From NCBI RefSeq assembly GCF_039932935.1, contig NZ_JBDTPB010000086.1, positions 6,057 through 70,056 on the forward strand: 64,000 bases of DNA, read 5' to 3'. Origin of the DNA: Polaromonas sp. GTDB taxonomy: Bacteria > Pseudomonadota > Gammaproteobacteria > Burkholderiales > Burkholderiaceae_C. How positions within the stretch are numbered: the stretch's first letter is position 1; every line of letters begins with the position of its first letter. The position numbers were made by a program, and so were the translations under genes. Below, piece by piece: positions 1 to 64,000 of the stretch. The notes beneath the pieces are model-generated. The model made no database searches. It had not been told where the DNA came from and worked only from the letters and a program-made list of their open reading frames with translations.

Positions 1-13
1 GCACAGCGCCCAC

Positions 14-460
14 TCAACCCGGCAGGGTCAGGCCGGGCCTTTCATCGTCCCAGGCCATAGCGCTCATCTTCCAGCCTTCAGGTGTTTTGACGAACTGCGT
101 TGAGATCATGCCGCGCGCCTCGAACGCTTCGCCGTTCATCGTGCCGGCCTTTCCGTAAGCGCTGTAGCGATGGGCGATGTTGCCAAAGACTTGCGTGGCT
201 TCCGACAGCTCCCATTCCCTGAAGCGCGTGAGGTTGCCGCCGTCCACCATGGCCTGCCGCGGCGCAATGAATTCCGGCACGCTGGAAACCTCAGGTGTGG
301 CTCCGGTGTTCTTGATCAGCAGGCCGGTGGCAATGAACAGGCCGTGAATGTCGCCGTAAGGCGGCACGTCGCCCGGTTCAAACGAGACGGCGCGAAAGAA
401 CGCCAACGCCAGCGCATCCAGCTCGTTCTTCACCGCTTGGGGGTCGGCATCCTGGTTCAT
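14..460 (-). CDS. Hypothetical NTF2/SnoaL-like (DUF4440-type) protein
   Basis: 148-aa ORF with GC-rich codon usage. The C-terminal GMISTQFVKTPEGWKMSAMAWDDE pattern is typical of NTF2-like folds; ggag-like RBS upstream. Confidence 0.65.
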   Translation of the reverse strand: MNQDADPQAVKNELDALALAFFRAVSFEPGDVPPYGDIHGLFIATGLLIKNTGATPEVSSVPEFIAPRQAMVDGGNLTRFREWELSEATQVFGNIAHRYSAYGKAGTMNGEAFEARGMISTQFVKTPEGWKMSAMAWDDERPGLTLPG

Positions 461-578
461 GGCGTCTCCTTGGTTGGCGGGAGTGTAGGCGTCTGCGGCA
501 ACGGCCTGCAGGCACAGCGCACGAAACCCCGAACCCGCCTGGGGATACTGCGGGACGGTGCACCGGCGAATACGGAGA

Positions 579-638
579 TATAAAAATGCCCCAAAGCGTT
601 TGGGGGCAAGCGCAAAGAGCTATCAAAAATATAGCAAC
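579..638 (+). repeat. REP-like family B, copy 1
   Basis: GCGCAAAGAGCTATCAAAAATATAGCAAC matches the core GCGCAAGCAGCTAT-N-ATAGC seen at 8 other intergenic sites. Confidence 0.75.
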
Positions 639-656
639 AAGGCGCCTGCCCGCCCG

Positions 657-1715
657 TCAGGCATCCGCCGGCTTTTCCTCGCGCCCGCCGGGATGGCGCG
701 CAAAACGTGCCGGCTCCCGCCCATGCACGGGCGCGTCGTCGCCAAACGACCAGCCGCCGAACTGTGTGCGCTGGTAGTCCGCCATGGTTTGCGCTATTTC
801 GGCCTGGGTGTTCATGACAAACGGGCCGTACTGCACCACAGGTTCGCCAATCGGCTTGCCTTGCAGCATCAGGAACTCGGCTTGCTCGGCGCCGTTAACG
901 ATCTCCGCATCCATGCCGGCCCGCAACTCGATGGCGCTGTCCACATTCACCGCCTGGCCGCCCACCGTTGCCGACTGCCCCTTGAAAAAATACAGCTGGC
1001 GCCGGGTGCCTTCGCCGCTTGCTGCGGGCAGTGTCCAATGCGCGCCGGGCGCCATGCGGACCGTCCAGATCGCCACGTCTGCTTCGGCCTGCGAGGCCCA
1101 CGAATCCGGCGGGGGTACCAGCGGCGTGGCCGCGATGTTTTGCACGCGGCCTGCGATGACGGCCACGTCGGCGGCTCGCCCTTCGGCGTCCTGCACGCTC
1201 AGGCGCGGAATGTCCTGCGACCAGAACATGGTGAAGTGCGGCTCGCTCATCTTGCTGGCAGCCGGCAGGTTCAGCCAGATCTGGAACAGCTCCAGCGGAT
1301 TCGGGTTCTGCGTATCCAGCAGCGGAAACATTTCGGAATGCACCACGCCCTTGCCGGCGGTCAGCCACTGCACGTCGCCCTGGCCAAAGCGCGCCGTCGC
1401 ACCCAGCGAATCGGAATGATCGATCAGGCCCTTGCGCACGATGGTCACGGTCTCAAAGCCGCGGTGCGGGTGTGCGGGGAAGCCCGGCACCGTGCTGCCG
1501 TGGTACATGTTCCAGCCGTCCTTGCGGGCAAAGTCCTGGCCGATGTTGCGTCCCGCCAGCGAGGCGTCCGGCCCCATCTGCGCATTGCCCCTGGGGTAGG
1601 CATCGTCGTGGTACACGCAAAAAAGAAAGGGGTCGAGCGTTGCCCACGGAAAGCCGAGCGGCTTGACCTGCAGGACTGGGTGCGTGGCGGAACTTGGGGC
1701 GAGGTTGGCAGCCAT
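657..1715 (-). CDS. Pirin family bicupin protein
   Basis: DPFLFCVYH, GFPAHPHRGFETVT, GDVQWLTAGKGVVHSEM and YGPFVMNT pirin motifs. Confidence 0.95.
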   Translation of the reverse strand: MAANLAPSSATHPVLQVKPLGFPWATLDPFLFCVYHDDAYPRGNAQMGPDASLAGRNIGQDFARKDGWNMYHGSTVPGFPAHPHRGFETVTIVRKGLIDHSDSLGATARFGQGDVQWLTAGKGVVHSEMFPLLDTQNPNPLELFQIWLNLPAASKMSEPHFTMFWSQDIPRLSVQDAEGRAADVAVIAGRVQNIAATPLVPPPDSWASQAEADVAIWTVRMAPGAHWTLPAASGEGTRRQLYFFKGQSATVGGQAVNVDSAIELRAGMDAEIVNGAEQAEFLMLQGKPIGEPVVQYGPFVMNTQAEIAQTMADYQRTQFGGWSFGDDAPVHGREPARFARHPGGREEKPADA

Positions 1716-1835
1716 GAAGAGGCCTTTCTGGCGTTGAAACGTTCAAACAACACACATGAGGTTCGCGGCAGTTCTTTCAAGCCGCGCTCCAGGCCGTTCG
1801 CCACCTCTCCGGCAAATCTGGCCCAGAGCTTTAAG

Positions 1836-1894
1836 CACAATAGACCCCCAGCTCTTATGTAACGTGCGCAAGCAGCTATAAAATCAATAGCAAC
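1836..1894 (+). repeat. REP-like family B, copy 2
   Basis: AACGTGCGCAAGCAGCTATAAAATCAATAGCAAC at 1861-1894. Confidence 0.8.
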
Positions 1895-1927
1895 TACGGT
1901 TCGCCCTCTGCAGGCCCCGCTGTTTAC

Positions 1928-2689
1928 TCAGGCCTTCAGCTTCCAGCCCGTGCGGAAGATCCACCACACCGCGCCCAGGCACAGCCCCAGAAAGCCCAGG
2001 ATGGCCGCCACGCTGATGCCCACATTGACATCGGCCACGCCGTAGAAGCTCCAGCGAAATCCGCTGATCAGGTAAACCACCGGGTTGAACAGGGCAATTT
2101 TTTGCCACAGTGGTGGCAGCATGTTGATGGAATAAAACGCGCCGCCCAGAAAAGTCAGCGGCGTCACGACCATCATCGGTACGACCTGCAGCTTCTGGAA
2201 GTTGTCCGCCCACAGCCCGATGATGAAACCGAACAGGCTGAAGGTCAGCGCCGTCAGCAGCAGGAAGCACAGCATCCAGAAAGGGTGCGCAATGCCATAC
2301 GGCACGAACAGGCGCGCCGTCGCCAGGATCAACAAGCCCAGCAACACGGACTTGCTCGCCGCGGCTCCCACGTAACCCATCACCACTTCCATGGACGACA
2401 CCGGCGCCGACAGCAGCTCGTAAATCGTTCCCGACCACTTCGGCATGTAGATGCCGAAGGCAGCATTCGAGATGCTCTCGTTGAGCAGCGACAGCATGAC
2501 GAGACCGGGGATGATGAAGGCGCCGTAGCGGATGCCGTCGATGTCTCCCATGCGTGAACCGATGGCCGCGCCGAACACCACGAAGTACAGCGAGGTCGAA
2601 ATCACCGGCGAGGCAATGGACTGGGTCAGCGTGCGGAAGGTGCGCGCCATTTCAAAGCGATAGATCGCGCGGATAGCGTGCCAGTTCAT
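1928..2689 (-). CDS. ABC-2 type transporter permease (YadH-like)
   Basis: Six hydrophobic segments; [13 protein letters not shown] and [12 protein letters not shown] motifs; ATGA overlap with the ATPase gene. Confidence 0.93.
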
Positions 2690-3642
2690 GCGGCCTCCTT
2701 GTGGGCGGCGGGTTTGTCGGCGTGCACGAGGCTCACGAAGATGTCTTCGAGCGAACTTTCACTCGAATGCAGGTCCTTGAAGTCAATGCCCAGTTCGGCC
2801 AGCTGCCTGAGCAGCGCAGCGATGCCGGTTTCCTCGGTCTGCGTGTCGAAGGTATAGACCAGGGTGTGTCCTTCTTTGGTCAGCTCAAGCGGCAGCCCTG
2901 CCAGCGCTTGCGGAATGCTTTGCAGCGGCGTTTGCAGCTGCAGGCTCAATTGCTTCTTGCCCAGCTTGCGCATCAGCACTGCTTTGTCTTCGACAAGAAT
3001 CAGTTCGCCCTTGTTGATCACGCCGATGCGGTCGGCCATCTCCTCGGCTTCCTCGATGTAGTGGGTGGTCAGGATGATGGTGACACCGCTGCTGCGAAGG
3101 TCCCGCACCATTTGCCACATGCCCTTGCGCAGCTCGACATCAACACCCGCGCTGGGTTCATCAAGAAACAGGATGGTTGGCTCATGCGACAGCGCCTTGG
3201 CAATCAGCACCCGGCGCTTCATGCCGCCCGAGAGCGCCATGATCTTGCTGTCCTTCTTGTCCCACAGGGAGAGATCGCGCAGCACTTTCTCAATGTAGGC
3301 CGGGTTGGGCGGCTTGCCGTACAGGCCTCGGCTGAAACTCACGGTGGACCACACGGTTTCAAAGGCATCGGTCGAAAGCTCCTGCGGCACCAGCCCGATC
3401 TTGGCACGGGCGGCCCGGTAGTCGCGGACGATGTCGTGCCCATCGGCGGTCACGGTTCCCGAACCGGGCTTGACGATGCCGCAGACGATGCTGATCAGGG
3501 TGGTCTTGCCCGCGCCGTTGGGGCCGAGCAGGGCGAAAATCTCGCCGCGCTGGATGTCCAGGTCCACTGACTTGAGCGCCTGAAAGCCCGAGGCATACGT
3601 TTTGCTGAGTTGCTGGATGGAAATAATGGGATTGGCTTGCAC
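2686..3642 (-). CDS. ABC transporter ATP-binding protein (YadG-like)
   Basis: Walker A GPNGAGKT, signature LSGGMKRR, Walker B LFLDEP, H-loop TTHY. Likely GTG start at 3642 (ORF track extends to 3687). Confidence 0.95.
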
Positions 3643-3773
3643 GCGGCATCCTGATGTGAAGGTGGTGCCAGAAGAGGCTCGAAACATTCTATCGAGTGCA
3701 GATAAAAATGCAGGGGCGAGGGCTTTCAGGAAAAAATGCCTGCACTGACTGCCCGCGCTGATGTGGGTGCCGT

Positions 3774-4565
3774 TCAGTTCGCCTGGTTTTTGCGCAGCGT
3801 CGGCAGGCCCACGCCGGCAGACTCAAAACCACCGTCCACCGCCAGCACCTGGCCATTGACGTAGCTGGCCGCAGGGCTGCACAAAAAGCCCACGGCGGAG
3901 GCGATTTCTTCCACGGTTCCGTAGCGCCCCAGCGGAATCACGTCGTGGTAGTCCGAGCGAATGGCCACGCTGTGAACCAGCTTGGCCATTTCCGTGTCCA
4001 CCGGCCCGGGCGCAATCACGTTGGCCCGGATGCCGACGGTGCCCAGCTCAACGGCCTGCTGCTTGGTCAGCTGGATGAGCGCGGCCTTGCTGGTGCCGTA
4101 CGCCACACGAAGCGTACTCGCGCGCAGGCCCGAGATCGACGCGATGTTGACAATGCTGCCGCCGCCGGTGCGCTTCATGATGGGCACGCAGGCCTGGCTG
4201 CACAAAAAAGCGCCGTCCAGGTTGACGCCCAAAACCCGGCGCCATTCTTCGAAAGTGGTTTCGCCGATGGGCTTGAACACCGCGACGCCGGCATTGTTGA
4301 CCAGCGCATCGATGCGGCCGAAGCTGGCGTCCACCTTCTCCATGGCCGACTGCACCTGCACCGGGTCGGCCACGTCGCAATGCACCGCCAGCACGCGTCC
4401 CGCGTCCTGCAAGGCGGCAGCGGCGGGCAGCAGCGTGCCCGAGTCAACGTCCAGAAGCGCGACACGGTAGCCGTTGGCCAGAAACCATTTACCGATGGCA
4501 AGGCCGATGCCGCGAGCGCCCCCGGTCACGACGGCCACGGGGCTGGTGGAAGGAGTTGCAGTCAT
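3774..4565 (-). CDS. SDR family NAD(P)-dependent oxidoreductase
   Basis: [12 protein letters not shown] and catalytic YGTSK motifs. Confidence 0.95.
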
Positions 4566-4684
4566 GGATGGTCTCGTCTTGTTGTCTTGGGAATGAAGAA
4601 GGGTTCGGTGAAAGTCAGGTCGAAGTTTGCACTACGGCGCGGATTTGTGACGCTCTCGTGAGCCCCTCCTGCAGGATGCAGTGG

Positions 4685-5215
4685 TCAGGGCCGGCGAAAC
4701 GAAAACGACTGCCGTGCCCAGTAGGTAGAGCGCAAGGAGTCCAGGCGCACTTCACCCCCGGTGGATGGCGCATGCACAAAGCGGTTTTCGCCAACGTAAA
4801 TGCCGGCGTGGGTGGCCGTGCCCCGCTGCATAAACACCACCAGGTCGCCGGTGCGTGCCGATTCCGCGGGCACGGGCTGGCCCCAGTTCACCAGCGTGGC
4901 CACAGTGCGCGGCGATGCGATGTGGGCGCGCGAACGGTAGACGTGACCGATCAGGCCGCTGCAGTCAAAGCCGGACTCCGGCGTGTTGCCACCATAGCGA
5001 TAAGGCGTTCCCACCAGGCTGATGGCGTAGAGCGTGACGTCGTTCGCCTCGTCGACAGACAGACGCGGCGGGGCCGAGGGTTGCGCCGAAGATGAGGGCA
5101 ACGATGGCAGGCTGCCGCAACCGCTTAGCGCCATCAGCGTGGTCAATGCAAACAAGGCCGCAAAGGCCGCTCGGGAAATGGTTGGGGGTCGAAGTGTGCA
5201 TGCGGCGTGAGGCAT
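4685..5215 (-). CDS. NlpC/P60 (C40) peptidoglycan peptidase lipoprotein
   Basis: Lipobox LSGC; GTPYRYGG, FDCSGL, HAGIYVG and FVHAPS motifs. Confidence 0.93.
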   Translation of the reverse strand: MPHAACTLRPPTISRAAFAALFALTTLMALSGCGSLPSLPSSSAQPSAPPRLSVDEANDVTLYAISLVGTPYRYGGNTPESGFDCSGLIGHVYRSRAHIASPRTVATLVNWGQPVPAESARTGDLVVFMQRGTATHAGIYVGENRFVHAPSTGGEVRLDSLRSTYWARQSFSFRRP

Positions 5216-5272
5216 CGGTCCATTTTGTCAGCCCCGGTGCGCAAGGGCAACCCGCCGATGCTGCCGGCTCGC

Positions 5273-5764
5273 TCAGCTTGTCGTTTTCACGCGGCGGTAG
5301 CTTGCCGTCATAAAGCGCTTCCAGCTCCCGTCGGGCTGCAGCGATTGCGAGTGCAGCGTGCGCTCGTCAGGACCCTTGATCGTGATCACGTCCTGATAAC
5401 GCGCCGTCTTGCCGTCATCCTTGAAGCTCGGGCCTTCGGTGTCCAGGGTCAGCACTTTGCCGGACGCATCCAGTGTGCCGCGGTAAATCCACATGTGCGT
5501 CATCATGGAGCCGGCCCAAGTGCCTTGGTAGACCTTCTTCTCGGGGTCGTAGCCGAGTGTCATCAGCATTTCGCAGGGTCCGCCGCCGGGCATGTCGGCC
5601 TTGCCTTCACACACCACCCACAGGCCGCCAAGGCTGCGGACGATTTCCGTGCCTTCGCTTTTCACCGGTGCTTGACCCGGCGCGCCTTCGCATTCGCCGG
5701 TTGTGGTCCAGTGGCCCAGCAGTTGCTTGAGCCATTCATGTTCCTTCTGGGGTGTCGCTTGCAT
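5273..5764 (-). CDS. DUF1579 domain protein
   Basis: PQKEHEWLKQLLGHW start and GYDPEKKVYQGTWAGSM typical of DUF1579; AGGAGG RBS before ATG 5764. Confidence 0.8.
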   Translation of the reverse strand: MQATPQKEHEWLKQLLGHWTTTGECEGAPGQAPVKSEGTEIVRSLGGLWVVCEGKADMPGGGPCEMLMTLGYDPEKKVYQGTWAGSMMTHMWIYRGTLDASGKVLTLDTEGPSFKDDGKTARYQDVITIKGPDERTLHSQSLQPDGSWKRFMTASYRRVKTTS

Positions 5765-5807
5765 GTCGCCTCCTGTGAGATTCAAAAAAATAAGAGAAAC
5801 CGATTTG

Positions 5808-6428
5808 TCAGGCGGCCCGCGATGCCGGGAAGGGCTCGCGCCAGGCGGGCAGCTGGTTAAGCCGGTCGTGCCAGCGCCGGATTTCGGGGAAACCGTCCAG
5901 CGGCAAGCGGGCCTTTTCGGCATACGGCAGCGTAATGGCTACCGCAAAGTCGGCCACCGTCAATGCGTCGCCGACGAGGTACTTGCGCCCTTTCAGGTGG
6001 GCCTCCAGCACGCCGGCGTAGCGCTCGAAGTTCGGCATCACCCTCGCAATCTCCGCCGGATCGGCCTCGCGTTGCAGGAAGCCCGGCTTGATGATGTGCT
6101 CGAAATAAAAAGTCCCTGCGGCCGGCGCGAACTCCGTGGCGTCCCACATCAGCCAGCGCATCACCTCAATGCGGCGCTTGTCGCTCGGCCACAGGTCGGA
6201 TCCAGCCTTCTCCGCCAGGTAGCACATGATGGCGTTGGACTCCCACAGCACCAGGTCGTCATCCACCAGCACCGGCACCTTGGCGTTCGGGTTCATCGCG
6301 CGAAAAGCCGGACTGAGGTGCTCGCCCTTGCCCAGCTCGACCCAGATGAACTCAACGGGCAATTGCAAATGCTGCGCGAGGGCGCAGACCTTTCGCGGGT
6401 TGAGTGTGTTTGAGTAATAGAGCTTCAT
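5808..6428 (-). CDS. Glutathione S-transferase family protein
   Basis: NPNAKVPVL, LWESNAI and YLVGDALTVADFAV GST motifs. Confidence 0.93.
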   Translation of the reverse strand: MKLYYSNTLNPRKVCALAQHLQLPVEFIWVELGKGEHLSPAFRAMNPNAKVPVLVDDDLVLWESNAIMCYLAEKAGSDLWPSDKRRIEVMRWLMWDATEFAPAAGTFYFEHIIKPGFLQREADPAEIARVMPNFERYAGVLEAHLKGRKYLVGDALTVADFAVAITLPYAEKARLPLDGFPEIRRWHDRLNQLPAWREPFPASRAA

Positions 6429-6440
6429 CAGTGCTCTGTG

Positions 6441-6875
6441 TCAGGGCATGGGCCGGGGGTTGATCACCATCCATGACACGCCGAAACGGTCGGCCACCAT
6501 GCCGAAGGCCGAGGCGAAGAAGGTCTGGGTCATCGGCATTTCCACCTTGCCGCCATCGCCCAGCGCCTTGAATAGCCGTTGTGCTTCGGCGTCGCTGGCC
6601 GCGGTCAATGACAGCGAGAAGCCCTTGAACTCCGGCTTGCCATTGCTGCCCATGCCGTCGGAGGCCATCACTTCCGTTTCGCCAATCTTGAAGGAGGCGT
6701 GCATGATGTTGTCGCCCGGAATGGCGCCGCCGCCAGGCCCGCAGCCCTCGGTCATGGGTTCGGGGTTCTCCTTGAAGCGCATCATCATCGTCACTTCGGC
6801 GCCCAGCGCCTTGCGGTAAAACTCTATGGCCTCTTCGCAGCGGCCGTTAAACATCAAATAGGACTGCACTAGCAT
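6441..6875 (-). CDS. VOC family protein (PhnB-like)
   Basis: YLMFNGRCEEAIEFY, IMHASFKIG and FGMVADRFGVSWMV. Confidence 0.9.
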   Translation of the reverse strand: MLVQSYLMFNGRCEEAIEFYRKALGAEVTMMMRFKENPEPMTEGCGPGGGAIPGDNIMHASFKIGETEVMASDGMGSNGKPEFKGFSLSLTAASDAEAQRLFKALGDGGKVEMPMTQTFFASAFGMVADRFGVSWMVINPRPMP

Positions 6876-6931
6876 GGTTGACTCCTTGGGGGGTTGAAAA
6901 AGCAGGTTTGAAGGTCAGGGGAGGAATGCGT

Positions 6932-7357
6932 TCAGGCGGTGGCGGCCATGTCGGCCGGCAGGGCGCTCATGTCCATGTACATGATTTCCCAGAGGTGACC
7001 GTCCAGGTCCTCGAAGCCGTGCCCATACATGAAGCCGCTGTCTTGCGGTTTGTTCGGCGTGGTGGCGCCGGCGGTCACCGCCTTGCCCACCATGTCATCG
7101 ACTTCTTTGCGGCTTTCGGCGGAAAGGCACAGCAGCACCTCGGTGCCCTTCCTGGCGTCGCTGACCGGCTTGGGCGTGAAGGTCTTGAAGAAGCTCTCCG
7201 TCAGCAGCATGACGTAGTTATGGTCTTCGCTCACGATCATGCAGGCACCCTGCTCGTTGGTGAATTGCGGGTTGAACCTGAAGCCCAGTGCGGTGAAAAA
7301 CTTCTTTGAAGCCTCGAGATTTTTCACGGGCAAATTGACGAACATTTGAGTGGCCAT
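6932..7357 (-). CDS. VOC family glyoxalase/bleomycin-resistance-like protein
   Basis: FVNLPVKNLEASKKFF and MYGHGFEDLDGHLWE. Confidence 0.9.
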   Translation of the reverse strand: MATQMFVNLPVKNLEASKKFFTALGFRFNPQFTNEQGACMIVSEDHNYVMLLTESFFKTFTPKPVSDARKGTEVLLCLSAESRKEVDDMVGKAVTAGATTPNKPQDSGFMYGHGFEDLDGHLWEIMYMDMSALPADMAATA

Positions 7358-7418
7358 GGTGTGTTTCCGGGTGTTTTCCCGCCGGGGAGGTTGAGGGTAA
7401 AAAAGGGCAGAGGGGGCG

Positions 7419-7892
7419 TCAGGCCTTGTCGTAGGCCTCTTGCAGTCCTTTGATGCTGATCTTGTGCATGCCCAGCATCGCCTTCATGGTGGCGCCGGCC
7501 TTGGCCGGATTTTTGTCGCCCAGCATGTCGCCGAGCGCGGTGGGGATGATCTGCCACGACAGGCCGAACTTGTCCTGCACCCAGCCGCACTGGTTGGGCG
7601 CGCCGCCGGCCGAGAGTTTGTCCCAGAGCGCATCCACTTCTTCCTGGGTCTTGCAGTCCACGAACAGCGAAATCGCCGGCGTGAAGCTGAAGTGTGGGCC
7701 GCCGTTCAGCGCCATGAATTCCTGGCCTTCGAGCTGGAAGCTCCCGGTCATGACCGATCCCTCAGGCCCGGGGCCTTCCTTGCCGTAGCGCCGCAGCGTG
7801 GTGATCTTCGAGTTCTTGAAGATCGAGACATAAAAGTTCATGGCTTCCTCGGCCTGGTCGTTGAACCACAGGAAGGGGGTGATTTTCTGCAT
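7419..7892 (-). CDS. VOC family protein (3-demethylubiquinone-9 3-methyltransferase-like annotation class)
   Basis: KITPFLWFNDQAEEA, FMALNGGP and CGWVQDKFGLSWQI. Confidence 0.9.
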   Translation of the reverse strand: MQKITPFLWFNDQAEEAMNFYVSIFKNSKITTLRRYGKEGPGPEGSVMTGSFQLEGQEFMALNGGPHFSFTPAISLFVDCKTQEEVDALWDKLSAGGAPNQCGWVQDKFGLSWQIIPTALGDMLGDKNPAKAGATMKAMLGMHKISIKGLQEAYDKA

Positions 7893-7917
7893 GCTGTTTC
7901 CTTTGAGGGTGGTGGGT

Positions 7918-8634
7918 TCAGCGCGCGAGCGCTTTCGGGTAATGAAGTTGCGGATACCAGTCAGTGCCCCGGCCCTCGGGCGTGCTGTCCAGAATGGTCC
8001 ACAGCGGCATCAGGTCTGGCGCGCCGCGCGGATCCTGGCCGGGGTCCGCCGTGGCCGGGCCCATCTCGCCGCTCCAGAAGTGGCGTGGGGTGCCGTCGCG
8101 CCGGGTGAAGACATTGAAGCCCGGCATGTCCGCGTCGTCGGCGTTCACGTAGGCGCGGGTGTACTCGCCGGTCGGGTCTGAATAGATCCGCAGATGCTGC
8201 CAGCCGCGCTCCTTCCTGAAGGCCAGCAACCGCTCGATCGGCGAACGCGCAATCGCCACCAGTGAGATGCGCTGTCCCACATCGGCTGCACAACCGTCCC
8301 AGGCCGACAGCAGCGAAGTGCACATCGGGCAAGGCTGCTTGCGCTGGGGGCCAAACATGTAGCTGTACACCGCCAGCGTTTGCTTGCCGCCGAACAGTTG
8401 CGTAAAAGTAACCGGGCCTTCTTCGCCCTCAAAGCGGTAATCCATCGGCACCACACCGCCCGGCGGCAAGGCCCGGCGTTGTCCCGCCACCTTTTCAATG
8501 TGCCGCCTGAGCTCGATTTCCTCGGCCAGCAGCGCATTGCGCGCCTGGCGGTAGTCGTCGCTTTCGTTGGGAAAGCGAACGCCATTGATCTGGGCCAGTG
8601 CGCTGGCGGACTTGAGTGGGAGTGGCGCGGTCAT
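7918..8634 (-). CDS. DUF899 family thioredoxin-like protein
   Basis: LLAEEIELRRH, RRALPPG and a CPMC redox motif. Confidence 0.9.
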   Translation of the reverse strand: MTAPLPLKSASALAQINGVRFPNESDDYRQARNALLAEEIELRRHIEKVAGQRRALPPGGVVPMDYRFEGEEGPVTFTQLFGGKQTLAVYSYMFGPQRKQPCPMCTSLLSAWDGCAADVGQRISLVAIARSPIERLLAFRKERGWQHLRIYSDPTGEYTRAYVNADDADMPGFNVFTRRDGTPRHFWSGEMGPATADPGQDPRGAPDLMPLWTILDSTPEGRGTDWYPQLHYPKALAR

Positions 8635-8697
8635 TCGGGGCGTCCAGGTTGGTAATTCGGATGCATTTCAGTTGCGTGGCGGGGAAAACAGGGCTAT

Positions 8698-8748
8698 TGT
8701 GTACACCGTCCACAAAAGAATAACAAAGATAATGAACACTGTCCACAT
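8698..8748. promoter_or_regulatory. Paired imperfect palindromes, candidate TetR operators
   Basis: TGTGTACACCGTCCACA (8698-8714) and AATGAACACTGTCCACA (8731-8747) lie 33 bp apart between the divergent DUF899 and TetR genes. Confidence 0.55.
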
Positions 8749-8764
8749 AAATAAGTAACAAGTC

Positions 8765-9451
8765 ATGACGAGCGCGCCCAAGCCCCTGCAGCCCCGCAGC
8801 ACTTACCGCCACGGCGATCTGCGGCGTGCCCTGCTGGAAGCCGGTGTGGAGCTGGCCCGTGCGGGCGGGCCCGAGGCCGTGGTCCTGCGCGAAGCCACGC
8901 GCCGTGCAGGCGTGGCGCCCAACGCCGCTTACCGCCATTTCGAAAACCGCCAGGCCTTGCTGTACGCGGTTCGTTCAGCCGCGCTGGCGGCAGTGGCCCG
9001 CGCCATGGAGGCCGAACTGGCCGCGTTGCCCCAGGATTTGCCACCCGTCGACTTCGCCCGCGCCAACGTGCGCGCGGTCGGCACCGGTTACCTGCGGTTT
9101 GCGCAGGCCGAGAGCGGGCTGTTCCGCACGGCCTTTGGCCCCTCCGACGACCTGGCGCAAAGAACCCAGGGTGCACCGGCCGATAGCGAGCGCAAAGGGC
9201 AAAGCGGACTGGACCCTTTCGAGCTGCTGGGCGCTGCCATCGACAAGCTGGTGGACGCTGGTGTCCTGTCGCCGCAGCGCCGCCCCGGCGCCGAATTCCT
9301 CGCCTGGTCGGCGGTGCATGGCCTGGCCATGCTGGTGATTGACGGGCCGCTGGGTCCGCTCATCGGCCCGCAGATGCAGCAGATCGGCCAGCGTTTGATC
9401 GACATGGTGGAAAAAGGCCTGTGCGAGGATCCGGGCTCGCCAAGGCTGTAG
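8765..9451 (+). CDS. TetR/AcrR regulator with WHG C-terminal domain
   Basis: YRHGDLRRALL, LREATRRAGVAPNAAYRHF HTH and AWSAVHGLA motif. Confidence 0.92.
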   Translation: MTSAPKPLQPRSTYRHGDLRRALLEAGVELARAGGPEAVVLREATRRAGVAPNAAYRHFENRQALLYAVRSAALAAVARAMEAELAALPQDLPPVDFARANVRAVGTGYLRFAQAESGLFRTAFGPSDDLAQRTQGAPADSERKGQSGLDPFELLGAAIDKLVDAGVLSPQRRPGAEFLAWSAVHGLAMLVIDGPLGPLIGPQMQQIGQRLIDMVEKGLCEDPGSPRL

Positions 9452-9528
9452 TTCGTCCCTCACACCTCCTCAAATCTTCTGTAGATGGTGGTCATTCCAG
9501 AACTATCTTGCTGGCCTGTGCGATGTCC

Positions 9529-10473
9529 TCATGCCACCGGGTCCGTACGGGCCGGCAGTCCCATACCGGTCGGCAGTCCCTCGCGCAGCGCCTCCACAAA
9601 GCGCCGCAGCTTGGCCGGGTAAAAGCTCGAATAGGGATAGATCAGATAGACCGGCAGGGGCTCTGCACACCACTGCGGCGCCAGGTGCAGCAGCCGGCCT
9701 TCAGCCACATCGTCGGCCACCAGCCAGGTCGAAGCGATGCTCGCGCCCAGGCCCAGCAGCGTGGCATTGCGCAGGGCGAAGAGGCTGTCGGTGCCCAGGC
9801 GAGGCCGTATCGCAAATCGGTGCTCTTCACGGCGCTGGTCGGCGTGGCGGCGGATCAGCACCACCTCGTTGCGATAGAAGGTTTGGAGCGCCAGCCAAGG
9901 CAGGGCCTGCAGCTCGGCCGGATGCAGCGGCGGCGGCTTGCCCTGCAGCAGCGAAGGCGCGGCCACCACGATGCGCCGGATTTCAGCAACCTTCACAGCC
10001 ACCAAAGAAGGGTCTTCCACCGCGCCCACGTGCACCGCGCAGTCGATGCCCTGCGCGATGAAGTCTGGCGTGCCGTCGTGGAGCAGCCATTCCACCGTGA
10101 CCCGTTCGTGGCGCCGCAAATAGTCGACCACCGGCCCCACTAGCTGCTGCTGGCCCAAGGCATGCGGCACGACCACACGCAGCGTGCCCTCCGGCACTTC
10201 CTGGGTGCCGCGCAGGTCGGCTTCAAAGGCATCCCAGTTGCCCAGCAACTCCTTGGCGCGGCTAAAACAACGCTCGCCGTCTTCGGTCAGTTTCATCGCG
10301 TGGGTGGAGCGCTGCAGCAGCTTGAGGCCCAGCGATCGCTCCAGTGCCTGCAGGCGCCGGCTGACCGTGGGTTGCGTGGCGTTCATCTGCGCTGCGGCGG
10401 CAGACAGGCTGCCTGCCTCCACGATGCGCACAAAGGTCTGCATCAGCTCAATCCGGTCCGGTGCGGTTTTCAT
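9529..10473 (-). CDS. LysR family regulator
   Basis: GSLSAAAAQMNATQPTVSRRLQALE HTH and LLQRSTH; divergent from an MFS gene. Likely start 10473. Confidence 0.93.
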   Translation of the reverse strand: MKTAPDRIELMQTFVRIVEAGSLSAAAAQMNATQPTVSRRLQALERSLGLKLLQRSTHAMKLTEDGERCFSRAKELLGNWDAFEADLRGTQEVPEGTLRVVVPHALGQQQLVGPVVDYLRRHERVTVEWLLHDGTPDFIAQGIDCAVHVGAVEDPSLVAVKVAEIRRIVVAAPSLLQGKPPPLHPAELQALPWLALQTFYRNEVVLIRRHADQRREEHRFAIRPRLGTDSLFALRNATLLGLGASIASTWLVADDVAEGRLLHLAPQWCAEPLPVYLIYPYSSFYPAKLRRFVEALREGLPTGMGLPARTDPVA

Positions 10474-10584
10474 GGCCCCCTGCTTTGTATGCGTTCGGCG
10501 TATGACCATTGTGCCATTAGCCGTCTTCACAGCGCAAAACCGGGCCTGCATACTCGCATCCTGCCTCAAACCGGGATTTTTGCC

Positions 10585-11793
10585 ATGACTTCTACCGCCG
10601 TTACGCATGACCATGCCGCCCCTGGCCTGCCGGCCTCGCTGATTCTTCTGCTCGCCACCGGCGCCGGCCTGGCAGCGGCTTCGCTCTATTACAGCCAGCC
10701 CATGCTGGCGTTGCTGCTCGCCGAATTCAAGTCAACGCCCGCCGCCGTCGGCCTGGTGCCCACACTGACCACGCTCGGTTACGCGCTGGGCATCGGGCTG
10801 CTCGCGCCGCTGGGCGACCGTTATGACCGCCGCCGCATCATTGTGGGCAAGGCCGCGGCGCTGGTGCTGGCGCTGCTGGTGGCCGCCGCCGCGTCGTCGG
10901 TGGCGGTGCTCGCGCTGGCCAGCCTCGCAATAGGCCTTGCGGCCACGCTCGCGCAAGATATCGTGCCGGCCGCCGCCACGTTGGCGCCCGAAGCGCAGCG
11001 CGGCAAAACCGTGGGCACCGTCATGACGGGCCTGTTGCTGGGCATCTTGCTGTCGCGTGTGGTGGCGGGCTTTGTGGCTGAACATTTCGGCTGGCGCAGC
11101 ATGTTTGTGGCGGCCGCCCTGGCCATTGCGCTGCTGGCTCTGGCGGTTTGGCGTCGCCTCCCGCGCTTTGCGCCCACCACGCAATTGCCGTATCTGGCCC
11201 TGCTTGGCTCGCTGGGCACGCTGTGGAAGCGCCACGGTGCGCTGCGCCGCGCAGCCATTGCGCAGGGGTTCATCAGCATCGGCTTCAGCGCCTTCTGGTC
11301 CACGCTCGCCATCATGTTGCACGCAGCCCCTTTCAACCTGGGCAGCAGCGCTGCCGGCGCCTTTGGCCTGGCAGGCGCCGCGGGGGCGCTTGCCGCACCG
11401 CTGGCCGGCCGCATCGCCGACAGCAAAGGCCCTGAACTGGTGACGCGTCTGGGCGCCGCCCTCGTCGCGGCCGCTTTCCTCGCCATGGCCCTGGGGCCGC
11501 AGCAGCTGTGGCTGATCGCCCTGGGCGCCGTGGTGTTTGACCTGGGCGCGCAGGCTGCGCTGATCGCGCACCAGACCATCATCTACAGCATCGAACCCGC
11601 CGCGCGCAGCCGTCTCAATGCGGTGCTCTTCATTGGCATGTTCAGCGGCATGGCAAGCGGCGCGTGGTTGGGCAGCGTGGTGCTGGCGCAAGCCGGCTGG
11701 CAAGGCGTGTGCGTGATGGCCGCTGTAGCCGGCGTGGCCGCGCTGGTGGTGCGGCTGTGGCCTGCGAAGAAACTGGCTGCGTGCGCCGCGTGA
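10585..11793 (+). CDS. MFS transporter (YnfM-like)
   Basis: About 12 TM segments; motif A-like PLGDRYDRRR; GKTVGTVMTGLLLGILLSR. Likely start 10585. Confidence 0.92.
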   Translation: MTSTAVTHDHAAPGLPASLILLLATGAGLAAASLYYSQPMLALLLAEFKSTPAAVGLVPTLTTLGYALGIGLLAPLGDRYDRRRIIVGKAAALVLALLVAAAASSVAVLALASLAIGLAATLAQDIVPAAATLAPEAQRGKTVGTVMTGLLLGILLSRVVAGFVAEHFGWRSMFVAAALAIALLALAVWRRLPRFAPTTQLPYLALLGSLGTLWKRHGALRRAAIAQGFISIGFSAFWSTLAIMLHAAPFNLGSSAAGAFGLAGAAGALAAPLAGRIADSKGPELVTRLGAALVAAAFLAMALGPQQLWLIALGAVVFDLGAQAALIAHQTIIYSIEPAARSRLNAVLFIGMFSGMASGAWLGSVVLAQAGWQGVCVMAAVAGVAALVVRLWPAKKLAACAA

Positions 11794-11809
11794 AAACGAC
11801 GCTGGACTG

Positions 11810-12844
11810 TCAAGCCGTTTCAGGAATCGTTGCAATCATGCCAGCCGTGCGCGCCCTGACCTCCGGCGAGGCCAGGCATGTCATCACCGCCTCGTATCCC
11901 GCGGCGCCGGGATAGGGCGCCACACGCATCGGCGGGCTGTGATTCGCCGGGCAGAGGATGATGGTTTCCTCAGCGCCCATTGCCGCCAGATCCAGAATTG
12001 CTGACGAGCGTGTCAGGAGGAAAAGCGGGCGCGCATCGACCCTGGCACGCTGGCGCAGGTAAATGATGAGCGCTTCCTGCGTGGTCTGGTCCAGCCCTTG
12101 CTCCACCATGTCGACGACGAAGACGGCGGGCCCTTCGGCCTCCAGGCCTGCCAATAGCGCAGTCAAGGCTTCCGACTCCACCGCACCTTCATCCACCAGC
12201 CAGGCCAGCGCCCCTTCAACACGCTGCTTCACCGTGGCATCAGTTTGCAAGATACCGGTATTTGCCGCTGCGCGGTCCGCCCGGTCAAGGCCCAGGAAGA
12301 CTGCATTCGGCAGCCCTTCGGCCAACAGCAAAGCCAGACGTGTCTTACCACTGCCAAGCGGCCCGATGATGTAGTTCAGCGGCCGTATGTCGGCAAGCTC
12401 AAACCACTCGCCGCCCCAGGGCCAGGGCAGCTCAAAGCTCAGGTTGAACTTGGCATAAGGATTCAGCACACGCTCAAGCTCCCCCCGGCCTGGCGCCTTG
12501 CCGCGAAGAAGATCCGCGCGCAGCGTGCGGACTTTGCCAATCGTGTCGACCAGCTTACGGACTTCGGATTCGAGCGACGCCTCGTGCAAGGCAAGCGCCG
12601 GCTCCAGGCTTTGTGGGTCGCCCTCAAACGCCTCTGCGATCTGCGCCAAACTCAAGCCGAGCTTGCGCAGCGCCACTACCTCCGCCGCACGCGCCATCGC
12701 GTCGGGGCCATAGACCCGGTAGCCTGCGGCGGTGCGCTCTGGCGTCACCAGGCCTCGCTGCTCATACAGTCGCAAGGCTTTTATCGATACGCCGAGTCGC
12801 CTTGCCGCCTCGGAGGCGCCCGGGTGCGCGTGGGGAAAATTCAT
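11810..12844 (-). CDS. MerR family regulator fused to a P-loop (ABC/AAA_21-like) domain
   Basis: MerR HTH (LGVSIKALRLYEQRGL, GYRVY), Walker A GPLGSGKT and degenerate Walker B VFVVDMVEQGLD. Confidence 0.85.
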   Translation of the reverse strand: MNFPHAHPGASEAARRLGVSIKALRLYEQRGLVTPERTAAGYRVYGPDAMARAAEVVALRKLGLSLAQIAEAFEGDPQSLEPALALHEASLESEVRKLVDTIGKVRTLRADLLRGKAPGRGELERVLNPYAKFNLSFELPWPWGGEWFELADIRPLNYIIGPLGSGKTRLALLLAEGLPNAVFLGLDRADRAAANTGILQTDATVKQRVEGALAWLVDEGAVESEALTALLAGLEAEGPAVFVVDMVEQGLDQTTQEALIIYLRQRARVDARPLFLLTRSSAILDLAAMGAEETIILCPANHSPPMRVAPYPGAAGYEAVMTCLASPEVRARTAGMIATIPETA

Positions 12845-12887
12845 GAGGGACCTCTGGGTTGCTTCAGGATTGCTGTGAACTTTCAGC

Positions 12888-12918
12888 ATCATGAAGGCGG
12901 ACCCAGGGGTCGAGTCAA
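12888..12918 (-). promoter_or_regulatory. MerR-type promoter with 19-bp spacer
   Basis: Minus strand reads TTGACT-CGACCCCTGGGTCCGCCTT-CATGAT; the spacer holds the dyad GACCC-CT-GGGTC. Confidence 0.6.
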
Positions 12919-12971
12919 CAGGACATGGAAGAAATCGAATCTCGAATCTTCTTTGGCCCGCTCAACGCAAC

Positions 12972-13847
12972 TCAAGCCGCCAACGCTGCCAGCGGAAAGT
13001 CCGTCGAGGCGGACAGCGCTCGCCAGGCCTTCACCTCGGCCTCGACAAACGCATGCTTGTCTTCGATGACCTTCAAAGTGTCGGTGCCCATCGGCAGGCG
13101 CAGCGGCGGCGTGTCTGACGCCACCAGGGTCAGCATGGCTTGCGCCAGACGCAGCGGGTCACCTGCCTGCTTGTGGCTGATTTGCGCGGCCACTTCGCGC
13201 ACCTTGCCGGCGCTGCTCGCGTAGTCGTCCAGAATGCGCGGCGACACTGCCAGCGAAGCGCTGTCCAGAAAGTCGGTGCGAAAGTAGCCCGGCTCCACGG
13301 TCGTGACGTGAATGTTCAGCGGCGCCAGTTCCCCGTGCAACGCTTCTGTCAGGCCTTCCACCGCAAATTTGGTTGAGCAATATACACCAAACCCGGGAGC
13401 CGACTGGTAACCGCCCAGCGACGAGATGTTGATGACGTGGCCGCTGCGGCGCGCGCGCATGGCCGGCAGCACGGCGCGTGTCACGTTCAGCAGCCCGAAC
13501 ACATTGGTCTCATACAGGCGTCGCACTTCGTCGGCCGTGGCTTCTTCCACCGCGCCCAGAAGGCCGTAGCCCGCGTTGTTGACCAGCACGTCGATGCGGC
13601 CAAAACGCGCCAGTGCGGCTTGTACGGCCGCCACCGCCTGTACCTCGTCGGTCACGTCCAGCGGCAAGGCCAGCAGCGCATCGCTGGCGGGAAATCTCTT
13701 TTGCACCGAGGCGGCGTCGCGTGACGTTGCCACCACAGCGTCGCCGTGGGCCAGCGCTGCTTCTGCGATGCGGGCGCCAATGCCGCGCGCCGCGCCGGTG
13801 ATCATCCAGACGCGTTTGAAACTGGCTTTTGTGGTTTTTGCATTCAT
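12972..13847 (-). CDS. SDR family oxidoreductase
   Basis: TGAARGIG, NNAGYG and YCSTK motifs. Likely start 13847. Confidence 0.93.
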   Translation of the reverse strand: MNAKTTKASFKRVWMITGAARGIGARIAEAALAHGDAVVATSRDAASVQKRFPASDALLALPLDVTDEVQAVAAVQAALARFGRIDVLVNNAGYGLLGAVEEATADEVRRLYETNVFGLLNVTRAVLPAMRARRSGHVINISSLGGYQSAPGFGVYCSTKFAVEGLTEALHGELAPLNIHVTTVEPGYFRTDFLDSASLAVSPRILDDYASSAGKVREVAAQISHKQAGDPLRLAQAMLTLVASDTPPLRLPMGTDTLKVIEDKHAFVEAEVKAWRALSASTDFPLAALAA

Positions 13848-14012
13848 GGTCTTGCCCTCTAAAAAAAGTTGCGGAGGAGGGCAATGTAGGTTTTCGATTG
13901 CGTGTTGAATAGACCACAATTGCCGGGTTCATAATCAAGTAAAACATGACAATCCGGGACTCAATCCAGGCCTAATTCCCCTGTGCCCACTGTGAATATG
14001 CAAGGAGCCTCC

Positions 14013-14987
14013 ATGGCCTTCAATGAACTGCGCGCCATTTCCACCTTCGTCAAGGCAGCCGAGCTGGGCAGCCTGCGCCAGGCCGCCGCCGCGCAGGCCA
14101 TCACGCCGCAAGCCGCCAGCCAGGCGCTGGTGCAGCTTGAACAGCATCTGGGTGTGCGCCTTTTCCACCGCACCACCCGCAGCCTGAGCCTCACCGAAGA
14201 GGGCGAGCAATTCCTGCAGGCCGCGCAGCCGGGGCTTTTCACCCTGCGGCGCGCACTGCACGGCGCGCGGCGCGGCCGCGAGGACATCGCCGGGCCGCTG
14301 CGCATCGCGGTGCCGCGCTCCATCATGCTCGAGGTGCTGTGGCCGGTGCTTGAGGAATACTGCCGGCGCCATCCACAGGTGGACCCGGACATCCAGATGG
14401 ACGACCGCATCGGCAACTGGGTCGAAGACCGCATCGACGTCGGCTTTCGCGCCGGCTCACCCCCCGAGGGAGGCGTCATCTCGCGGCGCGTCCTGCCGCT
14501 GCAGCTGATCGTCTGCGCCTCACCGGCCTACATCGCGCGGCACGGCGCGCCGCAGACCCTCGACGAACTCGCGGCGCACCGCTGCAGCGGCTTCAGGCAC
14601 ACCGGCACCGGCAAGGCCATGCCCTGGGAATTCAAGGTCGTCGAAGAAGTCGTGGGCCGAAACATCGCGGCCTCATTCCTGACCAACGACGTGGACCTGG
14701 AGGCGCGCGCCGTGGTGGCCGGCCAGGTCGTGGGCCAGCTCATAGGCGTTACCGCGGCGCCGCTGGTGCGCGCGGGCAAGCTGGTGCCGTTGCTCACGCA
14801 GCACGTCACCGAACATCTGGGCCTGTATGTGTATTACGGCAGCCGCAATGCGCAGCCCGCGCGTGCGCGGGCTTTCATCGACCTGGTGGTCGAGCGACTG
14901 GCGGGGAATACGCAGTTCTTTCTGGAGCCGCATGAGCTCGTGACCCCGAAGCCCAAAGCCACGCACACGCGGTCGGCCGCAAAATAA
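14013..14987 (+). CDS. LysR family regulator
   Basis: LFHRTTRSLSLTEEG and substrate-binding domain; divergent from the SDR gene; AAGGAG RBS before 14013. Confidence 0.93.
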   Translation: MAFNELRAISTFVKAAELGSLRQAAAAQAITPQAASQALVQLEQHLGVRLFHRTTRSLSLTEEGEQFLQAAQPGLFTLRRALHGARRGREDIAGPLRIAVPRSIMLEVLWPVLEEYCRRHPQVDPDIQMDDRIGNWVEDRIDVGFRAGSPPEGGVISRRVLPLQLIVCASPAYIARHGAPQTLDELAAHRCSGFRHTGTGKAMPWEFKVVEEVVGRNIAASFLTNDVDLEARAVVAGQVVGQLIGVTAAPLVRAGKLVPLLTQHVTEHLGLYVYYGSRNAQPARARAFIDLVVERLAGNTQFFLEPHELVTPKPKATHTRSAAK

Positions 14988-15188
14988 AAAGCCGCGCAAG
15001 CGGCCGCGGCTCAGTTCTCCGCGGCCAGCGCCAGCCGCCCCAGCCTTCCTACAGCGTTCTCAGTCCCAGGCTGACGTCCGGCGCGGCGCACGCGGACTAG
15101 ATTGGCCGTTCAGTCGCTGCGGTTTCTTTCAACCCTTCCTCTCAGGTGCGATGTCTGGTGGCTGACGCGCGCCGGTCAAAGAACAAAA

Positions 15189-17660
15189 ATGCCGTCTTAC
15201 AACACCGCCCCTCCCGTCCCGCCCCCTCCCAACCCTGTCAACCCCCTCAAGCGCCGCCCCGCCTGGTTCACCGGCCTGGTCTTGCTCGTGCTTGGGGTGC
15301 CCCTTTTGCTCGCCGGGTTCTGGCTGGTGGTGCTGGGTGGCTCCTCCTACTACCTGCTCGCGGGCCTGGGCTTTGTGCTGGCGGGCGTGCTGCTGGCGCG
15401 CCGCAGCCCGGCCGGGCTGTGGGCCTTTGCGTTGCTGGTTGGCGGCACGCTGGCCTGGGCGCTATGGGAAGCCGGGCTGGACTGGTGGCCGCTGGCCGCG
15501 CGCGGCGGCGTGGTGTTTATCCTCGGGCTGTTCCTGATGACGCCCTGGATCGCCCGCACCTGGCCCATAGACTCTCCGGGGCATGAGGGCTTGATGGGCG
15601 CGCGCGGCGGCCGCTGGGCACTGGGCACGGTGCTCGGCGCGTTCCTCATCGCGGCGGTCGTCGCCGGCTTTCACGACGACAACCGCCTTGTAGGCCTGCA
15701 GCCCCTGGCACCCATGGGCGCCGCTCCCATGGCACCGGGTGACGGTGTGCCGCCGGGTGAATGGCACGCCTACGGCCGCACCGGCCAGGGCCAGCGCTAT
15801 TCGCCGCTGGCGCAAATCACGCCCGGCAACGTCAAGAGCCTGGAGATGGCCTGGGAGTACCGCACCGGCGATGTTCGCGGCCGCCCCGGCGACCCGCAGG
15901 AAACCACCTTCGAGGTGACGCCGCTCAAAATCGGCACACGCCTGTTCTTCTGCACGCCGCACCAGTCGGTGATCGCGCTCGACGCCACCACCGGCGCCGA
16001 AATCTGGCGCTACAACCCCGAAATCAAAAGCCAGCTCGCACTGCAGCACCTGACTTGCCGCGGCTTGTCCTACCAGCCGCCGGCCACCACACCGCCGCCC
16101 GCGCCCAGCGCCGACGGCACCTGCCCGGCCAAGCTCTTCATGCCCACGGCCGACGGCCGCGTGATCGCGCTCAGCCCCGAGACCGGCAAGCCCTGTACTG
16201 CTTTCGGCGGCAAGGGTGAGATAGACCTCTGGGCCAATATGCCCAACCTCAAGCCCGGCGCCTACTACTCGACCTCGCCCGTGGTGGTGACGTCGCGGCT
16301 CATCATCGTCGGCGGCACCGTGCTCGACAACGTCTCCACCAAAGAGCAGTCCGGCGTCATCCGCGCCTTCGACATCAACACCGGCGCGCTGGTATGGGCC
16401 TGGGATTCCGGCCGGCCCGACAGCAGCGTGCCGCTCCCGCCCGGCGCCAGCTACACGGCCAACTCGCCCAACAGCTGGTCGATTTCCAGCGTCGATGAAG
16501 CGCTGGGCATGGTCTACGTGCCCCTGGGCAACCAGCCGCCCGACCAATGGGGCGGCAACCGCAGCCCCGCGGTGGAAACCTATTCGTCCTCCGTCGTCGC
16601 GCTGGACCTGGCCACCGGCAAGGTGCGCTGGAATTTCCAGACCGTGCACCACGACCTCTGGGACTACGACGTGCCCGCCCAACCGAGCCTGCTGGACCTC
16701 ACCATCAACGGCAACCGGGTGCCCGCGCTCGTGCAGCCCACCAAGCAGGGCGAGATCTTTGTGCTGGACCGCCGCACCGGCACGCCGCTGCTGCCGGTGA
16801 CGGAACTTCCCGCGCCACAGGGTGCCGCGCAGGGCGACAACAGCGCGCCCACCCAGCCCAAGTCGGCGCTGTCCTTCAACCCGCCGCCGCTGACCGGCCG
16901 CGACATGTGGGGCGCCACCATGTTCGACCAGCTGTATTGCCGTATCGCCTTTCACCGCCTGCGCTACGAGGGCCGCTTCACCCCGCCGTCCACGCAGGGC
17001 ACGCTGGTGTATCCCGGCAACTTCGGTGTCTTCAACTGGGGCGGTGTGGCCGTCGACCCGGTGCGGCAGATGGTGTTCACCACGCCGACCTACCTGGCCT
17101 TTGTCTCCAAGCTCGTGCCGCGGCCTGATGCCACCAGCCTCTTGGTGCAAGGCAAGGAAAGGCCCGAAGGCAGCTTGCCGTCGCTTAATGAAAACTTCGG
17201 CGCGCCGTTTGCCGTCAAGCTCAGCGCGTTTGTGTCACCGCTGGGCATACCCTGCCAGGCGCCGCCCTGGGGGTATGTGGCGGGTGCTGATCTCACCACC
17301 GGCAACATCGCATGGCAACATAAAAACGGCACCGTGCGGGACCTCGCGCCGCTGCCCTTGCCTTTCCGCATGGGCGTGCCCAACCTCGGCGGGCCGGTGA
17401 CTACCGCCGGTGGCGTGGCCTTTCTGTCGGGCACGCTGGACTACTACCTGCGGGCCTACGAGGTCGACACGGGCAAAGAGATCTGGAAGAGCCGTTTGCC
17501 TGCCGGCGGCCAGGCCACACCCATGACCTACACCGGCGCCGACGGCCGGCAATATGTGCTGGTGGTGGCCGGCGGCCATGGGTCGCTCGGTACCAAAGCG
17601 GGTGACTATGTGCGGGCCTACGCGTTGCCGCCGGCCACCGCGCCCCGTGCTACTCCCTAG
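15189..17660 (+). CDS. Membrane-bound PQQ-dependent dehydrogenase, glucose/quinate/shikimate family
   Basis: N-terminal TM helices; WHAYGRT, QRYSPLAQITP, CRGLSY, HHDLWDYD, PPWG and C-terminal beta-propeller Trp repeats. Likely start 15189. Confidence 0.93.
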   Translation: MPSYNTAPPVPPPPNPVNPLKRRPAWFTGLVLLVLGVPLLLAGFWLVVLGGSSYYLLAGLGFVLAGVLLARRSPAGLWAFALLVGGTLAWALWEAGLDWWPLAARGGVVFILGLFLMTPWIARTWPIDSPGHEGLMGARGGRWALGTVLGAFLIAAVVAGFHDDNRLVGLQPLAPMGAAPMAPGDGVPPGEWHAYGRTGQGQRYSPLAQITPGNVKSLEMAWEYRTGDVRGRPGDPQETTFEVTPLKIGTRLFFCTPHQSVIALDATTGAEIWRYNPEIKSQLALQHLTCRGLSYQPPATTPPPAPSADGTCPAKLFMPTADGRVIALSPETGKPCTAFGGKGEIDLWANMPNLKPGAYYSTSPVVVTSRLIIVGGTVLDNVSTKEQSGVIRAFDINTGALVWAWDSGRPDSSVPLPPGASYTANSPNSWSISSVDEALGMVYVPLGNQPPDQWGGNRSPAVETYSSSVVALDLATGKVRWNFQTVHHDLWDYDVPAQPSLLDLTINGNRVPALVQPTKQGEIFVLDRRTGTPLLPVTELPAPQGAAQGDNSAPTQPKSALSFNPPPLTGRDMWGATMFDQLYCRIAFHRLRYEGRFTPPSTQGTLVYPGNFGVFNWGGVAVDPVRQMVFTTPTYLAFVSKLVPRPDATSLLVQGKERPEGSLPSLNENFGAPFAVKLSAFVSPLGIPCQAPPWGYVAGADLTTGNIAWQHKNGTVRDLAPLPLPFRMGVPNLGGPVTTAGGVAFLSGTLDYYLRAYEVDTGKEIWKSRLPAGGQATPMTYTGADGRQYVLVVAGGHGSLGTKAGDYVRAYALPPATAPRATP

Positions 17661-17693
17661 CCCGACCTGCATGCCGGCAGGGTGCGTCCCGCG

Positions 17694-18560
17694 CTATGCC
17701 GCCGCTTTGGCCCATTCACGCGGCGACACCCCTGTCTTTTGCACAAAAAGGCGCGACAGTGCCGACGCGTTCGCATAACCGAGCTGCGAGGCGATGGCCT
17801 TGAGAGACTGGCCGCTGCGCAGCTCGCTCTGCGCAATCGCCAGCCGCCACGTCGCCAGGTAGTCCGCAGGTGTTTGCCCGACCTTCTGCTTGAACAGCAC
17901 CGCAAAAGCGCTGCGTGACATGCCGGCCGATTGCGCCAGTCGCTCCAGGCTCCAGGCTTCACCCGGGCTTTCATGCACCGCCACCAGGGCGCGCGCCAGC
18001 CGCGGTTCGCCCAGGCCGGCCAGCAGGCCCTCGGGCACACCGCCGGCCTCAGGGTGGTCCAGCAGCCAGCGCAGCAGTTGCAGCAGCAACACCTCAAACA
18101 GCCTGTCGGCCAGCAGCCTTTGGCCGCAGCGTACCTGTTCAGTCTCGGCAAACAGCAGTGCCAGCGTGTGCTCCAGACCCTGCACGCGTGAGAGCGGCAA
18201 CACCACCAGCGCCGGCAGAGCGCGCGCCAGCGGGTGGTTGGCGCCGCCGTCAAATGCCAGCGTCGCGCAAGTGAAGTCGGCGCCTTCCACCGGTGCGTTG
18301 TGAAAGTCGTGCGCCAGGGGGCGCGGGTAAAACACCAGACTCGGTTCGTTCACCTTCACCCGCTTTGGCGCACCTGTTCCGGCGCGGTGCGTCACCACCA
18401 TGGTTCCCCGCCGCATCACGTGCAAAAAACCCAGCCCGGCCTCGGGCGTGAAATGCGTGACGCCACACAGCGGCCCGTTGTGAAACATATGGGCCCGCAC
18501 GCGAAAGCGGTCCATCAGGGCGGAAAGCCGGTCGAGTCCTTCGGTCATGGGGGCGGTCAT
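17694..18560 (-). CDS. AraC family regulator with cupin_6 domain (RclR-like)
   Basis: N-terminal cupin with two Cys (GPLCG, FTCATL); WSLERLAQSAGMSRSAF and GYANASALSRLF HTH motifs. Confidence 0.88.
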   Translation of the reverse strand: MTAPMTEGLDRLSALMDRFRVRAHMFHNGPLCGVTHFTPEAGLGFLHVMRRGTMVVTHRAGTGAPKRVKVNEPSLVFYPRPLAHDFHNAPVEGADFTCATLAFDGGANHPLARALPALVVLPLSRVQGLEHTLALLFAETEQVRCGQRLLADRLFEVLLLQLLRWLLDHPEAGGVPEGLLAGLGEPRLARALVAVHESPGEAWSLERLAQSAGMSRSAFAVLFKQKVGQTPADYLATWRLAIAQSELRSGQSLKAIASQLGYANASALSRLFVQKTGVSPREWAKAAA

Positions 18561-18728
18561 GCGATGTAGATGGGTTGGGTTTGGACGATAAGGATGCTTT
18601 GCTGGACGAATTAATCCAATAAGTCCTGATTGTCGCCGCAAACTGCTTCTGTGCAGCGAAGGACCACAAAGCCATCGTCGCGCGAATGTTTTACCTCCAA
18701 CTCGACTTTTCAACCCAAGGACTCCACC

Positions 18729-19277
18729 ATGTCACGCATTCCACTCATCACTCCTGCCACCGCATCCGCCGACCGTAAGGTCCTACTTGACCAGGTGACC
18801 CAGGCTTTTGGCGCCACGCCCAACATGTTCAAGGCGGTCGCCAACTCACCCGCCGCGCTCAAAAGCATGTGGGGCTCGTTTGGCGCCTTGGGCGGTGGCG
18901 TGATCAACGCCCAACTGGGCGAACAGATTGCCGTGGCGGTTGCCGATCGCAATGCGTGCGAATACTGCCTTGCGGCCCACACCGCGCTGGGCCGCAAGGC
19001 CGGCGTCAGTGCCGAGGGCATGGCCGCCGCGCAACGCGGTGAATCTGCAGACCCGGCCACAGCAGCGGCGCTGGCGTTTTCGCTCAAGCTGGTCAATGAG
19101 CGCGGCAACGTGTCTGAAGCCGACGTGCAAGCCGTCCGCCAGGCGGGCTTTAGCGATGAGCAGATTGTGGAGATCCTCGCGCATGTGGCGCTCAATCTTT
19201 TCACCAATTACGTCAACGTGGCGTTTGCGGTGCCGGTCGACTTCGCGCCGGTCAAGCTGAGCCGCGCCGCGGCCTGA
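18729..19277 (+). CDS. AhpD-like/carboxymuconolactone decarboxylase family peroxidase
   Basis: EQIAVAVADRNACEYCLAAH with CxxC; divergent from the AraC gene. Confidence 0.9.
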   Translation: MSRIPLITPATASADRKVLLDQVTQAFGATPNMFKAVANSPAALKSMWGSFGALGGGVINAQLGEQIAVAVADRNACEYCLAAHTALGRKAGVSAEGMAAAQRGESADPATAAALAFSLKLVNERGNVSEADVQAVRQAGFSDEQIVEILAHVALNLFTNYVNVAFAVPVDFAPVKLSRAAA

Positions 19278-19371
19278 TACTGCGCCGCCTGTTGGCGAGA
19301 CTTCGTTTTCCGCCGGACGCGCGGCCAGCACAATGCAGGCTGCGCTGCCCTCAAAGCGCAATCAAATGGGC

Positions 19372-20298
19372 TTACGGGGTCTCGTCGGGAAATAGCGGCT
19401 GGCCCTGGCTGGCGGCGAGGTCCCGGTAAAAGGTTTTCACGGGCACCAGCGTTTCGCGTTGCCTTGCGGCCGTCCCTTTTTGGGCCGGCGCTGCCTCTTG
19501 CGCGTTGCTGCCTTCGCTTTCCACCGGCCGCTGTGCATCTTGCCCCAACGCTGGCCGGATGCAGAACTTGCGTATCTTTTCCTGCACGTCTTGAGGCAGC
19601 TCTTTGCGCGTGCCAAAGCGCCGGCCGTCCACTTGCAGCACGTCGTCTTTCAGTAGCGCCGCCACATCCAGCAGCGGCCGCGCCTGGTTTTGGTTAAACC
19701 CCACACGTATTGCTTTGCCATCGCCGATTTTGTATTGCGTGACCTTGATGCGCTGTGGCTCGCCATGGGCATCTACTTCCACGTCGCCCATAAAAAAGTA
19801 GCGCGCAGATGCCGCAGCCATGGGCGGCAGCTTGTAGCTTCCGCTCCATTCATTTTTGCCTTTGGTAAACAGCGGCTGCAGCGTGGCGGGCAGCGACTCG
19901 TCGGCCGACACCGCAAACACCGGCGCGCGCGCCTTGGCAAGCGTGTGGCCATGAAAGTCGAACACCACGTTCTGGCCCTGATCCGCCGCGGGGCGGGCAA
20001 ACGCAGGAAACAGCGCGATCTCTTGCCGCACTTGCTGCAGCCGCACGCCCGCGTCCGCGCCCGGCTCCGCCTTCCAGCGGCCGCCCAGCAGCATGTCGAG
20101 TGAGCCGCCCATGAAAGACAGGCAAAAGGTGTTGTCGTCCAGCAGCATCAGCTGTGTGCGGGTGTCGACCGAGCCGTTGGTGTAGCCGCCCACATACGCA
20201 GTTTCGGCAGGGGTCAGGGCAACAGCCTGTGCCAGCGGCAGCAGGGCCGTGAGCAGCAGCGCCAGCTTGGGCAGGCGTGTGAAAGGGGGCTTGGGCAC
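19372..20298 (-). CDS. Secreted hypothetical protein, paralog 1 of 3
   Basis: Signal peptide (LALLLTALLPLAQA); strongly similar to 35079-35978 and 36155-37078; GTG start. Confidence 0.85.
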   Translation of the reverse strand: MPKPPFTRLPKLALLLTALLPLAQAVALTPAETAYVGGYTNGSVDTRTQLMLLDDNTFCLSFMGGSLDMLLGGRWKAEPGADAGVRLQQVRQEIALFPAFARPAADQGQNVVFDFHGHTLAKARAPVFAVSADESLPATLQPLFTKGKNEWSGSYKLPPMAAASARYFFMGDVEVDAHGEPQRIKVTQYKIGDGKAIRVGFNQNQARPLLDVAALLKDDVLQVDGRRFGTRKELPQDVQEKIRKFCIRPALGQDAQRPVESEGSNAQEAAPAQKGTAARQRETLVPVKTFYRDLAASQGQPLFPDETP

Positions 20299-20391
20299 AG
20301 GGCGTTCCAGGGTGAAAAAGAGGGTGAACTATAGGGCCGCGGCACGCGCCTGGCCGGGCCTGACGCGTTGGCCTTGTAAGCATTTGCGAGT

Positions 20392-20448
20392 GAAATAGCC
20401 CCCCGGCCCAATCAAACCGTGCGCAAGCAGCTCCTGAAAAGATAGCAA
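20392..20448 (+). repeat. REP-like family B, copy 3
   Basis: GCCCAATCAAACCGTGCGCAAGCAGCTCCTGAAAAGATAGCAA. Confidence 0.75.
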
Positions 20449-20465
20449 GCGCGATGTGCCGTGCG

Positions 20466-21395
20466 TCACGGATACCACGCCGCCCCTGCTTCAAACTCCG
20501 CCTTAAACACCTCGGCCACCCAGTCGGCAAAGGCCCGCACCTTGGCCGTGAGGTGCCGGTTGCGCGGGTACATCACCACCATGGGCAGGTCTTCAGGTTG
20601 CCAGTCGGGCAGCACGCGTACCAGCGCCCCGCTTTTCAGCAGCGCGCAGGTGCGCTGGGTCAGCGGCGACTGCGCCAGGCCCAGGCCGGCCACCACCGCG
20701 CCTATGTAGCTGTCGGCGTCGTTGCAGGTCACCCAGTGCGGGCGGTGAATTTGCCGCGCCTCATCGCCTTTTGAAAATTCAAACGGAAATATCTTCCCCG
20801 TCTTGGCCGAATGAAAGTTCACGAAGCGGTGTTGCTCCAGGTCTTCCAGCGTGATGGGTGTGCCGTATTGCGCGAGGTAAGCGGGCGCGGCGCAGGTCAC
20901 AACCCTGAGCCGGCCCAGCGGCCGCGCCACCAGGGTTTCGTCGTGCAGCAGGCCGCCGCGTATCACGCAGTCCACGCCCTCGGCCACCAGGTCAACCGGC
21001 CTGTCGCTGCTGCCCAGTTCCAGCACCATGTCGGGGTAGCGTTTAAAAAATTGCGGCAGCGCCGGCGATATCACATGCCGCCCCACGGCGGCCGGCACAT
21101 CTACGCGCAGCCGCCCGGCCGGTGTGGCCACGGCGCGGCGCAGTGTGCTTTCCAGTTCGCCCATGTCCTGCACCATGGCCTGCGCGCGCTGGTGGTACAG
21201 CGTGCCGTCGTCTGTCAGGTTCAGCCGGCGCGTGGTGCGGTTGAGCAGGCGCACGCCCAGGTGCGCTTCAAGCTCCTGCACCAGCGTGGTCACCCTCGCC
21301 TTGGGCATGTGCAGCGCCGTGGCGGCGGCGGTAAAGCTGCCCAGCTCCACCACCCGGTTAAACACTTCCATCGCTCGGTAGCGGTCGACGCTCAT
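20466..21395 (-). CDS. LysR family regulator (CrgA-like)
   Basis: LGSFTAAA, LLNRTTRRLNLT and VDLVAEGVDCVIR. Confidence 0.94.
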   Translation of the reverse strand: MSVDRYRAMEVFNRVVELGSFTAAATALHMPKARVTTLVQELEAHLGVRLLNRTTRRLNLTDDGTLYHQRAQAMVQDMGELESTLRRAVATPAGRLRVDVPAAVGRHVISPALPQFFKRYPDMVLELGSSDRPVDLVAEGVDCVIRGGLLHDETLVARPLGRLRVVTCAAPAYLAQYGTPITLEDLEQHRFVNFHSAKTGKIFPFEFSKGDEARQIHRPHWVTCNDADSYIGAVVAGLGLAQSPLTQRTCALLKSGALVRVLPDWQPEDLPMVVMYPRNRHLTAKVRAFADWVAEVFKAEFEAGAAWYP

Positions 21396-21566
21396 CTGCT
21401 TTCACCCTTTTTGTTCTTTAAATAGATAACAGTCATTTCTAAACACGGCAGTTTATTCTTTTAATACAAACCAATACAGTCCTTCTACTGGCTCGCAAAC
21501 GCTCGCCACCCGTTTTCCCCAGCGGCTCACTTCTGCATTGATCCTGAGTTCACCGAAAGGCTCCCC

Positions 21567-22577
21567 ATGACCACCAAAATCCTCTCTTCCACCCGTTTGG
21601 GCTTTCGCGGCCCGCAATCTGTCTCGGCCATCAGCCTGGGCGCCATGGGTATGTCCGGCATGTACGGCGCCAATGACGAAGCGCAAAGCATCGCCACCAT
21701 TCACGCCGCGCTCGACGCCGGCGTAAACCTGATCGACACCGGCGACTTCTACGGCATGGGCCACAACGAGATGCTGATAGGCCGCGCGCTCAAAGGCCGC
21801 CGCGATGAAGCGCTCATCTCCGTCAAGTTCGGCGCGCTGCGCGACCCCAGCGCCGGCTGGACCGGCATCGACGGGCGGCCCGCTGCGGTCAAAAACTTTC
21901 TGGCCTACACCCTGCAGCGCTTGGGCACCGACCACATCGACATCTACCGCATCGCACGGCTTGATCCGAACGTGCCGATCGAAGACACGATAGGCGCCAT
22001 GGCCGACATGGTCAAAGCCGGCTTCGTGCGCCACATCGGCCTCAGTGAAGTCGGTGTCGAGACCATCAAGAAGGCGCACGCCGTGCACCCCATCAGTGAC
22101 CTGCAGATCGAGTATTCGCTCATCAGCCGCGGGCCCGAGACCGAGATCTTTCCGGTGCTCAAGCAACTCGGCATCGGCGTGACGGCCTACGGCGTGCTGT
22201 CGCGCGGGTTGTTGTCGGGCTCCAGGCCCACGGGCCCGGGTGATTTTCGCGCGCATCTGCCGCGCTTTACCGGTGACAACGCGGTGAAGAACCAGCAGCT
22301 TGTGGACGTGCTGCAGCAGCTGGCCGGCGGCCTGGGCGCTACCGCGTCACAGGTGGCGATTGCCTGGGTGCTCGCACGCGGCAAGGCGCTGGGCGTGGAC
22401 ATGGTGGCGCTGGTTGGCTCGCGCACGTTAAAGCAGCTGGACGAATCGCTGGGCGCACTCAAGCTGCAACTCGGCAGTGAAGACCTTCAGCGCATCGAAG
22501 CCGCGTTGCCAGCCGATGCGGTGGCCGGCACGCGTTATGACGCTCACCAGATGGGACACCTGGACAGCGAGAAGTAA
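21567..22577 (+). CDS. Aldo/keto reductase
   Basis: SLGAMGMS, IDTGDFYG and LQIEYSL; divergent from the LysR gene. Confidence 0.93.
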   Translation: MTTKILSSTRLGFRGPQSVSAISLGAMGMSGMYGANDEAQSIATIHAALDAGVNLIDTGDFYGMGHNEMLIGRALKGRRDEALISVKFGALRDPSAGWTGIDGRPAAVKNFLAYTLQRLGTDHIDIYRIARLDPNVPIEDTIGAMADMVKAGFVRHIGLSEVGVETIKKAHAVHPISDLQIEYSLISRGPETEIFPVLKQLGIGVTAYGVLSRGLLSGSRPTGPGDFRAHLPRFTGDNAVKNQQLVDVLQQLAGGLGATASQVAIAWVLARGKALGVDMVALVGSRTLKQLDESLGALKLQLGSEDLQRIEAALPADAVAGTRYDAHQMGHLDSEK

Positions 22578-22619
22578 GAGCAAGAAAGAAGAAGCAAGAA
22601 GAGGCGAGCCGCAAGCGCC

Positions 22620-23807
22620 CTAGATCACGTTCTTTTCAAGCAAGACGCGGCCTTCCACCAGCCGCGCGGCTGCCAGCGGCGACAAGTCCAGGCTGGTGTA
22701 GGCGCCGTCCACCATCCACTCGACCAGGCCGCGCCCCACGGCAGGTGACTGCTGCAGGCCGTGGCCGCTGAAGCCGTTGGCCAGCAGCAGGTTGGGCAGC
22801 TGCGGGTGCGGCCCCAGCAGTGCGTTGTGGTCGTGCGTGTTGTATTCGTAATAGCCGGCCCAGGCGCGCTGCATGCGCACCGCTTCAAAGCCCTGCACGC
22901 GGTTTGCCAGCGTCAGCCAGGCCTGGTCAAAGAGTTCGTAGTCAACGTCGAGCGGCGCGTCGTTGTCGTCTTGCGCCGGCGGCAGCCCGCAAATCCAGAT
23001 GTCGCCCTCGGGCCGAAACCATAAGCCGCTCGGGTCAATCACCAGTGGGCAGTCGGGCGTCTTGGCGGGGCTGGCAAACGCATACACGCAGCGCCTGCGG
23101 CCATATACCGGCAAGTCAAGCCCGGTGCCCGCCAGCAGCGGCCGTGCCCAGGCACCTGCCGCATTCACGGCCCAGTCGCAGGGCAGCTGCCCGCCGCCCT
23201 GCAGTGCCACCGCCTGCACGCGGCCCGCGCTGTGCACAAAGCCGGTCGCCTCGGCCTTCACGTACTGCACACCCAGGTTGCGCGCCTTTTGCTTGAAAGC
23301 CATCAGCAAGCCGTAGCCATCAAACCAGCCTTCACCCGTGAGACCCAGCGAGGCGAGCGCGAGGTCGTCTACCTGCAGCCACGGAAAGCGCTGTTGCAAC
23401 TGCGCAGGTGTCAGCAGTGCCACGTCGACACCCTGCGCGCGCTGCGTGGCGTGGTTCTCTTGCAAGGTGGCCGCACCGGCTTCAGTTGCCAGGTACAGGT
23501 AGCCGCGCTCCGTCAGGCCGATGTCGGGTAAATCGCCGTCAACAGCCAGGTGCTGATGAATGTTGCGCAAAAACTCAATGCCGAACTGCGACACCGCAAT
23601 GTTCACCGGCTGCGAAAACTGCTGGCGAATCGAGCTGGCCGACAGCGCTGAAGAAGCTTGCGTGTAGGTCGGGTCACGTTCGATGACGGTGATGCTGCCG
23701 CCAAAGCGCGGATGCGATGCGAGAAAGTAGGCAATGGCGCTGCCGATCACGCCGCCGCCGACGATGACGATTTGTTGTGAAGATGCTTTCGGAGTCATGC
23801 TGCTCAT
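22620..23807 (-). CDS. FAD-dependent oxidoreductase (DAO/sarcosine oxidase beta-like)
   Basis: IVGGGVIG FAD motif, SASSIRQQF and GFSGHGLQQSP. Start is 23807 or 23798. Confidence 0.92.
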   Translation of the reverse strand: MSSMTPKASSQQIVIVGGGVIGSAIAYFLASHPRFGGSITVIERDPTYTQASSALSASSIRQQFSQPVNIAVSQFGIEFLRNIHQHLAVDGDLPDIGLTERGYLYLATEAGAATLQENHATQRAQGVDVALLTPAQLQQRFPWLQVDDLALASLGLTGEGWFDGYGLLMAFKQKARNLGVQYVKAEATGFVHSAGRVQAVALQGGGQLPCDWAVNAAGAWARPLLAGTGLDLPVYGRRRCVYAFASPAKTPDCPLVIDPSGLWFRPEGDIWICGLPPAQDDNDAPLDVDYELFDQAWLTLANRVQGFEAVRMQRAWAGYYEYNTHDHNALLGPHPQLPNLLLANGFSGHGLQQSPAVGRGLVEWMVDGAYTSLDLSPLAAARLVEGRVLLEKNVI

Positions 23808-24011
23808 CCTACATGGGGCAGCACATCCACCTTCCGGCCGGTGCGCTGCATCACCATCAGGCCCCACGCTTGCTTTGCTGTTCGGTCGCATTGACCATTG
23901 ACAGCGCGAGGGGGTCGCATGGCGCCGGTGATTTGGCGGCTTGTTGTGTCGGTGCGTTCATCCAATATGATCGCGTACGTTTATCAACTCGCCGGCAACT
24001 CTTACTCTCAC

Positions 24012-24569
24012 ATGCACCACTTTATCCAGCGCCTCATCCTCTGCCTTGCTATCGCTTGTCTCGCGGGTTGTGCTGCGACTGTCACCCAGTCGCCGACGGC
24101 GTCCTCGACGGTTGCGACACCTCGAGCGCAAGCACCCTCCGGGGCGCTTGTCGCGGTCGTCACCGGCAATCAGGCCGCCCGAAGCAACACCGACTGGCAG
24201 TCGCTCCTGGATGATTGGCAAGAGTACTTGGCAGCGTCCGCTGAAACCGCGAAGGTGCCCTTCGTTTTTGTCGAGAATGAAAACACAATCCCTGCGAACG
24301 CATCAATCCTTATCCGGTTAACTGTTAACGACTTCAAATATGTGTCAACAGCCAAGCGGTACTTGTTGGGCGTGATGGTCGGAAACGCGTACATGGACGT
24401 TGACGCCGAGTACATCGATCTTCCTTCGAAAAAGCCTTTCGGCTCCAAGAAATTCAATACCTCCTCAAGCGCCTGGGAGGGGATATTCTCAGCCGTCACC
24501 CCCAAGCAGGTTCGAACGGTCTCAGAAGTGATTGTCAAAGAAGTGATCTCAACGGCACCCGCGAAGTAG
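24012..24569 (+). CDS. Hypothetical lipoprotein (DUF4410-like)
   Basis: Lipobox LAGC; RYLLGVMVGNAYMDVDAEYID pattern; lower-GC codon usage. Confidence 0.75.
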   Translation: MHHFIQRLILCLAIACLAGCAATVTQSPTASSTVATPRAQAPSGALVAVVTGNQAARSNTDWQSLLDDWQEYLAASAETAKVPFVFVENENTIPANASILIRLTVNDFKYVSTAKRYLLGVMVGNAYMDVDAEYIDLPSKKPFGSKKFNTSSSAWEGIFSAVTPKQVRTVSEVIVKEVISTAPAK

Positions 24570-24647
24570 TGCGCCTTAACATCGGTGGGGGCAAGGTGTA
24601 GCGGCAGGCTTAGCGTGTTTCATTTTTCTCCACTCAAACCACCTCCT

Positions 24648-24848
24648 ATGGAATCTCCCAAACCCAGAGTCGGTAAACCCATTACGCCTGAGCAGTTCGA
24701 CGAGCTCTCCGACGAGCAGCTGGTTCGGCTCGTGCCCAAGGCGTATCGCGAATTCTTCCCGGGCAAAGACTTTTGCGCGGATGGACACTTCTATCTTCAT
24801 GACGGAACGGCCTGGAGCTTTTACCGGGGTGATTTCCTCGACGAGTAG
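24648..24848 (+). CDS. Small hypothetical protein (66 aa)
   Basis: MESPKPRVGKPITPEQFDELSDEQL... is protein-like in composition and co-directional with the lipoprotein gene. Confidence 0.6.
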   Translation: MESPKPRVGKPITPEQFDELSDEQLVRLVPKAYREFFPGKDFCADGHFYLHDGTAWSFYRGDFLDE

Positions 24849-25095
24849 CAGTGCTTGCCCGTCGTCGTTCTACCCGGAGCAGCACCTCTCGGGGAGTCTT
24901 TTGAAAAATTAAAAAGTGGTTGAAAGAAATAGCACGTGCAGATTTGTCGCCGCACAGCGACAAACAATGTAAGGCGCTGGTGTGGTGTGCAACGGTATGT
25001 ATACCGGGTCAACACCCCCAAACCCAAGGCCGTTGAACAGGTGCTTCGTGATAACAACAATTTCCTCATCCATCCATTCTTTTCAAAGGACTCTC

Positions 25096-25590
25096 ATGAA
25101 CAAATTGCTCGCTACCCTTATTGCCACCCTGTTCGTCGGTGTGGCTTCTGCACAGGCACCTGCACCTGCCGAACCCGCCACCGGCGTCGTTCCCGCCAGC
25201 AAAGCGGAAGCCAAGGCTGACAAGGCTGTGACCGGCGCCCTGAAGAGCGAAGCCAAGGTAAATGCCAAGGCCGACGCAAAGGTGGAAAAGGCAGAAGCGA
25301 AAGCCGCTAAAAAGACCCGCAAGGCTGACGCCAAGGCCGACAAGGCCGCCGCCAAGGCAGAAGCCAAGGTTGAAAAGGCTGACCCTGAAGACAAAGCCAA
25401 GGCCACCGCCAAAGCTGAAAAAGCCACCACCAAGGCAGATGCCAAGGCAGCCGGTGTCGCCATCGACGCCAACGCCAAGGTTGACACCGTGAAGGCCAAG
25501 GCTGCTGCCGACAAGGCCAACGCCACCGTCGACACCAACGCCGTGAAAGCCGAAACCAAGGCTGACGTCAAAGCCGCAGGCACCAAGTAA
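25096..25590 (+). CDS. Secreted Ala/Lys-rich low-complexity protein
   Basis: Signal peptide MNKLLATLIATLFVGVASA; AKADAK/AKAEAK repeats; AAGGA RBS. Confidence 0.85.
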   Translation: MNKLLATLIATLFVGVASAQAPAPAEPATGVVPASKAEAKADKAVTGALKSEAKVNAKADAKVEKAEAKAAKKTRKADAKADKAAAKAEAKVEKADPEDKAKATAKAEKATTKADAKAAGVAIDANAKVDTVKAKAAADKANATVDTNAVKAETKADVKAAGTK

Positions 25591-25645
25591 ATTGCGATAG
25601 ATGAAGGAGGCTGGCCCGCAGGTCAGCTGACACCCTTACTCCCCC

Positions 25646-25674
25646 AAAAAGACAGGCCCTGCCTGTCTTTTTTT
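25646..25674. terminator. Bidirectional-type intrinsic terminator
   Basis: AAAAAGACAGGC-CCT-GCCTGTCTTTTTTT, a perfect 12-bp stem with A/T tails. Confidence 0.8.
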
Positions 25675-25809
25675 GTGTCTGCAGTGTTGGTGATTTGTGC
25701 GGGCCGGAACGGCGCTTGTCAGCGTATTCCCACCTTCCAAGGCTACTGTGGCCGTCACCCGGGCAACACCTCCGTCACGAGCATGGAGTTTTGACAACAG
25801 GAGATTTCC

Positions 25810-26694
25810 ATGCACATCATTCTTGGCGGAACAGGACACGTGGGTTCCGCGCTGGCCAAGCGCCTCATCGATGCGGGCGAGCCGGTCACCATCGTCACCC
25901 ACGACCCTCAAAAAGCGCGCCAAACCGGCACCGCGCGCACCACGGTGCCGCAGGGCGCCAAGGTGGCCCTGGCAGATGTCCGCGATGTAGTGGCGTTGCG
26001 TAAGGTGCTTCAGCAGGGCACGCGTCTTTTTCTGCTGAACCCGCCCGCCGCACCCGCTACCGACACCGATGCCGAAGAGAGCCTCACCGCAAAGTCCATC
26101 GTCGAAGCACTTGACGGCACGCGGCTGCAGAAGATCGTGGCCGAGTCCACCTATGGCGCACAGCCCGTCGACCGCGCCGGTGACCTGGGCATTCTGTACG
26201 ACCTTGAAAAAGCCCTGGAGACCCAGCCCGTGCCCTTCAGCGTCATACGCGCGGCCTATTACATGAGCAACTGGGACGCGGCCTTGGGCACGGCGCAAAA
26301 AGAAGGCGTGGTCGACTCCATGTACCCCGCTGACTTCAAACTGCCCATGGTGGCGCCGCAAGATCTGGGCGAATTCGCCGCACGGCTGATGACCCAGCCC
26401 GCGGGCAAAACAGGTGTGTATTACGTGGAGGGCCCTGAGCTCTACAGCGCCGCAGATGTGGCTGCGGCCTTCTCGGATGCCTTGGGCAAACCGGTGTCGG
26501 TGCGCGTTACCCCGCGCGACAAATGGGAGGAAGGCTATCAAGCCATCGGCTTTTCGCCGGCGGCCGCCAGGTCCTATGCCGCCATGACCGCCATCACGCT
26601 CGACAAGCATTACACCGTGCCCGACGCACCGGTGCGCGGCCACACCACACTGCGCGCCCATGTGCAGGCGCTGGCCGGCCGAAAAGACGCGTAG
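25810..26694 (+). CDS. NmrA family NAD(P)H-binding protein
   Basis: ILGGTGHVGS Rossmann motif, RAAYYMSNW and PMVAPQDLG. Confidence 0.9.
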   Translation: MHIILGGTGHVGSALAKRLIDAGEPVTIVTHDPQKARQTGTARTTVPQGAKVALADVRDVVALRKVLQQGTRLFLLNPPAAPATDTDAEESLTAKSIVEALDGTRLQKIVAESTYGAQPVDRAGDLGILYDLEKALETQPVPFSVIRAAYYMSNWDAALGTAQKEGVVDSMYPADFKLPMVAPQDLGEFAARLMTQPAGKTGVYYVEGPELYSAADVAAAFSDALGKPVSVRVTPRDKWEEGYQAIGFSPAAARSYAAMTAITLDKHYTVPDAPVRGHTTLRAHVQALAGRKDA

Positions 26695-26713
26695 CTGCCC
26701 GGCGCTAGCTGCG

Positions 26714-27283
26714 CTAGCTCACTGGCTTGTTGATAAACCCGATCACCAGCCCGCGTTCCGTCACGGTGATGCTGCCCGGCTGCACGCCCATGCTGTCGGG
26801 CAGCGCCAGCTCTTGCGGCTTGAAGGTGTGCAGCACCGCGCCCTGCAGTGCCTGCTCTGCCAGCTGCGGGCCGTAGCCTGACAGCAGCATCGACGCTTGC
26901 GGCGCCAGGCCGTCAAACTGCAGCGTGTTCACGCGCAGTGCGTGCGCACGCACGGTCATGTCGCTGGGTTCATAGCGCAGCGCAAAGTCCAGGTCAAAGG
27001 TGCCGGGGTAGGCGCGTCCCAGTGCGGGGCCTGCGGCTTCCACTGCCATCGTGGCACCCAGGCGGTTTTTCTCGGACAGCATGCGCAGTTGCGGCACTTC
27101 AACCTGCAGATCAACCAGGCCGTTGGCGCGCTTGCGCATGGGAAAACGCTTGGCAATTGCCTCTTGCAATTGCGCTGTGGTCACCGTGTAGCTGGGCTGG
27201 GCGTGCGCGCCAAACAGCGCCAGGTACGCGGCCCCGCCCAGGGCAAAACGTGTAGAGGTGGCAAGCAGCAGTCGTCGTTTCAT
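26714..27283 (-). CDS. DUF1439 (YceB-like) exported protein
   Basis: Signal peptide; YTVTTAQLQEAIAKRFP and DFALRYEP patterns. Confidence 0.8.
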   Translation of the reverse strand: MKRRLLLATSTRFALGGAAYLALFGAHAQPSYTVTTAQLQEAIAKRFPMRKRANGLVDLQVEVPQLRMLSEKNRLGATMAVEAAGPALGRAYPGTFDLDFALRYEPSDMTVRAHALRVNTLQFDGLAPQASMLLSGYGPQLAEQALQGAVLHTFKPQELALPDSMGVQPGSITVTERGLVIGFINKPVS

Positions 27284-27442
27284 TCTTGTCCTTTCAGACA
27301 TTTGAGGCTTTACCTGCATATTGCGTTTCAGTTTGCGCCGCACGTGTCATGCAATGGCCCGCATCGTGGTCAGCATTCCACGGATGGGGATGGGTTGCTG
27401 CCAACAACAGCGTATGGCCCTGACTCCTGTATGGTCGGTGCC

Positions 27443-27895
27443 ATGCGAATGTTCACCATCCTGCTCGCCGCCCTCTTGCTGCTGTCGGCCTCCCCACTGC
27501 TTTGCGCGCAACCTGCCACGCCCACGGCAAAGGGCGAGCGTGATGCGCTGGCCCTGGCCGTTCAGTCGCAGGGCGTTCTCAACGAATACGCGATTGGGGC
27601 CATGGAGCCGCAAGCCATGAAGTACGCCCAGCGACTGAGATTGACCCAGGCCGCGCTGGACGGTCAGCGCAAGCAGTGGCCCGCGGTGGCCAATGGGCCC
27701 GACCCGTGGGACAAATTTCGCCCCTGCAAAAATGCGCTTGAAAAAGCGTCTTATGTGGCCGGGCTTTCCGGCATGAAAGCCGTCAGCAAGCTCGACGACC
27801 AGGTGTTTCATGTTGAGAAAAGCAAGTTGCAGCAACTTCGCACTGAATGCGATGCCATCATCAAGCGCGAGAAGCCGGGCAGTGCAGACCGGTAG
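27443..27895 (+). CDS. Secreted hypothetical protein
   Basis: Signal peptide MRMFTILLAALLLLSASPLLCA; mature part predicted helical with two Cys. Confidence 0.7.
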   Translation: MRMFTILLAALLLLSASPLLCAQPATPTAKGERDALALAVQSQGVLNEYAIGAMEPQAMKYAQRLRLTQAALDGQRKQWPAVANGPDPWDKFRPCKNALEKASYVAGLSGMKAVSKLDDQVFHVEKSKLQQLRTECDAIIKREKPGSADR

Positions 27896-27916
27896 GCGCA
27901 GGCAAATTGTCTAGGT

Positions 27917-28168
27917 TCAGCGCCCCACCACCGACCAGCCCGCCTTCTGGTTGGTCTTGTCATTCTCATATTCCCAGGCCGTGCCGCAGCGGTCGCATTT
28001 GTAGCGGGTGATGGTGATGAGCCCGTGACGGCGCGTTTCATGGCGGGGGTCGCCCTGCACCAGCTCGGGGTGCCCCGGGGCTTTGCGCCAGTTGCGCTGA
28101 ATGCCGGCGCAGGAGTCGCAAAGCTCCATCTTTTTGAGTTCGGTGGCGCGGTTGGGGTCTTGGGTCAT
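27917..28168 (-). CDS. Small zinc-ribbon-like protein (83 aa)
   Basis: CDSC and CDRC pairs; likely ATG at 28168. Confidence 0.65.
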   Translation of the reverse strand: MTQDPNRATELKKMELCDSCAGIQRNWRKAPGHPELVQGDPRHETRRHGLITITRYKCDRCGTAWEYENDKTNQKAGWSVVGR

Positions 28169-28307
28169 GGTGATGCTTTTGAGGGGGCTTACTGCTGGGT
28201 GGGTGGGCGTAATTGTCGCTCCATGGGGTAACTTGCATGGTTCGGCGGTTTGGGCGAGCCACTTGAGCCGTATTGCGGGCATATTCACCGCACAAAATGC
28301 GGCGAAT

Positions 28308-29456
28308 ATGCTTCATAATCCCCGCATGGTCAGACCCCGCACCTCTCACGCGCCTCGCTACATCTGGCAGCTGCCCGACTGGCCGCAGTGGCACTTTGAC
28401 CTCGAATCTCTGGCAGCGCAGCTGGCCCAGGTGCACCGGGCGCAAGGCCAGCTCACGGGGCGCATGGCCGAACTGGGCCTGGCGGAGCGAGAGCAGGCCA
28501 CCCTGCAGGTACTGACCCAGGAGGTCATCAAAACCAGCGAGATTGAAGGCGAGCGGCTCAGCCTTGACGCAGTGCGCTCGTCCATCGCCCGCAGGCTGGG
28601 TTTGGACATCGGCGCTCTGGCCCCGAGCGACCGGCGTGTGGATGGTGTGGTGGATGTGGTGCTGGACGCCACGCGCAACTTTGATCAAGCGCTCACCCGC
28701 GAGCGCCTGTTTGGCTGGCATGCTGCCTTGTTTCCCACTGGCTATAGCGGCAGGGTACGCATTACCGTGGCCGCATGGCGCAACGACGCCAGTGGGCCCA
28801 TGCAAGTGGTATCCGGCCCCGTGGGCCGCGAGTGCGTGCACTTCCAGGCGCCCCCGGCCAACACCTTGCCTGCGCAAACCGAAACCTTCCTGCAGTGGTT
28901 CAACGCAGCACCGGCGGGCGACGCGCTCATCAAAGCTGGATTGGCCCACCTGTGGCTGGTGACACTGCACCCGTTTGACGATGGCAATGGCCGCATCAGC
29001 CGCGCCGTGGGCGATATGGCGCTGGCCCGCGCAGAAGGCACTGGCCGGCGCTTTTACAGCTTTAGCGCGCAGATACAGCGAGAGCGCAAAAACTACTACG
29101 ACCAGCTGGAAGCCACGCAAAAAGGCCCACTGGACGTTACGCCCTGGCTCAGCTGGTTTCTGGGTTGCCTGCTGCGCGCTGTGCAGGGTGCAGACATCAC
29201 ATTGGCCGGTGTGCTGGACAAGGCCCAGTTCTGGCAGCGCTGGGCGGGCACGCCCATGAACGAGCGCCAGACCAAAGTACTGAACCGCGTGTTGGACGAC
29301 TTTGAAGGCAAGCTCACCAATGCCAAGTGGGCTGCCATTGGCAAATGCTCCGCTGACACAGCGCTGCGCGATATCAACACCCTGCTGGCGCGCGGCGTGT
29401 TGCGCAGGCTGGAAGGCGGGGGGCGCAGCACGGGATACGAGCTGTCCGTCAAGTAA
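28308..29456 (+). CDS. Fic family AMP transferase with DUF4172 N-terminus
   Basis: YIWQLPDWPQW start, canonical HPFDDGNGRISR, inhibitory TSEIEG and C-terminal wHTH. Start is 28308 or 28326. Confidence 0.93.
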   Translation: MLHNPRMVRPRTSHAPRYIWQLPDWPQWHFDLESLAAQLAQVHRAQGQLTGRMAELGLAEREQATLQVLTQEVIKTSEIEGERLSLDAVRSSIARRLGLDIGALAPSDRRVDGVVDVVLDATRNFDQALTRERLFGWHAALFPTGYSGRVRITVAAWRNDASGPMQVVSGPVGRECVHFQAPPANTLPAQTETFLQWFNAAPAGDALIKAGLAHLWLVTLHPFDDGNGRISRAVGDMALARAEGTGRRFYSFSAQIQRERKNYYDQLEATQKGPLDVTPWLSWFLGCLLRAVQGADITLAGVLDKAQFWQRWAGTPMNERQTKVLNRVLDDFEGKLTNAKWAAIGKCSADTALRDINTLLARGVLRRLEGGGRSTGYELSVK

Positions 29457-29533
29457 CGCGGTCTGTCAGGCCTCAGCGTCAAACTTGAGCGGCAAGCCTT
29501 GCTGGGGGCAAACACCCCGCGCGAAACAGGGGC

Positions 29534-29564
29534 TTGACTTAGAGTGCGCTCGAAGTTTTACAGT
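29534..29564 (+). promoter_or_regulatory. MerR-type promoter/operator
   Basis: TTGACT-N19-TACAGT with dyad ACTTAGAGTG/CGCTCGAAGT (8 of 10 pairs). Confidence 0.75.
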
Positions 29565-29570
29565 CCACGC

Positions 29571-29978
29571 ATGACCACTGCAATCCCTGTTTCACCTACC
29601 GTCTCTTTAAGCATCGCCGACGCCGCGGAAGCGTCAGGGCTGAGCGCCTACACCCTGCGCTACTACGAGAAAATTGGCCTGATCGCCCCCATAGACAGGC
29701 GCAGCGGCGCGCGCCGCTACAGCGACGCCGACATGCGCTGGCTCGACTTCCTGGTGCGCCTGCGCGCCACGGGCATGTCGATGCGTGACATGCAGCGCTA
29801 CGCCCAGTTGCTGCGCAAAGGCAATACCGCGGGCAGCCTGACTGAACGCCAGGCCCTGCTGGAAGAACACGCCGCGCGCCTTGAGGCCGGCCTGCGCGCC
29901 CAGCGCGAAACCCTGCAATACATCCGCAAAAAGATCGGCCTGTACGAAGAGCAGCGCCGCGAACCCAGGCGCGCCTGA
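29571..29978 (+). CDS. MerR family regulator (NmlR/AdhR-like)
   Basis: [30 protein letters not shown] and [11 protein letters not shown]. Confidence 0.92.
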
Positions 29979-30030
29979 ATCACCCAAGCCCACTTCAATT
30001 TCACACACCACTCAAAGGACAAAGAACACC

Positions 30031-31029
30031 ATGATCAAGACCCGCACCCTCGGCCGCAACGGGCCTTCCATCTCGGCCATCGGGCTCGGCTGCATGGGCA
30101 TGAGCGACTTCTACGGCAACCGCGACGACACCGAATCCATCGCCACCATTCACCACGCGCTGGACCAGGGCCTCAATTTTCTCGACACCGCCGACATCTA
30201 CGGCCCGCACACCAACGAGCTGCTGATCGGCAAGGCCATTGCCGGCCGCCGCAAAGACGTGTTTATCGCCACCAAGTTCGGCATCACACGCGACCCGGCC
30301 AACGAAGCGGCGCGCGGCGTGAACGGCCGGCCCGAGTACGTCAAGGCCAGCTGCGACGCCAGCCTCCAGCGCCTGGGCATCGAGCAAATTGACCTGTATT
30401 ACCAGCACCGCGTCGACAAGACCGTGCCCATTGAAGACACCGTGGGCGCCATGGCAGAGCTGGTGCGCGCCGGCAAGGTGCGCTACCTCGGTTTGTCTGA
30501 AGCCTCCGCCGCCACCCTGGCCCGCGCCTGCAAGGTGCACCCCATCGCCGCATTGCAGAGCGAATATTCACTGTGGACGCGCGACCCCGAGGCCACCGGT
30601 GCCCTGGCCGCCTGCCGCGAGCACGGCGTGAGTTTGGTGCCCTATTCGCCGTTGGGCCGCGGCTTTCTCACCGGTGCCTTCAGCAAACCCGAAGACCTGC
30701 CCGCCGACGACTACCGCCGCAAGTTCTCACCCCGCTTTGCCGACGACAACTTCCGCCGCAACCTCGCGCTGGTTGATGTCGTCAAGCAAATGGCAGAAGC
30801 CAAAGGCGTTACCGCGTCGCAAATTGCGCTGGGCTGGGTGCTGGCCCAGGGCGACGACATCATTCCCATTCCCGGCACCAAGCGCCGCAGCTACCTTGAC
30901 CAGAACATCGCCGCGCTTGACGTCACGCTGAGCGCTGCGGAACTGGACGAACTCGACAGGGCCTTCCCGCCCGACGCCGCCGCCGGCCTGCGCTACCCCG
31001 AGTCTTTTCTCGGCACCGTCAACGCCTGA
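30031..31029 (+). CDS. Aldo/keto reductase
   Basis: [32 protein letters not shown] and IPIPGTK. Confidence 0.94.
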
Positions 31030-31038
31030 AAAACACGC

Positions 31039-31067
31039 GGCCCGCTGGACCTGGCGGGCCGTTTCAG
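31039..31067 (+). terminator. Probable intrinsic terminator after the AKR gene
   Basis: CGGCCCGC-TGGACCTG-GCGGGCCG-TTTC, an 8-bp stem with a short U tail. Confidence 0.45.
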
Positions 31068-31081
31068 GTCATCATGGCGCA

Positions 31082-31999
31082 ATGACTGCATTGACCCCTT
31101 CACGCGCACCGCAAGCCGCCCCGCACCACCAGGGCCGCGTCTTTGGTTCGCCGTGGCCGGGGGTCTATGCCACCCACATGGAAAGCGCGCGCCACTTCGG
31201 CCGCCACTGGCATGCGGTGTATGGCGTGGGGCTGATGGAGGGCGGCGCGCAAAGCTCGGCCAGCGGACGCGGCAATGTGGAGGCTTATGCCGGCGACGTC
31301 ATCATGTGCAACCCCGGTGAAGTGCACGACGGCCGGCCACTGGGCGGCCCCTCCCGTCGCTGGCGCATGCTCTACCTTGAGCCTGCGTTCATGGCGGCCG
31401 TTGTGGCCGATGCGCCGGACAACGCGCTGGCGGCTGACATCGAACTCACACGCCCTGTTGCGCACGATGCCCGCCTGCGAAGCGCGCTGCAACGCCTGCT
31501 CGGCCGCCTGCAGCAGTGGGACCATGACCATCCCGCCAATGCGAGCCGCAACAGCGCGGATGCGCTTGCGTGTGAAGAGTCGTTGGTCAGTGCCTGTGCC
31601 TTGCTGATGCACCGCCATGCCGTGTCACCTGTCTCACCTGTCACGCAATCGCAAGCTTCTTCAGCCTTTTCACCGGAGTTGCACCGCGCCCGCGACCACT
31701 TGGCCGCCGACCTGCTGGCGCCGCCCACGCTGACCGAGCTGGCGCGTACGGCCGGCCTCAGCAAGTTTCAGCTGCTGCGCCATTTTCAAAAGTCTTTTGG
31801 CCTCACGCCCCATGCCTGGCTGCTGCAGCAGCGCAGCGAACGGGCACGCGGCCTGATTCGCCAAGGCGCCGGGTTGGCGCAGGCCGCCGCGGCTTGCGGC
31901 TTTGCCGACCAGAGCCACATGACGCGACTGTTTGCGCGCCAGTTTGGCTTTACGCCCGGCGCGTGGCAGCAGGCCGTGGGCAAAACAACGCTGCAATAA
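31082..31999 (+). CDS. AraC family regulator
   Basis: NPGEVHDG cupin motif, LSKFQLLRHF and GFADQSHMTRLF. Confidence 0.93.
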   Translation: MTALTPSRAPQAAPHHQGRVFGSPWPGVYATHMESARHFGRHWHAVYGVGLMEGGAQSSASGRGNVEAYAGDVIMCNPGEVHDGRPLGGPSRRWRMLYLEPAFMAAVVADAPDNALAADIELTRPVAHDARLRSALQRLLGRLQQWDHDHPANASRNSADALACEESLVSACALLMHRHAVSPVSPVTQSQASSAFSPELHRARDHLAADLLAPPTLTELARTAGLSKFQLLRHFQKSFGLTPHAWLLQQRSERARGLIRQGAGLAQAAAACGFADQSHMTRLFARQFGFTPGAWQQAVGKTTLQ

Positions 32000-32068
32000 C
32001 GTTCAAGACGGCGCGCGGGCGGGCCGGCATGCTGGCCGCTTGTTTTACTTGAAGCAAAGCCACCGCCC

Positions 32069-32767
32069 ATGTTCTTTCGCCATTCCCCGGCCATCTGGGC
32101 CGACTACCCTGAGCTGGTGCCCGGCGTGCTGCTTGCCAGCGGCATCACCGGCAATGCAGATGTTTCTGCGCAAGTTGCCCGCTTCAGCGCCATCGCCACC
32201 AGCCGCCTGGCCACCAGCGCCGAGGGCGAGCTGCCCGAAGTGCAGGCGTGGCGCCGCACCTTTTCCAAAATGGGCCTCAAACCCACGCAATACCGCTGCG
32301 CATCGGAGTCGCTGCTGCGCCGCTTTCGCAAGGAAGGCGCGCTGCCGCCACTGCACCCGCTGGTCGACTTGTGCAACGCCCTGTCCATCGCCTTCGCCAT
32401 TCCCATCGCCGTGTTTGACGTGGCCCATCTGGCGCAACAGCTGGAGGTGCGCTACGCCACCGGCGCCGAAAGCTACCTGACCTTCAGCGGCGAAACAGAA
32501 CACCCCGAGCCGCACGAAGTCATCTTTGCCGACGCCACCCAGCCGCCGGCCGCACATGCGCGCCGCTGGACCAACCGCCAAAGCGGCCTCTCAGCGGTCA
32601 ATGCCACCACACACAGCGTGCTCATCGTGGCCGAGGCCCTGCACGCCACGGCGGCAGACGACGTGCGCCGCCTCATCAGCACACTCGCTACCGAGCTGGC
32701 CGCCACCTGGCCGGCTGCGCCTGTGACCGCAGTGCTGAGCAGCAGCGCGCCGCAGTTTGATTTTTAG
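32069..32767 (+). CDS. Stand-alone B3/B4 (PheRS beta editing-like) domain protein
   Basis: AWRRTFSKMGLKPTQYRCASESLLRR, LVDLCNALS and RRWTNRQS motifs. Confidence 0.9.
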   Translation: MFFRHSPAIWADYPELVPGVLLASGITGNADVSAQVARFSAIATSRLATSAEGELPEVQAWRRTFSKMGLKPTQYRCASESLLRRFRKEGALPPLHPLVDLCNALSIAFAIPIAVFDVAHLAQQLEVRYATGAESYLTFSGETEHPEPHEVIFADATQPPAAHARRWTNRQSGLSAVNATTHSVLIVAEALHATAADDVRRLISTLATELAATWPAAPVTAVLSSSAPQFDF

Positions 32768-32783
32768 GACGTCTGGCGCCTCA

Positions 32784-32869
32784 GGGGCCATTTTTGAGCC
32801 TTTTCGAGCATCAAAATGGCCCGCAGCCCAATCAGAACGTGCGCCACCAGCTATCCAATTAATAGCAAC
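32784..32869 (+). repeat. REP-like family B, copy 4 (long form)
   Basis: TCAAAATGGCCCGCAGCCCAATCAGAACGTGCGCCACCAGCTATCCAATTAATAGCAAC. Confidence 0.8.
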
Positions 32870-32930
32870 GTACCGGCCCACCGCAGACCAACATACCGCC
32901 ACTTTTTGTGCCTGGCGCCGCGCAACATCG

Positions 32931-33947
32931 TCAATGCGCAATCGCCAGCTTGCCAAAGTGCCGTCCGCCGGCGCTGAGCTCGGCGTACGCGGCGGCGGTG
33001 TCGGCTATGTCAAACACGCGGTCAATGACCGGCACGATGCGGTGCGCGGCAATGGCACGGGCAGCTTCTGCCAGGTCGGCCGCCGAGCCTGTGCTGTTGC
33101 CGATGATGCGCAAGGCCTTGACGATGATCGGCAGCAGGTCGATGGAAATGGCTGAGCCGCTGACAAAGCCGATGGTGAAGATGGTGCCGCCCATGGCCGC
33201 CGCGTTCAGCGCGCGCGCAAAGGTTGCGCCGCCCACCGTTTCCACCACCAGGTCGGCGCCGCGCCCTTCGGTGAGTTTGAGCACCTGCTCGTCCCAGGCG
33301 GGCGTGGCGCGGTAGTTGATCAGGTGGTCTGCGCCCAGCTGGCGCGCGCGTTCGAGCTTTTCGTCTGACGACGAGGCAATGATCACCGTGGCGCCTGCCG
33401 CCTTGGCAAACTGCAAGGCAAAGATGCTGACGCCGCCCGTGCCCAGCAGCACCACCACCGAGCCCGGGCGCAACTGCGCCGAGCGCGTGGCGTTCCAGGC
33501 GGTGGTGGCGGCAATGGGCAGCGTCGCGCCCTGCACAAAGTCCAGGTGCGCCGGCAACGTGACCAGGCTGGTGGCGGGCACCACCACGTAGTCGGCCAGC
33601 GAACCGGGCAGCGTGATGCCGCGCATCGCGGCAATGTTGCGCGGCGTCATGGCCCCGTCCTGCCAGTTCGGCATGAAGTGCGGAATCACCCTGTCGCCCA
33701 CGACCAGGCCCAGGCCCATGGCGTCAACGCCTTCGCCCAGCGCGGCCACTTCGCCCGCGCCGTCGGCCACCGGAACCATCGGAAAAGTCGCGCCGGGGAA
33801 GGCGCCCGTGGCAACGGCCACGTCTGCAAAATTCAGCGCGGCGGCGCGCAGGCGCACCAGCACCTCGCCCGGGCCGGCCTTGGGGTCGGGCAGCTCGGTG
33901 GCGCGAAAAGCAGTCAGGGAAGAAGCGGTGAGTTGAATGGCTTTCAT
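32931..33947 (-). CDS. MDR superfamily NAD(P)-dependent (quinone) oxidoreductase
   Basis: VLVRLRAAALNFAD, PVADGAGEV, LGTGGVS and GRHFGKLAI. Confidence 0.92.
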   Translation of the reverse strand: MKAIQLTASSLTAFRATELPDPKAGPGEVLVRLRAAALNFADVAVATGAFPGATFPMVPVADGAGEVAALGEGVDAMGLGLVVGDRVIPHFMPNWQDGAMTPRNIAAMRGITLPGSLADYVVVPATSLVTLPAHLDFVQGATLPIAATTAWNATRSAQLRPGSVVVLLGTGGVSIFALQFAKAAGATVIIASSSDEKLERARQLGADHLINYRATPAWDEQVLKLTEGRGADLVVETVGGATFARALNAAAMGGTIFTIGFVSGSAISIDLLPIIVKALRIIGNSTGSAADLAEAARAIAAHRIVPVIDRVFDIADTAAAYAELSAGGRHFGKLAIAH

Positions 33948-34001
33948 GGTCTTGTTTCCTAAAAAATGAAGGAGGAGTGGGGAAAGCCGCAGTGTTATTT
34001 A

Positions 34002-34037
34002 GAATCAATCAGAGATAAACGCCGGTTTGATTGATTC
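34002..34037. promoter_or_regulatory. Perfect 10-bp inverted repeat, candidate LysR site
   Basis: GAATCAATCA-N16-TGATTGATTC between the divergent MDR and LysR genes. Confidence 0.45.
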
Positions 34038-34058
34038 ATTTGAAAGTGAGAGTGCGTA

Positions 34059-34937
34059 ATGGACCTGCTCGACAGCATGAAGGTGTATGTGCTGGCCGTT
34101 GAAAAAGGCAGCCTCAGCGCCGCCGCCACGGCCTGCGATATTTCCGCGACCATGGCCGGCAACCACCTGCGCACGCTCGAAAAACGCCTGGGCATGCAGC
34201 TTCTGAACCGCACCACACGGCGCCAGCACCTCACGCCCTTTGGCGAGGACTACTACGTCCGCTGCAAGGAAATTCTGAGGCTGGTGGCCGAAACCGATGC
34301 GCAGGCGCAAAACCTGCAGCTGGCGCCTGCCGGCAAGTTGCGCGTGAGTGCGCCGGTCTCTTTCGGCACCGAAGCCTTGATGCCCGCCTTGTCGGACTAC
34401 CTGGACCGCTACCCCCAGGTCAGCCTCGATGTCGTGTTGAGCGACCGCGTGGTGGACCTGCTCGAGGAAGGGTTCGAGGCCGCCATCCGCATTGGCCCCG
34501 TGCCCGATTCAGCGCTGATAGCCAGGCCGCTGGCGCCGTACCGGCTGATGATTTGCGCGTCTCCGGCCTACCTGGCACGCCGCGGCACACCAGCCAGGCC
34601 CGACGACCTGACCCAGCACGAGTGCCTGGCTTTTTCGCCCACCGCCGCGGCGCATTGGCGTTTGGCCGACCAGGAACATATCTGCCGCGTGCCTGTTTCG
34701 GGCCGCCTGCAGGTTAACCAGGGGCAGGCACTGCGTGTGGCGGCCTTGCAGGGCATGGGCATCGTGCTGCAGCCGGCGATTTTGCTGGAGGGTGATGTTC
34801 AGGAGGGCCGCCTGGTCCAGCTCTTCCCCCACCATGAGCTCGCCACCAGGCCGATGAACGTGCTCTACCTGCCAGACCGCTACCGCTCGCCCAAGCTGCG
34901 CAGTTTTGTGGATTTTGTGGTCGAGCGGTTCAAGTAG
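34059..34937 (+). CDS. LysR family regulator
   Basis: GSLSAAA, LLNRTTRRQHLT and VDLLEEGFEAAIR. Confidence 0.94.
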   Translation: MDLLDSMKVYVLAVEKGSLSAAATACDISATMAGNHLRTLEKRLGMQLLNRTTRRQHLTPFGEDYYVRCKEILRLVAETDAQAQNLQLAPAGKLRVSAPVSFGTEALMPALSDYLDRYPQVSLDVVLSDRVVDLLEEGFEAAIRIGPVPDSALIARPLAPYRLMICASPAYLARRGTPARPDDLTQHECLAFSPTAAAHWRLADQEHICRVPVSGRLQVNQGQALRVAALQGMGIVLQPAILLEGDVQEGRLVQLFPHHELATRPMNVLYLPDRYRSPKLRSFVDFVVERFK

Positions 34938-34943
34938 CGCCAA

Positions 34944-35036
34944 AGGGGCAATTTGGCGTGCTTTCAGCCCTTTTCAGACATCAAAAATGCCCGCAGCCCA
35001 ATCAGAGTCTGCGCGAGCAGCTATGAATTTAGTAGC
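34944..35036 (+). repeat. REP-like family B, copy 5 (long form)
   Basis: TCAAAAATGCCCGCAGCCCAATCAGAGTCTGCGCGAGCAGCTATGAATTTAGTAGC. Confidence 0.8.
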
Positions 35037-35078
35037 GGTGCGGCCACCCCCGGCAGCCGCCTCAGCAAATCATCCGCC

Positions 35079-35978
35079 CTACTTGTCGTCTGAAAAGTAC
35101 GGCGTGCCTTGCAGGGCCGCGAGCGGCAGGTAGAAGGTTTTCACCGGCACCAGCGGTGGCTGTTTCACGGACGTCGCGCGTCCGGCCGCTATATCTGCGG
35201 CTTCTTCTTGGCTGGGGCGTTTGGGTTCGGCCAGCGCTGGCCGTATACAGGCGGTACGTATTCTTTCCAGCGCTTTTTCCGGCAGCTCCTTGCGCGTGCC
35301 AAAGCGGCTGCCGTCTACCTGCAGCACATCGTCTTTCAGCGCGGCGCGCAGGTCTAGCGGTGGTTTGCCAAATGCCGGGTTGTAGCCCACGCGCAGCGTG
35401 TTTGCATCACCGCGCCGGTACTGCACCACGCGCAGCTGCTTGGGCTGGTCGTTGGCATCCACTTCCGCGTCGGCGATATAAAAGTAGCGCACCTGCGCCG
35501 CCGGCATAGGCGGCAGCTTGTAGCTGGAAGACCAGCCGTTGTGGCCGTCCTTGAAGAGCCGGCGCAGGCTGCTGGGCAAGGCCTCGTCGGCGCCCGTGGC
35601 AAACGCGACCGATGCCGCGCGAGAGAGCGAATGGCCATGAAAGTCAAACTCCACGGTGCCCTTCGGCTCAACCAGCTGCTTGCCAAAGACAGGGAAGATC
35701 GCGCCGTTTTGCCGCACCTCCTGCAGGCGCACACCTTCGCCCTCGGCCTTCCAGCGCCCGCCCGCCAACATGTCGAGCGAGCCGCCCATGAAGCTGAAGC
35801 AAAACGTGTTGTCGTCCAGCAGCATCAGCTGCGCCCGCGTATCGACCGAGCCCTGGGCGTAGCTGCCCACATACGGCTGTTCAGTGGGGGTGACTGCCTG
35901 TGCAGCGGCCAGCGGCAGCAGCGTGAAGGCGAGGGTGGCAAGCGTGGTGCCAGGGCAGCGGGAAGGGGTAGATCGCAT
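35079..35978 (-). CDS. Secreted hypothetical protein, paralog 2 of 3
   Basis: Signal peptide (TLAFTLLPLAAAQA); SVDTRAQLMLLDDNTFCFSFMGGSLDMLAGGRW block shared with the other copies. Confidence 0.85.
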   Translation of the reverse strand: MRSTPSRCPGTTLATLAFTLLPLAAAQAVTPTEQPYVGSYAQGSVDTRAQLMLLDDNTFCFSFMGGSLDMLAGGRWKAEGEGVRLQEVRQNGAIFPVFGKQLVEPKGTVEFDFHGHSLSRAASVAFATGADEALPSSLRRLFKDGHNGWSSSYKLPPMPAAQVRYFYIADAEVDANDQPKQLRVVQYRRGDANTLRVGYNPAFGKPPLDLRAALKDDVLQVDGSRFGTRKELPEKALERIRTACIRPALAEPKRPSQEEAADIAAGRATSVKQPPLVPVKTFYLPLAALQGTPYFSDDK

Positions 35979-36065
35979 CAGCAGTCCGGTAATGGTGAAG
36001 GAGTCAATGTAGTACAGCCGGCGCGGGGTGGCGCCGTGGAAGTGGTCGTTGGCCCGTTTCAGGCA

Positions 36066-36121
36066 TCCAACAGGCCTGCAGTCCAATAAGGACGAGCGCA
36101 AGCAGCTATGAATTTGGTAGC
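36066..36121 (+). repeat. REP-like family B, copy 6
   Basis: GAGCGCAAGCAGCTATGAATTTGGTAGC between the tandem paralogs. Confidence 0.75.
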
Positions 36122-36154
36122 GCGCGTCCCCGGGGGCGGGCAGAAAGACAGGGC

Positions 36155-37078
36155 CTACTTGCCCGTGCCGGGGAAGTAAGGCGCGCCCTGCATTGCCGCC
36201 AGCGGCAGGTAAAAGGTTTTCACCGGCACCAGCGGCGCGTTTCTCACCACCACTTTGCCCAGCGCCGCGGCGGCCTTGTCCTGGACATCTTCTTCGCTGC
36301 CTTCTTCGGCCGGGCGCTTGGCTCCAGGTACCAGCGCCGGCCGTATGCAGGCCGCACGTATGCCCTCAAGGACTTCATTGGGCAGCTCGTCCTGCTTGCC
36401 AAATCGGCTGCCGTCCACATACAGCACCTTGTCTTTCATCGTGGCCTTCAAGTCCAGCGGCGGGTTGCCAAAAGCCTGGTCATAGCCCACGGCCAGCGTG
36501 TTCGCGTCGCCGCGCCGGTACTGCACCACGCGCAGGCGCTTGGGCTGGCGGTCGGCATCCACTTCCACGTCGCCGATGTAAAAGTAGCGCACCTGTGTCG
36601 CAGGCAGCGGCGGCAGCTTGTAGCTGTCAGACCAGTTGCTCTGGTCGGCCTTGAACAGCGGGCGCATCGTGGTGGGCAGCGCATCGTCGCCGGAAGTGGC
36701 AAACACGGCAGACGTGGCGTTGGAAAGCGAATAGCCATGAAAGTCAAACGCCACGCTTCCTTTCTGCTCAGCCAGCTGCTTGCCAAAGACAGGAAAGATC
36801 GCGCCGTTTTGCCGCACCTCTTGCAGGCGCACGCCGTTGCCCTCGGCCTTCCAGCGCCCGCCCGCCAGCATGTCGAGCGAGCCGCCCATAAAGGTAAAGC
36901 AGAAGGTGTTGTCGTCCAGCAGCATCAGCTGCGAGCGTGTATCCACCGAGCCCTGGGTGTAGCCCCCCACATACGGCTTTTCAGCCGGAGTCACAGCCTG
37001 CGCAGCGGCCAAGGGCAGCAGCGTGAGGGCGAGGGTGGCAAACGTGATGCCAAGAGGCTGGGAGCTTGTAGGGTGCAT
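36155..37078 (-). CDS. Secreted hypothetical protein, paralog 3 of 3
   Basis: Signal peptide; tandem and closely similar to paralog 2. Confidence 0.85.
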   Translation of the reverse strand: MHPTSSQPLGITFATLALTLLPLAAAQAVTPAEKPYVGGYTQGSVDTRSQLMLLDDNTFCFTFMGGSLDMLAGGRWKAEGNGVRLQEVRQNGAIFPVFGKQLAEQKGSVAFDFHGYSLSNATSAVFATSGDDALPTTMRPLFKADQSNWSDSYKLPPLPATQVRYFYIGDVEVDADRQPKRLRVVQYRRGDANTLAVGYDQAFGNPPLDLKATMKDKVLYVDGSRFGKQDELPNEVLEGIRAACIRPALVPGAKRPAEEGSEEDVQDKAAAALGKVVVRNAPLVPVKTFYLPLAAMQGAPYFPGTGK

Positions 37079-37140
37079 GGGCAGTCCAGTAGGGTGAAGC
37101 AAGTGAATGTATTACAGCGAGGGCCGCTCGCGGCAATCGT

Positions 37141-37509
37141 CTAGGCCACAAAGTGTGAAGCCACCAGGGCCAACCCCAGCAGCCCACCCCACAGCAGAGC
37201 GCTTATCAGTCGGTTTCTTTCTTCCTCACGGTGCGTGAAGAACAAGTGGCCCAGCAGCCAGGTGATGCCGTTAAAGCCAAAGAGCAAACCAACCAGCGCG
37301 GCCGCGCCGGCGTACACGCCATGCATCCACAAGGGGATGGCCATGAAAAGGTAGCTCAGGCTGCGCGGCGAAAGAATCAGGTACAGGCCCAGGTAAAGCG
37401 AGATCTCGAAGATCGGAATCGCCACGAGCGCGGCCACCAGCCGCCAGACAATGCCTTCGCTCTCGTCAGATGAAGAGGGCCGCTTGCGTAGGTAGGTGGG
37501 TCGATTCAT
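37141..37509 (-). CDS. Hypothetical membrane protein
   Basis: 122 aa with 3-4 hydrophobic segments. Confidence 0.65.
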   Translation of the reverse strand: MNRPTYLRKRPSSSDESEGIVWRLVAALVAIPIFEISLYLGLYLILSPRSLSYLFMAIPLWMHGVYAGAAALVGLLFGFNGITWLLGHLFFTHREEERNRLISALLWGGLLGLALVASHFVA

Positions 37510-37543
37510 GGGCAGTCAAAGGCTGACAGATTCACAAGTAGAG

Positions 37544-38560
37544 CTATCGGCTCAACAAAAATTGATCGCAGTAAGCGGCGGGCGCATCGAGCATGAAGAC
37601 GCCCTCCTTGAAGATGAAGTTCGATTTCAGCATTTCACACACCTGCGCAGAAAACCCACCTCGAGCTCGTGAGCATTGACGGCACACGCGATATTCATTC
37701 ACCGTGTCCCTGAAATCGGGGTTACCTGCTTGACCTAGAAGTTTTACGGTGGCTAGCCATTTGGCTCGCTTTTCAAGTTCGCTGGCCAAGCTGTCATACC
37801 TGGTATCGACGGAAGGAGTGTTGTTCAGGCGGTATTGCAAGGGGGTAGCGCCCACGTTTGATATGGAGTCAGACCAAGGCTTAGCCTGTAGTCGAGGATT
37901 GGCGCCATGGGACAAAAACCACTGCAGAACTTCCGGGTCGTTGCAGCTGTGAAGTGGGCTGAGACCTTTTTTGTTCTGATAATTGATATCGGCTCCCGCG
38001 GCAAGAAGAAGCTCATAGGCCCTATTTCGCTTCTCGGCGCTCACTGGCGGCGGTACAAAAATGCGGGAGCTAATGTCGCTGTTGCTTTTCGTCCTGTGTA
38101 CGTAGGTGGAAGAGATGTCAATGCACCTCATGAACAGGGAATCCCGGTCATAGGCAGTCTCACCTTGAGGAGATGCGCCATGCGCCAGCAAGAATTTGAC
38201 ATTGGGTAGGTTGCCTGCTGCTACGGCCAAATCGAGCAGTTGCAATTCACCTGGAAATACACATTCCAAGGTCATGGCAATCAACTCAGGGTGCTCGATG
38301 CTCTTCTGCAGAACAAGACGGTTCTTCCCGTTGTTGTCGGGCCTTCGGCATACGCCTGCCACACATTGCTTGGGCTTGGCATACACGCGTTGCTTGATGA
38401 CGCGGTCCAGCTCAGTTTGAAGTTCCTCGGGGCTTCCGCTGGCAGCCATCTGCGGAAGATTGTCAGTCGGGCATGGACGGCCTGCACCAGAGTATGCAAA
38501 GGCGGTCGAAACGCCTGCATAAAACAACAGAACGGCGGCAAACTTCAATAGAGTATTCAT
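37544..38560 (-). CDS. Secreted Cys-rich ankyrin-repeat protein
   Basis: Signal peptide; LDLAVAAGNLPNVKFLLAHGA and LLLAAGADINYQNKKGLSPLH ankyrin motifs; lower GC. Confidence 0.8.
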   Translation of the reverse strand: MNTLLKFAAVLLFYAGVSTAFAYSGAGRPCPTDNLPQMAASGSPEELQTELDRVIKQRVYAKPKQCVAGVCRRPDNNGKNRLVLQKSIEHPELIAMTLECVFPGELQLLDLAVAAGNLPNVKFLLAHGASPQGETAYDRDSLFMRCIDISSTYVHRTKSNSDISSRIFVPPPVSAEKRNRAYELLLAAGADINYQNKKGLSPLHSCNDPEVLQWFLSHGANPRLQAKPWSDSISNVGATPLQYRLNNTPSVDTRYDSLASELEKRAKWLATVKLLGQAGNPDFRDTVNEYRVCRQCSRARGGFSAQVCEMLKSNFIFKEGVFMLDAPAAYCDQFLLSR

Positions 38561-38604
38561 GGTTTTCCCGTTTGCCTATTGATCGTCTGCTGATTGGGTT
38601 TGAA

Positions 38605-39381
38605 TTATTCAACCAAACGCAAACCGCTAAGTTGAAGATGTACGGCGTCTTCCAGATCCAAAGGCTGCTGCTGCTTGGCCTTTAGATAGTGGTTGGTAAA
38701 CACATCAAGGTAAGCCTCTAGCGTTTGCGCCGCATGCGCTTCACCGGCCAGCGCCAGGCACAAGGCCGCCACTTCCGAGGTGCAAAAGTGCTCGTCGCGC
38801 TGCGAGCGGCGCAGCTTGTAGCGAGAGAGCTGCTCGCTTTGCAAGCTGAGCACCGGCAACTTATCCAGGTAAGGGCTTTTGCGAAACATCTTTCGCGCCT
38901 CGGGCCAGGTTGCGTCGAGCAATATAAACAGCGGGCGCTTGCCGGTGCCAGTCGTCGGGTCGGCAGGCAACACCTCCGTCACCACACGCTCCGCCGCCAC
39001 AAACTCACCGGGAAAGACCAGGTAAGGCTGCCACTGCGGGTCAGCCAGCAAGGCCAGCAGCGCAGGGTCTACCTCGGTGCGTGCCCATTGAAAAGCAAAC
39101 GTATCCGCCACCACATCGGCAATCAACCAGCCCGTGTTGCTGGGCTTCAGCGCTTCAATGTCTGCCATCAGCAGGCACACACCCGCATGCACATCCAGGG
39201 CTGGGCGCAAATGACAAAAGCAGTGGCTGGGCATGACGCGGCAAGCCGCACAGCGCTCGCCACGCATGCCACCACGCGCCAAAAAAGGTTTGGCGCTGCG
39301 TGCCAGGCGCGCGGTGCGCAGGCGGCTGACAGCGTGGGGCAGCACGTGAGCCGGCGGTGCTGCCGAAAGGCTAATGGTCAT
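38605..39381 (-). CDS. tapT: DTW-domain tRNA-uridine aminocarboxypropyltransferase (TapT/YfiP-like)
   Basis: CAAC..CFC N-terminal cysteines, KPSNTG, ILLDATW and CTSEVA. Confidence 0.85.
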   Translation of the reverse strand: MTISLSAAPPAHVLPHAVSRLRTARLARSAKPFLARGGMRGERCAACRVMPSHCFCHLRPALDVHAGVCLLMADIEALKPSNTGWLIADVVADTFAFQWARTEVDPALLALLADPQWQPYLVFPGEFVAAERVVTEVLPADPTTGTGKRPLFILLDATWPEARKMFRKSPYLDKLPVLSLQSEQLSRYKLRRSQRDEHFCTSEVAALCLALAGEAHAAQTLEAYLDVFTNHYLKAKQQQPLDLEDAVHLQLSGLRLVE

Positions 39382-39761
39382 TCCTTGGGCGGGCGGTACA
39401 TCGCACAAAGCTTGTTGCCATCAGGGTCGCGCAGGTAAGCCAGGTAAAGCTTGCCCACCGGGCCGTCGCGAAAGCCCGGCGGCTCTTCACACGTGGTGCC
39501 GCCGTGGGCCAGGCCCGCCGCATGAAAGGCGTCGCCCTGCTCCGGCGATTCAACCGTAAACCCGATGGTGCTGCCATTGCCGTGGCACGCCGCCTCGCCA
39601 TTGATGGGCGTAGAAATCGCAAACGTGCCCGTCGAGCTGCGATAGAAGTAGCGGTTCTTGTTGGCAAATCCCGGCTTGATGCCGAGTGTGCCGAGCAGCG
39701 CGTCGTAAAACTTCTTTGAAACTTCAAGGTCGTTGACGCCGACCATTACATGACTGAACAT
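39378..39761 (-). CDS. VOC family glyoxalase-like protein
   Basis: MFSHVMVGVNDLEVSKKFYDALL and YLAYLRDPDGNKL; ATGA overlap with the DTW gene. Confidence 0.9.
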   Translation of the reverse strand: MFSHVMVGVNDLEVSKKFYDALLGTLGIKPGFANKNRYFYRSSTGTFAISTPINGEAACHGNGSTIGFTVESPEQGDAFHAAGLAHGGTTCEEPPGFRDGPVGKLYLAYLRDPDGNKLCAMYRPPKE

Positions 39762-39855
39762 TGCTTTGTCTCCGTTGATCGTCGCGTGGATGCGAAGGGA
39801 ACCCGTGGGCAAACCGGGGCCGCATCGATACGGCCTGCTTCGTGTTGCTGCTGTT

Positions 39856-40680
39856 TTATTTGCGGCTGAGTACGACGGCGCCGCCCGCGCCCTTGGAGTC
39901 GCTGTTCTTGCCGCGCATCAGGTTGGGGCTGGCGATGGTCACGGTGTAGTTGTCGGCGTTGTACTTGCCGGTGCCGAGCAGGTACACCGGGTTGCTGGCG
40001 CTGATGATCGCGGTGTCGCCCTGCACGGTGACCATCGCGTCCTGTTGCACGCGTTTGGCTTCGCCGTCGCTGCTGGTATAGGCCAGCACGAGAATACCGC
40101 GGAAGTTGCCATTGCCCAGGCTTTGGGTCACGCGCAGGCTGCCGTTGGCGGTGTAGCCCGTGCTTGAAACATAGTCCACCAGCCATTCGCCCAGCATGGG
40201 GAAGCCGCCGGCGGCTGGCCGGCTGTTGCTGTTATTTTGCGGTGTGGCTTGCGGACGGGCCTGGTCGAACTGTGGCGTGCCCTGCGAATCAGCAGATGCC
40301 TTGATGGCGTCGCAACCCCATGCACGCACCTTGCAACTGGAGCCGCCTTTGGCCCGGCACTCGGACATGGCGCGCGCCTGGGTGTTGGAACTGGTGCTGC
40401 CCGTGCCCCAGCCATAAGCGTTGGAGCCCTTGGCCTGGTCGGCGGCGTAGGCGCCGCATTGGCCGGCAAAGCGCAGCACGATGGAGCAATCAGCTCCGCA
40501 TTCGCGCATTGAGCGCTGGTCGGCCAGGTCGGAGCTGGGGTGGTTGAATGAAAAGCCGTATTTCTCGCCCTGCAGGGTGTCGATGGCCAGGGCGCCTGCC
40601 GCCATGGCGTGGCTGCCGGCAACAGCCAGCAGCAGGCTCACAGCAAGCCGGGTAACGAGTATTTTCAGTCCAGAAGTCAT
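39856..40680 (-). CDS. Secreted DUF4189-domain protein with a C-terminal beta-rich domain
   Basis: Signal peptide; ECGADCSIVLRFAGQCGAYA and ARAMSECRAKGGSSCKVRAWGC Cys pattern; GGAGGG RBS. Confidence 0.8.
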   Translation of the reverse strand: MTSGLKILVTRLAVSLLLAVAGSHAMAAGALAIDTLQGEKYGFSFNHPSSDLADQRSMRECGADCSIVLRFAGQCGAYAADQAKGSNAYGWGTGSTSSNTQARAMSECRAKGGSSCKVRAWGCDAIKASADSQGTPQFDQARPQATPQNNSNSRPAAGGFPMLGEWLVDYVSSTGYTANGSLRVTQSLGNGNFRGILVLAYTSSDGEAKRVQQDAMVTVQGDTAIISASNPVYLLGTGKYNADNYTVTIASPNLMRGKNSDSKGAGGAVVLSRK

Positions 40681-40958
40681 GATTTCCCTCCAAGGAAATA
40701 TTTGTACAAGTATTTGTATTTGTCCCACTGAAGCATGCCGGTGCATGGTCTGCTTGCCGACAGACCCACCCGGATTATCCGCCTGGGCTGGATCCACGAG
40801 GTTTGTTCAGAGGGGGCTGGCAGCCGCCGTGAGGTGCAGGCGCCGCCGTCAGCAGCAAACGCTGGGGCGTGCAACACTTGGGTTTTACCCGCCAGGCCTG
40901 CGCACTCTGCTGCCGGAAAAGCCGGGCGTATCAACCGCCAAAATCCCAAGGAGACCGC

Positions 40959-41339
40959 ATGCCCACACCTGAAACCGTAGAGCGCTTTGTTGCCCGCGTT
41001 GAGCAAAACGCGCACACCGAAGCGATTGAAGAGTTCTACACGCCCAACGCGACCATGCAGGAAAACCAGCAACCGCCACGCCAAGGGCGCGACAAGCTTG
41101 TGGAGGGCGAGGCCAAGGTGATGGCGCGCGTGAAGTCGCTGACTTCAAGCTGCATACGTCCGGTGTTTATCAGCGGTGACAAGGTCGTCATACGCTGGGT
41201 GTTCAACTTTGTGTGGGCCGACGGCAGCACCATGCGCATGGAAGAGCTCGCCTGGCAGCGATGGGAAGGCGAGCGCATTGCCGAAGAGACTTTTTTCTAT
41301 GACCCGGCCCAGCGCGCGCCGCTGGCCAAAGCCGGCTAG
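40959..41339 (+). CDS. SnoaL-like/NTF2 family protein
   Basis: AIEEFYTPNATMQEN and MEELAWQRWEGERIAEETFFYDP; AAGGAG RBS. Confidence 0.85.
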   Translation: MPTPETVERFVARVEQNAHTEAIEEFYTPNATMQENQQPPRQGRDKLVEGEAKVMARVKSLTSSCIRPVFISGDKVVIRWVFNFVWADGSTMRMEELAWQRWEGERIAEETFFYDPAQRAPLAKAG

Positions 41340-41426
41340 CCGGCGCTCCGTACGGACAGCCCTGCGCACAGCACTACGCCCCGGCGCACGCGAATGCGTC
41401 GGGGCGTAGAAGGGTCGGGCGGTGGC

Positions 41427-41672
41427 TTAGCGCTTGACGATCAAACGGTAGCCAAACAACAAAATGATGGAGCCAAGAACGGCGGCGATGAAGCCAGCCG
41501 ATTCGCCCACTTGATACCAGCCCATGGCGCGGCCCAGGTAAGTGGCGATGAAGGAGCCAGCAATACCGATCAGCACGGTAATGATGAAGCCGGCAGGGTC
41601 GCGGCCGGGCATCAAGAACTTGGCCACGATACCGACGACAAAACCGATCAGGATGGTCCAGATGATGCTCAT
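41427..41672 (-). CDS. GlsB/YeaQ/YmgE family stress-response membrane protein
   Basis: IGFVVGIVAKFLMPGRDPAGFIITVLIGIAGS. Confidence 0.92.
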   Translation of the reverse strand: MSIIWTILIGFVVGIVAKFLMPGRDPAGFIITVLIGIAGSFIATYLGRAMGWYQVGESAGFIAAVLGSIILLFGYRLIVKR

Positions 41673-41747
41673 AAGTTCTTTCTAAAAGAGGAAGGGAGGG
41701 GGCCGGGTTGCCCGCGCAACGCCAGCCTTCAGTCTAAGGCGCCAGCC

Positions 41748-42326
41748 TTATTTGGTGGGCGCGATGGCCTTGGCCATCTGCAGGTGGGCTTCCACCTTGG
41801 GCAGCATCTTGCCGGCCAGGGCCTTCAGGTCGGCGTCCTTGGCGTCCTTCTGGATCTTGTTCAACAGTTTGATGGTGGATTCATGGTCGCCCACGCCCGC
41901 GTGTTTGGCGTATTCCTTGTCAAACAGGGTTCCCGACAGGGCTTTCAGCGCGGTGGCTTTGGTCTTGGCCATCATGCCGGGGCCGTCGGGCAGGGTTGCG
42001 CCCTTGGCACGGGCCAGTGCCTGCACTTCGGCCAGCGCGCTGCCGTGGTCGTCAACCATTTGCTGCGCAAACTTCTTGACTTCGGCGCTTTGCGATTTTT
42101 CCAGTGCCATCTTGCCGGCCTCAATTTCAGCGATGTTGGCTTGGGCCAGGTCGTCGAGCATGCCCTTGTCGGCGCGGGCCAGCTTGCCGGCGTCTGCGGC
42201 TGTTGACGTGCCCGGTGTGGCGGTGGTGCTGGTTTGCGCCGCAGCAGGCACAGCCGTGAACGCCAGGGCCGAAATAGCCAGGCCGGCCAGCGCCGCACCG
42301 AATGTGTGTGTAGAGGGTTTCAACAT
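41748..42326 (-). CDS. DUF4142 domain secreted protein
   Basis: Signal peptide; AEIEAGKMALEKS, VKKFAQQMVDDH and LPKVEAHLQMA. Confidence 0.9.
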   Translation of the reverse strand: MLKPSTHTFGAALAGLAISALAFTAVPAAAQTSTTATPGTSTAADAGKLARADKGMLDDLAQANIAEIEAGKMALEKSQSAEVKKFAQQMVDDHGSALAEVQALARAKGATLPDGPGMMAKTKATALKALSGTLFDKEYAKHAGVGDHESTIKLLNKIQKDAKDADLKALAGKMLPKVEAHLQMAKAIAPTK

Positions 42327-42574
42327 GGTGACCTCCTTGAAAGGGTGAGTTGTTGAGTGGTTGAGAAAGCGTGATGAAGCGAGCGCGCAAAAACGCGGCA
42401 GGTAGTTGCGTACTGTCCATGCCACCAGCGCCCTAACGTGCAGGAGGGCGGGCAGGTCCTGTGTAGGAAATCGCTTGCGGCTTTTGTGCGGCGAGAGCTG
42501 TGCGGGTCAACCAAAGTGCCAGGGGCGAAAAGGCCGGGCGTGCCGGTCGCGCAGATGTCCGGCAGAAAATTTAA

Positions 42575-42631
42575 GTCAAATAGGCCGTCAGCCCTTTCGG
42601 AACGTGCGCAAGCAGCTATCAAAACAATAGC
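42575..42631 (+). repeat. REP-like family B, copy 7
   Basis: AACGTGCGCAAGCAGCTATCAAAACAATAGC. Confidence 0.8.
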
Positions 42632-42667
42632 GTCAGCAACTTGGCAGGCCCAAGGTGGGCAGCGGTG

Positions 42668-43960
42668 CTAACTCGCCGTCAGGCGCTTGACCATCTGGCG
42701 TGTGGTTCTGAGCACCAGCTTCTGCACACGTTCAACCAGAGACGCAGCGCCAGGAGACAGTGTGGGTAGCAGAGACTGTGCAGCGGCATCCAGCGCTGCG
42801 GGAAGCCGTTGGGCCATGTCGCTGGCGACTTGCAGCGCAAAGGCTGGCCCTACCCCCAGGTCTTTGGCCATTTGCCGTACGTGCGCCTGCGTGAGGGCGC
42901 CGGGCACGGTTTCACCGCCAATGGCAAAGGCGAAGTCACCCGACAAACCCGGGTACACGCGTGTGCACATGAGGTCGTAAAAGGGTGTCAGGCGCACTCC
43001 CTGGCCGAGCGGCTGGTACACCGACAGGTTTTTGGCGTGGCTGTCGTTGTTGCAGGTGTAAAGGTTAAAGAAGACCCAGGCCAGCAGGTTTTTGAGGTCG
43101 ATGGCCGGAACGGCGCTGTATTGCCGTACCAGCTGTGCGCACTGCACAAGTCCGGGGCCGCCCTCTTTTTCATATTTTTTCTCGGACACCACGCCGCTGA
43201 GCTGGCACAGGTCGTACTGGATCAACCGGCCCAGCCGGCCGTCGGCCTGAGCCACCCTGTCAAAACGCCGGACCACGCAGGCGTGCGTGTGCGGCTCATA
43301 GAACACCTCGGCCGTGGGCAGGCCGCAGCCGGCTGCTGTCAGCATGATGAGGCTCTCATTCGCGGCGGAATGCCAGACATCGGGCAGGCGGCGGATGTCG
43401 GGTTTGAGGATGTGGCTGGAAGGCGAAGCGCCGTGCGCCAGCTGCGGCACGCCGTCGGAAAAAATGGCAATGGAGCTTTTGTCTTGCGCACCAGCCAGTG
43501 AAATGCGGGTGCCGCGGCTGCGGATGTCGATGGCCGTTGCCGACTTGCCGCTCAGGCGCTGGGCCAAGGCCTCCCAGCTGGTGGGCGTGTACTGCGGCGG
43601 CGGGGGCTTGGTGCCCGCCGGCATGATGACAAAACCGCCGGCTGTGTCACCTGCGGTTTCAAGCAGCAGGCCATACAGGGTTGAGGCTTTGCGGCTGATG
43701 GCCAGGTAGTGGCGCAGATCTCCTTCAGGCAGCAGGTTCTCAAAAAATGCCTGCACGGCAGGCGCGTCGGTGCGGCCGGCGGCCAGGGTGATGGCCGCCA
43801 CCTGCGCCGCTGGGCGCCGGGCCAGCCATTCGGCGGAATAGTCGAATGACAGCGGTGAGGTGTCATACACGGCACCCACGCGCTCTTCGTTGAAGAACAC
43901 GTCCAGATGGCCCGCCTGGGCAGAGCCCTGCGGCGCAGATGGCAGGCCCGCGGGGGTCAT
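42668..43960 (-). CDS. hipA: HipA family toxin Ser/Thr kinase
   Basis: FFENLLPEG, ISLAGAQDK P-loop, HILKP, VVRRFDR, NNDSHAKNLS and LTPFYDL. Confidence 0.94.
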   Translation of the reverse strand: MTPAGLPSAPQGSAQAGHLDVFFNEERVGAVYDTSPLSFDYSAEWLARRPAAQVAAITLAAGRTDAPAVQAFFENLLPEGDLRHYLAISRKASTLYGLLLETAGDTAGGFVIMPAGTKPPPPQYTPTSWEALAQRLSGKSATAIDIRSRGTRISLAGAQDKSSIAIFSDGVPQLAHGASPSSHILKPDIRRLPDVWHSAANESLIMLTAAGCGLPTAEVFYEPHTHACVVRRFDRVAQADGRLGRLIQYDLCQLSGVVSEKKYEKEGGPGLVQCAQLVRQYSAVPAIDLKNLLAWVFFNLYTCNNDSHAKNLSVYQPLGQGVRLTPFYDLMCTRVYPGLSGDFAFAIGGETVPGALTQAHVRQMAKDLGVGPAFALQVASDMAQRLPAALDAAAQSLLPTLSPGAASLVERVQKLVLRTTRQMVKRLTAS

Positions 43961-44235
43961 GGCTGGCTGCCGGTTTTGGGGCGCACGACCACTTCCAGGC
44001 CCAGCAGGCTCAGCACGTCCAGCGCCTTTTGCAGCTGCACCGTGGGCTTGCCGCGTTCAAGCTCAACAATGAAGCGGTTGCCGGTATTGCCGAGCCCGGC
44101 AACTTCGGTTTGCCGCAACGCCAGCGCGCGCCGCCGCTCGCGCACCAGCTCGCCGAGTTCGGCGGCTGAATGGACGACGCTGTCTTGGGGAGGCAATGAA
44201 TTACCGAGCGGGATGTTCTTGGCGGTGGTGCTCAC
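43957..44235 (-). CDS. hipB: HipB-like XRE antitoxin
   Basis: LRQTEVAGLGNTGNRFIVELERGKPT HTH; ATGA overlap with hipA; GTG start. Confidence 0.9.
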   Translation of the reverse strand: MSTTAKNIPLGNSLPPQDSVVHSAAELGELVRERRRALALRQTEVAGLGNTGNRFIVELERGKPTVQLQKALDVLSLLGLEVVVRPKTGSQP

Positions 44236-44313
44236 GGAAGACCTTCATAGTTACCGTTCGGTAATTTTATGAAGATTAGGCGCTTGCTGTCAAATAAAGT
44301 TACCTATCGGTAA
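44201..44313. promoter_or_regulatory. Three TTACCG-N2-CGGTAA-type palindromes, candidate HipB operators
   Basis: 44201 TTACCGAGCGGGAT, 44251 TTACCGTTCGGTAA and 44300 TTACCTATCGGTAA. Confidence 0.7.
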
Positions 44314-44479
44314 TTTATGAACAGGAGGCTCGGGAATGTCTGCGGAAGGTTTGCGGATGGGTTGCAGATGGTTGAGGCAAAACCCTTACAAAAACCCCCT
44401 TACAAATCCCACAACCCAAAACGCCCACGCAGGCTCCGTTGCGCTGATGATGTCGTACGAATAACCTCAGGAGGACGGC

Positions 44480-46591
44480 ATGAAATTCACCATGGTCAAA
44501 ACAGGCATTGCCCTGGCCGCAACGGCGGCGCTGGCAGCGGGGCTGGGGGGTTGCGCCAGCGGAGTGGGCGGGCAGCCAAATATCAAACCCGCGTATCTGG
44601 GGGTGATCACCACGGGCGTGTACGACGGCGGCAATGACGATTTGCTCACCGCCGGCCTGGGCAAGACCGGCCTGGCCGCGCCGGCGCCGCTGCCCGTCGA
44701 CCCTCTGAACCCGAGCGCGGCCGAGCTGCGCCGCATTGCGATTTACAACAACTACCGCGCCATCCTTGATATTTCCCCCGGGGGCGGCTACGGCACGCTG
44801 TACGGCCCCAACGTGGATGCCAAAGGCAACATCACCACCGGCGAAGGCAAGATCGCCGGCACCGAATACATTGCCTACGCAGACGACGGCAGCGGCCGGC
44901 AGAACGTGACGATGATGGTGCAGGTGCCGTCCAGTTTCAACCCGGCGAGCCCGTGCATCGTGACCGGAACCTCGAGCGGCTCGCGCGGCATTTTCGGCGC
45001 CATTGGGTCGTCGGGCGAATGGGGCCTGAAGAACGGCTGCGCCGTGGCCTATACCGACAAGGGCACGGGCAGCGGCATGCATGACCTGCAGAACAACACG
45101 GTGCATTTGCAAAATGGTCTGCGCGCAGATGCAGTGGCAGCGGGTGCGGCGTCCAACTTCACGGCGGCGCTGAGCCCTTCGGAGCGCAGCGCATTCAATG
45201 CCGCCACGCCCAACCGCTTTGCCGTGAAGCACGCGCACTCGCAGCAAAACTCCGAAAAAGACTGGGGCCGCTTCACGCTGCAGTCGGTGGAGTTTGCCTA
45301 CTTCATCCTGAACGAGCGTTATGGCGCGCCTGCGCGCGAAGGCGGCGGGCGGCTGAAGACGCTGAACCCGTCCAACACGATCGTGATCGCGTCCAGCGTG
45401 TCCAACGGGGCAGGCGCTGCGCTGGCCGCGGCCGAGCTTGACACGCAGGGTCTCATCAGCGGCGTGGCCGTGGGCGAGCCGCAGGTGCAGCTGTTGCCCG
45501 ATGCGCGGCTGAGCGTGCGGCGCGGCAGCAGCACGCTGGCCGGCACCGGCAAGTCGCTGTATGACTACACCACGCTGGCCAACCTGCTGCAGCCCTGCGC
45601 TGCGCTGGTGTCGCCCGGCACCAATGTCTTCAACACCATCAACCCGGTCATCGCCGCCAGCCGCTGCAGTGCGCTCAAGGCCGCTGGTGTGGTCAATGGC
45701 AACACCACGGCCGAGCAGGCGGGCAGCGCCATGGCCACGCTGGTGCAGGTGGGCTGGCAGCCCGAAGGCAACGACCTGCAGGCGTCGCACTATTCGTTTG
45801 CCACCTTGCCGGTGGCGCTGACGTATGCCAATGCCTATGGCCGCGCCAGCGTGCGGGACAACCTCTGCGGCTACAGTTTTGCCGCCACCGCGCCTGCCGC
45901 GTCGCCTACACCCAATCTGCCGGTGCCTGCGCCGGCTGGCCCGCTGGCCACGTCGTTCGGCACCGGCAACGGCGTGCCGCCCACGGCGGGCGTCAACATC
46001 GTCAACAACACCAGCCTGGGTGGACCGATGCTGGACGCGGCGTCGATCTCTGCCGGCAACGTGCAGGACTACAACAGCGCCGGCGCGCTGTGCCTGCGCG
46101 CCCTGGCCACCGGAAACACCCCGGACGCCCTGCGCGTGCGGGAGGGCATCCAGCAGGTGCTGCGCACCGCCAACCTGCAGGGCAAGCCCGCGCTGATCGT
46201 GCATGGCCGCTCTGACACGCTGGTGCCGGTGGCGTTCACCTCGCGTCCCTACTTTGGCCTGAACAAGATGGTGGAAGGCAGCCGCAGCAAGCTGTCGTAC
46301 ATCGAAGTAACCAACGCCCAGCACTTTGACGCCTTCCTGGGGTTCCCGGGTTACGGCCAGCGGCTGGTGCCGCTGCACCGCTACTTCATCCAGGCCATGG
46401 ACATGATGTACGCCCACCTGAGAACCGGCGCGCCGCTGCCCGGCAGCCAGGTGGTGCGCACCGTGCCGCGCGGCCTGAGCGGCACGGCGCCCAACCCGAT
46501 CACGCCCGCCAATGTGCCTCCCATCAAGGTGGTGGCAGACGCTCCCGACCGCATTACCTTTGCCGGCAATGTGGTGACTGTGGCCGACTAG
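44480..46591 (+). CDS. D-(-)-3-hydroxybutyrate oligomer hydrolase, lipoprotein
   Basis: Lipobox LGGC; YDGGNDDLLTAGLG, AVKHAHSQQN, SVSNG nucleophile motif and AQHFDAF; AGGAGG RBS. Confidence 0.9.
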   Translation: MKFTMVKTGIALAATAALAAGLGGCASGVGGQPNIKPAYLGVITTGVYDGGNDDLLTAGLGKTGLAAPAPLPVDPLNPSAAELRRIAIYNNYRAILDISPGGGYGTLYGPNVDAKGNITTGEGKIAGTEYIAYADDGSGRQNVTMMVQVPSSFNPASPCIVTGTSSGSRGIFGAIGSSGEWGLKNGCAVAYTDKGTGSGMHDLQNNTVHLQNGLRADAVAAGAASNFTAALSPSERSAFNAATPNRFAVKHAHSQQNSEKDWGRFTLQSVEFAYFILNERYGAPAREGGGRLKTLNPSNTIVIASSVSNGAGAALAAAELDTQGLISGVAVGEPQVQLLPDARLSVRRGSSTLAGTGKSLYDYTTLANLLQPCAALVSPGTNVFNTINPVIAASRCSALKAAGVVNGNTTAEQAGSAMATLVQVGWQPEGNDLQASHYSFATLPVALTYANAYGRASVRDNLCGYSFAATAPAASPTPNLPVPAPAGPLATSFGTGNGVPPTAGVNIVNNTSLGGPMLDAASISAGNVQDYNSAGALCLRALATGNTPDALRVREGIQQVLRTANLQGKPALIVHGRSDTLVPVAFTSRPYFGLNKMVEGSRSKLSYIEVTNAQHFDAFLGFPGYGQRLVPLHRYFIQAMDMMYAHLRTGAPLPGSQVVRTVPRGLSGTAPNPITPANVPPIKVVADAPDRITFAGNVVTVAD

Positions 46592-46635
46592 GGCCTGTTA
46601 ACGCTATTGACGCGTCTGCATAGCGTTAACAGGCC
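46592..46635. repeat. Perfect 16-bp inverted repeat (REP/MITE-like)
   Basis: GGCCTGTTAACGCTAT-N12-ATAGCGTTAACAGGCC directly after the stop codon. Confidence 0.75.
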
Positions 46636-46795
46636 TACCCCACCGCTGGCCGACACGCATTGGGGCCTCTGGCCTACGCAGGGGCCGCGCCGGTTCGTTA
46701 TCTTGGTGACTGGCCAGCGCGAAACGACGGACGCTGGCCCCGGGGCATGCTTTACAGGCTGTTCTGGTGTCTCGTCGAATTCATCAGGAGTCATC

Positions 46796-46990
46796 ATGAA
46801 CAAAGATCAAGTCAAGGGCGTAGCGAAAGACACCGCAGGCAAAGCGCAGGAAGCTGCAGGCAAGCTGGTGGGCAGCAAGGAGCAACAAGCCAAGGGCCTG
46901 GCCAAGCAGGCTGAAGGCTCGGTGCAAAAGGGCTACGGCGATGCCAAGGAAACCGTCAAAGACGTGGCCAAAGGCAACAAGCGCTTCTAA
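46796..46990 (+). CDS. CsbD family stress protein
   Basis: MNKDQVKGVAKDTAGKAQEAAGKLVG; AGGAG RBS. Confidence 0.92.
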   Translation: MNKDQVKGVAKDTAGKAQEAAGKLVGSKEQQAKGLAKQAEGSVQKGYGDAKETVKDVAKGNKRF

Positions 46991-47024
46991 AAAGCGGGGC
47001 CCGGTTTGCCGGGCAGTGTGAAGG

Positions 47025-47048
47025 GCGGCGCAGTGCGCCGCTTTTTTT
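47025..47048 (+). terminator. Intrinsic terminator after the csbD-like gene
   Basis: GCGGCGC-AGT-GCGCCGC followed by T7. Confidence 0.75.
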
Positions 47049-47060
47049 GCGCGCCGGTTT

Positions 47061-48326
47061 TCAGCTAGGCTGCGGCGGGGCCGGCAATACCTTGTACAAC
47101 AGCGCGCCTGCCGCCAGCAGTGCGGCAATGCTGGCCAGCACCGCCGTGAAGGGTTCATACCCGCGCGCGCCGGCTACGGAGGCCACCAGGCCGGTCAGCC
47201 ACTGCATGCCGGCCACGCCAAGAAACATGGCCATCGTGAACACCGCCATGGCGCGCCCCGTGAGCGCTGCGGGGTAGGCTGCGCGCACGTCGGCATACTG
47301 CAGCACCAGGTAACCCGACAGCAACCCGATCACCACCGGCCCGGCCACATCGACCAGTGCGCTGTGCGTAAAAGCAAACACCGCGAACAGCGCTGCGAGC
47401 AACACCGTAAGGCCGGTGATCCAGCGGCGCCGGTGGTGGGGGCCCGGGTCAAGCCGGCCAAACAGCGGCGGGCCGAACAGCGAGACGATGGACATCACCA
47501 GCGCGACGTTGCCGCTTTGCACCAGCGAAAAGTCGTGGCGCTGCATCAGCAGCGGCCCCAGCCACAGGCCGCGCAACGAAATGAAGGACGCATAACCCAC
47601 GGACGAGATCACCAAAATGCCCCAGGTATGGGGCAGGGTCAGCAGCGTGCCGAACTTGGCGAAGGCTTCGCGCACTGACTCCCGCGGCACTGCGGTGGTG
47701 GCCTGCTGCACGGGCTCGTGCACCAGCGCATAAATCAAGCCCCAGGCGAGCGCCGCCAACGCGGCCAGCACCCAAAAGCCCATGCGCCAGGAGGTCGCCT
47801 CGATCAACCAGGCCAGCGGCGTGCCGGTCAGCAGCATGCCCAGGCCACCCAGACCCAGCGTCAGGCCTGACACGGCGGCAAAGCGCTGCGTGGGAAAGTG
47901 CCGCGCGATGAAGACGGTGCACACCAGGAAGGCCGGGGCGCAGCCCATGCCGATCAGCACCTGGCCCGCCACCAGCACGCCGTAGCTGCCTGCCAGCGCC
48001 GAAACGGCCGAGCCCGCGATGGCCAGAGGAAAAGCCGTCAGCACGGTGCGCCGCACGCCATGCAGGTCGATGCCGATGCCCATGAAAAGCTGCATGGCGC
48101 CAAAAGGAAAATGAAACGCGCCGGCAAAAAGCCCGAGCGCCTGCGCAGACAGATGAAAGTCAGCCTGCAGCGGCGCGGCCATGATGGCGGCCACGGTGCG
48201 AAAAGACTGGCTGAGTGCGACCGCGGTGGTCAGCGCGAACAGCATGACCCAGGCGGCGCGGAGCGAAGCTGCGGGAGGTGCGTTGGCGGGTGCGGGGGGC
48301 GTGGTTGGCGGTGAGGCGGTGTTCAT
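47061..48326 (-). CDS. MFS transporter
   Basis: About 12 TM segments; GIGIDLHGVRR motif A variant. Confidence 0.9.
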   Translation of the reverse strand: MNTASPPTTPPAPANAPPAASLRAAWVMLFALTTAVALSQSFRTVAAIMAAPLQADFHLSAQALGLFAGAFHFPFGAMQLFMGIGIDLHGVRRTVLTAFPLAIAGSAVSALAGSYGVLVAGQVLIGMGCAPAFLVCTVFIARHFPTQRFAAVSGLTLGLGGLGMLLTGTPLAWLIEATSWRMGFWVLAALAALAWGLIYALVHEPVQQATTAVPRESVREAFAKFGTLLTLPHTWGILVISSVGYASFISLRGLWLGPLLMQRHDFSLVQSGNVALVMSIVSLFGPPLFGRLDPGPHHRRRWITGLTVLLAALFAVFAFTHSALVDVAGPVVIGLLSGYLVLQYADVRAAYPAALTGRAMAVFTMAMFLGVAGMQWLTGLVASVAGARGYEPFTAVLASIAALLAAGALLYKVLPAPPQPS

Positions 48327-48464
48327 GGCTGCTGCCAAGCGTACACCGGGTAGCGCGATTGACGGGGGCGATGAAATTTGTGCAGCTTGTGCAGATTCCA
48401 GCGATGGGGACCTGCCGTGTGCCGCGGAGGCTGACGCCTCTGGAAGAAAGGGCCTGGTGAGTGC

Positions 48465-48866
48465 CTAATGCTGCAACGAAACCGCGCCGCCCAGGCTGGC
48501 CGCGTGTTCCTGGCAAAACCGCACAAGCTTTTCGACATCTTGCGACTTGTCGAACACCTCGTCGGCGCCGAGCTCGCGGCAGTGATGCAGGATGTTTTCC
48601 TGGTTGTGGCTGGTCAGCACCACGACCTTTTGGTCGGGCCGGCGGTGCTGGCAGTCTTTCAGTACGCCAAAGCCCGAGCCTTCGGTGAGAAACAGGTCGA
48701 CGATGGCAAGGTCCCAGTCGGTATGGTGGGCGCCTAGCCATTGGCGAGCGCTGGATTCGGAATCGGCGTGCCCGACAAAACGCAGCGGCGCGATTTCTTC
48801 CATGGCTTCGACCAGGGTTTTGCGTATATCGGGCTTGTCTTCGACAAGAAACGCGTTGATGACCAT
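48465..48866 (-). CDS. Single-domain response regulator receiver
   Basis: FLVEDK, DLAIVDLFL phospho-Asp, VLTS and VFDKS. Confidence 0.88.
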   Translation of the reverse strand: MVINAFLVEDKPDIRKTLVEAMEEIAPLRFVGHADSESSARQWLGAHHTDWDLAIVDLFLTEGSGFGVLKDCQHRRPDQKVVVLTSHNQENILHHCRELGADEVFDKSQDVEKLVRFCQEHAASLGGAVSLQH

Positions 48867-49037
48867 GGGGACCTCTGAAGTTAATTCATGAAGTTAGCCG
48901 CCATCTCACACCGGCCCTGTCGTTGGGCGTCCTGTGGAGATGTAGGCTGAGTCCCACTGTAGTGCAGCGGGCGCTACGCCACGGTAACGGTGCGTAACGC
49001 CCTGGGGCCGGGGCGCCGAACGGTGGCGCCGCGCGGA

Positions 49038-49514
49038 TTAATGGTGGTGGCCGTGCTCGCCGTGCACGTGGCGGTGGGCGATTTCTTCCTCTGACGCGGG
49101 GCGCACGTCGGTGACCTTCAGGGTAAATCGCAGGGCCTTGCCGGCCAGCGGGTGGTTGCCGTCGAGCAGCACGGTGTCGCCCTTGATCTTCATCACGTTG
49201 AAGACGTGCTGGCGGCCGTCTTCGCCTCTGCCTTCGAGTTGGCCACCCACCTTCACCCCGGCTGGAAACTGGGTGCGGGGAATGGTGCGGACCAGGTCTT
49301 CGTCGCGCAGGCCGAAGGCATCCTGCGCCTCCAGCGCCAGCACTGTCTGGAAGCCTTTTTCCTGGCCGTCCAGTGCTTCCTCGATTTTGGGCAGGGTGTT
49401 GCCGTAGCCGCCGTGCAGGTAAACCATGGGCGCGTTGCTTTGTTCGACCAGCTTGCCCTGGGCGTCCGCCACCTTGTAGCTAAGGGTAACGGCGGTGTCT
49501 TTTCCGATTTTCAT
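49038..49514 (-). CDS. slyD: FKBP-type peptidyl-prolyl isomerase SlyD
   Basis: YLHGGYGNTLPKIEEAL, DGNHPLAGKALRF and a His-rich tail HRHVHGEHGHHH. Confidence 0.92.
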   Translation of the reverse strand: MKIGKDTAVTLSYKVADAQGKLVEQSNAPMVYLHGGYGNTLPKIEEALDGQEKGFQTVLALEAQDAFGLRDEDLVRTIPRTQFPAGVKVGGQLEGRGEDGRQHVFNVMKIKGDTVLLDGNHPLAGKALRFTLKVTDVRPASEEEIAHRHVHGEHGHHH

Positions 49515-49667
49515 GGTGTTCTTCCAGATCTCTGGTGCGTGAAAAACGCTGATTCTCGCCGACGCCGGCAGAAGCTGCCCGGACTGGACGTGGCGGCGCG
49601 GCAGTAGCCATTTCAGCGCGGGGGTTTTGGCCGCACTCCGGCATGCGATTGGGCGGGCTGCGTAGAA

Positions 49668-49692
49668 TCATGCAACATGATAAGTTACATGA
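49668..49692. promoter_or_regulatory. Palindromic candidate Rrf2 operator
   Basis: TCATGCAAC-N7-GTTACATGA directly after a TAGAAT -10-like hexamer and overlapping the start codon. Confidence 0.65.
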
Positions 49693-50174
49693 AATCAAAA
49701 GGCCGGCTTTCAGCCGTTTTGCATGCCCTGTTGCACATGGCGCACCGCCAGGGGCCGATGACCTCCGACGAACTGGCGGCTTGCCTGCGCACCCATCCGG
49801 TCGTGGTGCGGCGCACCATGGCCGGTTTGCGCGAGGCGGGTTTTGTGGTGTCGGAGCGCGGCCACGGCGGCGGCTGGGTGCTGGCGCGGGACCTGGCTTC
49901 CGTCACGCTGCTAGACGTGCAAATGGCTGTGGGCGCCGAAGAAACCCGTGAGGGCGACGAGGGTGCGCATTCCGGCGGCTGCGTCATCGAGCAATCGGTG
50001 CAACGCGCCCTGTCGGGCAGCCTGCAGGAGGCCGAGGCGCTGCTGATGAAGCGCCTGGGCGAGGTCACGCTGGCCGACCTGTCGGCCGACTTCAACCGCG
50101 CCATGGCCGCGCACGCAGGCCACGCTGGCCCTGTGGGTCATGTCCTGTCGCCGGAGGCTCACCATGCTGCATGA
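49689..50174 (+). CDS. Rrf2 family regulator
   Basis: AVLHALLHM, THPVVVRRTMAGL, SERGHGGGW and VTLLDV. Start is 49689 or 49677. Confidence 0.9.
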   Translation: MKSKGRLSAVLHALLHMAHRQGPMTSDELAACLRTHPVVVRRTMAGLREAGFVVSERGHGGGWVLARDLASVTLLDVQMAVGAEETREGDEGAHSGGCVIEQSVQRALSGSLQEAEALLMKRLGEVTLADLSADFNRAMAAHAGHAGPVGHVLSPEAHHAA

Positions 50175-51093
50175 CGCCATCATTGTGGGCGGCAGCTTTG
50201 CCGGCTTGTCGGCCGCGCTGCAACTGGCGCGCGCCCGAAGAAACGTGCTGGTCATCGACGCGGGCCTGCCGCGCAACCGCTTTGCGTCCGAGTCGCACGG
50301 CGTGCTGGGGCATGACGGCAAACCGGGCCCGCAACTTTTGGCTGAGGCGCGGCAGCAATTGCTGGCCTACCCCACGGCCCAGATCTTCAGCGGCCGCGTC
50401 AGTCGTGTTGATGCTGGCGAGGCGGGTTTTGTTGTCGAGGCCGAGGACGGCCTGCGCTGGTTTACCGGCCGCCGCCTGCTGTTGGCCACCGGTGTTTCTG
50501 ACGTGCTGCCCGGCATACCGGGGCTGGAAGCGCGCTGGGGCAAGACGGTGGTGCACTGCCCTTATTGCCACGGCTATGAAATCGGCGGCGGCGCCATCGG
50601 TGTGCTCGGCACGGGCCCGATGTCGGTGCACCAGGCCGTGATGTTTGCCGACTGGGGCGACGTGACGCTGTTCGCGCAGGGTGTGGTCGAGGTGTCGGCC
50701 GAAGAGCACGCGCTGCTGGCCGCGCGAAAGGTCAAAGTCGAGTCCAGCCCGATTGCCGAGCTGCAGGGGGTGGCGCCCGCGCTGGAGGGCGCGTTGCTGC
50801 AGGACGGCCGGCGCGTGGCGATCAAGGCCTTGCTGGTGGGCACGCAGGTGCGCATGGGCAGCCCGCTGGCTGAGGCACTGGGTTGTGCGTTTGACGATTC
50901 GCCCTTTGGCCCCATCGTGCGCATCGACGCCTGGGGCATGACCAGCGTGGCCGGCGTGCATGCCGCCGGCGACATGGCGCGCGTGCCACACAGCATCACC
51001 TACGCCACGGCCAGCGGCGTGGCGGCCGGCATCGGGCTGCATACTTCGCTGATCACGGAAGACGCCCGCCGCGGGGAAACCGCCGCAGCCTGA
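50164..51093 (+). CDS. Thioredoxin reductase-like FAD-dependent oxidoreductase
   Basis: IVGGSFAGLSAA, LLLATG, HCPYCHGYE and VHAAGD. Confidence 0.92.
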   Translation: MLHDAIIVGGSFAGLSAALQLARARRNVLVIDAGLPRNRFASESHGVLGHDGKPGPQLLAEARQQLLAYPTAQIFSGRVSRVDAGEAGFVVEAEDGLRWFTGRRLLLATGVSDVLPGIPGLEARWGKTVVHCPYCHGYEIGGGAIGVLGTGPMSVHQAVMFADWGDVTLFAQGVVEVSAEEHALLAARKVKVESSPIAELQGVAPALEGALLQDGRRVAIKALLVGTQVRMGSPLAEALGCAFDDSPFGPIVRIDAWGMTSVAGVHAAGDMARVPHSITYATASGVAAGIGLHTSLITEDARRGETAAA

Positions 51094-51187
51094 GCAGGCA
51101 GGCAAAACGGGCCGGGTATAAAGTTGTTGAAAGAGGCTGGTGAGACCCCAAGTGCTTCTTTCCACCCTTGCCATTCTTTGCCACGCC

Positions 51188-51835
51188 ATGAACCCGCCAG
51201 AGACCGAAACCATTGAACTGCTGCCTGTAAGCGGCACGCCCCGCCAGCTGTTTGTGCTGCTGCATGACGCGGGCGGCGCGGCCACCGACATGCTGGAGCT
51301 GGGCAACCTGCTGGGCGGCGCGTTTGCCGAAGCCGCCGTGCTGATGCCGCAGGGGCTGACCGGCCCGCACGCCGATGCGGCAGGCGCCACGGCCGCAGGG
51401 CTGGACGATGCCGAGGCGCTGGCCGCGCGCGTGGAAGCCCTGGCTGCGTTTGTCCGCGCGCAGCAGCAGCGCTTTGACATCCTGCAGTCCGACACCGCAC
51501 TGGCCGGCTTTGGGGCCGGCGCCAGCCTGGCCCTGGCACTGAGCGACGCGCACGACGGCCTGGCCGGCCGGCTGCTGGCCTTTGGCGGCGGCTACCAGAT
51601 CTGGCCCGCCCGGGCGCCCGCGCTGACCACCTTGCACCTCCTGCACGGTCAAAACGACCCCGTGGTACCGCTGGCGCGCACGCGCAGCGACTTTGAACAC
51701 CTGATGGAGCTGGGCGCCGACGCCACCCTGGACGTAGCCGCCAAGCTCGGCCATGAGCTGCACCCCGCCCTGATGGACCAGGCCGTCACCCGGCTGCAGA
51801 CCTGCGTGCCACTGCGGCACTGGAAATCCGTGTAG
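51188..51835 (+). CDS. YpfH-like alpha/beta hydrolase homologue lacking the nucleophile Ser
   Basis: FVLLH, GFGAG at the GFSQG position, LLHGQNDPVVP and GHEL. Confidence 0.8.
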   Translation: MNPPETETIELLPVSGTPRQLFVLLHDAGGAATDMLELGNLLGGAFAEAAVLMPQGLTGPHADAAGATAAGLDDAEALAARVEALAAFVRAQQQRFDILQSDTALAGFGAGASLALALSDAHDGLAGRLLAFGGGYQIWPARAPALTTLHLLHGQNDPVVPLARTRSDFEHLMELGADATLDVAAKLGHELHPALMDQAVTRLQTCVPLRHWKSV

Positions 51836-51857
51836 CAGGTTTCAGCGTCACTCTTTA

Positions 51858-51915
51858 AGCAAATAGTGCCCGCAGCCAGCACAAAGCGTACGCAAGCAGC
51901 TCCTAAATAGATAGC
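51858..51915 (+). repeat. REP-like family B, copy 8
   Basis: GCCCGCAGCCAGCACAAAGCGTACGCAAGCAGCTCCTAAATAGATAGC. Confidence 0.7.
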
Positions 51916-51973
51916 AGTCCACAGGAGCGACACAATGCGCAAACGTGGAGTCTCCCTGTCTCCCTCTTAACCA

Positions 51974-52170
51974 AGCAGGGGCCGCGGGACTGGCTTTGCC
52001 AGACCGCAGGCGCAACGGCCCCTCGGAGGGCAGAGAGCCACACGAAGTGAGCGAACGTGTGGGCCATTTCCCCACCAGCAGGGGCCGTGGAACCGGCTTT
52101 GCCGGGCCACAGGCGCAGCGGCCCCCTCGGGGGGCAGGGAGCTACACGCAGTGAGCGACCGTGGGGGCCA
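51974..52170 (+). repeat. Tandem pair of ~93-bp structured repeats (family A, copies 1 and 2)
   Basis: 51974-52066 and 52077-52170, period 103 bp; both start AGCAGGGGCC and end GGGCCA. Confidence 0.85.
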
Positions 52171-52851
52171 CTACCTACAGGATTGAAGCGCCTTGCCCGC
52201 CAGCTGCGGCTTGAGGGCGTCAAGCTTGGTCATCAGCGGCGCATCGACGGCGGGCAGCTTGAGCAACTGGCCGCGTGCCTCGGGGCGTTCCAGCACCACC
52301 TTGGCGGTGCGCACGCCGCGTGTGGCAACTTTGGCCAGCTCGCGTTCGGCGTCGGCCTGGGCGTCGAAATGGCCGAGCGAAAGGCCCGGTCCCAGTGCCG
52401 GGTTGATCAGCGGCTCGAACGACACGCCGAGACCGCGCAGTTCGCCGCGCTTTTTGACCAGCGCTTCTTCATTGGCGTATTTGCCCATGTAGACGATCCA
52501 GCGGCCCGGCTCGACGCTGCTTTCAAGCGACCAGCTGCCGATGGGCAGGCTGCTTTCGAGTCCTGCGCGCAGGGCGGTGGTTTGTTCGGGCGTAAAAAGG
52601 CCGGCCTGCAGGCATTCGGGAGGCGCCGGGGGCGCGGCTGCGGCAGCTGCGGCGGTGGTGCCGAGGCCTTCGAGTTGGCGGGCCTCGGTCATGGTGAGCA
52701 GGAGCATCGCCTCAGGCCGGATTTGCTGTGCCAGGCGCTGGGGTTCGGCCTGAGCGACGGGGGCAAAGCCGTAGTCGGCCAGCAGGCCCTGCGTCCAGGC
52801 GAAGTAGCCGGCGTTGGCCAGCAGCAGCGCCAGCACCAGCAGCCTCAGCAT
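52171..52851 (-). CDS. SPOR domain protein
   Basis: N-terminal TM MLRLLVLALLLANAGYFAW; LSLGHFDAQADAEREL; downstream of birA. Confidence 0.85.
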   Translation of the reverse strand: MLRLLVLALLLANAGYFAWTQGLLADYGFAPVAQAEPQRLAQQIRPEAMLLLTMTEARQLEGLGTTAAAAAAAPPAPPECLQAGLFTPEQTTALRAGLESSLPIGSWSLESSVEPGRWIVYMGKYANEEALVKKRGELRGLGVSFEPLINPALGPGLSLGHFDAQADAERELAKVATRGVRTAKVVLERPEARGQLLKLPAVDAPLMTKLDALKPQLAGKALQSCR

Positions 52852-53732
52852 GGGCGGGCGCCTTCAGGGGGTTGGGCTGCAACGGGCCGCACGCTGACTT
52901 CGGAGCTGGTGATTTCTTTCATGCCAGCCGGAGTATGCACCAGCAGTGCGCCGTTTTCACCCACGCCGTGGGCGGTGCCTTCGATGCCATTTTGGCCGTC
53001 TGACAACTGCACGGCTTGCCCGGCCAGCACGTCGCGCGCGGCAAAACGTGCCTGAAAAGGCGCAAAGCCGAAGCGTTCAAAGGCTTGCACGGCCTGCACC
53101 AACGGCGGCACGATGCGCAGCAAGGTGGCGGGCGCATCCAGTGCCGGCAGCAGCGTCTGCAGGCCACCCGGCGGTATGCCGGGCAAGGGCGTGACGTGCG
53201 GCGCAGCGGGGATGTCTTGCGCGCAGATGTTGATGCCGATGCCGATCACCACATAGCGGACGCCTTCCCAGCTGGCGGTTTCAACAAGAATGCCGGCCAG
53301 TTTGCGCTCGCCTTCGGGGGTGGACAGCCAGAGGTCATTGGGCCATTTCAGGCCGATGCGGGGTTTGCCGGCCTGCCCAGGCACCAGCGGCTCCAGGCTT
53401 TCGGCCACGCTGATGCCCGCCACCAGCGAAAGGCCCGACCAGTCGGCGGGCGCCAGCGGAAGGCCCAGCGAAAAAGTGAGGCTGTCGCCGCGCCGGCTTT
53501 GCCATTGGCGACCCAGGCGGCCGCGGCCGGCGGTTTGCTGCTCGGCCACCAGCAGCAGCGGCTCGGGGCGGGGCTCCACTCCGGGGCTTCCGCGGAAGCG
53601 GCGCATGAGCTCGGTGTTGCTGGAGTCGATCTCGGGCAATACCTCGACCGTAAAGCCCGGCAAGATGGGTGCCACGGCCTCCCAGAGGGCCTCGGCAGGC
53701 CATCGGATGGGGGTTGCGAGGGGCGTGGTCAT
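52845..53732 (-). CDS. birA: Biotin-[acetyl-CoA carboxylase] ligase (no N-terminal HTH)
   Basis: SSNTELM, QTAGRGRLGRQW, LKWPNDL, KLAGILVE and IGIGIN. Confidence 0.95.
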   Translation of the reverse strand: MTTPLATPIRWPAEALWEAVAPILPGFTVEVLPEIDSSNTELMRRFRGSPGVEPRPEPLLLVAEQQTAGRGRLGRQWQSRRGDSLTFSLGLPLAPADWSGLSLVAGISVAESLEPLVPGQAGKPRIGLKWPNDLWLSTPEGERKLAGILVETASWEGVRYVVIGIGINICAQDIPAAPHVTPLPGIPPGGLQTLLPALDAPATLLRIVPPLVQAVQAFERFGFAPFQARFAARDVLAGQAVQLSDGQNGIEGTAHGVGENGALLVHTPAGMKEITSSEVSVRPVAAQPPEGARPC

Positions 53733-53812
53733 GAAAGGGTCATGAAAGCTCTGGGCGCGGGGCCTGGCTGATGCGCGTGGTGGCGAAAGAGCGCTGGCAG
53801 GTGAAAGACCGG

Positions 53813-54508
53813 TCAGTCTTTCTTCTTGTTCTTGGGCTTCTTGTCGGATTTCTTATCGGCTTTTTTGTCAGCCTTCTTTTCCGCTTTTTTCTTGTCAGCC
53901 TTGGCCTCTGCCTTCTTCTCGGTCTTCTTCTCCGTCTTCTTCTCCGATTTCTTCACGGACTTCTTGGCCGACTTCTTCTTGCCCTTGCCCTTCTTGTCGT
54001 CGTCCTTGGGCGCCAGCAGCGTGCCGCGGCAGTTCTTGGCGCCGCACCAGCAGGGGTATTCGGCCAGCAGCTTCTTGGTGTAGGGCGCGTCGATGATCAG
54101 GCCGTAGTCATAAAACAGCTCTTCGCCGGCCTTGATGTTGCGCAACGCCTTGATGAAGACGCGGCCCTCGTTTTCATCGGCCTCGCAGTTGGGCTTGCAG
54201 CTGTGGTTGATCCAGCGCGAAGAATTGCCGCCGTGCTTGGCGTCAATCACGTGCTCTTCGTCAATGTGGAAGTAAAACGTGTGGTTGGGGTCTTTGGGGT
54301 CGTGCGGATGGCGGCGCAGCGCCTCTTTCCAGTTGATGATTTCGCCGATGTATTCGATCAGCGTCTCGCCTTCAGCGAGGTCTTGTACGGCGAAAACACC
54401 CTTGCCGTGCACGCCGGAGCGGCGGGTCTGAATGCGGCGTCCGTCGGCAGCGGGAGCCGCGGGTTTGAGGGGGGATGCGGGAGCTGCGGAGGCCTGGGTT
54501 TTTGACAC
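53813..54508 (-). CDS. SET-domain protein-lysine N-methyltransferase with post-SET and Lys-rich tail
   Basis: GKGVFA, RWINHSCKPNC, GEELFYDY and post-SET CWCGAKNC. Likely GTG start 54508. Confidence 0.92.
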   Translation of the reverse strand: MSKTQASAAPASPLKPAAPAADGRRIQTRRSGVHGKGVFAVQDLAEGETLIEYIGEIINWKEALRRHPHDPKDPNHTFYFHIDEEHVIDAKHGGNSSRWINHSCKPNCEADENEGRVFIKALRNIKAGEELFYDYGLIIDAPYTKKLLAEYPCWCGAKNCRGTLLAPKDDDKKGKGKKKSAKKSVKKSEKKTEKKTEKKAEAKADKKKAEKKADKKADKKSDKKPKNKKKD

Positions 54509-54534
54509 GACGGATTTTTTTGGTATGGTTAATT

Positions 54535-54588
54535 CATGCATGTGCGCGTGCGTGCGCATGTGCGCGCACCCGCGCGCGTACATGCGCG
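54535..54588. other. Alternating purine-pyrimidine tract (Z-DNA-prone)
   Basis: 54535-54569 is 35 nt of unbroken Y-R alternation and 54571-54588 a further 18 nt. Confidence 0.7.
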
Positions 54589-54626
54589 AGAGCCGCTATT
54601 GTAGTGATGCGCCCAAGGAGCCCCCT

Positions 54627-55160
54627 GTGTTGAACCGCCGAAACCTGATGCAGACCACTGCCGCCCTGGCCTTGCCCGCCGTGGCTGGGCTGAGCCTGCC
54701 TGCGTGGGCCAAGGGCGGTGAAAGCCCCCTGCCCAAGGCCGGCAGCACCCTGCCTTTGCCGGCCCTCACCCTGCTGGATGGAAGCACCTGGACGCCCGCA
54801 GCCGTGGCCGAAAAGACGCTTGTGGTGTACTGGTGGGCCAGCTGGTGCCCTTTTTGTGCGGTGCAGTCGCCCCATATAGAAGCCTTGTGGCGGGCTCAGA
54901 AGGCCAGCGGGCTGGAGGTGTTGGCGCTGTCCATCGACAAGCAGCCGGCCGCCGCTGCTACTTATATGAAGACCAAGGGCTACAGCTTCCCCGCCGGGAT
55001 GCTGACCCCCGAAGTCGCGAAATTTTTGCCCAAGCCGGTGGGCCTGCCCGTGGTGGTGGTGCTCAAGGTGGCGGCGAACGGACGTGAAGGCAAAGTCGTA
55101 TTTGCCGAAGGCGGGGAAATGTTCCCCGAAGATGTAGAAGGTTTGAAGAAGTACTTATGA
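54627..55160 (+). CDS. TlpA-like thioredoxin/disulfide reductase with Tat-like signal
   Basis: NRRNLM signal and WWASWCPFC; AAGGAG RBS; ATGA overlap with topB. Confidence 0.87.
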   Translation: MLNRRNLMQTTAALALPAVAGLSLPAWAKGGESPLPKAGSTLPLPALTLLDGSTWTPAAVAEKTLVVYWWASWCPFCAVQSPHIEALWRAQKASGLEVLALSIDKQPAAAATYMKTKGYSFPAGMLTPEVAKFLPKPVGLPVVVVLKVAANGREGKVVFAEGGEMFPEDVEGLKKYL

Positions 55161-58120
55161 AAACTCTGGTGATTGCAGAAAAACCCTCGGTCGCACAAGA
55201 CATTGTGCGGGCGATCACGCCCACGGCGGGCAAGTTTGAAAAGCACGACGAGTACTTTGAGAGCGACGAATGGCTGGTCACCTCGGCTGTCGGCCACCTG
55301 GTCGAGATCCAGGCGCCCGAAGAGTTCGACGTCAAGCGCGGCAAATGGAGCTTTGCCAACCTGCCCGTCATCCCGCCCTACTTTGACTTGAAGCCCATGG
55401 ACAAGACGAAGACGCGGCTGAACGCGATCGTCAAGCTGACCAAACGCAAGGACGTGAGCGCCCTCGTCAACGCCTGCGACGCGGGCCGCGAGGGCGAGCT
55501 GATCTTCAGGCTGATCCAGCAGTACTCGGCCAGCAAACACCCGGTCAAGCGCCTGTGGCTGCAGTCCATGACGCCCGCGGCGATCCGCGAGGGCTTTGAA
55601 AGCCTGCGCACCGAAAAGCAGATGCAGGGCCTGGCCGACGCGGCGCGTTCGCGCTCCGAAGCCGACTGGATGGTCGGCATCAACGGCACCCGCGCCATGA
55701 CGGCCTTCAACTCGCGTGACGGCGGCTTCTTTTTGACGACCGTGGGCCGCGTGCAGACGCCAACCTTGTCTGTGGTGGTGGAACGCGAAGAAAAAATCCG
55801 CAAGTTCGTGAGCCGGGACTATTGGGAAATCCACGCCAGCTTTCTTGCCGAAGCCGGCGAATACCCTGCAAAGTGGTTTGACCCGAAGTGGAAGAAGGCT
55901 GCAGCCAATGCCGACAACACAGAGCCCGATGCCGAGCTGAAGGCCGACCGTGTGTGGTCTGAGCGTGAAGCCATGGCCATTGCTGAAGCCGTGCGCGGCA
56001 AGGCCGCCACGGTGACGGAAGAAAGCAAGCCCACCACGCAGGCCGCCGGCCTGCTGTTTGATTTGACGTCTTTGCAGCGCGAGGCCAACGGCAAGTTCGG
56101 CTTCTCGGCCAAGACCACGCTGTCGATCGCGCAAAGCCTGTACGAGCGCCACAAGGCACTGACCTACCCGCGTACCGATTCGCGCGCGCTGCCGGAAGAC
56201 TACCTGCCGGTGGTCAAGCAGACCTTTGAAATGCTGGCCGCCAGCTCGATGAAGCACCTGGCGCCGCATGCGGCCACGGCCATCAAGGGCAACTACATCA
56301 AGCCCAGCAAGCGCATTTTCGACAACGCCAAGGTGAGCGACCACTTCGCCATCATCCCAACGCTGCAGGCGCCCAGTGGCCTGAGCGAGGCCGAGCAAAA
56401 ACTGTATGACCTGGTGGTGCGCCGTTTCATGGCGGTGTTTTTCCCGAGTGCCGAATACCTGGTGACCACCCGTATATCGCAGTCCGTCGGCCACAGCTTC
56501 AAGACCGAGGGCAAGGTCCTGGTCAAGCCGGGCTGGCTCGCCATTTACGGCAAGGAAGCCGCCGACGAAGTGGCCGACGCCAAGGACGGCGACAAGGGCC
56601 AGAGCCTGGTGCCGGTCACGCCCGGCGAGATGGTGCGTGCCGAAGTGGTCGAGGCCAAGGGGCTGAAGACCCGGCCGCCCGCCCGCTATTCGGAAGCGAC
56701 ATTGCTGGGCGCGATGGAAGGCGCCGGCAAGACGATTGACGACGACGAGCTGCGCGAAGCCATGCAGGAAAAAGGCCTGGGCACCCCGGCCACCCGCGCC
56801 GCCACGATTGAAGGCTTGATCGCCGAGAAATACATGCTGCGCGAAGGCCGCGAGCTGATCCCCACGGCCAAGGCTTTTCAGCTGATGACGCTGCTGCGCG
56901 GGCTGGACGTGCAGGAGCTGTCAAAGGCCGAGCTCACCGGTGAGTGGGAGTTCAAGCTGGCACAAATGGAGCACGGCCAGCTGAGCCGCGAGACCTTCAT
57001 GGCCGAGATCGCCACCATGACCGAGCGCATGGTGGCCAAGGCCAAGGGCTATGACAAGGACACCATTCCTGGCGACTACGCCACGCTGACGGCGCCCTGC
57101 CCCAACTGCGGCGGCGTGATCAAGGAAAACTACCGCCGCTACACCTGCACCGGCAAGAAGGGCGACGACGGTTGCGGTTTCTCCTTTGGCAAGACGCCGG
57201 CCGGCCGCACCTTTGAAGTGGCCGAGGTCGAGCAGTTCCTGCGTGACAAAAAGATCGGGCCGCTGGACGGTTTCCGCTCCAAGGCCGGCTGGCCTTTCAC
57301 CGCCGAGATGGTGATCAAGTTTGACGAAGAGACGAAGAACTACAAGCTTGAATTCGACTTCGGCGACGACAAGAACGGTGAGACCGGCGAGATCGTCGAC
57401 TTCGGCGAACAACAGTCGCTCGGCCCTTGCCCGCGCTGTGCCTCACGCGTGCTTGAGCTCGGCAAAAACTACGTCTGCGAAAAGTCGGTGCCGACGAATG
57501 AGCAGCCCACGCCCAGCTGCACCTTCAAGACCGGCCAGGTGATATTGCAGCAGCCGATTGAACGCGAGCAGATGCACAAGCTGCTGGAAACCGGCAAGAC
57601 CGATTTGCTTGACAAGTTCGTTTCGATGCGCACGCGCCGCCCCTTCAAGGCCATGCTGGCCTGGGACAAAGAGGCCGACAAGGTGAATTTTGAATTCGCG
57701 CCGTCCAAATTCCCGCCGCGCAAACCGGCGGCGGCCAAGACCGGTACGGTGAAAACACCTTTCGGCAAGACGGTGGCGGCCAAGGGCGCACCCGCAGCGA
57801 AAAAGGTAGCGGCCAAAAAAGTCGCCGCCAAGAAAACGCCTGCTGTCAAAACCGCCAAGCCCAAGACCCCCCGTGTCGCCAAGCCGGGCGCAGGCCTCAA
57901 GCCCAGCGACGCGTTGGCTGCGGTGATTGGTGCCGAGCCGGTGGCCCGCACCCAGGTCATCAAAAAGCTCTGGGACTACATCAAGGCCGAAGGCCTGCAG
58001 GACGCGGCCAACAAGCGCGCCATCAATGCCGACGCCAAGCTGCTGCCGGTGTTCGGCAAGCCGCAGGTCACGATGTTTGAGTTGGCCGGGATTGTGGGCA
58101 AGCACCTGACCGCAGAGTAA
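55157..58120 (+). CDS. topB: DNA topoisomerase III with zinc ribbons, Lys/Ala-rich linker and C-terminal SWIB/MDM2 domain
   Basis: IAEKPS Toprim, CDAGREGE, GRVQTPT, catalytic TYPRTDS, GLGTPATRA, and SWIB motif VIKKLWDYIKAEGLQDAANKRAINAD. Confidence 0.96.
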   Translation: MKTLVIAEKPSVAQDIVRAITPTAGKFEKHDEYFESDEWLVTSAVGHLVEIQAPEEFDVKRGKWSFANLPVIPPYFDLKPMDKTKTRLNAIVKLTKRKDVSALVNACDAGREGELIFRLIQQYSASKHPVKRLWLQSMTPAAIREGFESLRTEKQMQGLADAARSRSEADWMVGINGTRAMTAFNSRDGGFFLTTVGRVQTPTLSVVVEREEKIRKFVSRDYWEIHASFLAEAGEYPAKWFDPKWKKAAANADNTEPDAELKADRVWSEREAMAIAEAVRGKAATVTEESKPTTQAAGLLFDLTSLQREANGKFGFSAKTTLSIAQSLYERHKALTYPRTDSRALPEDYLPVVKQTFEMLAASSMKHLAPHAATAIKGNYIKPSKRIFDNAKVSDHFAIIPTLQAPSGLSEAEQKLYDLVVRRFMAVFFPSAEYLVTTRISQSVGHSFKTEGKVLVKPGWLAIYGKEAADEVADAKDGDKGQSLVPVTPGEMVRAEVVEAKGLKTRPPARYSEATLLGAMEGAGKTIDDDELREAMQEKGLGTPATRAATIEGLIAEKYMLREGRELIPTAKAFQLMTLLRGLDVQELSKAELTGEWEFKLAQMEHGQLSRETFMAEIATMTERMVAKAKGYDKDTIPGDYATLTAPCPNCGGVIKENYRRYTCTGKKGDDGCGFSFGKTPAGRTFEVAEVEQFLRDKKIGPLDGFRSKAGWPFTAEMVIKFDEETKNYKLEFDFGDDKNGETGEIVDFGEQQSLGPCPRCASRVLELGKNYVCEKSVPTNEQPTPSCTFKTGQVILQQPIEREQMHKLLETGKTDLLDKFVSMRTRRPFKAMLAWDKEADKVNFEFAPSKFPPRKPAAAKTGTVKTPFGKTVAAKGAPAAKKVAAKKVAAKKTPAVKTAKPKTPRVAKPGAGLKPSDALAAVIGAEPVARTQVIKKLWDYIKAEGLQDAANKRAINADAKLLPVFGKPQVTMFELAGIVGKHLTAE

Positions 58121-58136
58121 AGGGCGGGCAGGGTTC

Positions 58137-58200
58137 GCTACTATTTTGATAGCTGCTTGCGCGCGTCTTCATTGGGCTACAGCCTGATCTGATATAAAAA
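58137..58200 (-). repeat. REP-like family B, copy 9 (inverted)
   Basis: Reverse strand reads GCCCAATGAAGACGCGCGCAAGCAGCTATCAAAATAGTAGC. Confidence 0.8.
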
Positions 58201-58232
58201 ATCTGCGCCGAATTGACTTGTACGGACCGCGC

Positions 58233-59453
58233 TCAGGTCACTGGATCGGGCAGCTGCCGCAGCGCATGCAGCTGCGAGGCAAAAATCACCCCCGCCTGCA
58301 GCGCAAAGCCCGCCAGTGCCAGCCACAGGCAGGCCGCTTCGCCCATAGACGCACCCACCACACCGCCCAGCGCCGCACCGATAGGGCGCGACCCGGCGTT
58401 GACGGCCAGAAACACTGCCGAGACGCGCCCCAGCATGGCGTGAGGCGTCACGCTCTGGCGCAAGGTTGTGGAAGTGATGGTCCAGACGATGGGCTCGACG
58501 CCGAACAGGAAAAATGCCGTGCCCGCCAGCATGCCGCTGGGCACAAAAAGCGTGGCCACCATGGTCGCGGCAGCCAACACCGATACGGCCGGGCCGAGCT
58601 GGATGGCGCGGCCAAAGGGCATGGCCGCCACCACACGCGGCGACAGCAGCGCCCCCACCACCATGCCGGCGCCGTAGGCGCCAAGCGTGATGCCCACGCC
58701 CTGCGCTGTCAGGCCCAGCACGCGCACTGCGTAAGGCACATACGCCGCCTGCAGCACAAACCAGGCGATGTTCCAGACAATTCCCGTGAGCACCATGGGC
58801 CGCAAATAGGGTTGTTGCCAGACAAACTGCGCACCGTCGCGAATCTCCAGCAACGCGTGGCGCCCTGCAGCTGGCGTGCGCGCCGGTTCGGACAGGCGCA
58901 GCAGCAAGGCCACGGCCGAGGCCGACATCAGCGCGGCCAGCACAAAGGCAGCCGGGGCGCCGGCCCAGGCCACCAGCGCCCCGGCCAGCGCCGGCCCGGC
59001 CGCATACGCCATGCTGCGTGCCAGCTCCAGCCGACCGTTGGCGCACACCAGTGCTTCGCGCGGCACGATAGCGGGCACCAGCGCGGGAGCCGCCACGCTG
59101 AAACAGACCGTGCCCACGGCGCCGATAAAACCCAGCAGCGCCAGCCCCGCAATCGACAGCTGGCCCGACAGCACCATGGCCAGCAGCGCCAGCAAAGACA
59201 GCGCGCGCAGGGTTTCGGCGGCCACCATCAGGCGGCAGCGCGAGAAGCGGTCGGCCAGCAAACCCAGCGGAATCGACAGCAGCAGGAAGGGCAGGGTTTG
59301 CAGCGCCGCCAGCAAGCCGATCTCGCCCGGCCCGGCGCCCAGCATCAGCACCGCGACCAGTGGCACTGCTGCCAGGCTCAACTGTTCGGCGGACTGGGCG
59401 GCGAGGTTGGACCACGCCAGACGTTTGAAGGGAGGGGGAAGTGGGGCTTGCAT
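58233..59453 (-). CDS. MFS transporter
   Basis: About 12 TM segments; GLLADRFSRCR motif A; LRQSVTPHAMLGRV. Confidence 0.9.
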   Translation of the reverse strand: MQAPLPPPFKRLAWSNLAAQSAEQLSLAAVPLVAVLMLGAGPGEIGLLAALQTLPFLLLSIPLGLLADRFSRCRLMVAAETLRALSLLALLAMVLSGQLSIAGLALLGFIGAVGTVCFSVAAPALVPAIVPREALVCANGRLELARSMAYAAGPALAGALVAWAGAPAAFVLAALMSASAVALLLRLSEPARTPAAGRHALLEIRDGAQFVWQQPYLRPMVLTGIVWNIAWFVLQAAYVPYAVRVLGLTAQGVGITLGAYGAGMVVGALLSPRVVAAMPFGRAIQLGPAVSVLAAATMVATLFVPSGMLAGTAFFLFGVEPIVWTITSTTLRQSVTPHAMLGRVSAVFLAVNAGSRPIGAALGGVVGASMGEAACLWLALAGFALQAGVIFASQLHALRQLPDPVT

Positions 59454-59537
59454 GGGCACGATGAATGAGAGTGCCATTGTGCCCACGGGGGCATTGCCGC
59501 GCTGGCCATTACCGGACCTGCGATGGCCTGAGCGCGC

Positions 59538-60197
59538 TCAGCGCAGCTGCATCGCGGGCCAGCCGCGCTTGCCGCCGATGGCAGCCAGCGTGGCGTCGGC
59601 GTTCACCGTCACCGGGTGCTTGACGGCCTCCAGCAGCGGCAGGTCGTTGATCGAGTCGCTGTAGGCCGTTGTTTTGCAATCCTTGAAATGCAGGCCGCGC
59701 GCCGTAAGCCACGCATGCAGGCGCTCGACCTTGCCTTCCCGCATGTTGAGCACGCCCGTGGTGCTGCCGGTAAAGCGGCTGCCTTGCATCTCAGGCTCTG
59801 TCGCGATCAGGTGTTCGATGTCGAAGTAGATCGCCGTCAGCTCGGTGATGAAGCGGTTGGTGGCGGTGGTCATCACCACGAGGTCGCCGGCCTCCAGGTG
59901 TTTGTCGACCAGCGCCAGGGCCGCCGGCGTGATGCGCGGCACGATCCAGTCGGCCAGGAACTCCTGCCGCAGCGGCTCCCATTCCTCTGCCGTTCGCCCG
60001 GCGAGTGTTCCCACATAAAAGTCGGCGAACTCTTTGAGGCCCACGGTGCCGGCCCGGTAGCGCGCCGCCATGTCGGCATTGCGTACGGTGAATTCGGTTT
60101 TACCGAGGATGCCTTTTTCGATCAGGAAGTCGCACCACAGCACATCGCTGTCACCGTTGAGGATGGTGTGGTCGAGGTCGAAGAGCGTGAGCTTCAT
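59538..60197 (-). CDS. HAD-IB family phosphatase (SerB-like)
   Basis: LFDLDHT and AYSDSINDLPLL. Confidence 0.9.
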   Translation of the reverse strand: MKLTLFDLDHTILNGDSDVLWCDFLIEKGILGKTEFTVRNADMAARYRAGTVGLKEFADFYVGTLAGRTAEEWEPLRQEFLADWIVPRITPAALALVDKHLEAGDLVVMTTATNRFITELTAIYFDIEHLIATEPEMQGSRFTGSTTGVLNMREGKVERLHAWLTARGLHFKDCKTTAYSDSINDLPLLEAVKHPVTVNADATLAAIGGKRGWPAMQLR

Positions 60198-60224
60198 ATT
60201 TGTTTGCCGGGAATGCAATTTTCC

Positions 60225-60298
60225 GCAGGGCCGCCCCAAGGAAAATTAGCCCACTCGGGGGGCAGCGTACTACGCGAAGCGAAAAGCGTGGGGGTCAC
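60225..60298 (+). repeat. Family A repeat, copy 3 (variant 5' half)
   Basis: CCCACTCGGGGGGCAGCGTACTACGCGAAGCGAAAAGCGTGGGGGTCA shares the 3' half with the 51974 and 52077 copies. Confidence 0.75.
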
Positions 60299-61665
60299 GT
60301 CCGCAGATGCCAGGCTTTGGGGCGTGTGAAAGTCTGGATGCCATAGGTCGAGAGCGTCAAGCCCACACCCGAATCGCCATAACCGCTCCACGGCAAACGC
60401 GGGCTCACGCGGTCGCAGCAGTTCCAGTAGACACTGCCGGCATTGACCTGGCTCAGCAAGGTCTTCGCACGCGCTTCGTCGGGGGTAAAAACGCCGGCTG
60501 TCAGGCCGTAGCGTGTGTCGTTCATGAGCTTGACGGCTTCCGCGTCCCCAGAGACTTTCTGGATGCCGATGATGGGACCGAAGCTTTCCTCGCGCATCAG
60601 TTCCATGCTGTGGTTCACATTGCTGAAGACGGTCGGCTCGTACCAGTTGCCCAGGCCTGCACCGCGTTTACCGCCGGCCAGCAGCGTCGCACCCTTGACT
60701 TTCGCGTCGGCGACCTGGGCATCCAGCACGTCGAGCTGCGGCGCGCGCGTGATTGCGCCTATGTAGGTGTCGTCGCCCATCGGGTCGCCCGTCTTGAAGG
60801 TCTTGACCGTTTCCAGGAAGGCGGTGACGAAGGCGTCGTAAATTTTCTCGTGCACGTAAATGCGCTCGACGGAGCAGCAGCTCTGGCCGGTGTTGTACAT
60901 CGCGCCGTCGGCCAGCGACTCGGCCGCGTTCTTCGGGTCGGCGTCTTCGCAGACATAAGTCGGGTCTTTGCCGCCCAGTTCAAGCTGCAGCTTGACCAGG
61001 CGCGGGCCCAGGGCCTGTGCGATCTTGGCGCCGGTCGCGTGTGAACCGGTGAAAAAGAGGCCGTCGATTTTTTGTTCCATCAGCGCAGCACCCACAGCGC
61101 CGCCGCCTATCAGCGGCACAAACACGTCTTGCGGAATGCCGGCCGCATGCAGCAGGCGGGCCATGGCCAGGCCCGACATCGCGGCGTATTCCGAAGGCTT
61201 GTACAGCACCGCATTGCCCGTGAGCAATGCCGGAATGAACACATTGCCGCCGACAAACCAGGGGTAGTTCCACGCCGAGATGTTCGCCACCACGCCCAGC
61301 GGCGTGTGCTCGATCTGCTCGGTCATGCCGCCCTCGTTGAACACGGTTTGCGTGCCCGTGGCGCCACCCACCTCGGCCAGGAAAAAGTCGATGCGCCCCA
61401 GCAGCCCGTTGAGTTCGTTGCGCGACATCTTGATGGGCTTGCCAGTTTCGCGCGTCATGATGGCGGCGAGCCCGTCCAGTTCGGCCACGATGCCCGCGCG
61501 AAAGCGCGTGATGCAAGCCTTGCGCTCGTCCATGGGCACCGTCGCCCAGGCGGCCTGCGCGATGCGCGCCCGCTGTGCCTTTGTGGCTACCGAAGCTGCG
61601 TCATCGGCGGGCAGATCGGTGATCAGCGCGCCCGTGGCAGGATTGTGGATGGCGAGAGTGTTCAT
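60295..61665 (-). CDS. Aldehyde dehydrogenase
   Basis: ISAWNYP, FTGS, LELGGKDP, GQSCC catalytic Cys and EESFGP. Confidence 0.95.
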   Translation of the reverse strand: MNTLAIHNPATGALITDLPADDAASVATKAQRARIAQAAWATVPMDERKACITRFRAGIVAELDGLAAIMTRETGKPIKMSRNELNGLLGRIDFFLAEVGGATGTQTVFNEGGMTEQIEHTPLGVVANISAWNYPWFVGGNVFIPALLTGNAVLYKPSEYAAMSGLAMARLLHAAGIPQDVFVPLIGGGAVGAALMEQKIDGLFFTGSHATGAKIAQALGPRLVKLQLELGGKDPTYVCEDADPKNAAESLADGAMYNTGQSCCSVERIYVHEKIYDAFVTAFLETVKTFKTGDPMGDDTYIGAITRAPQLDVLDAQVADAKVKGATLLAGGKRGAGLGNWYEPTVFSNVNHSMELMREESFGPIIGIQKVSGDAEAVKLMNDTRYGLTAGVFTPDEARAKTLLSQVNAGSVYWNCCDRVSPRLPWSGYGDSGVGLTLSTYGIQTFTRPKAWHLRT

Positions 61666-61667
61666 GT

Positions 61668-62462
61668 TTACTTTGCCTTGTGTTTGGCGGCGGCCACGGC
61701 CGCGAGGAAATCATTCAGAACGGCAGCGTCGTCAATCGTGTCGGAACCGGGTTTGTGGAATTCAGGATGCCACTGGGTGGCGGCGATGTAGCTCTTGGTT
61801 TTGTCCTTGCGGCGTATCGCTTCCACAATGCCGTCGTCCACGCTGAAGGCTTCAGCCTCAAACTCGGGTGACAAATCCTTGATGCCCTGGTGGTGGATGC
61901 TGTTGACGCGTACGCGCTCCACACCGGGGTACATGGCCGACAGTCTGGAGCCCTGCACGATGTTCACACTGTGAAAATTCTGGTCGTAGGTCACGGCGTC
62001 GCGGTGCACGAAGGACTCGGGCACCTGTGTGTTGATGTCCTGGTACAGCGTGCCGCCAAAGGCCACGTTCAGCAGCTGCAGGCCGCGGCACACACCGAAG
62101 ACGGGTTTGCCGGCTCTTTCAAAAGCGGCCACCAGGGCTTTGTCGTACTCGTCGCGCACACGGTCGCCTGACCATTTCTCCTCCAGCGGCTCCTCGCCGT
62201 AGCTGCCGGGCCAGACATCGGCGCCGCCATGCAAAACCAGGCCATCCAGCCACTGCGCATAATGTTCATAGGTCACGTCGCCACGCTGCGTGCTGCCCGT
62301 GGGGCACGGCACCATCACGACCATGGCGCCGGAAGACATCAACCAGTGCGCAATCGATTGTTCGACGTACTGCAGCGTCTTGCCGGTGAAGAAGGAGCGT
62401 GTTGGGTCGGCATGCGAGAAGCAGGCTGAGAGGCCGATCTTGAGGCGAGAGGCGGCGGTCAT
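61668..62462 (-). CDS. Gamma-glutamyl-gamma-aminobutyrate hydrolase-like class I glutamine amidotransferase (PuuD-like)
   Basis: LHGGADV, GVCRGLQLLNV, VNSIHHQG and QWHPE. Confidence 0.92.
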   Translation of the reverse strand: MTAASRLKIGLSACFSHADPTRSFFTGKTLQYVEQSIAHWLMSSGAMVVMVPCPTGSTQRGDVTYEHYAQWLDGLVLHGGADVWPGSYGEEPLEEKWSGDRVRDEYDKALVAAFERAGKPVFGVCRGLQLLNVAFGGTLYQDINTQVPESFVHRDAVTYDQNFHSVNIVQGSRLSAMYPGVERVRVNSIHHQGIKDLSPEFEAEAFSVDDGIVEAIRRKDKTKSYIAATQWHPEFHKPGSDTIDDAAVLNDFLAAVAAAKHKAK

Positions 62463-62466
62463 AGTG

Positions 62467-62584
62467 AAGCCCCCACGCTTTTCACTTCGTGTAATGCGCT
62501 TCCCCCCGAGGGGGCGCTGCGCCTGCGGCCCGGCCCTTCGACAGGCTCAGGACCGGCCAAGGTCGGTTCCGCGGCCCCGGCTGG
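62467..62584 (-). repeat. Family A repeat, copy 4 (inverted, with insertion)
   Basis: Reverse strand reads GGGGCCGCGGAACCG...GCCGGGCCGCAGGCGCAGCGCCCCCTCGGGGGGAAGCGCATTACACGAAGTGAAAAGCGTGGGGGC. Confidence 0.82.
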
Positions 62585-62619
62585 AAGCAGAACTCTCAGA
62601 AAGGTCGTTATGTCGGTAC

Positions 62620-63753
62620 TCATAAAGCGGCTTCGAACAATTTTTGGAAGTCTTCTGATTTGCAGGGGCGCGGATTCGTCTGGTGGCAGATGTCAGCCGT
62701 GGCGATTTCCACCAGGCGCGGCAGGTGCTCACGCTTGACGCCATGAGCCGACAGTGAGCCGGTGATGCCGACGCTTTCTTTCAGCTGCTTGAGCCAGGGC
62801 ACAAAAGCCTTGCCGCCCCCAGCGACGCCGCACACATGGGCCAGCTCGTCAAACTTGGCGGGTGCCGATTCGTAGTTCCAGGCCAGCACGGTGTCGATCA
62901 TCAGCGCGTTGGCCAGCCCATGGTGCAGGTCGCACACGGTGCCCAGCGCATGCGCGCACGAGTGCACGGCGCCCAGGTCTTTCTGGAAGGCGATGGCGCC
63001 CATCATCGACGCCATCATCATGTCGCTGCGTGCGTCCAGATTGGACGGCTCCTTCACGGCCTTGAGCAGCGCGCGGGCCGCGATGCGTGTGCCTTCGAGC
63101 GCGATGCCGTCGCACAGCGGGTGGTAGGCCGGCGAGAGGTAGCTTTCGATGTTGTGTGTGAGGGCGTCCATGCCGGTGGCGGCCGTCACATGCGGCGGCA
63201 GGGCCAGTGTGAGCTCCGGGTCGGCGAACACCACCTTGGCCAGAATCTTGGGACTGAACACCACGCGCTTGATGTGCGTGTCGTTTTCGCTGACGACCGA
63301 AGAGCGGCCCACCTCGGAGCCGGTGCCCGACGTCGTGGGCAAGGCCACGAAGTAAGGCAACTCGTTCACGATGGGGCGTACTTTGGGATGGTCCCAGACG
63401 TATTCGAGGATGTCGCCTTCGTGCGTGGCGGCAATGCCCACCACCTTGGCGACGTCCAGCGCCGCGCCGCCGCCAAAGCCGATCACGCAGTCCGCCTTGT
63501 GGGCCTTGTAAGCTGCGGCGCCATCCATGACCTGGCTGCAGGTCGGGTTGCCGAAGACGCCAGAGAACACCGCTACGTCCAGCCCTGCCAGGTGGGTTTT
63601 GAATTCAGCGAGCACCGGCAGCGCGCCCAGCGCCTTGTCGGTCACGATCAGCGGGCGTTTGCAGCCGGCGTCAAGCAGCGCCTGCGCGACCTGCTTGCGG
63701 GCGCCAGCGCCGAAGCGGATGGCGGTGGGGAAGGAGAAGTTGGTGGTGCTCAT
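62620..63753 (-). CDS. Iron-containing alcohol dehydrogenase
   Basis: GFGGGAALD, PTTSGTGSE, DALTHNIES and HSCAH. Confidence 0.94.
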   Translation of the reverse strand: MSTTNFSFPTAIRFGAGARKQVAQALLDAGCKRPLIVTDKALGALPVLAEFKTHLAGLDVAVFSGVFGNPTCSQVMDGAAAYKAHKADCVIGFGGGAALDVAKVVGIAATHEGDILEYVWDHPKVRPIVNELPYFVALPTTSGTGSEVGRSSVVSENDTHIKRVVFSPKILAKVVFADPELTLALPPHVTAATGMDALTHNIESYLSPAYHPLCDGIALEGTRIAARALLKAVKEPSNLDARSDMMMASMMGAIAFQKDLGAVHSCAHALGTVCDLHHGLANALMIDTVLAWNYESAPAKFDELAHVCGVAGGGKAFVPWLKQLKESVGITGSLSAHGVKREHLPRLVEIATADICHQTNPRPCKSEDFQKLFEAAL

Positions 63754-63777
63754 GGGGTGTTTTCTTGTGAAGGCGTT

Positions 63778-64000
63778 TCAGGTAGCGGAGGTGAGTTGCA
63801 AATACATGTGCTGCTTGCCGAACGGTACGCCGTTCACGCGGATGGCGTCGGGTTCGACGCCGAAGGACGCAAAGCCGGCGCGGGCATAGAGGGCGGCGGC
63901 CTGCCGGTTGGTATCCGTCACGGTCAGGATCAGCAGCTCCACTTTGGCGGCCTTGGCTGCCTGCACCACAGTGTTGACCAAGGCCAGGCCCAGGCCCTGG
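63778..64000 (-). CDS. GNAT family N-acetyltransferase, 3' part (runs off the window)
   Basis: QGLGLALV acetyl-CoA motif; LTVTDTNRQAAALYARAGFASFG. Confidence 0.85.
   Translation of the reverse strand, partial: QGLGLALVNTVVQAAKAAKVELLILTVTDTNRQAAALYARAGFASFGVEPDAIRVNGVPFGKQHMYLQLTSAT

Follow-up and report, generated by a model that had tools for sequence, protein, structure and literature searches.

A Z-DNA-prone control region shared by a SET-domain methyltransferase operon and a topoisomerase III gene in Comamonadaceae and a sister lineage

In Chlamydiae, a SET protein (NUE/cpnSET), a topoisomerase I fused to a SWIB domain (TopA-SWIB, CT643) and a small SWIB protein (CT460/Wcw_0377) have been proposed to form a chromatin-remodelling set (PMC6426960; Aravind et al. 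2011 as cited there). The SWIB protein of Waddlia binds genome-wide in ChIP-seq, while NUE is a secreted effector for which there are conflicting reports on the methylation of Hc1 (PMC6426960). An earlier note on the DNA analysed here placed the chlamydial SET gene near the TopA-SWIB gene, but the locus tags lie apart (CT737 versus CT643; Wcw_0084 versus Wcw_1713; PMC6426960). In Methanosarcina mazei, Go1-SET methylates the chromatin protein MC1-alpha (Manzur & Zhou 2005, as summarised in PMC3980110). In Streptomyces TopA, the Lys-repeat C-terminal domain makes the enzyme-DNA complex more stable and the enzyme highly processive (PMC5714199).

A fusion of topoisomerase III with SWIB is itself already known, as the curated NCBIfam family NF011313 (PRK14724), named 'DNA topoisomerase III'. 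The promoters of topoisomerase genes are known to be sensitive to supercoiling. Alternating (CG)n and (TG)n tracts reportedly undergo a supercoiling-driven B-Z transition and were used as torsional probes in Escherichia coli plasmids, in work attributed to Rahmouni and Wells (1989) and to Peck and Wang (1985).

How does the Polaromonas locus compare with these systems? In the window, the 64-kb stretch of DNA that was analysed, a SET open reading frame (53813-54583, minus strand) lies opposite a TlpA-like frame ending at 55160 and topB (55157-58120, plus strand). The SET gene itself is placed at 53813-54508, with a likely GTG start at 54508 that is backed by homology with other loci; the longer, ATG-initiated frame to 54583 is merely read-through of an alternating purine-pyrimidine tract. 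The tlpA gene (54627-55160, plus strand) starts at a GTG just downstream of AAGGAG. With these two starts, the gap runs from 54509 to 54626 and reproduces exactly the 118 bp of the earlier note. The tlpA product is a TlpA/ResA-like periplasmic thiol-disulfide oxidoreductase (Pfam Redoxin/AhpC-TSA/Thioredoxin) with an RRNLM signal and a WCPFC motif, and its gene overlaps topB by 4 bp (ATGA). Only a few Polaromonas and Ramlibacter loci have tlpA, as a lineage-specific insertion that separates topB from the control region.

TopB (987 aa) is a DNA topoisomerase III that belongs to NF011313/PRK14724, scoring 2042 bits over 1-985 against a 988-position model with a cutoff of 1088. Pfam detects Toprim, Topoisom_bac (1e-108), two Toprim_Crpt zinc-ribbon repeats and a SWIB/MDM2 domain (PF02201, 1.9e-23; residues 914-984, 57896-58108), and the translation contains the active-site motif LTYPRTDS. 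The zinc ribbons, Lys-rich linker and SWIB domain thus agree with the earlier description; the Ala/Lys/Pro-rich linker (residues 855-912, 57719-57892) is found to be 58 aa long, with 15 Lys, and includes PAAKKVAAKKVAAKK. Across homologues its composition is kept, but not its sequence or its length (42-83 aa). The closest solved chains to the SWIB domain are yeast UAF30 (7z0o_G, 9e-11) and Arabidopsis SWIB 1v31. TopBs that lack SWIB end in an AKK tail of 17-23 aa, and the same AKK repeats are found N-terminally in those SWIB proteins of the family that stand alone. The Comamonadaceae TopB looks like an enzyme to which an 'AKK-repeat + SWIB' nucleoid protein has been fused. For the linker, the most economical role would be that of the Streptomyces TopA tail, namely the stability and processivity of the enzyme-DNA complex.

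The best matches of the SET protein (Pfam SET 9e-26) among PDB chains are the SET domains of MLL1/KMT2 (E 9e-26). NHSC, ELFYDY and the post-SET CxCGxxxCRG are aligned, and the catalytic motifs are all present when invariant residues are compared. The protein is probably a cytoplasmic lysine methyltransferase of the MLL-like type, with its catalytic function intact. Its Lys-rich C-terminal tail (53816-54016, 33 K in 67 aa) is shared by only about 19 of 53 Comamonadaceae loci, being long in Polaromonas, Variovorax, Curvibacter and Pseudacidovorax and absent from Rhodoferax, Hydrogenophaga, Ramlibacter and Comamonas. Basic H1-like tails are found repeatedly on bacterial SET proteins.

Downstream of SET in all related loci is birA (52845-53732, minus strand; Pfam BPL_LplA_LipB and BPL_C). 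It encodes a monofunctional biotin-protein ligase without the N-terminal HTH, and its matches to the bifunctional NCBIfam models begin at about profile position 58. The two genes are co-directional, often with a gap of 3-20 bp, and they stay adjacent where topB is not linked (locus L083); birA is the tightest partner of SET. Neither a terminator nor a promoter was found on the minus strand at the SET-birA junction of the window. The stop of birA is overlapped by the gene for a SPOR-domain-like protein (52171-52851, minus strand; weak Pfam SPOR match, E 0.001), which is syntenic in most related loci and is the terminal gene of the unit. SET, birA and the SPOR-domain gene appear to form one transcription unit. 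Homologues of both SET and topB are present in metatranscriptome contigs.

SET is divergent from topB in 53 of the 53 Comamonadaceae TopB-SWIB loci that have upstream flank, and in 20 of 20 metagenomic relatives with a TopB at least 69% identical. The same arrangement is found in the sister lineage (Caldimonas-type loci), whose TopB has no SWIB domain, so that by this comparison the linkage is older than the SWIB fusion. Both the SET tail and SWIB are dispensable for it. The interpretation of the earlier note is supported in part: the pairing is invariant in Comamonadaceae and the sister lineage, but the sister TopB does without SWIB, and SET was found upstream of topB in none of 60 more distant TopB orthologues, which sit after dprA/smg instead. 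A second arrangement, topB-panB-SET, occurs in Orrella-type Alcaligenaceae, the SET proteins of which form a separate clade. The module is vertically inherited and chromosomal in Comamonadaceae and a sister Burkholderiales lineage.

The region shared by the two transcription units, about 120 bp long, contains two predicted sigma70-type -10 boxes that face each other across the tract. The predicted tlpA-topB promoter (54502-54529, plus strand) combines a -35 TTGACA, a 16-nt spacer and an extended -10 TGgTATGGT; it has 10 of 12 matches, no other sigma70-like site was found within 54400-54750, and none arose in shuffled sequences. The extended -10 (TGnTAnnnT) is conserved at the same position in related loci. 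On the other strand, the predicted -10 box of the SET-birA promoter (TACAAT, 54598-54603) lies beside the tract, where ATTGTA/AGTATA is conserved in all loci. At one related locus (L009) the SET strand carries a predicted ATGACT-16-TACAAT (9 of 12 matches, 0 in shuffles). Both predicted sites are presumably active promoters. The predicted -35 of each overlaps the start codon of the opposite gene; therefore, both 5' UTRs should cross the tract and the promoters should interfere.

The tract (54535-54588) consists of alternating runs of 35 bp and 18 bp with a single C between them, and is the longest alternating purine-pyrimidine run in the window, where the runner-up has 19 bp. An equivalent tract of 16-54 bp is present in 58 of 61 loci with SET divergent from topB. 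Runs of at least 16 bp number 74 within the SET-topB region against 15 across the remaining ~1.36 Mb, an enrichment of about 500-fold. The ratio of transitions to transversions is 4.9 in the tract and 0.84 in its flanks; judged by these substitutions, the tract retains its alternation, not its sequence, and evolves mainly by transitions. In two lineages (L059 and L109) the tract has been lost while both -10 boxes are kept. The papers searched described no case in which such a tract occurs naturally between facing topoisomerase-gene promoters and is conserved phylogenetically.

What might such a region do? The preferred explanation, held tentatively and with less than even confidence, is that a torsion-sensitive (B-Z) shared control region couples topB to the SET operon, and that SET acts on DNA-bound Lys-rich proteins. 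The tract would be a torsion-responsive element undergoing a B-Z transition under negative supercoiling, and would set the balance between transcription of topB and of the SET operon. A point against this reading is that, in the twin-domain model, active facing promoters would push positive, not negative, supercoils into the intervening tract, so that any regulation could run in either direction. Another is that in Polaromonas tlpA has come to lie between the region and topB. In many lineages the H1-like basic tail would tether SET to DNA, where the most likely substrates would be DNA-bound Lys-rich proteins; the leading candidates are the TopB AKK linker and the stand-alone AKK-SWIB proteins. 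The TopB linker is put forward as a candidate only, because the SET tail is not a conserved feature, the linkage does without SWIB, and SET homologues occur elsewhere in plasmids and unrelated contexts. The SET tail itself, which the earlier note also proposed as a target, would likewise be a hypothetical substrate.

Is a functional link between SET and TopB needed at all? SET may simply have landed, or been fixed, between topB and birA in the ancestor of Comamonadaceae and the sister lineage. It would then act together with the other products of its operon or on targets unrelated to TopB, for example translation factors or ribosomal proteins, and the tract would control topB and/or the birA operon regardless of what SET does. 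Such inherited synteny is somewhat less probable than the preferred explanation. The evidence for pairing comes essentially from one clade and one small second clade, so shared ancestry explains much of it. The birA and SPOR genes are as syntenic as SET, SET and birA stay together without topB in L083, and the distant TopB orthologues are SET-less. The Bordetella bronchiseptica SET is not linked to topB, related SET genes lie in plasmids, an ICE and unrelated loci, and a few lineages without SET also have purine-pyrimidine tracts upstream of topB (30 bp in L163, 22 bp in L137 and 21 bp in L162). Against this, more than 75 loci show no exception, despite a rearranged far side of topB and the insertion of tlpA, and the predicted promoters are interlocked with the opposite start codons. 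Further points against it are the separate topB-panB-SET layout and the DNA-tethering tails found alike on SET, TopB and SWIB proteins.

Alternatively, the tract might act in RNA, as a highly stable hairpin at the 5' end of both mRNAs that affects stability or translation, and through excludon-like pairing of the fully complementary 5' UTRs that gives reciprocal control. The hairpins of the window are strong (MFE -46 kcal/mol in the tlpA/topB sense and -36 kcal/mol in the SET sense, with similar values elsewhere), both predicted transcription start sites lie just outside the tract, and a moderate bias on the topB-sense strand (T 326 versus A 187 within tracts) favours G-U pairs in the topB RNA. 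Any alternating tract gives both RNAs strong hairpins of a generic kind (mean MFE -29 and -25 kcal/mol), which leaves room for a role in RNA. However, folding of the real tracts is no stronger than that of shuffles preserving their composition and purine-pyrimidine pattern (mean z -0.5 and -0.3, with only 4% below -2); therefore, it is the alternation that is kept, not a particular hairpin. Neither a hairpin nor an antisense overlap needs the strict alternation that the substitution ratios show to be preserved, and an Rfam search gave no family above threshold, the sole weak matches being repeat-rich miRNA precursors. On balance, a role in RNA is unlikely.

It is very improbable that SET, like LegAS4/RomA, BtSET or NUE, is an effector directed at a host, with a tail for nuclear or nucleolar targeting against eukaryotic hosts or grazers and an irrelevant topB neighbour. 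In favour of this, its closest NCBIfam model is the LegAS4/AnkI effector (E 5e-12), most characterised bacterial SET proteins are effectors, a B. bronchiseptica homologue is cited as LegAS4-like (PMC3980110), and the window sequence is present in root and rhizosphere metagenomes. Against it, the match covers the SET domain only, at 45 bits against a cutoff of 550, there are no ankyrin repeats, the tail is absent from most genera, and no secretion-system genes were seen among the neighbours examined. In addition, the gene apparently shares an operon with housekeeping birA and is fixed in the chromosome throughout a family whose members are mostly free-living.

The coupling of topB to the SET operon by a torsion-sensitive region remains the preferred, tentative reading. 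The window TopB matches NF011313 end to end and as a protein does not differ from that family, the annotation of which is silent on the role of SWIB, the AKK linker, the SET neighbour and the promoter tract. The endogenous chromatin-like module of the earlier note gains from the recurrent SET-topB pairing, the conserved control region, the second arrangement in Orrella-type Alcaligenaceae, the intact SET motifs and the recurrent H1-like SET tails, but the concept of a SET, SWIB and topoisomerase 'chromatin' set was already published for Chlamydiae (Aravind 2011 as cited in PMC6426960). What is new is the invariant SET-topB linkage, the apparent SET-birA-SPOR operon and the shared control region with its Z-DNA-prone tract.

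Three components are common to Chlamydiae and Comamonadaceae: a SET protein, a type IA topoisomerase with a SWIB fusion, and a SWIB protein that stands alone. In Chlamydiae, however, the fusion partner is topoisomerase I (the window TopB scores 195 bits against the TopA/SWI fusion model NF004966, cutoff 868), and the SET and topoisomerase locus tags are far apart (PMC6426960), whereas here the two genes are paired across a shared promoter region in a free-living host. Go1-SET, a small prokaryotic SET protein acting on an endogenous DNA-binding protein, offers the functional model proposed here, where the substrate is a candidate only; it differs in being archaeal, in its substrate family and in having no topoisomerase linkage. 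LegAS4/RomA of Legionella and BtSET of Burkholderia thailandensis have a homologous catalytic domain and basic regions for targeting, from which the window SET is set apart by its low score, the lack of ankyrin repeats, its housekeeping context and its vertical inheritance. Streptomyces TopA is likewise a type IA topoisomerase with a low-complexity Lys/Ala-rich tail, but it is a topoisomerase I from another phylum, whereas here topoisomerase III has SWIB after the tail and a linked methyltransferase gene. Finally, the B-Z probe tracts of E. coli belong to the same sequence class, with CG- and TG/CA-rich alternation. They were engineered, whereas the tracts described here, 16-54 bp long and located at the promoters of a topology enzyme, are natural and conserved, and their formation of Z-DNA is predicted from sequence.

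The gene for a SET-domain protein lies on the minus strand of the window and topB on the plus strand (55157-58120; Pfam and NCBIfam). The open reading frame called mechanically for SET spans 53813-54583 (minus strand; Pfam and ORF reading), and its first 25 codons (54508-54583, MYARGCAHMRTHAHMH...) simply translate an alternating purine-pyrimidine tract together with the topB promoter. SET probably starts at the GTG at 54508, and many database homologues of ~253 amino acids probably share the mis-called N-terminus. A TlpA/ResA-like thioredoxin-fold periplasmic thiol-disulfide oxidoreductase (54627-55160, plus strand), with a twin-Arg-like signal and a WCPFC motif, is encoded immediately before topB, which it overlaps by 4 bp (ATGA). 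With SET starting at GTG 54508 and tlpA at GTG 54627, the divergent arrangement and its 118-bp spacer were described accurately in an earlier note on this DNA. The tlpA-like insertion between the control region and topB is found only in a few Polaromonas and Ramlibacter-like loci; in Polaromonas it lies downstream of the control region and leaves it undisturbed.

The neighbour of topB is already named in databases as a SET domain-containing protein-lysine N-methyltransferase. The window protein matches PF00856 over its full length (E 9.1e-26; 90.8 bits against a cutoff of 22.4; profile positions 1-105 of 105), and the closest solved structures are MLL-type SET domains. Alignment with the SET/post-SET region of MLL1 covers the segments RWINHSCKPNC, GEELFYDYG, and CWCGAKNCRG. 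As read from these alignments, all catalytic hallmarks are present (NHSC, ELFYDY, and post-SET CxCx4C): the AdoMet-binding NHxC, the catalytic tyrosine in ELxYDY, and the post-SET cysteine cluster, and the same catalytic residues are invariant across 37 diverse homologues. The final 67 residues of the window protein contain 33 lysines. A long tail of this kind is present in ~19 of 53 loci, while in the others the protein ends APKR; basic tails occur on about one fifth of diverse SET representatives, in one case at the N-terminus (the distant homologue P0155, which has a sub-threshold match to HC2).

Window TopB has, by its sequence, the complete make-up of a type IA topoisomerase III. Pfam assigns a Toprim domain, the Topoisom_bac core, two copies of the Toprim_Crpt zinc-ribbon repeat and, beyond a linker, SWIB, and the translation contains LTYPRTDS, the active-site tyrosine motif of type IA enzymes. 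The fusion of TopB to SWIB is already curated as an NCBIfam equivalog (NF011313/PRK14724), which the window protein matches with 2042.5 bits against a cutoff of 1088 (residues 1-985 on profile positions 2-988). The SWIB/MDM2 domain itself is clear (PF02201, E 1.9e-23, positions 3-74 of 74), with UAF30, an Arabidopsis SWIB protein, and BAF60b as relatives in the PDB.

Is the linker between the zinc ribbons and SWIB H1-like, as the earlier note described it? It is rich in Ala, Lys, and Pro, with 15 lysines in 58 amino acids (PAAKKVAAKKVAAKK included); neither SET nor TopB of the window matches HC2 (PF07382) at E<=0.01. The resemblance is compositional, and the linker may act as an H1-type tail without being a member of the HC2 family. 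Across loci, TopB linkers vary from 42 to 83 amino acids with 8-17 lysines, and it is the richness in Ala/Lys/Lys (AKK) repeats that is kept and not the sequence. Stand-alone SWIB proteins of Comamonadaceae also carry 50-100 amino acids of N-terminal AKK/PAKK repeats followed by SWIB (loci L068, L071-L073, L076, L077, and L080; ~9.6-10.2 kb), and thus the C-terminus of TopB resembles a fused AKK-SWIB gene. Stand-alone SWIB proteins from Elusimicrobia/Victivallales (L064, L067, L078) are without AKK repeats. The only other Lys-rich protein in the window (24982-25590, plus strand) has a signal peptide followed by repeats rich in Ala, Lys, Asp, and Glu (AKADAKVEKAEAKAAKK...) and coincides with a local dip in GC (0.57). 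The product looks like a repeat protein that is secreted or resides in the periplasm, and the signal peptide rules it out as a nucleoid candidate.

How widely are SET and topB paired? The window is DNA of a Polaromonas (Comamonadaceae), the genus to which all the nearest relatives of both window proteins belong, and the exact window sequence is present in root and rhizosphere metagenomes. A scan with the TopB C-terminus against one genome per species gave 63 TopB-SWIB loci, all of them Comamonadaceae-like, from genera that include Polaromonas, Rhodoferax, Curvibacter, Ramlibacter, Variovorax, Xylophilus, Hydrogenophaga, Limnohabitans, Pseudacidovorax, Comamonas, and Melaminivora. SET is directly upstream and divergent in all 53 loci that have upstream sequence; the remaining 10 contigs end at topB. 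A divergent pair is also found in Caldimonas thermodepolymerans and three further lineages (SET ~55-65% identical), where TopB has 854-865 amino acids, lacks SWIB, and ends in an AKK tail of 17-23 amino acids, and where SET (174-178 amino acids) has no basic tail. When metagenomes were scanned with the N-terminal part of TopB, SET and birA stood upstream in 20 of 20 loci that share 69-95% identity with the window in the TopB core, and in 0 of 60 loci with 51-65% identity; those of the latter viewed by eye show dprA/smg and then topB in one orientation. The boundary is sharp: the pairing is a fixed trait of one clade, older than the SWIB fusion and not common to the Burkholderiales.

The association of SET with birA (52845-53732, minus strand), which lies 3' of SET and is itself followed by a SPOR-like gene (52171-52851, minus strand), is by operon logic at least as strong as that with topB. 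In related loci the gap between SET and birA is often 3-20 bp or the genes overlap, and at the window junction no terminator or promoter was found on the coding strand; SET and birA form an apparent operon. In one clade birA is still 3' of SET and a transporter replaces topB on the other side. SET genes can also occur apart from topB: related genes are found in an ICE-like context, between ybeD and lipB/lipA (L091 6001-6675 and neighbours), and at another unrelated locus. BirA and LipB belong to one BPL/LplA/LipB superfamily of lysine-modifying enzymes; the presence of SET beside birA in one lineage and within ybeD-lipB-lipA in another comprises two contexts only, and may be a coincidence.

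SET relatives are also present on 64 plasmid records of Paraburkholderia, Burkholderia, and Caballeronia. The plasmid and megaplasmid forms (matches H1-H40, e.g., L095, L096, and L097) are minimal proteins of ~147 amino acids, ~50% identical, with up to six copies per record. The three contexts inspected contain integrases, toxin-antitoxin genes, or hypothetical genes, with an integrase adjoining SET in two of the three. The TopB homologues on plasmids, at most 52% identical, are paralogues and were set aside as uninformative about the context of the chromosomal orthologue. In Orrella sp. and a related contig, the order smg-gluQRS-topB-panB-SET is found on one strand (topB-panB-SET at 375-4377 in L158 and 3489-7525 in L180/L181). 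This TopB has a long Lys/Thr/Ala tail without SWIB, the SET protein has a short Lys tail, and a neighbour-joining tree places these SET proteins in a separate Alcaligenaceae clade. Orrella-type loci are a second case in which SET lies near topB, with a different layout; a Bordetella bronchiseptica SET of the same clade is unlinked to topB. Pure synteny, with a SET function unrelated to TopB, would accommodate the unlinked genes and the constancy of birA, and has to be set against the 53 of 53 paired loci and the second proximity in Alcaligenaceae. We regard it as somewhat unlikely, and as the strongest of the alternatives to a control region shared by topB and the SET operon.

A motif TGnTAnnnT, an extended -10 element directed toward topB, is present to the left of the alternating tract in all loci, and ATTGTA/AGTATA (TACAAT/TATACT on the SET strand) to the right in all loci. 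In the window the call toward topB is TTGACA-16-TATGGT with an upstream TG (10 of 12 matches, none in shuffles), and its predicted -35 overlaps the SET start codon. On the SET strand of locus L009, ATGACT-16-TACAAT was called, with the -35 within the first codons of topB. The two predicted promoters face each other, 41-90 bp apart, so that each predicted transcript would begin at a border of the tract and run through it. Antisense-overlapping (excludon-like) transcripts are thus predicted from consensus promoters, and the conserved -10 motifs are probably active. A search turned up no RNA run from this organism; metatranscriptome contigs of relatives span both coding regions and leave the divergent intergenic region uncovered.

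The tract (54535-54588) consists of 35 bp and 18 bp of strict alternation with one C between, and is the longest alternating run in the 64 kb, where the runner-up has 19 bp. Of 61 paired loci, 58 have an equivalent tract of at least 16 bp, as do most of the 20 metagenomic loci (equivalent spacers: L001-L065, L085-L094, and L098-L116). In the 1.38 Mb of fetched DNA, 74 alternating runs of at least 16 bp fall within the SET-topB spacer and 15 elsewhere, two of the latter being the same spacer on truncated contigs; the enrichment is ~500-fold. In L059 and L109, one of them low in GC, ordinary sequence of similar length replaces the tract and both -10 boxes are kept. Some loci without SET (L163, L137, and L162), in which topB follows smg/dprA, have alternating tracts of 21-30 bp just ahead of the topB promoter region, ~70-130 bp from the topB start, which links the tract to topB rather than to SET; that of L163 is a perfect palindrome.

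What is maintained in the tract? Its primary sequence is not conserved and its pattern is. Between relatives, transitions outnumber transversions by 4.9:1 in the tract, compared with 0.84:1 in the flanking spacer, with tract and flanks about equally diverged overall; only one sequence of each comparison served to define the tract, since definition in both would be circular. Action at the RNA level would be in keeping with the strong folding of the tracts as RNA in either sense. This folding is no better than that of shuffles in which only composition and the order of purines and pyrimidines are kept (mean z -0.5 and -0.3), so a specific conserved hairpin was rejected, and Rfam gave only sub-threshold matches of the control region to repeat-rich miRNA precursors, rejected as chance. 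An RNA-level role is unlikely, more so than pure synteny. The transition bias and the equality with shuffles show that alternation itself is maintained; Z-DNA requires it by definition, whereas a hairpin does not. With 35 + 18 bp, the window has a Z-DNA-prone sequence, taken as unbroken alternation over at least 12 bp with mainly CG and TG/CA steps, and these steps also dominate the pooled tracts (G 724, C 570, T 326, A 187).

The reading that we tentatively prefer, while rating it at somewhat less than an even chance, is that of a torsion-sensitive control region shared by topB and the SET operon. The tract would undergo a B-Z transition, or be read otherwise as an alternating structure, and would couple expression of topB and the SET operon to superhelical stress, while SET would act on DNA-bound Lys-rich proteins. 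The TopB linker is only a candidate substrate. A host-directed effector role for SET is very improbable, given that the model for the Dot/Icm effector AnkI/LegAS4 (NF043024) is matched only in its SET part, with 45 bits against a cutoff of 550. The shared control region could be extended to a self-contained supercoil-sensing circuit for nucleoid modification. In such a circuit, a B-Z switch between the facing promoters would select topoisomerase III or the SET operon, and SET, tethered to DNA by its basic tail where present, would methylate TopB and stand-alone AKK-SWIB proteins on their AKK repeats and so tune their DNA binding. Lys-rich peptides stabilise Z-DNA, and Lys-rich tails might themselves bind and stabilise the Z-prone tract, which would close a feedback loop. 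We consider this full circuit improbable.

The finding is real, and its regulatory anatomy is of more interest than the part on which the earlier note had laid stress. To our knowledge, nearly all of the bacterial SET enzymes studied are host-directed effectors, leaving next to no known endogenous roles. Free-living Comamonadaceae (Variovorax, Polaromonas, Hydrogenophaga) offer a genetically tractable endogenous case, in which the SET gene comes firmly tied to a topoisomerase with features of a nucleoid protein. Independently of SET, bacterial gene control by Z-DNA, or at least by alternation, may have a rare natural candidate in this conserved tract, and the promoter of an enzyme of DNA topology is a sensible site for a torsional sensor.

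In Streptomyces, Lys-repeat tails of TopA serve processivity and the stability of the complex with DNA (PMC5714199), and by analogy this role is the default explanation of the TopB linker. The fusion of SWIB to topoisomerase III is independent of the chlamydial topoisomerase I/SWI fusion, whose model (NF004966) window TopB matches with 195 bits against a cutoff of 868. The chromatin-like reading of the SET/topB pair is a reasonable hypothesis and gains some comparative support here; its general form, in which a bacterial SET protein, SWIB, and a SWIB-fused topoisomerase act together, had already been voiced for Chlamydiae (PMC6426960). PMC6426960 and PMC3980110 credit the co-occurrence of SET and SWIB to Aravind et al. 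2011; among the papers searched, none dealt with the TopB-SWIB/SET pair in Burkholderiales. The chlamydial SET protein NUE is secreted, and reports on methylation of Hc1 conflict (PMC6426960). The proximity of SET to the topoisomerase-SWIB gene that had been assumed for Chlamydia is contradicted by the locus tags (PMC6426960): in Chlamydiae the two genes lie apart, whereas in the window they are divergent neighbours.

Follow-up and report, generated by a model that had tools for sequence, protein, structure and literature searches.

The window, by which we mean the whole 64,000-nt stretch of Polaromonas DNA analysed here, contains a 118-nt intergenic region flanked by genes on opposite strands. 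Left of this region, on the minus strand, lie a gene encoding a SET-domain protein (53813..54508; Pfam SET, E = 7.6e-26; 231 aa when read from GTG 54508; C-terminal tail rich in lysine) and a gene encoding a birA-like biotin protein ligase (52845..53732; Pfam BPL_LplA_LipB and BPL_C). The birA-like gene is located downstream of SET on the same strand, and their arrangement points to a probable SET-birA operon; the same order, SET followed by the birA-like gene, was found in Rhodoferax (L081) and at locus L083. To the right, on the plus strand, is a tlpA/redoxin-like gene for an exported thiol-disulfide oxidoreductase (54627..55160; Pfam Redoxin, AhpC-TSA, and Thioredoxin), which starts with GTG 54627 and is preceded by the Shine-Dalgarno sequence AAGGAG at 54615-54620. 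It is followed by topB, a topoisomerase III-type gene encoding 987 aa (55157..58120; Pfam Toprim, Topoisom_bac, Toprim_Crpt, and SWIB), whose product carries zinc-ribbon repeats, a Lys/Ala-rich linker, and a SWIB domain. The topB start overlaps the stop codon of the tlpA-like gene (ATGA, 55157-55160), and the two genes are translationally coupled.

The preliminary description of this region treated the topoisomerase and SET genes as divergent neighbors. This arrangement holds in most relatives, whereas in the present genome the tlpA-like gene separates the intergenic region from topB. In this position, the tlpA-like gene is found mostly in one Polaromonas subclade, as well as in two Ramlibacter loci (L062 and L080). 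Where it is absent, topB either directly follows a conserved box described below (Box D) or, in some Polaromonas, lies behind a spacer of 150-200 nt. The tlpA-like gene thus looks like an insertion into the topB leader. An ATG just after Box D (tattgtagtgATG, 54607-54633) opens a mini-ORF of eight codons, MRPRSPLC, whose stop overlaps the GTG region of the tlpA-like gene; this mini-ORF may be left over from the place where topB started ancestrally.

The most unusual feature of the region is an in-register pyrimidine-purine alternation at 54535..54588, to which no strand is assigned. It is 54 nt long with one out-of-alternation base, C54570, and is composed of 12 CG, 13 CA/TG, 1 TA, and 1 CC dinucleotide steps. 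Earlier, the same sequence had been described as two strict runs of 35 nt (54535-54569) and 18 nt (54571-54588) separated by one extra C. The letters of both runs are exact; the C, however, is not inserted, since it occupies a purine position and the alternation register is unbroken across it, so that the break is of the substitution type and the two runs form one in-phase tract. Of the 118 nt that separate SET GTG 54508 from tlpA-like GTG 54627, the tract accounts for 54, in agreement with the earlier estimate of nearly half of the gap. It mixes CG, TG, CA, and TA steps, with pure runs of a few units at most, and is therefore not a repeat of one homogeneous unit.

To express how unusual the tract is, we scored alternating segments with +1 for each base in phase and -3 for each base out of phase. 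By this measure, the tract reaches 50, compared with 19 for the runner-up in the 64-kb window and with a mean of 20.1 and a maximum of 30 in 300 dinucleotide-preserving shuffles of the window; the Gumbel-fitted tail probability for the tract score is about 8e-8 per 64-kb window. When strict runs only are considered, the longest run in 200 shuffles is 30 nt, compared with the 35 nt observed. The previous remark that nothing comparable occurs elsewhere in the window is borne out, the next-longest strict run being 19 nt. The next-best alternating runs of the window, 17-23 nt in length (42953-42971, 62946-62968, and 26938-26954), are within the shuffle range; the run at 42953-42971 is a near-palindrome, GTACACGCGTGTGCACATG, located inside long ORFs.

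We further analysed the orthologous regions in related genomes. A scan of species-representative genomes with the SET core yielded 80 loci from Polaromonas, Hydrogenophaga, Hylemonella, Curvibacter, Limnohabitans, Ramlibacter, and unclassified Comamonadaceae, and two more loci were later added from Rhodoferax and one further genome, giving 82 loci. Protein searches with SET returned Comamonadaceae members only, owing to the high conservation of the SET core. All 82 loci, which cover seven named Comamonadaceae genera, share a common layout: the SET start, a T-run, a box of the form TGGTAWGGT (Box B), five or six bases, the alternating tract, AGRA-rich linker bases, and Box D, (T/G)ATTGTAG, after which the topB ATG follows in the non-Polaromonas genera. 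The alternation is thus kept at the same place in the 82 loci despite sequence change, which was the test that the preliminary description had set for orthologous regions, with degraded tracts at two of them (L054 and L060). A pattern search located both boxes at 75 loci, and at all of these the tract is in a single register, 28-62 nt long, and contains 0-6 out-of-alternation bases. These comprise about 60 distinct tract sequences, in which all interruptions are of the substitution type and register slips number zero. Perfect tracts of differing sequence are found at L013 (38 nt), L028 (40 nt), L062 (47 nt), and L080 (33 nt). Roughly 464 kb of DNA flanking 80 of the orthologous loci is free of a comparable tract outside the orthologous one; three apparent exceptions were Ramlibacter loci at which the anchor coordinate was off and the orthologous tract itself had been scored as flank.

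Both exceptional loci belong to Polaromonas and represent natural loss variants. At L054, clean alternation is lost in favor of 8-nt RGGYGCGY repeats with 5 out-of-phase bases, and at L060 the tract is replaced by an AT-richer sequence in which 13 alternating bases are left. Because these two loci have degraded or replaced it, the tract is dispensable in some contexts.

The tract lies between two conserved promoter-like boxes. Box B, TGGTATGGT, is an extended -10 element (TG-n-TATGGT) on the plus strand at 54521..54529, which is conserved in the orthologues, nearly all of which keep TGnTAWGNT. It is preceded by a -35 hexamer, TTGACA (54502..54507, plus strand), with a 16-nt spacer to Box B, and a promoter scan rated the pair as near-consensus (10/12 matches plus TG, with 0.0 expected in shuffles). 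The hexamer shares bases with the GTG start codon of SET, which is on the other strand, and -35-like variants TGGACA, TTAGCA, and TCGTCA were observed in the orthologues. The predicted +1 of the Box B promoter, at about 54536 (C-1/A+1), coincides with the first step of the tract, and the other genera also have a Y-1/R+1 step at this position. Inspected by eye as a possible sigma-54 promoter, Box B was rejected, as the GG-N10-GC spacing does not fit, and a further inspection by eye found no credible minus-strand -10 hexamer in or to the left of Box B.

As a separate observation, a polymerase at the topB-side promoter would cover the DNA of the SET translation start region. An insertion of 10-14 nt between the SET GTG and Box B was noted at L013, L022, L025, L028, L032, L040-L042, L048, L053, and L060, and in many cases takes the form of a short inverted repeat (cttttcggaaaag or ttttcgtgaaaa, for example). 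The insertion moves the -35-like hexamer out of place and leaves the extended -10 alone, as in the lineages with 10-12 extra nt, in which the spacing is lost.

Box D, TATTGTAG, at 54597..54604, can be read on either strand; its ATTGTA core is present in every orthologue read, two Ramlibacter loci having ATTCTA instead. Read on the minus strand, Box D gives TACAAT, which matches 5/6 positions of a -10 hexamer, faces SET, and has a predicted +1 near 54591; no good -35 was seen for this reading, and the start context is pyrimidine-rich. Box D is nonetheless the candidate SET promoter, because SET transcription must start to the right of its start codon and there is no other conserved candidate. 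On the plus strand, Box D reads TATTGT/GATTGT and, in genera other than Polaromonas, precedes the topB ATG by 3-6 nt. The A of that ATG falls at about +1 of the plus-strand box in Hylemonella, Curvibacter, Rhodoferax, Limnohabitans, and Ramlibacter, and no Shine-Dalgarno sequence was found before topB in these five genera; the position of the plus-strand box suggests a leaderless topB mRNA there. Judged from the boxes, the most likely overall layout is a pair of opposed transcription units with leaders that overlap over the length of the tract. The earlier placement of the tract upstream of two back-to-back promoters is not upheld, as the tract begins at the predicted +1 of Box B and ends just before Box D.

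An in-frame upstream SET start at ATG 54583, which would make the tract coding, had been raised as a possibility, and we addressed it by a frame analysis of the 67 orthologous loci where both the SET anchor and Box B could be located. The distance from Box B to the in-frame SET-side start beyond it (GTG in most loci, ATG or TTG in seven) is 10, 11, 12, 13, 22, 23, or 24 nt and is not constant modulo 3, the 22-24 nt distances belonging to lineages with a small insertion, and about 20 loci lack any in-frame start farther upstream than Box B. Starts at 54583 or 54541 were rejected, as neither frame nor start is conserved among the orthologues, and the comparison indicates that the tract is non-coding and that SET starts at GTG 54508. 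The minus-strand ORF is open up to ATG 54583 because alternation excludes stop codons from every frame of either strand, TAA, TAG, and TGA being neither YRY nor RYR. For the same reason, ORF callers stretch SET into or up to the tract. Public homologue annotations differ in their SET starts (MHELT..., MSKNQ..., and MPTAT...), and the MHELTIPKK starts of several of them (homologues P0013, P0083, and P0104 being relevant here) are probably the promoter box read as protein.

What is conserved in the tract was assessed from alignments of the orthologues. With Box B as the anchor, 0.5-0.7 of the possible 1 bit per position resides in the purine/pyrimidine class out to about +40; the alignment anchored on Box D is without register. 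The preference for C/G within the purine or pyrimidine class amounts to 0.41 bit per position, well above background, and agrees with the order of B-Z transition energies, CG < CA/TG < TA. Relative to topB third codon positions, equal-length tract pairs show about one third of the transversions per site and about 0.6 of the transitions. On a minimum spanning tree, 94 transitions and 50 transversions were counted in the tract, compared with 927 and 706 at topB third positions (odds ratio 1.43, p = 0.053); this transition excess is in the expected direction but modest and borderline, and we place no weight on it. All 41 internal gaps in the pairwise tract alignments are even in length. We discount them as evidence of selection because slippage gives even indels and because the tracts were defined as in-phase segments; continuity of register, likewise, would also be expected from slippage within an alternating tract without selection.

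These patterns bear on two alternative explanations, each of which we consider improbable. The first is that the tract is a neutral compound microsatellite, a self-perpetuating CG/TG/CA repeat that is purified by slippage and has no function. The wide variation of length between species, the uniformly even gaps, the moderate constraint against transversions, and the decay of the tract at L054 and L060 are all compatible with such a repeat. It would, however, have to recur at the same position and in the same register beside a promoter box in at least seven genera, while the flanking DNA surveyed above contains nothing similar, and its heterogeneous sequence makes a poor slippage substrate. Length variants are also missing from the contigs of four metagenome runs, where the sequence is identical and free of variants or indels; these runs come from one study, one of them is possibly the source of the window itself, and rare variants drop out of contigs.

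The second is that the tract is a protein operator, in which a regulator or nucleoid protein, possibly the lysine-tailed SET protein or TopB, binds reiterated GYGCGCGC-like motifs over both starts. In its favor, the best-conserved part of the tract is the first ~16 nt after Box B (1.0-1.7 bits), GTGCGCGC-type words recur within the tracts, and L054 carries the 8-nt repeats mentioned above. Beyond about +20, by contrast, it is mainly the purine/pyrimidine class and the C/G preference that are conserved, with no fixed sequence, and the position, number, and spacing of the motifs are not fixed among genera, where the tract ranges from 28 to 62 nt and the distance between Box B and Box D from 40 to 77 nt. 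We therefore give the operator little credence.

Because of its alternation, the tract is self-complementary, and its folding was compared with that of shuffles preserving the purine/pyrimidine pattern and the composition. For the 60 distinct tracts, the mean z is -0.35, and 13% fall below -1.64. Selection for a specific hairpin or cruciform was accordingly not seen, folding being no better than in the alternation-preserving shuffles; the self-complementarity of the tract is explained by alternation, and it appears to be alternation itself that is kept and not a particular fold. Comparison of the tract with Rfam gave no family above threshold (best match mir-297, 27.4 bits against a threshold of 90), and this sub-threshold, miRNA-like match arises because CA/TG repeats form hairpins.

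The tract is probably transcribed, and RNA data from relatives were considered in this light. Oligo-dT RNA contigs of the Curvibacter-like locus L049 have SET-side ends 22 and 40 nt inside the tract, and others cross the whole region. At the Hydrogenophaga locus L050, the SET-side RNA contigs end 39-42 nt inside the tract, one contig spans everything, and the topB-side contig stops 12 nt before the predicted Box B start. The contigs are unstranded, with depths of 3-13, and no raw RNA reads were matched in the public runs. Since DNA contigs, too, break off where Box B meets the tract, an RNA contig that stops within the tract cannot be taken to mark a transcription start.

An RNA-level element is a further alternative, which we regard as unlikely, though more probable than the other alternatives. 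Here, the tract would be the 5' leader of the topB operon mRNA and an antisense SET leader, and would act either, through its GC-rich folding, as a 5'-terminal stem-loop that stabilizes the mRNA or gates its translation, or through a sense/antisense overlap of ~55 nt that forms double-stranded RNA and couples the genes. The start of the tract at the predicted +1 of the Box B promoter fits this explanation, as do the predicted pairing of the plus-strand leader from nucleotide 4 (-38 to -48 kcal/mol, z = -1.9), the folding of the minus-strand leader (z = -2.3), and the RNA contigs of relatives that reach from SET 22-40 nt into the tract or cross the region. An RNA hairpin, however, needs neither strict purine/pyrimidine alternation nor a single register; in folding energy, the tracts do not surpass alternation-preserving shuffles, and neither a shared fold nor compensatory changes emerged among them. 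In addition, the transcription starts are predicted, and the ends of strandless RNA contigs are weak evidence.

A position within transcribed leaders would also accommodate an element acting on elongation, namely a two-way array of pause motifs that would slow or stall polymerases leaving either promoter and make interference between the two opposed units sensitive to torque. The elemental pause consensus, G(-10) Y(-1) G(+1), reportedly comes from NET-seq studies of 2014. G-N8-YG occurs at 14 of 44 plus-strand and 11 of 44 minus-strand positions of the tract, compared with 0.053 per position in the window, and the site just past +1 would suit promoter-proximal pausing. This enrichment, however, follows automatically from alternation and GC-richness, and the stricter form with GG at (-11,-10) is absent from the tract, so that a pause array has a slim chance of being the explanation.

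We place a reading based on DNA structure first, because a B-Z element requires single-register, CG-preferring alternation, which an RNA hairpin, an operator, or coding does not. The propensity of the tract for Z-DNA was modelled with a one-run statistical partition function for a domain of N = 5 kb, using published energies of 0.7 (CG), 1.3 (CA/TG), 2.5 (TA), and 2.4 (CC) kcal/mol per dinucleotide and a cost of 5 kcal/mol per B-Z junction (PMC3024258, Table 1). The modelled P(Z) is 0.54 at a superhelical density of -0.035 and 0.998 at -0.04, and by -0.05 all 54 bp are predicted to be in the Z form, with about 10 turns removed. According to the model, the tract dominates Z formation within its 5 kb. 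Its onset, at about -0.038 (-0.035 to -0.04), precedes that of every other site in the window, the value for short (CG)-rich sites of 10-20 bp, (CG)5-8, being -0.042. This advantage in onset is small, and in the model the distinguishing trait of the tract is the amount of twist that it absorbs. As a potential Z-DNA-forming sequence, it thus combines a long, CG/CA/TG-rich, single anti-syn register with a predicted B-Z transition, and the original designation of the tract as Z-prone agrees with the modelled transition at negative superhelical densities that can be attained. For E. coli, the value commonly given for unconstrained supercoiling is less negative than the predicted onset, and torsion driven by transcription would therefore be needed.

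Taking the layout and the modelling together, we tentatively favor, at somewhat less than an even chance, a putative conserved, supercoil-responsive, Z-prone DNA-structure element in the shared SET(-birA)/(tlpA-)topB control region of the Comamonadaceae. Under sufficiently negative local superhelical stress, either global or left in the wakes of polymerases that have departed in both directions, the tract would flip from B to Z. The flip would absorb about 10 helical turns and place B-Z junctions beside both -10 boxes, and it could thereby affect how transcription of the two opposing units initiates, escapes, or reads through, tying the expression of a type IA topoisomerase and its partner genes to DNA topology. 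Of the preliminary interpretation, the exceptional and non-coding nature of the tract, its modelled Z-propensity, and its conserved alternation are supported, whereas supercoil sensing and feedback on topB and SET are hypotheses. Z-DNA could block polymerases, or a junction beside the AT-rich discriminator could aid melting. RNA-level or elongation-level roles would suit the position of the tract in transcribed leaders equally well. A more specific version, which we find doubtful, is a torsion-gated toggle, whereby the B-to-Z flip decides which of the opposed promoters, that of the topB operon or that of SET-birA, fires or reads through. If true, such a toggle would allow a type IA topoisomerase to sense and correct local topology via DNA shape, with no protein regulator and family-wide.

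Several known systems resemble the tract in part. Engineered (CG)n/(CA)n inserts forming Z-DNA reportedly served Rahmouni and Wells (1989) as in vivo probes of supercoiling on E. coli plasmids. These inserts share with the tract alternating CG/CA steps, a length of tens of bp, a location next to divergent genes, and the same energetics, and a build-up of negative supercoiling driven by transcription turns them to the Z form. They are, however, artificial, homogeneous, and located upstream of promoters, whereas the tract is natural, heterogeneous, conserved across a family, and located at the +1 and in the leader of a topoisomerase operon. A natural alternating purine-pyrimidine element in a prokaryotic promoter is the RY box of the Halobacterium bop promoter, for which Yang et al. 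(1996) are said to have found supercoiling-dependent expression and non-B DNA; it is archaeal, ~11 bp long, and upstream of the start, whereas the tracts are 28-62 bp long, start at +1, and are conserved across genera. Promoter-proximal Z-DNA-forming sequences of eukaryotes ("flipons") are thought to serve as torsion-dependent switches or buffers and, like the tract, are alternating purine-pyrimidine sequences near transcription starts. The tract differs from them in its bacterial setting, in which no Z-alpha reader is known. Eukaryotic flipons have been reviewed in PMC11293857 and PMC13463272.

Two further comparisons concern the shared control region and its transcripts, respectively. Like the tract, the phase-variable (TA)n repeat in the overlapping divergent promoters of hifA and hifB of Haemophilus influenzae consists of dinucleotide units, varies in length, and is part of a control region common to divergent genes. 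The hif repeat has one unit throughout, is placed between the -35 and -10 elements, where it sets their spacing, and varies within populations, whereas the tract is of mixed sequence and follows the Box B -10 hexamer, outside the -35/-10 spacer. Excludon-type antisense organization involves overlapping divergent 5' leaders, so that, as at the tract locus, opposed units with overlapping 5' regions occur and one is able to interfere with the other. Excludons, however, lack an alternating tract, and the overlap at the tract locus is predicted from the boxes and the unstranded RNA contigs.

Bacterial Z-DNA work has mostly dealt with artificial (CG)n inserts, and a regulatory role of Z-DNA in bacteria is an old open question, for which the tract is a natural candidate, with alternation, register, and CG-richness kept in at least seven genera. 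A 2026 review describes the in vivo evidence for regulatory Z-DNA in bacteria as limited (PMC13463272), and a full-text literature search found no description of the present element. The region of ~120 bp provides a concrete and cheap test system. Torsion sensing by the tract, if true, would constitute a structural, protein-free input to supercoiling homeostasis; without torsion sensing, the conservation of strict alternation still calls for explanation. The tract lies exactly where a topoisomerase operon is predicted to begin and has a gene for a chromatin-type methyltransferase on its other side. As a minor observation, the proteins from both tract-flanking genes contain histone-H1-like basic segments: the SET tail (53813-54013) is about half lysine, and TopB carries the Lys/Ala-rich linker and SWIB (57800-58120).
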